Source of the DNA: Hyphochytrium catenoides
Taxonomy: Eukaryota > Protista > Hyphochytriomycota
DNA length: 33,788 nucleotides
Direction of reading: 5' to 3'
Assembly (NCBI GenBank): GCA_900088475.1
Contig: FLMG01003049.1
Span: 1 to 33,788 of the forward strand
Below the pieces are notes generated by a model. That model was not told where the DNA came from. It saw only the letters and a list, made by a program, of their open reading frames with translations, and ran no database searches. The position numbers were made by a program, and so were the translations under genes. This document shows, in pieces, positions 1 to 33,788 of this stretch (within the stretch, counting starts at the first letter, position 1; each line of letters begins with the position of its first letter).

Positions 1-429
1 GTCTTCGGTGCTCTTAAGGGAGCTTCTGACGCTGGTCTTGACATTCCTCACAACGAGAAGAGGTTCCCTGGCTATGACAGAGAGGGCAAGAGCTACAGCG
101 CGGAGACTCACAAGGAGCGCATCCTTGGTAACCACGTAGGAAACTACATGGAGGAGATGGAGGAGAATGACAACGAGAAGTACCAGAAGCACTTCGCTGA
201 GTACCTCAAGCTTGGCATCACCGCTGAGAACATCGAGGAGATGTACACCAACGCTCACGAGGCTATCCGTGAGGATCCTACCCCTGCTGAGAAGAAGCCT
301 TTCAAGGCTGACAAGAAGTACAAGCGCCGCGGAAAGATCTCTCTGCAGCAGCGCAAGTCTCGTGTCAACCAGATCAAGAAGACTCACGGCATCATCGCGG
401 CTACTCAGGAGCCTGCCGATGAGCAGTAG
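1..429 (+). CDS. RPL5: 60S ribosomal protein L5 (uL18), C-terminal part, 5'-truncated by the window
   Basis: Frame 1 is open from base 1: VFGALKGASDAGLDIPHNEKRFPGYD...HKERILGNHVGNYMEEMEE...YQKHFAEY...EEMYTNAHEAIREDP...KISLQQRKSRV. This is a typical eukaryotic L5 C-terminus, with C/T-ending codon bias. Stop TAG at 427-429. Confidence 0.96.
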   Translation, partial: VFGALKGASDAGLDIPHNEKRFPGYDREGKSYSAETHKERILGNHVGNYMEEMEENDNEKYQKHFAEYLKLGITAENIEEMYTNAHEAIREDPTPAEKKPFKADKKYKRRGKISLQQRKSRVNQIKKTHGIIAATQEPADEQ

Positions 430-710
430 AGGTTTGCCAGCAGTGGCTCTGCTGTTTGCCTATCTATCCTTTAAAGACGGGAAGTGAGAAGGCATTGATC
501 TAATAAAGAACATGAGTGGGAAATATTGTTTTGACTTTAATAATTATGGTGAAGCCTGTAGAGGACGGTCACGTTTACAAAGGTGACACGGGATTAGGGA
601 TATAAAGTTAGCCTATGCCCTTCTTGAGAAGGAAGAAGGACCCTCCCTGCCAGGGGTCCAGAAGTGGTTGCGAGAGAGGAAAAACCGAAGAACCTTTCCA
701 TTACATGTCT

Positions 711-1666
711 CTAGGTTCCATCTGGGAGGGGTGTTAACTGCCCTTCTTGCTTGCCTTGCCCATATCTCTCCACGCTCCTACGCAGCTCTGTAATGACCTT
801 GTTGGGGTCCTTGGCCTTGTAAACCGAGCTGCCGGCAACGATCATGTTAGCACCAGCGCGAGCCGCTTCATCAATAGTACTGGGACCCAGTCCTCCATCA
901 ACTTCGATGTCCTTAGTTGGATACTTGGCCCTCAAGGTCTTAACCTTGGGCATCATGTCCGCCATAAATTTCTGTCCTCCAAACCCTGGTTCCACTGTCA
1001 TCACTAGGAGCATGTCCACCATCTCTGCACATGGGTAGAGCGCTTCCACCGGTGTGCCGGGCTTGATAGCCATACCAACCTTCATGCCTATCGAGAGGAA
1101 AGAGGGATCCTCGTGAGGAGAGAGCTATTCAAATAGAAGAGCAATGACGACAATCACGCTGAAGGAACAACAAGCGCTTGTGCTCGGCGTGAGGGCCCGT
1201 GGGTAACCAGACATAGCTAGAATCCGGAGTGTAAGATCAGGGGAATGCAACTCAAGGCAGTTACCCGACAAACATTCATAGCGCAAAAAGGTAGAGAGGC
1301 TTTCCCCGCCGTTCCGTAGCTGCGCACACTACCTGCTTCTCGGATCATCTTGATCAATCCCTCAGGGTCCTCCGTGGATTCCAAGTGGAAGGTAAACTGG
1401 TCGGCGCCTGCTTCCTTCATTGGCCCCACCCACTGCTCAGGCTTGCTGACCATCATATGGACGTCAAAGAAGGCTGAGGAGTGCTTCCTTAAGCTCTGAA
1501 TGACTGGCGGACCCCAGGATATGTTTGGAACAAAGTGTCCGTCCATCACGTCCACGTGAAGATAATCTGCACCGGCATCCATAACTTTCTGGGCTTCAGA
1601 TGCAAGGTTGGCCAAATCACAAGCCAGAAGAGATGGACCAATCTTACAAGGACAGCAGTGGACCAT
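711..1666 (-). CDS. RPE: Ribulose-phosphate 3-epimerase (cytosolic type), 2 exons: 1666-1333, 1087-711
   Basis: Motifs [66 protein letters not shown]. The GT-AG intron 1332-1088 joins EAG-MKVG in frame. The ORF-track upstream extension (1978-1667) is not homologous. Confidence 0.95.
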
Positions 1667-2156
1667 CGTGACAAAGATCGATAGTGACCTTAGCGATGCA
1701 GAGCCACAAGGATGGAGGTAAGGAGAGCTCAGGAACGCTCTACTTCTACTTAATGGCGACTGACCTCGAAGGGCCTGAGTGGACACACCACGTTTAGAAA
1801 GAAGTATAGAGGAAAGGGAACTGAAGAAGATGGGCAGAGTTCCGTCTCTTTGTTGACAGACCGTGGATTTGTAGGGGTACGAAAAGGAGAAAGACGATAA
1901 GATCACGGGGGGGCCTAAGCAGTGACTCCGTCTGGCGCTCTTCACAGCGAGAGAGAGTCTGAAGGAGAGCAGTGGCATGCCGAAGCGATCTTAAGCTATT
2001 CCCTAGCAGGCTGAGTGGACCAGTGAGTGACCTTGCTTCTCATCCCTTCTGAGTGACAGACAGGCTGGTGATCATGAAGACGTAGACAGGCAGTCAAAAC
2101 AGTGCCAGGGTAGCCGCTAACCGCAAGTGAGAACCCTACCTTTCACCGTTCTGATT

Positions 2157-2158
2157 CA

Positions 2159-2192
<34 letters not shown>

Positions 2193-2470
2193 TCTCTGTC
2201 TCTCTCTGTCTCCCTCTGTCTCTGTCTCTGTCTCTCTCTGTCTCTGTCTCTCTCTGTCTCTCTCCTTCTCTCTGTCGCTCTTTGTCTCTGCCTCTCTCTC
2301 TCTCCCTCTCTCCCCTTTGCTCTCTCCTTACCTACTTTCTCTTACTCTGTCTCTCTATCTCTCTGTGCCTCTCTCATCATTTCTCGCTCTCGCTTGCTGT
2401 CTCTATCTCTTTCTCTCTTCTGCCGCTGTCTCTGTCGCTCTTGCTCTCGCTCGTTGCCTGCTTTCTCACT
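2157..2470 (+). repeat. (CT)n/(CTGT)n degenerate microsatellite, polypyrimidine tract
   Basis: Directly visible CT and CTGT iterations upstream of NSUN2 exon 1. They generate the spurious Leu/Ser ORFs. Confidence 0.95.
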
Positions 2471-2714
2471 TTCTGACTCGCTTTTCAAAGTCTCTCGCAT
2501 GCCTGTGCAAAGCATTCGTATCCTTCCTTATGGTGCCGCTTCGGGTTTGCCCTTTCAGTCCTCAACCTTGCTCCTGCACGCCAGCGGCACACTCCACACT
2601 CCCTGCGTGATGACTCTCGTCCCCAGCTGCTATCCCTGACGGGACTACGGAGGAATAGGGAGGGAAGCGGGGTGAAAGAGACGAGAAGCGACACTTCTCA
2701 GGGAGGAACGAGAC

Positions 2715-3015
2715 ATGCAGGGGCCTAGCAGCAAGCTGGCACTGGAGCTCTTGCAAGGAGAGACCAAGAGAATCGCGCAAAAGTTTGACTTCATCTCTTA
2801 CTATCAGGTGCAGTCAAAACTGCTCTCCCTTCTCTTCTCTCTCTTCCGCTCACCCCTCTCTCTCTGTCTCTCTCTCCTGCCTTTTTTCCCCTATCCAGGT
2901 CCAATCTCTATCGTTCTATCCTGTCCACTGCCTGTCGTCTGTCGGCCCATTTCTCCCTCTTTCCCTTTCTCTCCCTCCTTTCCCCTCCATCGTTCTCTCC
3001 CTCCTCTTCTCTCCA

Positions 3016-3049
<34 letters not shown>

Positions 3050-6000
3050 NNNNNNNNNNNNNNNNNCTCTCGTGCTGTCTGCTATCGTCTTCCTCTTTTC
3101 CCTTCTGTCCTTCCTTTCTTCCTTCCTTGCTTGATATCCTTCGCGTATCTCTCTGATTCTTCTGTCTTTCTGTCCTGCATAACAGAGGCAGAACATCGTC
3201 CCTGGAGAAGAATGGCCGGCTTTCTGGCGCTCACTTATGTCTCCCCTTCCCTTGACCTTCCGAGTCCATGCGACAGGACTCTATCCGGAGCGGTATGTGG
3301 GAGAGAGAGAGCTCTCCTTCTTCGCGTCCTATTGCTTCCAGTTCTTGTGTTTCTCCCTTCCTTCAGCCTATGCAATAAGCTCATGGACTCTAAGTACAGC
3401 TCCTCTTTCTCTATGTCGCACGCGCAACAGCCTGAAGTCTCGCCTCCAGAGGGAGTTTGCAGATCTCGGCGTCCGCCATGGAGGGGAACAGGACCTAAAA
3501 CTTGATCTAACGCCAAGGTAACGGACCTGTCACTTAGTCCTTCGCGTCGAGCTCAGCGGTAAACCGAACGTGTTACCGAGCACACACGAGGCCTTCAAGG
3601 GCTTTCATGAGGAGTGAAATGATAGAGTGAGAACCTGAGAGTGAGAGTGGGAGAGATATGATAAAATAAGAACCTGAGAGTGAGAGCAGGAGCGAAGGAA
3701 AGCGAACCAGCCGCCAAAGATACATAGAGTTCCGAGCGGAGCTTGAGAAGACGGATAGGGACTGGCTTTTGTGCGGATCCACTGACTGCGACGCTGTTAC
3801 CTTTTCTTTTATGCTGCTGGCGGAACGGAAGGAGTTTGGAATGGTACCCACATCAAGGCGCCTGGGAAGTAGGATGCAGTCTTGTGGAACTGAAGCGGCT
3901 CGGTAGCTTCTTATCCATCGTCTATTTTCTCTAGCCTGACGATTATTTCCCCTCGGAGGCTCGTTCCGCGTTCCCTTCGACATCTCTGGTGGCCCTGTCC
4001 TTTCTAATTGTCTTGTGCTCTTTCAAGTCTCCATTTTTGAAGCTTGTATTGCTGCCTTGACGTCATGTTTGCCCTTGTTATAATCAACGAATACTTGCTC
4101 CTTTGCTGATACGCTTGTCTTCTTTGTTCAACCATTTAGCGCAACAACACGCGAGAGCGAGGGAACTGCATAGGTTCTTGGTTCAGGAGACAGATAACGG
4201 GCAGATCTCTCGTCAAGAACAGGTCTCAATGATCCCCCCTCTTTTCCTGGACCTTGTACCAGGGTCCACTGCCCTGGACCTCTGTGCAGCGCCTGGTTCC
4301 AAGTCTACCCAGATGGTAGAGTTGATAGAAACAGGAGCCTGTACGAAAAGAACGGCAAAGAGGGACGGCCTCGTGGTGTGCAATGATGCTGATGCCGCCA
4401 GGACTGGGCTGCTATCCTTTCATATGCAGGTGAGGATTCACTGCTGAGAAAGAGAAGACGTAAGATTGACACAGGGCGAAAGAATGGTGGGAATAGTGGG
4501 TTGGGAAGGTGTCTCTTGTCCAAGAAATGTGGCTGAGAAATAATAACAAGTGCTACTTTCCCTCGCTCGTACAGCGCATTGGAACATCCATCGCACTGGT
4601 GACGAATTATCCAGGAGAGGCCTTCCCTGGTCTCTCTTTCAAAGATAAGGGTGAGGAGCAACTTCTTCTCGCTCTGATATATAAAACAGCTGGCAGAGCT
4701 TCCGCTATCTGGTGTCTTGTGCTTTGCTGGGAACTTACAGCTCTCTTTCTTCCCTATCTGTCACTAACTCTGTATCTCTGCAAGCACCGTTGCCACTTAC
4801 CGTGTTCTGCTGGTATGCTCCCTTTCATGTGCGCTCCAGCGTCTGCCCTTTCTTCTTTCCGAAGGTCTGAGACATTTGAACGCGTCCTCTGCGATGTTCC
4901 CTGCTCTGGTGATGGGACCGCCCGGAAGCATGAGGTTTTTCAGAAATGGAGCCTCAAGGCTGGACTGGCTCTGCATGACACTCAGCTCAACATAGCAAGA
5001 CGCGCTGCGGAACTGCTTAAGGTGAGTAAACTAGAAAGCAATAACAGCGTTAGGAAGGGAAACGCTGCTATGGCGAAATATCTTACGAAGGCAAAAGCTG
5101 CTGATACTGGACAACGGGTCTCTGACTTGTTAACTTTGCCTCTTATGACAAAGATTGGAGGGCGGATGGTCTACTCGACGTGTACCTTCAATCCTATTGA
5201 GAACGAGGCGGTGAGATCTTGCTTCTACCTCTTACTCGGTCTATGTTCTTCATCTATTTATTACTGCTGCTTTTTCTATATCTAACGGCATTATGTCCTG
5301 TTGGAGATACGAAGGGCCAAGTCCCTCATCCTTTCGTGACTTGCTAAGAGGCCATTCCTCCCCCTAACACCGTTGCAGGTTATTGCTGAACTTGTGCGAC
5401 GAAGTGACGGTGCCATGCGGCTAGTGGATGTGAACCGTATGCTTCCAGAGCTGAAACGCCGACCAGGTAAGCCCCAGACGCCAAACGTAAGCTTCGCGCT
5501 AGACAAAAGATGACTCCATGCTAGATGGTCTTTCGAGAGTGAGATGAGGTCGGTCGAAGGAGGTTCAAAATCGGAGAAAGAAAGTTCGGACATTGCGGAC
5601 TGAGCAAGAAATCACTGTTTAGGCCTAAAATGGTGGGAGGTTGGCTGGGTAGAAGCTACGAGGAAGACCGGGCATGAACGGACCCTTCGTCTGGCGGAGC
5701 GGATTCGAAAAGGTGAAGAGCCAGAACTTCGAGATCTGCCTGTCTGGCTGGCATGCAAAGATGATGCCCCCCTTTCTTCTCAGGGGAAAATAGTGAGGTG
5801 AGAAACAAACGAGTAATCTAGACAGGCAGGTGAGACCCTGCAAGCGTAACTTCCGACAGCTTGACTTCCTTGGTTGACTTTCTTTGACAAGCTAAGGGTC
5901 AACCACGTCAAAACAACTAAAGTTATTGAAGATAGCTTTCTAACGTTCGCTGGTAGCTCTCTCTTTCCACCCCCTGAGCGTTCTTCAGGACTTAATCTGG

Positions 6001-7544
6001 ATAGATGCCTTCGCCTGCTGCCTCATGACCTCAATGGTGGAGGTTTCTTCGTTGCTGTCCTGGAGAAAGTGGGGAGCTTCAGACCAGGGGCTCGCAGTGT
6101 ACCTCACGCAATAAGGCCACAGCCTTTGCCGCCAAAGGACGGGAGAAGCAAGACTGACGGGATCTCAGAGCAGACTGGAGGGAAGGGGGTGGGGAGGGTC
6201 AAATCTTCGTCAAGACCTTTCGTCCCTATCAGCGAAGATGTCTGGGTCAAAATAAGTTCCACATATGGACTCTCTGCAACTTCTAAGATGAAGGTAAGGT
6301 CCATCGTCTCATATAAAGTTAGTCCTACCGCTATTTAGCAAGTCGAGAGGCATATTGTAAGTGGAGAGAAAGAAGACAATCCTCACATTTATGAATGCAG
6401 GGTCGTCTCTTCACGAGGTCTAAGAGTAGCATCTACTTTGTTCCTAAACATGTTGAAGAGAGGGTCATCGGTTTTGAGGAGCTCCAGGTAAGGTTAACAG
6501 TCCCACTGGAGCTTTCTGCTGCTCCGTTTCTCAAGGGAGCTAATGAAGGAGCTTTGAATGCTGTTGTGAAGAGACAACAGGAGTGTGTAGTTTCTAAGCC
6601 CAGCAGAGAGAATGTAAGGGAGATATGAATGATGACGAAGAGCATGAAGGGAAAGGATAGAACTTATTATGGCTTACTGATAGCAAAACTTCTACTTCCT
6701 GTCAGAACATTGAGCACATCGGAGTCAAGATGTTTGAGCATGTCAACAGCGGCTTCGTAGCAGAGTTTGCTTACCGTCCTACCCTGGTAGGAGAAACCCC
6801 ATTTTACTTTAGAAGAGATAAACATACCAAACGGAACCCTACGAAAATCGTTGTTGGTGCAAGAGAGACACTGCCGGAGAGATCGAGCAAGAAAGTGTCC
6901 TATCAGACTCTGAGTAACCGTTTGACTCTCAAATAGGAATCCCTGCCCCTTCTGGTGGGAATAGCAACAAAACGAGTGGTACACCTTCCGCTAGCTCTCC
7001 TACGGGACCTTTTGGAACTTTTTCAACAGGGGAAGCTGCTAGGCCATGACCGTCTCCCTCCCCCCCTTCTGGAAACCCTAGTGGATCTAACGGATGGACC
7101 CGTTATAATATCCCCCAGCCCAGAGGATGCGGACTGGCGAACGCTGCATAAACAGCTTCCAAGGTGAGAAAGGAAGGATCCTCACTCAGCATAGGCTGAT
7201 CTGAATAGGAGGAATAGGCCAAAGGGAAGAGCTGAGAATGAAAGGTCAGCACCACTCTTCTGGGCAGAAAGCAAAGGGAAGCACTTCAAAAAGGGATACA
7301 TAAAGCCCCAGTAGATAGAAAATACTCATAGGAGCATGAGCAGCGGGGTGTCTGAGGCTGTGGAAAGGTATTGACAAGCTCAATTCTTTACAACTTCTCT
7401 TTGCCTGTTGCACACAGACTGCAAAGAGGCGACGTGTCCTTTACCGCTTATAAGGGAACTTCCATCCTTTTGGCACTAATGAAGTCAGAAGCTATCAGCA
7501 GATACAAGGCGAGGCTGGAAGCCCTAACAGAGCTTAAGGCCTAG
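2715..7544 (+). CDS. NSUN2: tRNA (cytosine-5)-methyltransferase NSUN2/Trm4 family. About 15 exons: 2715-2807, 3186-3292, 3431-3517, 3832-3902, 4140-4428, 4574-4650, 4840-5021, 5154-5210, 5379-5466, 5623-5797, 5957-6293, 6401-6487, 6706-6787, 6937-7163, 7418-7544
   Basis: Ordered family motifs: ISYYQ, IVPGEEW, PLPLTFRV, LEWYP, FLVQETDNGQISRQEQVSMIPPLFL, DLCAAPGSKSTQ (SAM motif I), VVCNDAD, RVLCDVPCSGDGT (motif IV PC), GGRMVYSTCTFNPIENEAV (motif VI TC), RCLRLLPHDLNGGGFFVAVLEK. GT-AG junctions keep the frame. The start codon and some terminal exon limits are less certain. Confidence 0.9.
2820..3130 (+). repeat. CT-rich low-complexity tract with a (CT)n run and assembly gap (N 3050-3066) in NSUN2 intron 1
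   Basis: Visible pyrimidine-rich tract. A pure (CT)n run leads into the 17-N gap. Confidence 0.9.
3619..3696 (+). repeat. Imperfect 39-bp tandem duplication in an NSUN2 intron
   Basis: atgatagagtgagaacctgagagtgagagtgggagagat followed by atgataaaataagaacctgagagtgagagcaggagcgaa. Confidence 0.8.
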
Positions 7545-7723
7545 AGGCTGTTGGGATCTATGCAATGGTTCAATATTCCAGTTCTGACGTTCTTTAGTTG
7601 GCTGCGGCGCTCCAGTGGGCACTGAAGGACGATTCTGAAGTGCTGAAGAGCCGCCCGTCCAGCCCTCTCGTTCTACCTCTCATACCACCATTTCACCAAC
7701 ATACGTTCTGGAGCGCCCCACCC

Positions 7724-10114
7724 TCATTGCTTGACAAGATCATCTTTAGCAATTCTACCTTTACGCGGGGGAAAGAGAGAAGGCGTGGATCCCACAACGT
7801 GAAGCTGGATGGTGTTCGTGGCTCTCACCGTCCCCAGAGGCCGACCAGCCACCACCAATATCCTATCTCCTGGGTGGGCGAGCGCATTCGATATCAACAC
7901 TTTATCTAAGAAGTCCGTCAGGTCCCGGAGGGAGCCATTGCCCGGTATGCTGGCATGAACAGGGGTTACGGCGTTAAACAACGCCATCTGCTGCACGCTC
8001 CTCTCCTCCTCAGAGAAGGCAATGATCGGCACGTCGAAGGCATTCTGGCTGAGGTATCTTGCAGTGTTCCCATGCTGGGACCAGCATACTACATACTTTA
8101 CCTGAGCATCTCTGGCAGTGTGCCATGCCCCATGAGCCATTGCAGCCGTCATCAAGTGTCCAGCTGAGAAACGCGTCGGCGGTGCGGTCGTCTTGATCAT
8201 GGACATCAGCCGCTTCTCGGCGGCGGCGACAATCTTTGTCATCGTCTCTACAACAAGAGTCGGATGTCGCCCGGTAGCTGTCTCTGCAGAGAGCATGACC
8301 GCGTCTGCGCCATCGAAAATAGCGTTGGCTACGTCACTTGCCTCTGCTCGTGTGGGTGTGTTGTTCTGGATCATGGTCTCTAACATTTGAGTAGCAATAA
8401 TGCATGGTTTTCCGAAGAGAGAACAGCGCTCCACAATTTGCTTCTGCGTGATGGGGACAGACTCAATATCCATCTCCACACCCAGATCGCCTCTTGCGAC
8501 CATAACCGCATCGCTTGCCTCAACTATGGAGTCAAGATGGGCTAAAGCCTGAGGTTTCTCTATCTTAGAGATAATGCCAATCATGGGATTGTCACTTTGT
8601 ATGATCTGCACCTAAAGGGAGAGCAAGCGTACAATTAGGGGCCTGCCAAATAGTGAGAATAGCGTTTGAAAAGGGGTGCAAGTCACGAAATCAAAGATCA
8701 TAAAATGAGTAACAGAGAAGAAGTGCATCTAAACGATGCAGGCAGCACATAAGGCCTAACGTTGCACGGCCAGCGTTGCGTCGCTTGCAAATGAGGATTG
8801 GTAAAGGTTTCTCCTCACCTGACCGTGCTTCTTAGCCTCTAAGTACTTCAGCCTTGAACGCAAATTGTAGACCTCGTCTGCCTTTCGTACAAAGGAAAGA
8901 GCGAGATAGTCTAGTCCATGTTCGACGGCCCAAGCCACGCATTCCCAGTCTCTTTCTGTGATGGCAGGTGCCGAAATGTTGCTTTCAGGTAGGTTGATAC
9001 CTTTGCCACTGGTTACCTTTCCCCCTTCCAAGACTCTGCATCGTAGCTCTCCAGCGATAGCATCCGTGGAGACAGCGACCATGCGGATGGCGCCATCATT
9101 GATCAAGACCTATCAGTGGAGTGAGTCGTTCTCGCAGAGGAGGAGGGAAAATGTAAAGGGAACGTAATAGACTAGTAGGTTTTGGGATGGCTTGGCTCGC
9201 CTGCATCGAAGGAAAGTGCGATATGTTGTCACTGGGGGTATTAGAGGCAGGAAGCCTTAGTCAAGCCTTAGTCGTGCCACTGACGAGGAAAAGCGGAAGC
9301 AGTTCCCTCACAAAGAGGTAATACCAGAAAAGATTTTCAAGGTGAGGATGACCAGTCACATGTGACTTTATATGCGCACCTTGTGCCCTACGCTGACTTC
9401 ATGGACAAGGTCTGGATAGGTAAGAGATAAAACGGCTTCATCCTGCCCCTTGCTATTCTTCCTAAGAAGTGCTTCGCCAGCAGTGCTCGAGAGAACTACC
9501 TCATCACCGGTCTGCAGGGCTAGAGTACCGCCTCCGGAAGGAGATTTCTCGCCAATGCCAGCCGGGACGGTGCCAACTCTAATCTTGGGCCCTTGCAGGT
9601 CTCCAGCAACTGCGACAGCGATGCCAAGATCCTTTGAAACGCGGCGCACAGTCTACAAGGATGGAAAATATTGTAGGAGAAACAAGGCTTAATATCTATG
9701 GAGCATAATTGAGGAGTGGCTCGGGTAGAAATGTTGAGTGACGGCTGAGAGTTACTAAAGGCAGAGAAGATTATGAGTGATGTTTCTTCTCAGCGTTACC
9801 TCCAATCTCTTCAGATGACCGTCAAAGTTCCCGTGTGAGAAGTTCAATCTGAACACTCGTGTCCCCTTCAGAATTAGACTACGTATCGCATCATCGGACT
9901 CACTGGCCGGGCCAAGGGTGGCTATAATCTTGGTGTAGGTGACGGGGTTAATTATACCCTTAGGCAGACCGGAAGTCGCTGAACCTGCGGTGATTCCAGC
10001 TGAAGACAGATATCGCAAGGGCGACAAGCGTTTGGCAGCGTTCAAACGCTTACCGACGTCATGTGCACGGACGAAAGAAGAGGCTCGAAGCAGTGAAGAG
10101 TATGGACGCACCAT
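7724..10114 (-). CDS. PK: Pyruvate kinase, bacterial-like K+-independent type with N-terminal targeting extension. 4 exons: 10114-9800, 9652-9380, 9109-8819, 8611-7724
   Basis: TKIIATLGPAS, FRLNFSHG, GDLQGPKIRVG, INDGAI, KGINLP, ALSFVR, SKIEKPQA, VMVARGDLGVE, ATQMLETMI..PTRAEASDVANAIFDGADAVMLSAETA. All three introns are GT-AG, phase 0. Confidence 0.95.
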
Positions 10115-10813
10115 TTGGATGATGGTGGTCTCCAACGCGACCACGCTGTTCTTCTAGTCTACACCAGCAAAACTGCTGGGACTTAAAGAAGACGAGCCTG
10201 CACTAGACACAGGGCAAAGCCAGTCTCCAGCTTCCAGTTGACAGAGATCACACCGGAGCCACACCGGACCTAAGAGACCATCACGCAGTGAAGACTTTGG
10301 TCTCAAGAAAGGGTTACGACGCCGTGAAGTCCATGATTGTCTGTGGAGGAGTGAGAGAGAAAGATCAAGATTTGTCGCTTCATCCTAGCCTACATCCAGC
10401 CATCCCCCAGGAGCCTGGGTAGTGAGGACATTTTGTTGAATGTTGGAGTTGGCCAACTTTGAGATCTCCCCCCGGACTAGATAACCACCCCCCAGGAGCG
10501 GCGAAGGGGAATGATGTCACGATCAGAAGCATGATGGATGTCGGTTCCCTCGAGCTCCTTGAGCGGTCTCAAGGGAAGAAGGCCACGGATACGGATAGTC
10601 CTCGAGAGGCCTGGACGCCCTCCCGGCTGGCAACTCTTCTTTGTGGAGGCGCGGTCACAATGATTTCTGGAGAGGGCGGAAGTTGAATGTTGCTGTGCGG
10701 ATGGACCCAAGCCCCGCTTTGTTATTGAGGTCATTGCAAAAGATCTTACACTAGTTGCGTCTTAACCTGGCCGCTCTTATACTTGTGAGGGACATCCTTT
10801 GTCAAGTCTTTCG

Positions 10814-13062
10814 ATGCCAGAGCTTCCCGAGGTTGAGCGGGCCAGAAGGCTCCTAGCTCGCACTTGTGAGGGCAAAGTAATTGACAAAGTCACGGCCATT
10901 GAGCAGGGCGGGGCAGCACGAGATGGCCAATTCGATGACATGTACGAATCTTAACCTGCTTTTGGCCGTTCATTCTAGCCTTGGACCCCGGGCCCCATAC
11001 TCTCCCTCCTTTGAATGCTACCTTGCTCCGATCTCATCATATCCACTTGTTAGAATTTTTGAAGGCCTCACTCCGACCCTTCTGGAGAGCTCATTGAGGG
11101 GCAGAAAGATTTTGAAAGCTCAGCGTAAAGGGAAGCACCTGTGGCTGGACCTGGAGGGCGATGGCTTTCATCCTATTTTCCACTTCGGGATGAGCGGAAA
11201 TTTCGTAGTGAGAAACGAGGACTCACCTGGCTATCGAAGGAAGGTTGGACTGGGGAAAGAAGGAGAATGGCCTCCTCGGTTTTGCAAGCTTGAGCTTGTT
11301 CTGGAGGTCGGTAGGCTACCAGTCCTAGGTCCGCCTCCATCTCTCTCTGCGTCGTCTCCATCACCTTCTGCAGTTCTTCTTTCCCTATTGCCGCAAGTGG
11401 AACGGATGGTCGTTCACTTCCTTCTGCTCCTGCTTGTCTTCCCATGTACTACATTTCTTCCGAACATCCGAGCTTCGGTCTTAGGTGAAGTAGCTTTAGC
11501 ATTAGAATTTATATCATCTCACGGACCTCATTGCATATACTTCTTAGGATGACACAGCGGTTGCATTCACCTGTCCCCGGCGCATTGGGCGGGTCCGGCT
11601 AGTGAAAGACGTTCTTGGTAGCCCACCGATCTCTGAGCTTGTAAGTTGGGGTCTAGCTCCCAATCCTCTCTACTGCCTATCCTTTTGTCCTCTTATGAGC
11701 TACCCTTTGTACCCATACTCAAGCTATGCTGTCCCTTTGCTGAACTCAAGTGTTAGGCTACTTCTTTAAGCCTCTACTCCTAAAGGTTACCGTTTCGTTC
11801 TCCCTTGCCCAGGGCTTTGACCCTTTGAACAGCATGCCTGCGGTGGAGGACTTTGTACTCAGGCTTCAGAAGAACAAGTGCGCAGTCAAGGCCCTGCTGC
11901 TTGACCAAGGCTTCTCAGCCGGCGTTGGTAATTGGATTGCGGATGAGGTCTGCTTTCAAGCCAAGCTTCATCCTGCAAGGGTAGCATCAGCCCTGTCAGA
12001 CGAAGAGGGACAAGAGGTAAAGTCTCGCTATGAGTTGCTCTGATCGCCAAGTTGCAAATAGTGCCAGATATCGGTACCTGCTCTTCCAGCAATTGCGTGC
12101 TTCCTAGTAGATACTCGCAGTTTCATTCTGACCCCTTGCTGTTTGAGGACGCACCTGAGCAAGTTACTGAGGTTCATTAGTGCGAATTTACTCTACGTTT
12201 GCTGAAGACTTCTACTCTTGCTCTAACGTGGTATCTGTGTTGCTAGATTCAATAACCACAACGTACAACCTTCTCTCGCTCTCCCTTGTGGTATCTGCAG
12301 CTGTGGCGGACGTTATCAAGAGTTATAGAGTTCGCCTGCGACGTGAACGCCGATCATACAAAATTTCCCCCTGATTGGCTATTTCACTATCGCTGGACGA
12401 AAGGATCAAAGGACGCCGTGTATGCACCAAGCAAAGAAAAGCTCCAGTTTCTGACTGTTGGAGGTCGAACTACGGCCATAGTGCCAAGTATACAAAGGAA
12501 CATAGGGATAAAAAAGAAGAAGAAGAGCAAAGAGACTGCAAAAACTGAGCGAAGGAAGAAAAAAACCGGCCTGGATGCAGTTGGAGCATCTACTAAGGCG
12601 AAACGGCTCCAAGGCCCAGTTAAGGGGCGACGGGTAAAGGGCATTGGCAGAGCTTCTGAGCCGCTTGACACAGCGGCTGAAATTACCCCTAAGAAGCGCA
12701 AAGTTGCCAAAGGTCGCTCAGTTGAGGTAACACCGCCTTCAAGGAAACGAAGGCGTACTGCCGGAGTGCAAGATGTGGCACTCCTGGCCGTTACTACTAG
12801 TGCACCAACACATCCATCTACAGAGGACGATATCAAGCAGGAAGCTCCATTGGCAATGGCAGCTACGACGACGAAGCAGGCTCCAAACAAAAGAGAGTCA
12901 AGAGCGGCCTCCAAGACTCCAGCACTCAAAGCGCAGGCTCAGGAGCAGCAAGAGAAAACGACGAAGCCAAGGAGTCAGGCAGTCCAGGGTCAACAAAGAA
13001 TAGCCCCACGCCGTAGTCTCCGCCTTAGCCACCAAGGGATGTCCTTAGCCTCGAAAGGTTAA
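10814..13062 (+). CDS. FPG: Formamidopyrimidine-DNA glycosylase (Fpg/MutM family, plant/fungal zincless-finger type). 5 exons: 10814-10941, 11054-11306, 11548-11640, 11813-12016, 12301-13062
   Basis: N-terminal catalytic MPELPEVE at 10814 (missed by the ORF track), RKGKHLW, HFGMSG, WPPRFCK, H2TH motif VKALLLDQGFSAGVGNWIADEVCFQAKLHP, FPPDWLFHYRW and zincless finger TVGGRTTA. Ends in a long Lys/Arg-rich tail. Confidence 0.93.
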
Positions 13063-13078
13063 ACGTAACACAGAAAGG

Positions 13079-14840
13079 CTACGAATCTTCCTGTTGTGGA
13101 TTAGTCTTATCGCTTAACGCTTTTGCTCGCTCCTCTATCTCTTGCAGCTTGGTGAGGGCCTCATCCAACTCTTGGTTGACCTACAAATATACAGATAGGG
13201 TTAGAGACAAGTTTCGATTACCGATTCTGAAGACAAGAGCCTATTCTTACCATAACTGGATCTACGGCTGGTGCATCATTTTGATAGGTTCACGATGGTG
13301 GGAGCGGGGATGTGAGGCCTAGATTAAGTATTGAAGATATATGACCGGTATTACCTTCGGCGACTTCGCTATCCTCGTTAGTCAGACCAAGCTTCTCCAT
13401 TGACTGCCTCGTGAGCTGTTGGGCTAAAAGCTCCTATGTTTGAGATGCCGACCCCTTAGCCAGACAAGTCAATCAGAAAAACAAACAGAGTACGCACTTG
13501 TAGCTCTAGTTCCAGGGAAGAGATCTTGGCATTGGCATCGTCTTGCTTGGCAGTCTCTGATATCAAGGATAAAACTCTCTGCGAGACTGCCACTCTTGGA
13601 GTACCGCCAGGCTGCTTTTAGCGGAGGCACAACTTCTTAGATCTAAACACTACTGGATCATGCCCAGATGTCTTACTAAGCTCTGCAGCTCCTTTTTCAC
13701 GTCCCGCAGCCGCGCCACACGGGCCAGTTCTTGAGTCTGTTAGAGCATGCCAGCAAGCTATCAGAGACCATGGACAGCTAGCAGGGATTAGCGCAAAGAA
13801 CCGTACCAGATACTCCTCCTGTGGATCGTCCTCATCCTCCAAACCTTCCGAAGCGAGCGCAGTTTCGAGGTCAAGGGCGAGGTCGTCATCCTGTTTCCTC
13901 TTTCTGTTAGTAGTTCCACATCGAGCAGTGACTATACTCACTTACCAACTCGTCCAGCGCAGATCGGAGCTTTTTCCGCCTGGCTCGTTGCCAGTCACCG
14001 AGTCCAGAGATTACATGGTCCATCTGTCACAGGCAGAGTTTGGAACGATGAGGAATGAGGTTCACGAGGAGAAGTGCCATCGGGCTAGCTCTTAGGATAG
14101 TTGCTTTCTTGCTCGTCCTATCGGTAGATTCTCTTTAATCTCCTCTCTACGGATGTTGACTTCCCGTCTACTGTCTACCCTATGGGCTCTCCGCGGTACC
14201 TGCTGAAGAAGGGCCGTGGGGTCCTCAGTGGATAGATGAAGGCCACTCCCTAGGACAGAGAGTCTCTCCTGTTACCAACATGTACTACAGTAAGTCGAGA
14301 GCGTGATGCACTGAGACCACCATGCATTTGTACCATCAATGAGTGGTCGCTGCTGGGGCATTCCGGAGAGCATTCTCCCACTATCTCTTTACTCTTTGGC
14401 TCCCCTGGGTGTGCCCTCACCTCAGCGGTGGTCTAGAAACAAGCGTAAGAGCTGAGACTGCCGGTGGGCGGCGTCTGGAATGGGTCATACCTCCTTCTCC
14501 GGGCCCAGGAGACCCGTGACATAGACATCCATCATAATCCTTATATCACCCTCATAGACTGCGGTACGATTGTCGTAGTCACTCTTAAGCTTTGTAGCTG
14601 GCCGGCAGCATTGGCGTTAACTTCCGTGCGATATAACAAGGAGGTAACCAGTTGGCTTGTCAAGACGTTCGCACAGACGATAGACTCATAAGACACCAAG
14701 CGAGACGCAGCTTCACAGGGAATGGAGACAAGCAGTAAGCTCCAGCCATAAGCTTTAAGACGACTGGGAGAAGAGAGAAGGCCAGAGGAAGGGAGATGAT
14801 CGCCTTGAGCCGATGATGACTGTCCGTGATAACCTTTCAT
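13079..14840 (-). CDS. Hypothetical coiled-coil protein (~319 aa). 10 predicted exons: 14840-14550, 14432-14334, 14268-14200, 14023-13946, 13890-13807, 13736-13677, 13578-13498, 13433-13355, 13267-13251, 13180-13079
   Basis: Nine GT-AG introns joined by hand give one open frame of 960 nt ending TAG at 13079. The C-terminal half is acidic and heptad-like (SALDELDDDLALDLE...KISSLELELQELLAQQL...VNQELDEALTKLQEIEERAKAL). The 5' exons are less certain than the 3' seven. Confidence 0.65.
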
Positions 14841-15365
14841 CAGAACAGCTTCAACCTCACTCCCCTCCCACTCGTAAGAGAGAATAACGCCCAACAGGTG
14901 GAGTAGTAAGACGTCTCTAGAGTCAGGAGGATATATCAGTCTCCCGTAGTAATAGGAATATATATAGCGATCACATGGGCGTTAGCCGCTTTGCAGTAGG
15001 ACTGACGCTAACGGCTACCAGCGGCGATGGTTGGAGGCCACGCTGATGTGGACGAGAAAATTGGCTCGATAATGAAGACTCAACCCTAGCTTGCTCTCTA
15101 TGAGGGGTTATGGAGAGAGATGTGGCCGGAAGAAGCCCCTTGGCATGTCCGGAAACTTTGCATTCCCTTCTGAAGCTTCAGTGGTGCATAGAACTCTTTG
15201 ACGAGGCTTCTCTTTAAAGCTTGAAGAAGGTGTACGAACGGCAGCACCCAGATTGCCACTCTTCAAGCACTGAACCGCTCTCATCTGGAGCTCGCGGCGC
15301 GTAGGTCACTTCAACGGACCTCCCAGGGGTTGATAGAGATTGGATTTTAGGACAAAAAAGAAAAG

Positions 15366-16246
15366 ATGCCGGGAGCTTCGCTGCGGAATGCCGTCAGGCG
15401 GCGGACGCACAAGGAAAGAGGCCAACCCCAGGAGCGCAAGAAGCTGGGTCTTCTTGAGAAGCACAAAGATTATGTACTCCGAGCAAAGGACTATAACAGC
15501 AAGAAAAAGAGGCTTCTTGCCCTCCAAAAAAAAGCTGAGTTCAGAAATCCAGAGGAGTATTACATGCGCATGAACAGGGAGACTACAAAGGTAGCAGTCT
15601 AATTCTTTTGCTAGCTAGACTTTGTCAAGGTTCTGACGGCGGCTGCAGGGTGGAATTGCTAGTGGGTCAGGAAACCATGGGGAAACCTTAAGCCATGACA
15701 TGTTGAAAGTCCTGAAGACCCAAGATCTGGCCTATATTAATCTTCGCAATGCGATTGACCAGAAGGTAAGGAATGCATCCTATCCAACTCTTGTGCGTGG
15801 CGTCTCATATCGTTCGTCTGCTGCAACTCTAGAAAGCGGAGAGGCTTCAACAAAGTCTCCACCTTCTGGATAGTGATCCGGTCAACACACATAAAATCTT
15901 TTTGGACTCTGCGCAGGATGTTCGAGAGTTTGATCCCGTCAAGCACTTTGATACAGTCCCTGCTCTCGTAGAGACACCGTACAACCGAGTTCGGAAAGAG
16001 ACGTTGAAGACGCAGGAGGTACAAGGGACGAGTAATAGAAAGGAAGTTAAGAAGGCTATCAAGCTCCGCGATGCACAATACCAGGAGTTGAAGGCAAGGT
16101 TGGATCGTTCTAAAAAGCTCGATAATGCTAGGCAACACCTGGAGCTAGAAAGAAATTTGTCGGGGAAGGGAAGGAAGAGGAAAATCAAGGATGCCGAGGA
16201 CGGGAAACCTGCTGTCTATCGATGGAAAAGAGAGCGCAAGCGATGA
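15366..16246 (+). CDS. UTP11: U3 snoRNA-associated protein 11 (SSU processome). 3 exons: 15366-15590, 15649-15765, 15833-16246
   Basis: [72 protein letters not shown] and C-terminal [10 protein letters not shown]. Confidence 0.95.
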
Positions 16247-16265
16247 TTAAGTGGCCCGAATGTCT

Positions 16266-16890
16266 CTATTTATTTATTATACGATCTGACAACACCTTAC
16301 CCAAGCTCAGAACAGCATATCCTTCCGTCCACGGTCCTAGGTGCACAGAGATGGGCACTGCAGCAGCTCGCAGCTCACCAATGTCCAGAGCCATTGCAGC
16401 AGACCCCAGCAGCTCTGTCTGCAGCACAACCGTGGCGTTGTGTCATATATAAATATATAGGTTATGGGACAGCACTAGATAGGAAGATATAAGACATGCA
16501 TGAGGAGTGCCTCCGAGAAATGCAGCCGCCATGACCTGAGGATGATGGCACGGGGACAGTCCAGTCCATAACAGCTCAGCTTGAGGTTGCTCCCTATGAC
16601 TGACTCAGCAGGGTCCTCCCGCCACGCACGCACCCTCTTGACGATTTTGACGGGAGGTTGTCTGGCATCTAGGTCCTTCTATCAGGGATAAAACAGTTGA
16701 AGTACATAACCTGCCCATACGGGACCTTGAAACTAATGTAGAAGAGGTAGAGGACGGGAATTCGATAAAGGGGTCACATGCACTTTGATGATTGTTAACG
16801 TCGGGTAGATTCAGAATCTTCATGAGATCTGGCCCCAACAGCGCTCTGTCAAACAGATTGTGGGATCCTCCTCCTCTCCTCCCCACAGCT
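16266..16890 (-). other. Possible divergent C2-domain-like gene or pseudogene fragments
   Basis: Open segments LNLPDVNNHQSACDPFIEF, then 16678-16475 (68 codons after ctgatag) and 16418-16266 (TELLGSAAMALDIGEL..., after ctgcag). I found no clean set of strong splice sites. Confidence 0.25.
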
Positions 16891-17108
16891 GCCGACTCCG
16901 CCCGTCAGCGCAGGCTCAAGAAAGGTGAGAGGCTGAGTGAGCGCAGTGCCCGACCCCATTTCATACTTACGGCGCCACCGCGAGTCTGGAGCCTTCTGAC
17001 AGTTGCCTCAGACTTGCGCTGGACGGCGTACCGTGCTCACTAGCTTATCTTTGACATAAGGCAACCAGGCAACAAGCAGTTGCGTCGGTTTACATTGCAG
17101 CCACCACT

Positions 17109-18938
17109 ATGCTAAGTATTCGCCAATTCTATCGCCAGAAAGCTGGCCTGGCCAGTTCTTTAGCGGCGCTGGACCATCTTGATCTTCGCCGCAGCGCACT
17201 TGGACGACAACCCAGCACTTTGACTTCAGGACAAAGAAATCAGCCCATTGGACGTTTCTCGTCTTTGGCAAGCCCGCTTAGAAAGGCCAGCACAGGCCCG
17301 CAGCGTCAGGATCCTGCGCCAAGTGTGTCCTTTTTTGGATTACACGGGCTGCAACGTCGCTGGAAAGTTTATAGCTCGCGAACTTCCATCACTCCGTCCC
17401 CGCTCAGCATTCCCGACTTCCTCTTAGAGGACATTGATCGCTGGGGCGACATCCCTGCACTCGTCAATGGCGTCACAGAGTCAACAATTTCATTCCACGA
17501 GCTTGGCAAGCAGATCCGGAAGGTAGCTACCTCACTATCTCAGCGAGGACTGAAGAAGGGTGACGTGGTTCTCATCTCTGGCCTAAACTGTCCCGAATAC
17601 ATCGTCGCTGTCCTTGGCATTCTAAAAAGTGGAGGCATTGTATCGCCTGCCTCTCCCTCCTTCACTACTGGAGAGGTCCTTGACCAGATTAAGGATTCAA
17701 ACTCCACATGGGCAATAGTACACCCAGCGACCAAAAATAGCGCTTTGCCAGCAGCCCAGCAAGCAGGGCTCAAGGCGGATCGCCTCTTCATCTTCCCAGA
17801 GGAAGGAGAAACCACTCCGGGAGTGCAGCCATGGTCCTCCCTCATCAGCATCAGCGACGCTGAGATTGCTGCACCGAACATCTCTATAGATGCGGAGAAG
17901 GACTTAGCCTTTCTTCCTTACTCTAGTGGAACTACCGGGAAGCCCAAGGGTGTCATGCTCTCGCATCGAAATCTTACGGCCAATATGCTACAAGTGGGCG
18001 CCGTAGAGCCTAGAGACGCAGGGGCCACCACGATCTCCTTGCTGCCGTACTTCCACATCTATGGACTCTTTATGGCCCTCTGGAACCTGAGAGATGGCGT
18101 GACAGGCGTCGTGATGCCCCAATTTGATCCCCAGCGGTTCTTGCACCTTGTGCAGTCATACAAGCCGCAGCTAGTCTTTATTGTCCCTCCCCTCGTTCTG
18201 TTCTTGTCCAGTCATCCTTTGGTAGAGAAGTACGATGTTTCAAGTCTTCGGTGGCTCGTCAGTGGGGCGGCACCGCTCACTATCACTGCAGAGGAGCTGC
18301 TAGAAAAGCGGATCAAGGATTGCAGAGTAAAGCAAGCATATGGGATGACAGAAAGCTCCCCTGTGACGCTTTACACCCAGAACAGTCAAGTCGTCCCTGG
18401 CTCTGTCGGGCAGCTAGTCCCAAGCACGGAGATGAAGATAGTAAATCCTGAGACTGACGAAGAGCTCGGAGAACACCAGCAAGGAGAGATTTGGATGCGT
18501 GGGCCCCAAGTAATGCTTGGCTATCTCAACCGGCCGGAGGCAACGCGTGCCACTTTAACCCCAGACGGCTTCCTTCGGACTGGAGACGTTGGTTATGTGA
18601 CAGAAACCGGCAACGTGTTCATCACTGATCGCATCAAGGATCTCATTAAGTACAAGGGGCACCAGGTCTGCCCGACAGAGCTTGAGGACGTCGTTCTCAA
18701 GCATCCAGCAGTGCACGATGTGGCCGTGGTAGGGGTCCTCCGGCCGGAAGATGGACAGGAGATCCCGAAGGCGTTTGTCCAGCTGAAGCCAAGCGCGACA
18801 GCAACTGAGGAGGAAATCATGGACTTTGTGGCCGGGCAAGTTGATCCCATCAAGAAGTTACGGGCATTGCAGTTTGTCGAACAGATACCTAGAACGGCGT
18901 CTGGGAAGATTTTGAGGCGGACACTTAGGCACATCTAA
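17109..18938 (+). CDS. 4-coumarate:CoA ligase/firefly-luciferase-like acyl-CoA synthetase (ANL superfamily), intronless, with long N-terminal extension
   Basis: LPYSSGTTGKPKGVMLSH (AMP-binding box), LPYFHIYG, SGAAPL, QAYGMTE, GEIWMRGPQVMLGY, LRTGDVG, DRIKDLIKYKGHQV and A10 motif PRTASGKILRR. Confidence 0.93.
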   Translation: MLSIRQFYRQKAGLASSLAALDHLDLRRSALGRQPSTLTSGQRNQPIGRFSSLASPLRKASTGPQRQDPAPSVSFFGLHGLQRRWKVYSSRTSITPSPLSIPDFLLEDIDRWGDIPALVNGVTESTISFHELGKQIRKVATSLSQRGLKKGDVVLISGLNCPEYIVAVLGILKSGGIVSPASPSFTTGEVLDQIKDSNSTWAIVHPATKNSALPAAQQAGLKADRLFIFPEEGETTPGVQPWSSLISISDAEIAAPNISIDAEKDLAFLPYSSGTTGKPKGVMLSHRNLTANMLQVGAVEPRDAGATTISLLPYFHIYGLFMALWNLRDGVTGVVMPQFDPQRFLHLVQSYKPQLVFIVPPLVLFLSSHPLVEKYDVSSLRWLVSGAAPLTITAEELLEKRIKDCRVKQAYGMTESSPVTLYTQNSQVVPGSVGQLVPSTEMKIVNPETDEELGEHQQGEIWMRGPQVMLGYLNRPEATRATLTPDGFLRTGDVGYVTETGNVFITDRIKDLIKYKGHQVCPTELEDVVLKHPAVHDVAVVGVLRPEDGQEIPKAFVQLKPSATATEEEIMDFVAGQVDPIKKLRALQFVEQIPRTASGKILRRTLRHI

Positions 18939-19394
18939 GTATATGAGGATAGGTGTGCATGCAAGATATGCAGAAGCATAACGCATGGCACAGAAGTCTA
19001 CTAAGAAGCCACAGCCTTTGAGGAGCAAGGAAGGTCTAAGAAGAGGGGGCACGGACGTCAGAGTGCAGCTATTTAAGATCACACTTCCATGGAATGGGGC
19101 CTCTTCCAGATTGTCTGCTCTACCCTCTGATGGGGATAAGCTGTGTCTAAAGTACCACCAGCAAGGTGCTTCTGCGGTTAAATTAGACAGCAGACGTTAA
19201 GAGCAACTGAAGTAGATGTAGAAGACATAGGAAAACTGACGGGGCGGAGAGAGAGATGGGGGGCGAGAGAGAGAGAGGTGTTAGTAGCCAGAGAAACGGT
19301 AATAAAAGATAGGCTTCGGTAAGCTAATGGTTCCTAGTAGCGCATATCCAGAGTTAACATTATCAAATAGCTCCTCGTCACTTTTGTTTGGCTC

Positions 19395-22300
19395 TCAGTG
19401 TAACCGCGACATCTCCTCAATCCTCTTCGTTACTTCCTCTACCGTCAAAGGTGCCCCGTCCGTCATGGTCCCATCTTCATTTAGTGCTTTCACCACCTCC
19501 CGCGCTCTGCTGGGCTTCAGGTCTAAGAAGCTCTCAATCATGTCGCCTGCAAAACAGCAAAAGGAAATGGTGAGGGAGCATATAACTTTGCGACTCCAAG
19601 CGCCCAGCCCAGTTCCAGTTCTCGCTTTTCTATAAGCCTGGTAATGCCTTTTCAATTCTTCTCCAGCGTCCCGTTCAACGGCCCACCGCCCTATCCAAGC
19701 TCCTGCCGGCCACATGTCCATTGTTTCTCACTCTAATCCCTTGAGACTCAACAATGTGACGCTGGCCACTCCACTGCCTCTTCAAGTGCACCATACATTC
19801 CTTGATTCACTTACCATCAACAAAATTCTTCGCGTCTGATGTCTTTCTGTCGTTCTCAAAAGCTCTCCACTCTTCATGAGAAAAGCCGCCAATGCCGTGG
19901 ACTACTTTCGTCACCGCCTTCTGGACTCGGTGGAAAAAGCTATGTTGATCCTCTGAAATGCTGGCAATCACTCCAATGGCACCGTTAACAGTGCCGTAAA
20001 TCAGGGTCTGAGGACCTGCAGTCAGCGGATTGTTCTCGGCATCAGCTGGCTGCATCACTAGCGACCCCTTCTGAAAGCGGTTGACATACTCGCCGAGGTG
20101 ATACTCTCCCTGAATGTCTAGACGTCCCCTTTCCTCGTCGGTGGCCGCATCGTTGTTCTTCTTTAGCGTGAAAAGGTTGAACGAAGTATCCGCCCCTATG
20201 AAGATATCGTCATCCAGCATGTCAACTGCTGTCATCCAATTCGAGTTATAGTCCTTCGCTATCTCATCAATAGTGCCGTCCAAGGTCTTGTACGCTAGAA
20301 GGGAGATGGACTTCATCAAGTCGCCGACAATAATAAAGTCTCCTCTGCTCTGGAGACATAGTGCGATGATATGCCCATGGTGACCGCATTCCGACTGAAG
20401 TTCTCTCTCACCGTCTTCTTCTTTCTCTACCCATTTGTATAGCTGTACCTTACTGTTAATGCCGGCAAGGAGTTTGCCATTGAAGGCATTAAAGGTGTAA
20501 ACAGCCCCTCGCGTCTCTTTCTCTGCTACAAGCACAAGTTTCCTTTCCTCCTGACTTCCGACAATCGAAAAGACAAGAATCCTTCCTTGTGTGGGCTCTG
20601 CCTCCTCCTCATGGGTATAGGCAGTGCCGACCACTAGGTACTCTTTCGAATCATCTGCGAAGGTACAGGATATGGCTGCACAGCCGCTCTCAAATGGATC
20701 AAGCTTATGGCTGTGGAGCAGGTCAAATGTCTGATTGTCGTACAAGCGGACAAAGTTCATCTCTGTCTCTTCCCCGTTCTGCTCAACGCTGTATTTTACA
20801 GTGCAAACACCTAGCGCTTGAGCGGACTCCAAGTGGGCAATGCGTCGGGGTTGCTCCCCTAGCGGGACCGTCCGTATGTGGAGCTTTTGAATATCATCAA
20901 TGGTCCCGATGGTCAGTTCCTCCTCTGAAGCCAGCGCCAAACACTCAGGGAAGGATTCTGAGTGAAATGGACACATGTTGTTCGCTTCCTTTGTGTTGAC
21001 ATTGGAGTAGAGGATCTTCCCATTGCTTCCATATATAACGGTCGGTCGGTCCGAAGCCGCAAAGACGTGGGTCACAGATTTCGTCCGGAAGGTTGAGAGG
21101 TTGATAGGCTGAGTACCAAGGCAGACCTTCTTCCTGCCGCTAACCTGACTGGTCTCAGAGTCAAAGTTGTAGTTGATAAGGTGGCCATCACCAAGACCTA
21201 CAAGGAGAAAGTGCTTGCTCTCAAAAGAGGCAAAGAGGATAGACCGGGGTAAAGTTTCACCTCCTAAGGGCTCCTTGCACTTTGGGGTGAGATCAGGAAG
21301 GCTTAGGATGCGTACAGTGATGTCCGTCCACATCCCTACAGCGCAGTAGCGGGACGTCAAGGGAACCGTAGAACCCTCTGATGGCCCTTCTACACCTTCT
21401 ATAGGGTTCAGATTGATACACGAGACTTCGTACTCTAACTTTCTGTGGGCCTTTTCCACCAGCTGTTCGTTGATCACCTCCAAGTATACTAAGTTCCCTC
21501 CACCACAAGCCGCCACAATCTGAGTCGGATTGGCTGAGGCGACAGTGATTCGAAGCCCATTTGGCGGCGTCCAAACGTGTATAACCTGCTTATTTACCGA
21601 GGAGCAAAGACGGATGGCGGTCTCCGTCACCTGTAACCACAGAGTACCCAGAAGGTTCGCACAGCATAGCGTCTTGACGTTCTCAAAGCCTTCGATTTCC
21701 GTCTCCTCCATTTCTTCTCCTTCTATGGCGAGCACTCTGATCTCATTGATGAAGGATTGTACCAGAAACTTGTCATACGGACTGTCAAAGGAGGGCCTAA
21801 GTGGCCACATGCCTGTGATACCAGGTAGTTCGATAGCCGCTTGCTCGTTAATTCCGATGCCATTTCTGATCACTCTCAACGAACCATCTTTGTACGCGCC
21901 GCTGCACGTCACGATCTGGCCCTGGCCCTGCCTGTCTAGGTCCATCATGCAGAAATCAACGATTGGACCAAGGTTGGTGTACGTGTCCAGTACTGTCAAG
22001 TACGAGCCTGCCTCGTCTCTTACAGAGTTAAGCTTGACGAGCTGTGAGTCTCCAAATGCGCTGCCGATAAATACGACGCCATTGTCTAGGTAGGAGACAG
22101 TGGAGGCGCAACTGGTATCACCTAAGTATTCCATGTTGAGCCCTTGCACCTGGCCTCCGTCATGCTGTAGTACTACCACGTGCAACCCTCCGTAGCTGTC
22201 AGCGAGTAAGTATCTGGACCCATCCTTGTCCACCTGGCCGTAAGCTTTAATGAAGGTGTCAGGTATAGGGACGGACTTCTGAGTGACGCCATTATGATAT

Positions 22301-23162
22301 GTGACTATCTGCTGTCCAACAATAATAACACCGCCAAGAGGCTCCGGGACTGGAATGAGAAGAGAAGCCCCGCCTTCCACATTTGCCTGCTGCCATTGTC
22401 CTTCGCTAAGGTCCTTCTCCTTCAATAGAACCTCATACGTTTTGACATGTCGTGCCTCCCGATAATCTTGAAAGAGGACACAGAGCGTCGGCCGCCGAGC
22501 GACGTGTAGAAAGGCGATATCGATAACCTGATGCTCCTCTAGGCGGACATTGAAGGCCTCCTTCAGAGCCCCCGAGGATGGATCCATGGGGATGATTTTG
22601 AAATGTCCATCATACAAGTGCATCCCAATCAGACGACACTTTGGATCCACGCTGCTCTTGTGACCAGTATCTGCAGGCTTAGCAATCCGATCCTAGTGTA
22701 CCCGGCATTAGTAAGTAAGGCTAAGGTAATGTAATTTTTTCAGATGAAAAGGTTAAGAAGCGGAATGGCAACTTACCTTGACATTGCCATGTGCTCTAGT
22801 CACAATCTCTCCTGCTTTCCGATCATACGCAAGGACGCAGAACTTGTACCTCTCTGTCGCTATGAAGAGCAAATCTTGTTCCTCGTCCTACGTGAGAGCC
22901 AAAGAAGAGTCAGTTCCTTATTATTATGGCTGCCAATAGCCGTCAATCTTACCGCCGGTCTGAAGGTCTCCATGAGCGAGATCCTACCATAGACCCCTAC
23001 ATCGAACTGAGGCATCAGCCCTTCCGGAGTCATCAGGTGGACCTCTAGCCGAGTAGACTTGGCGATGATGAGATTATGGTCCTTGGGACCCGTAAAGTTG
23101 GCTGTGATAGAGCTTGTCACAGCTGTCGGCTTCTGAGCCGTCACCACGTAGTTGAACGCCAT
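19395..23162 (-). CDS. DDB1: DNA damage-binding protein 1 (CUL4 adaptor). 4 exons: 23162-22953, 22887-22777, 22692-19815, 19546-19395
   Basis: [114 protein letters not shown] and terminal [15 protein letters not shown]. Confidence 0.98.
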
Positions 23163-23437
23163 GATCACCACTTGCTATGCCTAAGGGCTAAAGCGCTACT
23201 CCTTGGCGCTCTTCCACTCTACGATGCCCTCTAAGGGTTCCTCCGTGGCCTTTTTGCTTCTTGTTTGCTCTGAGAGCCTGGGCCTTGCTCGCGATTGAGA
23301 AGGCAAGTGACCTCAACTCAGCACGGAGCCAGATCTCTCTACTTCTCTCCAAGTAACAACAGCATTGGCCTTGGAATGAGCTCGAAGTTCGCGGGTTTTC
23401 CTCTCTTGGTGTTTTAAAGTTTCGGAAAGCTTCATGA

Positions 23438-23519
23438 NNNNNNNNNNNNNNNNNNNNNNNNNNNNNNNNNNNNNNNNNNNNNNNNNNNNNNNNNNNNNNN
23501 NNNNNNNNNNNNNNNNNNN
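23438..23519. other. Assembly gap (82 N) between DDB1 and asparagine synthetase
   Basis: Run of N. Confidence 0.99.
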
Positions 23520-23703
23520 TTCTGCACTTCTCTTCTTCTCAAGTGCAGACGATCCGGTTCCTGATGAGAAAGATTATAGGGTACTACGAACTCTCTACCT
23601 CTACTTCTGAACAGTAAGGGGGAAAGGAAAAGAGCTATGCTAGGGATCGGCAAACGGGGTTTAATACTTAGGCGGAGAACTACTTCTAACACGCAGCAGA
23701 GCT

Positions 23704-26121
23704 CTATTTATGGCCATTGCCAGTGTAGGCAGCGACATGGACCCCAGAAACTGCTCTACCGGATGGGTCAGCCATATTCTTAAAAGATTCATCCCACTCG
23801 ATAGCTCTAGGGGTACTGCATGCTATTGAAGGCCCGCCTGGGACAGTTGTGACCGCTGACTCGGAGGGGAAGTGGCTTTCAAAGATGGAGCGGTAGAGAT
23901 ACGCTTCTTTGGTGGTAGGAGGGTTGTGAGGGAAGCGATGAGAGGCTGAAGCCATCTGAGCGTCCGAAACCTCTCTTTCAGCATACTCCTTCAGACCATC
24001 AATCCATGAATATCCTACACCATCCGAGAACTGTTCTTTCTGCATAAATATCAGAGCCTCAGTAAGGCTCAGGACACGCACCAAGCCTAAGAAATTCTAA
24101 CCTGTCTCCAGAGGATGTGGGATGGCAAATAGGGATTCTCTGGGGTATCGAAAGCTGCTCGCATTATCCACTTCTCCATTCTTCCCTTTGACTTGTCAAT
24201 CTTTGGAGGCAAGGCATAAAAAACAGTCAAAATGGGGCGACCTAAGAGTCTTTCAATATATCCCCTCTACCGCTTCCAAGAAGGTCACTTACCATCTTCT
24301 CCTGAGGATCCAAGTTCATAGCTAGCTCGAGGAAGTCGAGGTCAAGAAAGGGCACTCGGGCTTCTATGCCCCAAGCACTTGTGGACTTGTTCGCCCTTAG
24401 GCAATCGTACAAATGTAGCGCCTTCAGCTTGTCCACAGTCTCCTTGTGGAACTCATCCTTGTTAGGCGCCTTGTGGAAGTAAAGATATCCTCCAAAGATC
24501 TGGAAGTTAATAAAAATGAGGGTTAGCAAGGGTCAGAACAAAAATTAGAATGTGGGATTGGGAATATGGATAAGTGACATCGATCCCAATAGACCTACCT
24601 CATCAGCTCCCTCTCCCGAGAGAACCATCTTGATCCCGTAGGCCTTGATTTTCCTTGACAGAAGGTACATCGGCGTGGAAGCACGCACAGTTGTAAGGTC
24701 ATAAGTCTCCAGCTGTCACACAAGCACCGTTAGCGCAGCCAAGCATAAAAGTCGCTCTACTCATCTATGCAACTTACATGATAGATAACCTCTGAAATGG
24801 CGTCAATGCCATCCTGAACTGTGAAGGTATAAGTATGGTGTGCCGTTCCGAGGTAGTCAGCCACCTCTTTGGCAGCCTTGAGATCCGGAGAGCCTATTGA
24901 GGTCCAGCTCAGAACTTTCTATCCAAACGAAGAATATGGGGCAAGGTCCCGCACGATTTCACGCACCTTCAAGGCCTATCGAGAAACTGTGGACGCGGGG
25001 CCACCAGGTCTCTGAGTTCCCATCATCCTCCCTCTTCATTTTTGCGTGCCTTGTGGCAATGGCAGCTACCAAGGAGGAATCTAGACCTCCTGAGAGGAGG
25101 ACTCCCCATGGGACATCTGACATCATTCTCCTAACAACTGCTTTCTCAAAGGCCTTGGGGCGGGACTGTTATTAGCCATCCAAAGGTTTGAGAGATTGTA
25201 TGCTTACCTCTCTCACTTGAGTGAGATCCAACTTGTTTTTGCCAATGTGCCCTGGTTCCATCCAGCTAGGCTTGTACCACGGCGTCAGAGTACCGGTGCT
25301 ACTGTTCAGCATGTGACCTGGAGGAAACGTCTTCACCCTTGCGCAGTGACCCTAAGCGGCACAGGAATCAGAAAAGCACAGCAATTAATGAGGTGGACCC
25401 AAAAGTCTAAGGATGTCTGAAGGGAGTTGCTTAATTACCCCGAATGCCTTCATCTCCGACGCAATCCAGACACTACCATCATAGCCATAGCCGATGTACA
25501 GAGGGGTGATGCCCATGTGATCACGGACTGCGATGTATTGGTTCTTGTTCTTGTCGAAGAGAACTGTTCATCACAAATCAGAGGTTAGGACGTTACCTGC
25601 AGGAGAACGACAAATTTACACCTACCAAAGGAAAACATCCCTCGCAGCTTGTTGACGAAATTTTCGCTATCTTCCATGTAGAGGGGAAGGATGACCTCGC
25701 AATCTGATTTCGTCTTGAACTTGTAAGGTACCTGGCGGCAGAGGTGGGCATGAGAACGGAGTGGGGAGCATGTCGCAAATTCTGAATTTACCTTGAGGGT
25801 ATGTTCTAGCTCCTTATAATTGTAGACCTCACCATTGACCGCAAGGATTATGGACTTGTCCTCGTTGAGTAGAGGCTGAGCACCAGAGTCAGGATCGATA
25901 ATGGCTAATCTCTCATGGACTATGGCATTGCCACCGCCAAGGACCATGACTCCGCTCCAGTCAGGACCTCTGTGTCTGATGCTGTGAAAGGGAACCATGA
26001 TGTTAGGGAACCTCGTAGACCTCTTTCCAGTATCTACGCACCGCTTCGCAGCCTTCAAAAGCAGCTTCCTGAGCTCTCCATCTGGCAGGGTAGAACCAAA
26101 GACTGCTACGATGCCACACAT
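23704..26121 (-). CDS. ASNS: Asparagine synthetase (glutamine-hydrolysing, class II GAT + synthetase), multi-exon with many short introns
   Basis: N-terminal nucleophile [143 protein letters not shown]. Confidence 0.97.
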
Positions 26122-28102
26122 GTTGTCTCGCCTTGAATGTGTAAAGCTTTCTGGCTAGAAAAGGAGATCTGGGCTAGTCCCTTCGGCGCTACTCTGCTGT
26201 CAGCAGAGAGCAAGCACAAACGATCGAGTGATGCGATAAGCCTAAGGAAGGTGGCACAAGCTGTCGCCCTCCTCCTTCTTCAAAACGTAGCTTCGTCTCT
26301 GCGGATGATGAAGCTTGCTTTGCTGCTTCGGAGCGCTCTCTCTACACGATAACAGATGATGGGAAATTGTTGAAGAGATGGATTCATCACACTCTGTCGC
26401 TCCGTACCTGTCAGAGCTCAAGAGGCACAGGCAAATATTACCACCACGGGCTGGGTGTATTTATATGGGTTTTCGCTTCCGCTTGGTGTATACTATTACA
26501 ACCTGATGAGCTGTTCAGGTGTCGTACACATTACAACTACTTAACACTGAGAGGTCGATCAGAATCACCGAAACATTCCATATGAGCTAATGAAGCTTTC
26601 ATCTGATAAATAAGTGGTAAGAAGCTCTAAAGGTTACTTTCTTTGAAGGTTTATTTCCTTCCAATTGTGGAGAGACAGAGCACACGCAGCCAGTCATTCT
26701 ACATGTCAAGAGGCACAGAGCCATACTTACTTACTTTAGGTACCACTGTAGTTCCTCCCTAGATATCCAAGAGAAAGATCTCTTGGCAATCAGCAATCAA
26801 TGATCACATGTGACATCGCTTCACGAATCTCCGTCGCTTCTTCTTGGTCCCCATCACCTTGAAACTCTTCCGTCAGGCTGTCTGCTTTCTTTGCGTGAGA
26901 CCAGGGTGGGGCAGTTCGGAATGAGACTCATCGCTTTTCTGCCCAGAACTACGTAGGAAGGTGGGCATTTACTGCTTCCTAGCATGTCATAATAATGACA
27001 TGTAGTTCTTTGCGGACCACCAATATGTTAGCTTAGTAGTAGCAGCGGAGATACTGCTGGTCGAAGTCCAGCAGTGAGACAGATGCTGATTGTCGTCGCT
27101 TTTGATAAGAAATTATGAAGAGAGCCTCCCTAAGCGAGCTTTAGCAGAGAAGGCAAAGCTATAAGGACTCGCTTATGAGAAGATAAGGACGCTGATGTTG
27201 TTGTGTTGAAAACCCATGCTCGCCGAGACATACCGGTAATCAGACTCGTCAACGGTAGCACGTGGAGAGCTAGATCGGCTATCATGCGAAACCCCACAGC
27301 ATTTCCACAGACGTATAACGCAAGCAAAGGATTAACTTTGATTGCTGTGGCCTGGTCTGTTTGCGGGAACCAGTCCGGTGCCCTCCTCGGGTAAGTCGTG
27401 TCGTCTCTAACAAACGCCGTCGAGGATAGGGAGACGCTAAGTGGTGAAAGTACACTCTCATCATGAATGGCTATTGTGTAGCAGAAGGATCTCGTCATCC
27501 GCTATAAATTAAACAACAATGTTAAGTGAAGAAGTTTCACAAAAATTGAATATACCGCCCGCGTCTCTCTTCTCTCCTCTGATAGCATTTGGAAGGCTCA
27601 CTATGTAGGACCTTGTTGTCTGGTGCCCGATATGATTGTTGTTGAAGTTGTTCGTGATTGAAGACTAAACCTTGACAAGAGCTCCTCTAGAACAATGGAT
27701 GATCACTAATCAAGCGCATAATTGCAGCCTATCCCTCTAATGTTGAGCACCTCTACCAGGAAAAAAGGACTGCCGATACCGACTCCAGGTCACTGCAGAC
27801 TCGATGGCCGTGATCATTGATTATACAGATAATATGAATACGACGTGGATGAGAGTACTCTGGCATACTAATAAAGGAAGATGTGTAATCACTCCTCCTA
27901 CGTAGAGGAGCTTTTCTTTATCAACCAAAACAGTGGGGAGGATGATGGCCGCACCACATGGGTACTGTACTTGTACAAACTCAAGTACAAGGGGCTTTGG
28001 AGGATTATAGACCAGGAGTCTCCCCAATAGCTTGCCCTTGTACCAGTGACCACTCACCTTATCATCAATCGCAAGCTCACAGCTTCACACAAGGCAGCTG
28101 CT

Positions 28103-28129
28103 NNNNNNNNNNNNNNNNNNNNNNNNNNN
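28103..28129. other. Assembly gap (27 N) in the ASNS-GOT2 spacer
   Basis: Run of N. Confidence 0.99.
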
Positions 28130-29196
28130 CAGGAGTTTAGTCTTTGGACCTTCTGATTGGCTGGCCTGACTTCGAGTTGCAGCTCCTGGCCCTCTTCTCT
28201 GCTCTACGATTGGCTGGAAGAGGTGACTGGCCTTTTCGCAACCTCCGCATCTTTTGTCTCTCTGTTTCTACCTTTCACAGCTTCCCCTGTTAAGATTTAG
28301 AACCAGCCCGAAATTATCAGTTTGTTTGAGTTGAAGTCCATGAAGGGGCGAATTTTGGGTTTTCGCCCTTCAAGTGCGAATATTGCGCACAAGCTGCCAA
28401 CCTTTTCCTTTCCCTTCCTCATTTCGGATGTTAAGTGTTAGATTCTAGATTTAAATGGATTCTAGGTAATCTGGTTCTGAATATTCATGGCCCCTCCGCC
28501 GGGTCCATATTTTGGCCCCTTCGGGGTGAGTGAGACGTGAGAGACCAAGCCCAAAAGGCCTTCTTCCGCTACTTCTTTTCTCCTGTCTCATGTCAAACTC
28601 TTTAATCTCTCCTCATCCTACTCCGCCCTAGAAACTTCCTTCCCCGTCAAGGAAGTAATTTGAGCCTCCCCTTCCCCGTATATTCTCCGCCACTGGGCTA
28701 ATCAAAGATAGAGGTAGTCATCATGGCTGTTACAGGGACAGTCGGCCCACCCATCCTATGCTTCTCTGTACGAGCTAAGTCCTCGCCCATCCGTCTCTGC
28801 TCTTTCTCTGTGCTTTCACGGATGCGGCGCCGGCGGGTGATGTGAGGGCCAGGTGATGACCAGCAGAGGAAAGCAGAGATGTGTGTCGTGACAGTGGGAG
28901 AGGCGGAAGAGGGCGCTGAATGAGCGGGAAGGAAGCAAGGGAAGAAGTTGATCAAACGTGGGCCTGCATCTTCCAGCTTTGCAGATGCAGATTTGCAGTT
29001 CCTATCCGAAGCACCTCAACCAATGAGTACAAAGCGTCAGCCACTCCGAACATCACATTTTGAACCTACGGCGAGCTGTACCCGCTTGTTGGAAAGCGGT
29101 TGAACCACTCGCGGTGGACGTTAGGAGCTCAAACTCCCTCTGTTCAAGCAGCCCTGCTTTTCGGTCACACCTGGTGTTGACACATTCCTTACAGCC

Positions 29197-30588
29197 ATGG
29201 TTGCGTCGGCCCTTCTCAGAGAGAGCAATAATGCTACATCAGAGCCTAGCAAGGAACAGCGGAGGCTTAAGCAGCTTGGGGCAGTGCTTCGGACTATGGA
29301 ATTGGCCCCGAAAGACCCTATTCTTGGCATCAGCGAGAGCTTCAAGTTGGACCAGTGCCCTTTGAAGGTAGGGCTTGGAGTTGGTGCATACAGAGACGAC
29401 GATGGTGCACCGTACGTCTTACCATCAGTTCGTGAGGCGGAGCTCCGTATGCTTCAGCAAAATGTGAACAAGGAATATGCGCCTATTGAGGGTCCAAAGG
29501 ACTACCTACATGCTGCACTTAAGTTTGCCTATGGAGACGAGTCGTCGGTGGTGAGGGACAACCGAGCGGCAGCATGCCAGACGGTAGGGGGAACTGGTGG
29601 CAACAGAATTGCAGCTGCCTTCTTAGCGAAATTCTTGGGCAAGAACCATCCTATTTACATTCCAACGCCAACCTGGGGCAATCATCTCAACATTTACGGA
29701 GCGGAAGGGCTGGACATTCGGCGTTACCGCTATTATGATACAGTTACCAGGGGATTGGACTTTGATGGGATCTTGGCTGATATCAAAAACGCACCCTCAG
29801 GTTCCATCTTCCTTCTGCACTCTTGCGCTCACAATCCGACCGGGACAGACCCGTCCAAGGAGCAGTGGAAAGTGCTTTCACGTGAGCTCCGCGCAAAAGA
29901 TCACATTGTCATATTTGACTCAGCCTACCAAGGCTTTGCCTCCGGTGACCCAGAGCGGGACGCTTATGCTATCAGACTCTTCGTAGAAGAAGGCCACTAC
30001 GTCATCCTGGCACAGTCTTTTTCCAAAAATCTCGGTCTGTATGGAGAAAGGGTTGGCTGCCTCAGTATCGTTTGCGCCGATAGTGAGGAAGCGGCAAGGG
30101 TGACCTCTCAACTGAAGATCATCATCAGAGGGATGTATTCGAACCCGCCTATACATGGGGCTAACATAGTCAGGACAGTCTTCGGTGACCCACATTTGCA
30201 ACAGCAATGGCTTGAAGAGTGTCGCGGTATGGCTGAGCGCATTCAGAGTATGAGGAAAACCCTCCGGCATCACTTGGAGCAGCTTGGTTCCCAGCATGAC
30301 TGGTCTCATATCACATCCCAGATTGGCATGTTCTGCTACATGGGCATTACCAAGGAGGAGGTGAGGCGACTACGAGAAGAATTCCATATTTATATGACAG
30401 ACGATGGCAGGATCAGCCTCGCTGGCCTCAACAGCCAAAACGTCGCTTATGTGGCTGAGGCCTTTCATATCGTGACTGATTCATCGACCTTGAGATCTGA
30501 GATGGAGAGCTCGGGAACTTGTTCAGCAAAGATGAGAGAGGGTCCTGCGGTAGGAGAAGGAGTGTATCCAGTCGTATCTGTAACATAG
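29197..30588 (+). CDS. GOT2: Aspartate aminotransferase (class I PLP, mitochondrial GOT2-like), single coding exon; a possible extra 5' exon at 29023-29098
   Basis: APKDPILGI, LGVGAYRDD, PYVLPSVREAE, QTVGGTG, PTWGNH, LLHSCAHNPTG, FDSAYQGFASGD, QSFSKNLGLYGERVG (PLP Lys), YSNPPIHGA, QIGMF, DGRISLAG. The mitochondrial orthology is inferred. Confidence 0.92.
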   Translation: MVASALLRESNNATSEPSKEQRRLKQLGAVLRTMELAPKDPILGISESFKLDQCPLKVGLGVGAYRDDDGAPYVLPSVREAELRMLQQNVNKEYAPIEGPKDYLHAALKFAYGDESSVVRDNRAAACQTVGGTGGNRIAAAFLAKFLGKNHPIYIPTPTWGNHLNIYGAEGLDIRRYRYYDTVTRGLDFDGILADIKNAPSGSIFLLHSCAHNPTGTDPSKEQWKVLSRELRAKDHIVIFDSAYQGFASGDPERDAYAIRLFVEEGHYVILAQSFSKNLGLYGERVGCLSIVCADSEEAARVTSQLKIIIRGMYSNPPIHGANIVRTVFGDPHLQQQWLEECRGMAERIQSMRKTLRHHLEQLGSQHDWSHITSQIGMFCYMGITKEEVRRLREEFHIYMTDDGRISLAGLNSQNVAYVAEAFHIVTDSSTLRSEMESSGTCSAKMREGPAVGEGVYPVVSVT

Positions 30589-30816
30589 TGACGTTAGATG
30601 TAGGAAAAGTCAAGATGATATAAGAAAGCCTATCAAGGAGATCTTTCAAGAAGCAGACCATTTGTCATAGATAACCATGTCTTGAATCTTTGTTTTGACC
30701 GCGGGTGGATTCTGGTGCCCACAAGGTTATCTCAGCAAGCATCACGCAACGATAATTTGGGCAAGTAGTAGATCTAACGGTTGTGTTCAATCTTTTTCTT
30801 GAAGCTTGTATTGACT

Positions 30817-32870
30817 CTAGCTTTGATGTAGACTAGGATGAAAGCTGTCTACGCTATCGAGAGACAGAGCTTCTCGATAGACATCTATCAGAAACGGATT
30901 CGGAGGAGGAGGGGATTCCTCTTCCCCAACAGGAATCTTGCTCAATCTCAACGGTGCCAAGTAGGAGTAACCAGCATATGAGATGAGCACCACCACGGAG
31001 AGTCCTGCGGCAGTTGTCACCTACAGGTGTGAGGATTAGCGCTTATCAGTAAGGGGTGAGAACTAGGGCGTATGATGGTTGACAACGTTGACGTGGGAGA
31101 AGATTGGACTGGAGCTGGCAAACCGTGAGCTGACACGTACCGATAGTCTCCAGAGCTTGAAAATTTCCTCTCCGACGTCTCCAAAAATATCTCCTTGTCC
31201 TCCCTTGCAAACATCCTCTCCTTGACAGGCAAAGCCGACACGCATCCGGTCAGCATCGAATATCGTGTAGAAGGTCTTTATAAATACATCGCCTAGAATC
31301 CACCATTGATGAAACCTGGCAAGTGAGGTTAGAGGGATGAGTTTTCAAAAAAGGTCTTGACGGATGAAGGTCACAGGACTGCTCCATGACAAGTCTCCAA
31401 ACGGATGGCATCAGAGGCAAGCACTGATCAGAAACGTTCTAAGAGTAGCGGAAGAAGCACACTCCAGCGATACCGCTACGCCTTATATAGCTTGAAAGGA
31501 TGAGGCACTAGACACACAGCAAGATTAAGAAAGAAAAAGGAAGAATCGGTGTACCCAATATCTTGTATCTGGATTCTGCAGGTCTCAGGCCCAAAGCAAA
31601 TCACATAATCTTCAGGCCTCAGAATAAACCAACTGTCCGGTTCCAACCAAAACTCTAGCTGAGGGAAGTCTGGGAGTTGGACACCACGACACAATCTTCC
31701 AGTGCAGTCATGGGTCCCTCGTATAAACTTCATTAGCTCCTCATAATGGGGCGATGGAACTCCAAGAAGTGAAGTTCCTGTGAGATGCACGAAAAAAACG
31801 AGTTAGTGAGTTAGAGAGTGTCTCTGAGCTACGATATGGCCATGGAGGTCCGCTCCTCCCTCCTCCTCCGAGAGATTTCTTCCTTTCCTTGTCCTAAAAA
31901 TGTCTTAGCCGTGGCGATTATCCCAGCAGGACTTAGCCTGGCAAGTAGGGCCGTCTTCGCTCTCACCTGTATCGACTATAGCATAGCATCCATCCTGGCA
32001 AAACTGTCCTCCGGGAGTGACATGTATTCCGTTCATTTGTATGGACCAAAAGGTGAAGGAGGTATATCCAGGAATCTTCACGACCGGTGTATAGTGCCAC
32101 GTCGCGTTAGGACCGACGAGGCTGAGGTCATAGCCGCCAATGTGCAGCTCGGAACCCTCTTGATAGGGCTGCGAAGTGAGGAAGAACGCGATCGTGGTTG
32201 GCATCTGCGGTTCTTGCATCCGCAAAAGTGAAAGAACAGGAGGTCGCGTCACGCTCCCTATTCCTGCAAAGGCTAGTCCCAGAATACCGTCAGCCACAAA
32301 CTGTCTGATCGCCGTTCCTTCAGTTTCTATCAGGCCAAAACGGACGTGATGCAGCCTCACTTGTCCCCCTGCCAGAGTTAGGGTGTCATAGCCAGTAGAG
32401 CCTTCAATGGCCCCACTACCATACCTATTGCTGAACCAGTCCCCATCATCTCTGAAAGTTTTACTCTTCTCGCTGTCGAACCGCCGATGCATCACACCAC
32501 CGCATGCTCTGCATTCACTTGAAGGGATGACTAGGTCTGAGGACCCAGTGTCGAAGACCACACTCATAACCTGAGGAGGAGTGCCTACGGCGATATCCCC
32601 AACATATTGGACCATACCGTGGTTTTCTAGCGGGCTTCTACCCCATGGCACAGTGCTCACATTGTGCCTGTGTTTCACTCTTGACCCCCAAAGCGACAGA
32701 GTATGAAGAGGAGTGGTAGTCTCTAATAGCTCCCATGGTCGAGGCCGATGAGCTGTAGAGTGCTCCAGCCGCTTTAGCGGGACCCGGACGAAGGAACGGC
32801 TCTGACAAAATTGCATCAGCAGCACTAAGAGAAACAGCGCGCTGTCCGGCTTAGGGCTAGAGCTCCTCAT
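30817..32870 (-). CDS. Pepsin-family (A1) aspartic protease with signal peptide and C-terminal transmembrane segment. 4 exons: 32870-31967, 31777-31555, 31315-31141, 31020-30817
   Basis: Hydrophobic ALFLLVLLMQFC signal, RVPLKR prosegment, QYVGDIAVGTPPQ, VVFDTGSSDL, flap YGSG, DGILGLAF, second catalytic AIVDTG/TS split by intron 1, WILGDVFIKTFYTIFD..RVGFA, and TM VTTAAGLSVVVLISYAGYSYL. Confidence 0.92.
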
Positions 32871-33788
32871 TTTACGAATGCTTCGCTTTGACTCTTGTCT
32901 ATCAGCTCACAGAAAGTGGCGCCAAAGGAGAGGCATGGGGGGTTTAACTTCCTCTTTTCCATAGAAGCCTCTCCTTGTATGCTCAGACATGAGATCGACT
33001 AGCATGAGATCGTTTAGCGAATAGCACCGATACCGCCTCATTTTTGATCATTTAGAGCGTCACTAGTCGCGGAGTGGCATTCCCACTACCTACGGGGAGG
33101 CTGCCCTCTAGCTTCATGACCGGCTAAAGAAGTAGGAGAGTAAAACGAAGACCACCACGATGAAGGGATAGTGAGATGAGAAAGCAAGAGCGAGAAGGGG
33201 AGAGCGCGCGAGAAGCAGCGCAAGAGCAGAGTGAAAGAGTGAAGAGGAGACAGGAGCGCCAATGGGGCGGTAACTTTCTATAGTTGGCCTGCACCGTATC
33301 ATCATCACTGACACGATCTTTCTGGTCACTTCCAGCTCCCGGCCATCAACACGACCACCCATACTTTCCCGCGATGGAAACAATGCAATATATTCCGTGA
33401 AAGGTTCTTATTGCTGTAATTGTAGAGGGAGAGTATATTTCACAGAGTCAAGGTTGCGAGTGTTTCAGAGGGAAAGTTGGGGAAAGGTGGTGCACGAACA
33501 ACTTCAACCACAGGACCTTCCTCCTCTTCCGTCTCAATCATCGAAGGCTGAATCTCTCTCCTCGCTGTCCGCTCTCCACTGGCTCCCAAGCGTCCTCTTC
33601 TCCCCTAGTGCTCTTCCCTCAATCTCACTTCTTTACTTGTCCGGTGGAGCTCACAGACTCTAGTCGGCAGGCTCCTGAGGACGTTCTCTTGCTATCAAGC
33701 GCTAGAACTCAAATGCCAGCCTGGCAGCCCGCCCAAGGTATGCGCTTCTTTGGTGAAGAGTAAAGGCTCCGATGGGCGCCGTCTCCAG

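Follow-up and report, generated by a model that had tools for sequence, protein, structure and literature searches.

A pyruvate kinase gene of Phycisphaerae ancestry in Hyphochytrium catenoides, shared with Saprolegniales oomycetes

The window, a 33.8-kb stretch of DNA from the hyphochytrid Hyphochytrium catenoides, carries a gene for a pyruvate kinase (PK) that is bacterial in type but eukaryotic in structure and setting. On balance we favor, with reasonable confidence, the following history: a PK of the K+-independent signature type passed from a Phycisphaerae donor to the common ancestor of hyphochytrids and oomycetes, has descended vertically since, and is probably mitochondrial. As an instance of a bacterial gene captured for stramenopile energy metabolism, the gene is clear-cut, though not the only one.

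We reconstructed the gene model from the window sequence, reading the splice sites directly; the Pfam PK and PK_C matches run contiguously across the exons. It comprises four exons on the minus strand (10114..7724) and encodes a protein of 588 amino acids, starting with the ATG at 10114–10112 and ending with the TGA at 7726–7724. Exon 1 (9800..10114; 105 codons, residues 1–105) contains an N-terminal extension and the start of the PK barrel, from TKIIATLGP to RLNFSHG. It is followed by exon 2 (9380..9652; 91 codons, residues 106–196), exon 3 (8819..9109; 97 codons, residues 197–293) and exon 4 (7724..8611; 295 codons plus the TGA, residues 294–588), which holds the catalytic region with Lys309, Glu311, Asp335 and Thr367 and the C-terminal α/β domain. 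The PK barrel profile is matched contiguously over the four exons at positions 3–47, 50–124, 126–211 and 210–326 (3–326 of 328 in total), and the PK_C domain is complete in exon 4 (positions 2–114 of 114). The three introns (intron 1, 9653..9799, 147 nt; intron 2, 9110..9379, 270 nt; intron 3, 8612..8818, 207 nt) are all GT–AG and in phase 0, as the preliminary description had proposed for spliceosomal introns, and each contains in-frame stops that break the reading frame. The peptide segments quoted in that description were all found in the spliced protein.

The PK locus is a genuine nuclear gene, intact and interrupted by introns, its splicing predicted from genomic DNA. Independent DNA runs from the same organism covered the whole locus, introns included, and no intron-less form was seen in them. 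Bacterial contamination or an assembly chimera might be suspected from the top similarity to bacterial proteins, but we consider this explanation wholly implausible, given the three frame-breaking introns, the two alleles present as variants in the DNA runs, and neighbors in the window that are exclusively eukaryotic, among them RSE1/DDB1/CPSF-A and an aspartyl protease of eukaryotic type. The base composition is likewise that of the host: GC is flat along the window (0.47–0.52), with 0.53 for the PK coding sequence versus 0.50 for the window. Furthermore, there are orthologues in four oomycete genera, and those of Saprolegnia and Aphanomyces are also intron-bearing.

Both domains that define the family (PF00224 and PF02887, EC 2.7.1.40), the barrel and the C-terminal α/β domain, are present in full in the window protein. 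All 75 near-invariant columns (at least 97% conserved in 90 homologues) are kept, and so are the catalytic and substrate-binding residues R89, N91, S93, D123, R130, K309, E311, D335, T367, S401 and E403, which are equivalent to Arg72, Asn74, Ser76, Asp112, Arg119, Lys269, Glu271, Asp295, Thr327, Ser361 and Glu363 of the rabbit enzyme. The gene would thus encode a catalytically active PK of the Lys117 type known from bacteria. The best PDB match by sequence was 5wrp, which we take to be the Mycobacterium tuberculosis PK, at 185 bits; mammalian PKM scored 143 bits.

The motif DLQGPKIRV at the monovalent-cation site (9575..9601, residues 123–131) corresponds to Leu113, Gln114, Lys117 and Val120 in rabbit muscle numbering. 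It matches the combination of Lys117 with Leu113, Gln114 and Leu, Ile or Val at 120 that marks K+-independent PKs (PMC8835810; also PMC4284704), and the earlier assignment to a bacterial-type class with the K+-independent signature holds. From this signature we infer that the window PK does not depend on K+; Lys128 would take the place of the ion, supplying the charge that K+ gives in ordinary eukaryotic PKs. Glu117 has been stated to be general for eukaryotic PKs (PMC8835810, PMC4374775), a statement to which the window PK is an exception.

Sequence searches placed the enzyme among planctomycetes. Exon 4 retrieved PKs of Phycisphaerales and Phycisphaeraceae at 54–60% identity, and the sole named eukaryote was Aphanomyces. 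When the Aphanomyces PK was used as the query, five more Saprolegniales proteins were found (two from Aphanomyces and others from Achlya, Thraustotheca and Saprolegnia), followed by more than 110 Phycisphaerae-type proteins. Among its 120 best relatives, drawn from a database with UniRef, nr and EukProt among its sources, there were no eukaryotes beyond Saprolegniales; neither a Phytophthora/Pythium-type counterpart nor the canonical stramenopile mitochondrial PK (PITG_07405 type) was found there. The closest bacterial homologue (P0273) lies in a dense bacterial gene neighborhood. A peptide-pattern search of genome contigs, made with very general patterns, gave mostly distant phyla among the matches listed, and these served as named outgroups; a bacterial PK contig from a human-skin metagenome (L156) was left out of the analysis. 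Plant plastid PK clusters ranked first in an ESM Atlas feature search. This ranking runs counter to the sequence searches and the trees, and was therefore set aside as feature resemblance without phylogenetic meaning.

In the maximum-likelihood tree (IQ-TREE, LG+C20+F+G4; 92 rows, the seven eukaryotic ones being the window PK, one metagenome open reading frame and five Saprolegniales PKs), the window PK lies well within Phycisphaerae, below several nodes with strong support. The eukaryotic clade (100/100) sits within successive clades of 40 (100/99), 46 (100/93), 48 (100/99) and 70 rows (100/99). The named members of these clades are Phycisphaerae throughout, apart from two MAGs of unclassified Planctomycetota; the remaining Planctomycetota, Isosphaeraceae among them, fall farther out. 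The N-terminal and C-terminal halves, analyzed separately, gave an identical placement. An AU test marginally rejected the alternative in which the bacteria of the Phycisphaerae clade are monophyletic without the eukaryotes (p = 0.0465, for a group defined after the tree had been viewed). In addition, the alignment of homologues revealed an insertion of eleven residues in the lid (B) domain, GIGEKSPSGGG (9527..9559, residues 137–147), that is carried by every one of the 33 bacteria in the 40-row subclade and by all seven eukaryotic rows. It is missing from the remaining 52 rows, two of which have unrelated insertions at the site. The resemblance to Phycisphaerales proposed in the preliminary description is therefore borne out by the searches, the tree and the lid insertion, and judged from the tree and the indel the gene is unmistakably of Phycisphaerae (Planctomycetota) origin.

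We considered the possibility that the PK belongs instead to the widespread, vertically inherited clade of stramenopile mitochondrial PKs, its bacterial look reflecting ancient shared ancestry. Stramenopiles generally do have a presequence-bearing PK (PMC5715807, PMC6198282), and those enzymes are outside the tree sample. However, PKs from diatoms, brown algae, Phytophthora or Blastocystis never ranked above the more than 110 Phycisphaerae proteins in the searches, and the lid insertion links the gene with a terminal group of Phycisphaerae. Moreover, in a collection of 1.84 billion proteins, the 150 top-ranking cluster representatives were almost all bacterial-looking and included almost no canonical stramenopile PKs; the 20 cluster matches that were named all came from MAGs or metagenomes, except for a single EukProt transcript (P0135). 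As a query for canonical stramenopile PKs, this transcript retrieved instead an unrelated family of algal PKs that lack the C-domain. Shared vertical ancestry with the canonical enzyme is therefore very unlikely, and the proposed separation from other stramenopile PKs stands, in that the closest database relatives included none beyond the Saprolegniales orthologues.

The preliminary description had also proposed an independent transfer, peculiar to this genome. This part is contradicted by the tree, in which the window PK, one metagenome open reading frame (ORF) and five Saprolegniales PKs form a single 100/100 clade on a long stem (0.52). The branching is window, (metagenome ORF, (Aphanomyces, (Thraustotheca, (Saprolegnia, Achlya)))), with every node starred, and is the accepted organismal order. 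(A search of metagenome contigs with P0002 recovered neither its own contig nor further eukaryote-like relatives, the best match being 55%.) While the affinity to Phycisphaerales is real, and no introns are common to the window gene and the Saprolegniales genes, a separate transfer is highly improbable, since the eukaryotic members also have in common the lid insertion and a motif in the N-terminal extension (see below). Because the clade joins the window PK to public Saprolegniales sequences in species-tree order, the transfer is old and shared, and the data point to one such event, from a bacterium of the class Phycisphaerae into the common ancestor of hyphochytrids and oomycetes. The gene would since have been inherited vertically and kept in H. 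catenoides, the Saprolegniales and one uncultured relative, but is apparently missing from Peronosporales. After the transfer, it would have adopted the base composition of the host, acquired spliceosomal introns particular to each lineage, and been extended at the N-terminal end by about 36 residues.

Alternatively, a single bacterial capture might have been followed by a move between eukaryotes, from Saprolegniales to the hyphochytrid or in reverse. The absence of Peronosporales from the search results and the lack of common introns would fit such a move, but the branching order and an identity of about 60%, in line with an old split, make it improbable compared with vertical descent from one old transfer. 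In the literature searched, we found neither a description of the Saprolegniales members of this clade nor a report of a PK transfer from Phycisphaerae to stramenopiles.

The window PK has 60 residues ahead of TKIIATLGP, in keeping with the earlier account of a basic extension of about 55 residues with almost no acidic ones: its first 30 residues contain seven Arg or Lys versus one Asp or Glu (net +6). The maximum helical hydrophobic moment of the extension is 0.68, compared to a mean of 0.33 for the bacterial homologues, and an R-3 motif, R-x-[FYLWM]-[SAT], occurs in the extension of all eukaryotic members. The positive charge, the amphipathicity and the shared motif make mitochondrial import likely. 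The putative presequence, delimited by these sequence features, spans residues 1–36 (10007..10114) and ends in the R-3 type motif R-Y-L↓S-S. The precursor would enter by the mitochondrial presequence pathway and be cleaved after Leu36, and the mature enzyme would convert PEP and ADP to pyruvate and ATP in the matrix, as the last step of mitochondrial pay-off glycolysis. Work on stramenopiles has shown such a pathway, PK included (PMC6198282, PMC5715807).

A cytosolic or dual location, with an extension that is no working presequence, is less likely but deserves consideration. Bacterial homologues already have N-terminal leads of 4–54 residues, and the only oomycete PK presequence that has been experimentally tested, that of Achlya bisexualis AAU81895, is unlike the N-terminus found in the clade's Achlya hypogyna protein. 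AAU81895 is probably another paralogue than the Phycisphaerae-type PK, and its presequence thus lends no support to this family. On the other hand, the leads of the bacterial PKs carry a net charge near −0.3, while the extra 36–40 or so residues here are rich in Arg, Ser, Leu and Ala with a single acidic residue, and end in R-x-[FYL]↓[SA]. The extensions of the window and Saprolegniales PKs align poorly, which leaves a single origin of the presequence uncertain.

How stramenopiles came by mitochondrial pay-off glycolysis is a matter of debate, with ancestral, endosymbiotic and horizontal sources proposed (PMC6198282, PMC5715807). The PK transfer described here offers an unusually clean and datable glycolytic case, with entry before the hyphochytrid/oomycete split, introns and a presequence-like extension, and apparent loss in one major oomycete branch, and Phycisphaerae adds a donor to the stramenopile mosaic that is neither cyanobacterial nor proteobacterial. 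It brings no new mechanism. More tentatively, hyphochytrids and saprolegnians might run this planctomycete-derived, K+-independent PK in their mitochondria, beside or instead of the canonical enzyme, with the Phytophthora/Pythium lineage having discarded it later. If so, the last step of mitochondrial glycolysis was re-equipped with a bacterial enzyme of other ion dependence and probably other allosteric control. The PK would be a sensible choice for biochemical work, because animal-pathogenic Saprolegniales carry it and the searches gave only bacterial relatives, with no animal or other eukaryotic counterpart.

Compared to the canonical stramenopile mitochondrial PK, for which P. infestans PITG_07405 has been localized by tagging and diatom presequences have been tested (PMC5715807, PMC6198282), the reaction is identical, and the compartment and pathway presumably so. 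With the bacterial K+-independent (Lys117, cluster II) PKs, the window PK has the Leu113/Gln114/Lys117/Val120 signature in common, but it is nuclear-encoded in a eukaryote, with introns and a targeting-like extension. The Phycisphaerae PKs, for example those from MAGs labeled Phycisphaerales, Phycisphaeraceae and Tepidisphaera, are 54–63% identical over the full length, are of a similar length class (≈510–550 residues), and have the same cation-site motif, lid insertion and C-terminal domain; unlike the window gene, their genes have no introns, encode short, non-basic N-terminal leads and lie in a dense bacterial context. The PKs of Saprolegnia parasitica, Achlya hypogyna, Thraustotheca clavata and Aphanomyces astaci, A. 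euteiches and A. invadans are orthologues that have the cation-site motif, the lid insertion and the basic N-terminal extension with its R-3 motif in common with the window PK. They differ in lacking a loop of about 10 residues that the window PK shares with the bacteria, and in their introns, which are short (≈45–55 nt) and differently positioned, one of them directly before TKIMCTVGP.

The minus-strand reading of 7650-10250 gave a pyruvate kinase (PK) gene of four exons (10114-9800, 9652-9380, 9109-8819 and 8611-7724), separated by introns of 147, 270 and 207 nt with a GC content of 0.41-0.48. All three introns have GT..AG ends and lie in phase 0, and the spliced product is 588 residues long. 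The exons cover the Pfam PK barrel serially (profile positions 3-47, 50-124, 126-211 and 210-326 of 328), and exon 4 contains a full PK_C domain; the splice model is therefore correct to about 1-2 residues. Across 90 homologues, 75 alignment columns show conservation of 97% or more, and the window protein keeps every one of them, including the catalytic and Mg/substrate ligands. The cation-site motif, DLQGPKIRV, occupies residues 123-131, corresponding to Leu113/Gln114/Lys117/Val120 in rabbit-muscle numbering. This combination is tied to K+-independent PKs, whereas Glu117 with Thr113/Lys114/Thr120 marks the K+-dependent enzymes, and Glu117 has been stated for eukaryotic PKs (PMC8835810, PMC4284704, PMC4374775). 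The window protein is a PK family member of the Lys117 branch, and the intron-bearing, bacterial-type PK with this motif reported in the preliminary description stands.

Bacterial contamination was considered and excluded. The neighbouring genes encode an RSE1/DDB1/CPSF-A-type protein and a eukaryotic aspartyl protease, together with several more split genes, and GC is even across the window (0.47-0.52, with 0.53 in the PK coding sequence). DNA runs of the same organism from 2011 and 2017 span 6500-11500 together with the introns; they contain allelic variants, and no intron-less joints occur at the PK locus. Hyphochytrium catenoides is placed in the Stramenopiles, Hyphochytriomycetes, in the NCBI taxonomy, and hyphochytrids are the sister group of oomycetes.

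Several other features of the region were observed. Just 5' of the PK start codon, at 10150-10533, both DNA runs contain two alleles, one with 34 substitutions and 25 gap positions relative to the window; the organism is therefore heterozygous and the 5' flank highly polymorphic. Two plus-strand ORFs, 10881-11552 and 12286-13062, match the N-terminal and C-terminal domains, respectively, of a bacterial-style (Fpg/Nei-type) DNA glycosylase; they look like exons of a single split gene, arranged head to head with that for PK. A minus-strand ORF at 1217-1978 matches the first half only of the ribulose-phosphate 3-epimerase profile, starting at residue 112, from which we infer a long N-terminal extension or misjoined upstream exon and more exons downstream. 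Segments 8245-8502 and 9974-10288 recur in short contigs of a farm and a soil metagenome at ≈97-99% identity (1-5 differences each), so this organism or a very near relative occurs in soils.

When exon 4 was searched against 5.8 billion proteins, its matches at 54-60% identity were PKs bearing the labels Phycisphaerales, Phycisphaeraceae, Phycisphaera or Planctomycetota; a single eukaryote, Aphanomyces invadans, matched at 67% over the covered part. The A. invadans protein in turn retrieved orthologues from Aphanomyces astaci, A. euteiches, Achlya hypogyna, Thraustotheca clavata and Saprolegnia parasitica, followed by more than 110 Phycisphaerae-type proteins (50-58% identity); no further eukaryote appeared among the 120 best relatives, from sources that include UniRef, nr and EukProt. 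In an exhaustive HMMER search of 1.84 billion cluster representatives, the Aphanomyces cluster came top, followed by planctomycete clusters. Among matches with a recognisable site motif, position 117 was Lys in nearly all or Arg, and Glu in none. By sequence, the best-matching solved structure was the bacterial PK 5wrp (185 bits, versus 143 for mammalian PKM).

A FastTree phylogeny of 383 PK sequences and an IQ-TREE analysis (LG+C20+F+G4 PMSF, 92 rows, 516 columns) were in agreement. In the latter, the window protein, five Saprolegniales proteins and P0002, a 468-aa metagenome ORF, formed a clade at 100/100, branching as window, (P0002, (Aphanomyces, (Thraustotheca, (Saprolegnia, Achlya)))), with all nodes starred. 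The preliminary description was wrong to call the transfer independent, as it is not particular to this genome. The eukaryotic clade sits inside successive starred clades of 40, 46, 48 and 70 rows, whose named members are Phycisphaerales, Phycisphaerae, Phycisphaeraceae and Tepidisphaera (class Phycisphaerae), plus two MAGs labelled Planctomycetota only. Outside the 70-row clade are Isosphaeraceae and other Planctomycetota, with other phyla more distant. Separate trees of the N- and C-terminal halves gave the same placement as the full-length protein, so the gene is no mosaic. Forcing the 63 Phycisphaerae-clade bacteria to be monophyletic without the eukaryotes cost 30.65 log units of likelihood (AU test, p 0.0465), a marginal result for a group defined after the tree was seen.

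Evidence that does not depend on the trees comes from the lid domain, which directly after the cation-site motif carries an 11-residue insertion with the consensus G-[IV]-G-x-x-S-x-S-G-G-G. All 33 bacteria in the 40-row subclade have it, as do all seven eukaryotic proteins; the remaining 52 rows lack it, and two of these contain unrelated insertions there. The closest bacterial homologue is located amid tightly packed bacterial genes. Together, this gene packing, the nested tree position and the lid insertion establish that the transfer went from a bacterium into a eukaryote and that the donor was of the class Phycisphaerae; by descent, the window PK is a member of a Phycisphaerae subclade. 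The Phycisphaerales-like donor suggested earlier is supported by the exon 4 identities, the insertion and the maximum-likelihood nesting inside a Phycisphaerae clade.

The stem of the eukaryotic clade is long (0.52). With this stem, the species-tree branching and the host-like composition, one transfer predating the hyphochytrid-oomycete split is the simplest reading. Phytophthora, Pythium and Albugo PKs were absent among the 120 best relatives, a ranked list rather than a genome search; given a pre-split transfer, this would imply loss in that branch. The Saprolegnia parasitica gene (L082:6001-7732) has three introns of ≈50 nt each and that of Aphanomyces euteiches (L083:6001-7652) has two, none matching the intron positions of the window gene, and the introns were acquired after the transfer, separately in each lineage. 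The first intron of both oomycete genes lies two codons 5' of TKIMCTVGP, at the junction between extension and bacterial core, where the window gene has none. A targeting peptide recruited as an exon would leave an intron at this place, suggesting that the targeting-like extension of the oomycete PKs joined as a separate exon. P0002, uncultured and sister to Saprolegniales, comes from a 2.5-kb contig of assembly GCA_041443025.1 and is presumed eukaryotic from the tree alone; its called start coincides exactly with the start of window exon 2, hinting at a common intron 1.

The window PK has 60 residues ahead of TKIIATLGP, versus a median lead of 20, with about equal acidic and basic counts, in bacterial homologues. 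Residues 1-30 include seven Arg/Lys versus one Asp, and the helical hydrophobic moment peaks at 0.68, versus a bacterial mean of 0.33. R-Y-L/S-S at residues 34-38 (predicted cut between L and S) fits the R-3 cleavage pattern, and R-x-[FYLWM]-[SAT] occurs at the corresponding place in all eukaryotic members. Since hyphochytrids are not known to have a plastid, a mitochondrial presequence is, on this indirect evidence, the natural and plausible reading of the extension. In Phytophthora and diatoms, the pay-off half of glycolysis, PK included, has been shown to run in mitochondria (PMC5715807; PMC6198282), and an Achlya bisexualis PK presequence drove GFP into mitochondria. The N-terminus of the Achlya hypogyna clade member is unlike that presequence, which probably belongs to a different paralogue; in that case, saprolegnians may carry a pair of presequence-bearing PKs that differ in origin.

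A distinct eukaryotic Lys117-type PK family without the C-terminal domain (P0135 and P0401-P0470) formed its own 100% clade apart from that of the window PK. Its hosts are the dinoflagellate Durusdinium, a dictyochophyte, the chlorarachniophyte Lotharella and pavlovophytes, and its nearest named bacteria are Flavobacteria (≈41% identity). P0135, a EukProt transcript of 1051 aa, joins two Lys117-type barrels to adenylate kinase.

The oomycete orthologues are annotated plainly as "pyruvate kinase" in public databases, and we found no paper on their planctomycete origin or K+-site type, or on the hyphochytrid copy. A published oomycete study presented trees for PGK and enolase, none for PK, and left out Saprolegniales. 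Judged by search rankings and the subclade-specific insertion, the window gene appears separate from the canonical stramenopile mitochondrial PK clade. It is predicted to work like those enzymes, though it is not counted here as their orthologue. The planctomycete-derived PK represents a new, well-supported case of a known kind of event, rather than a new kind of system.
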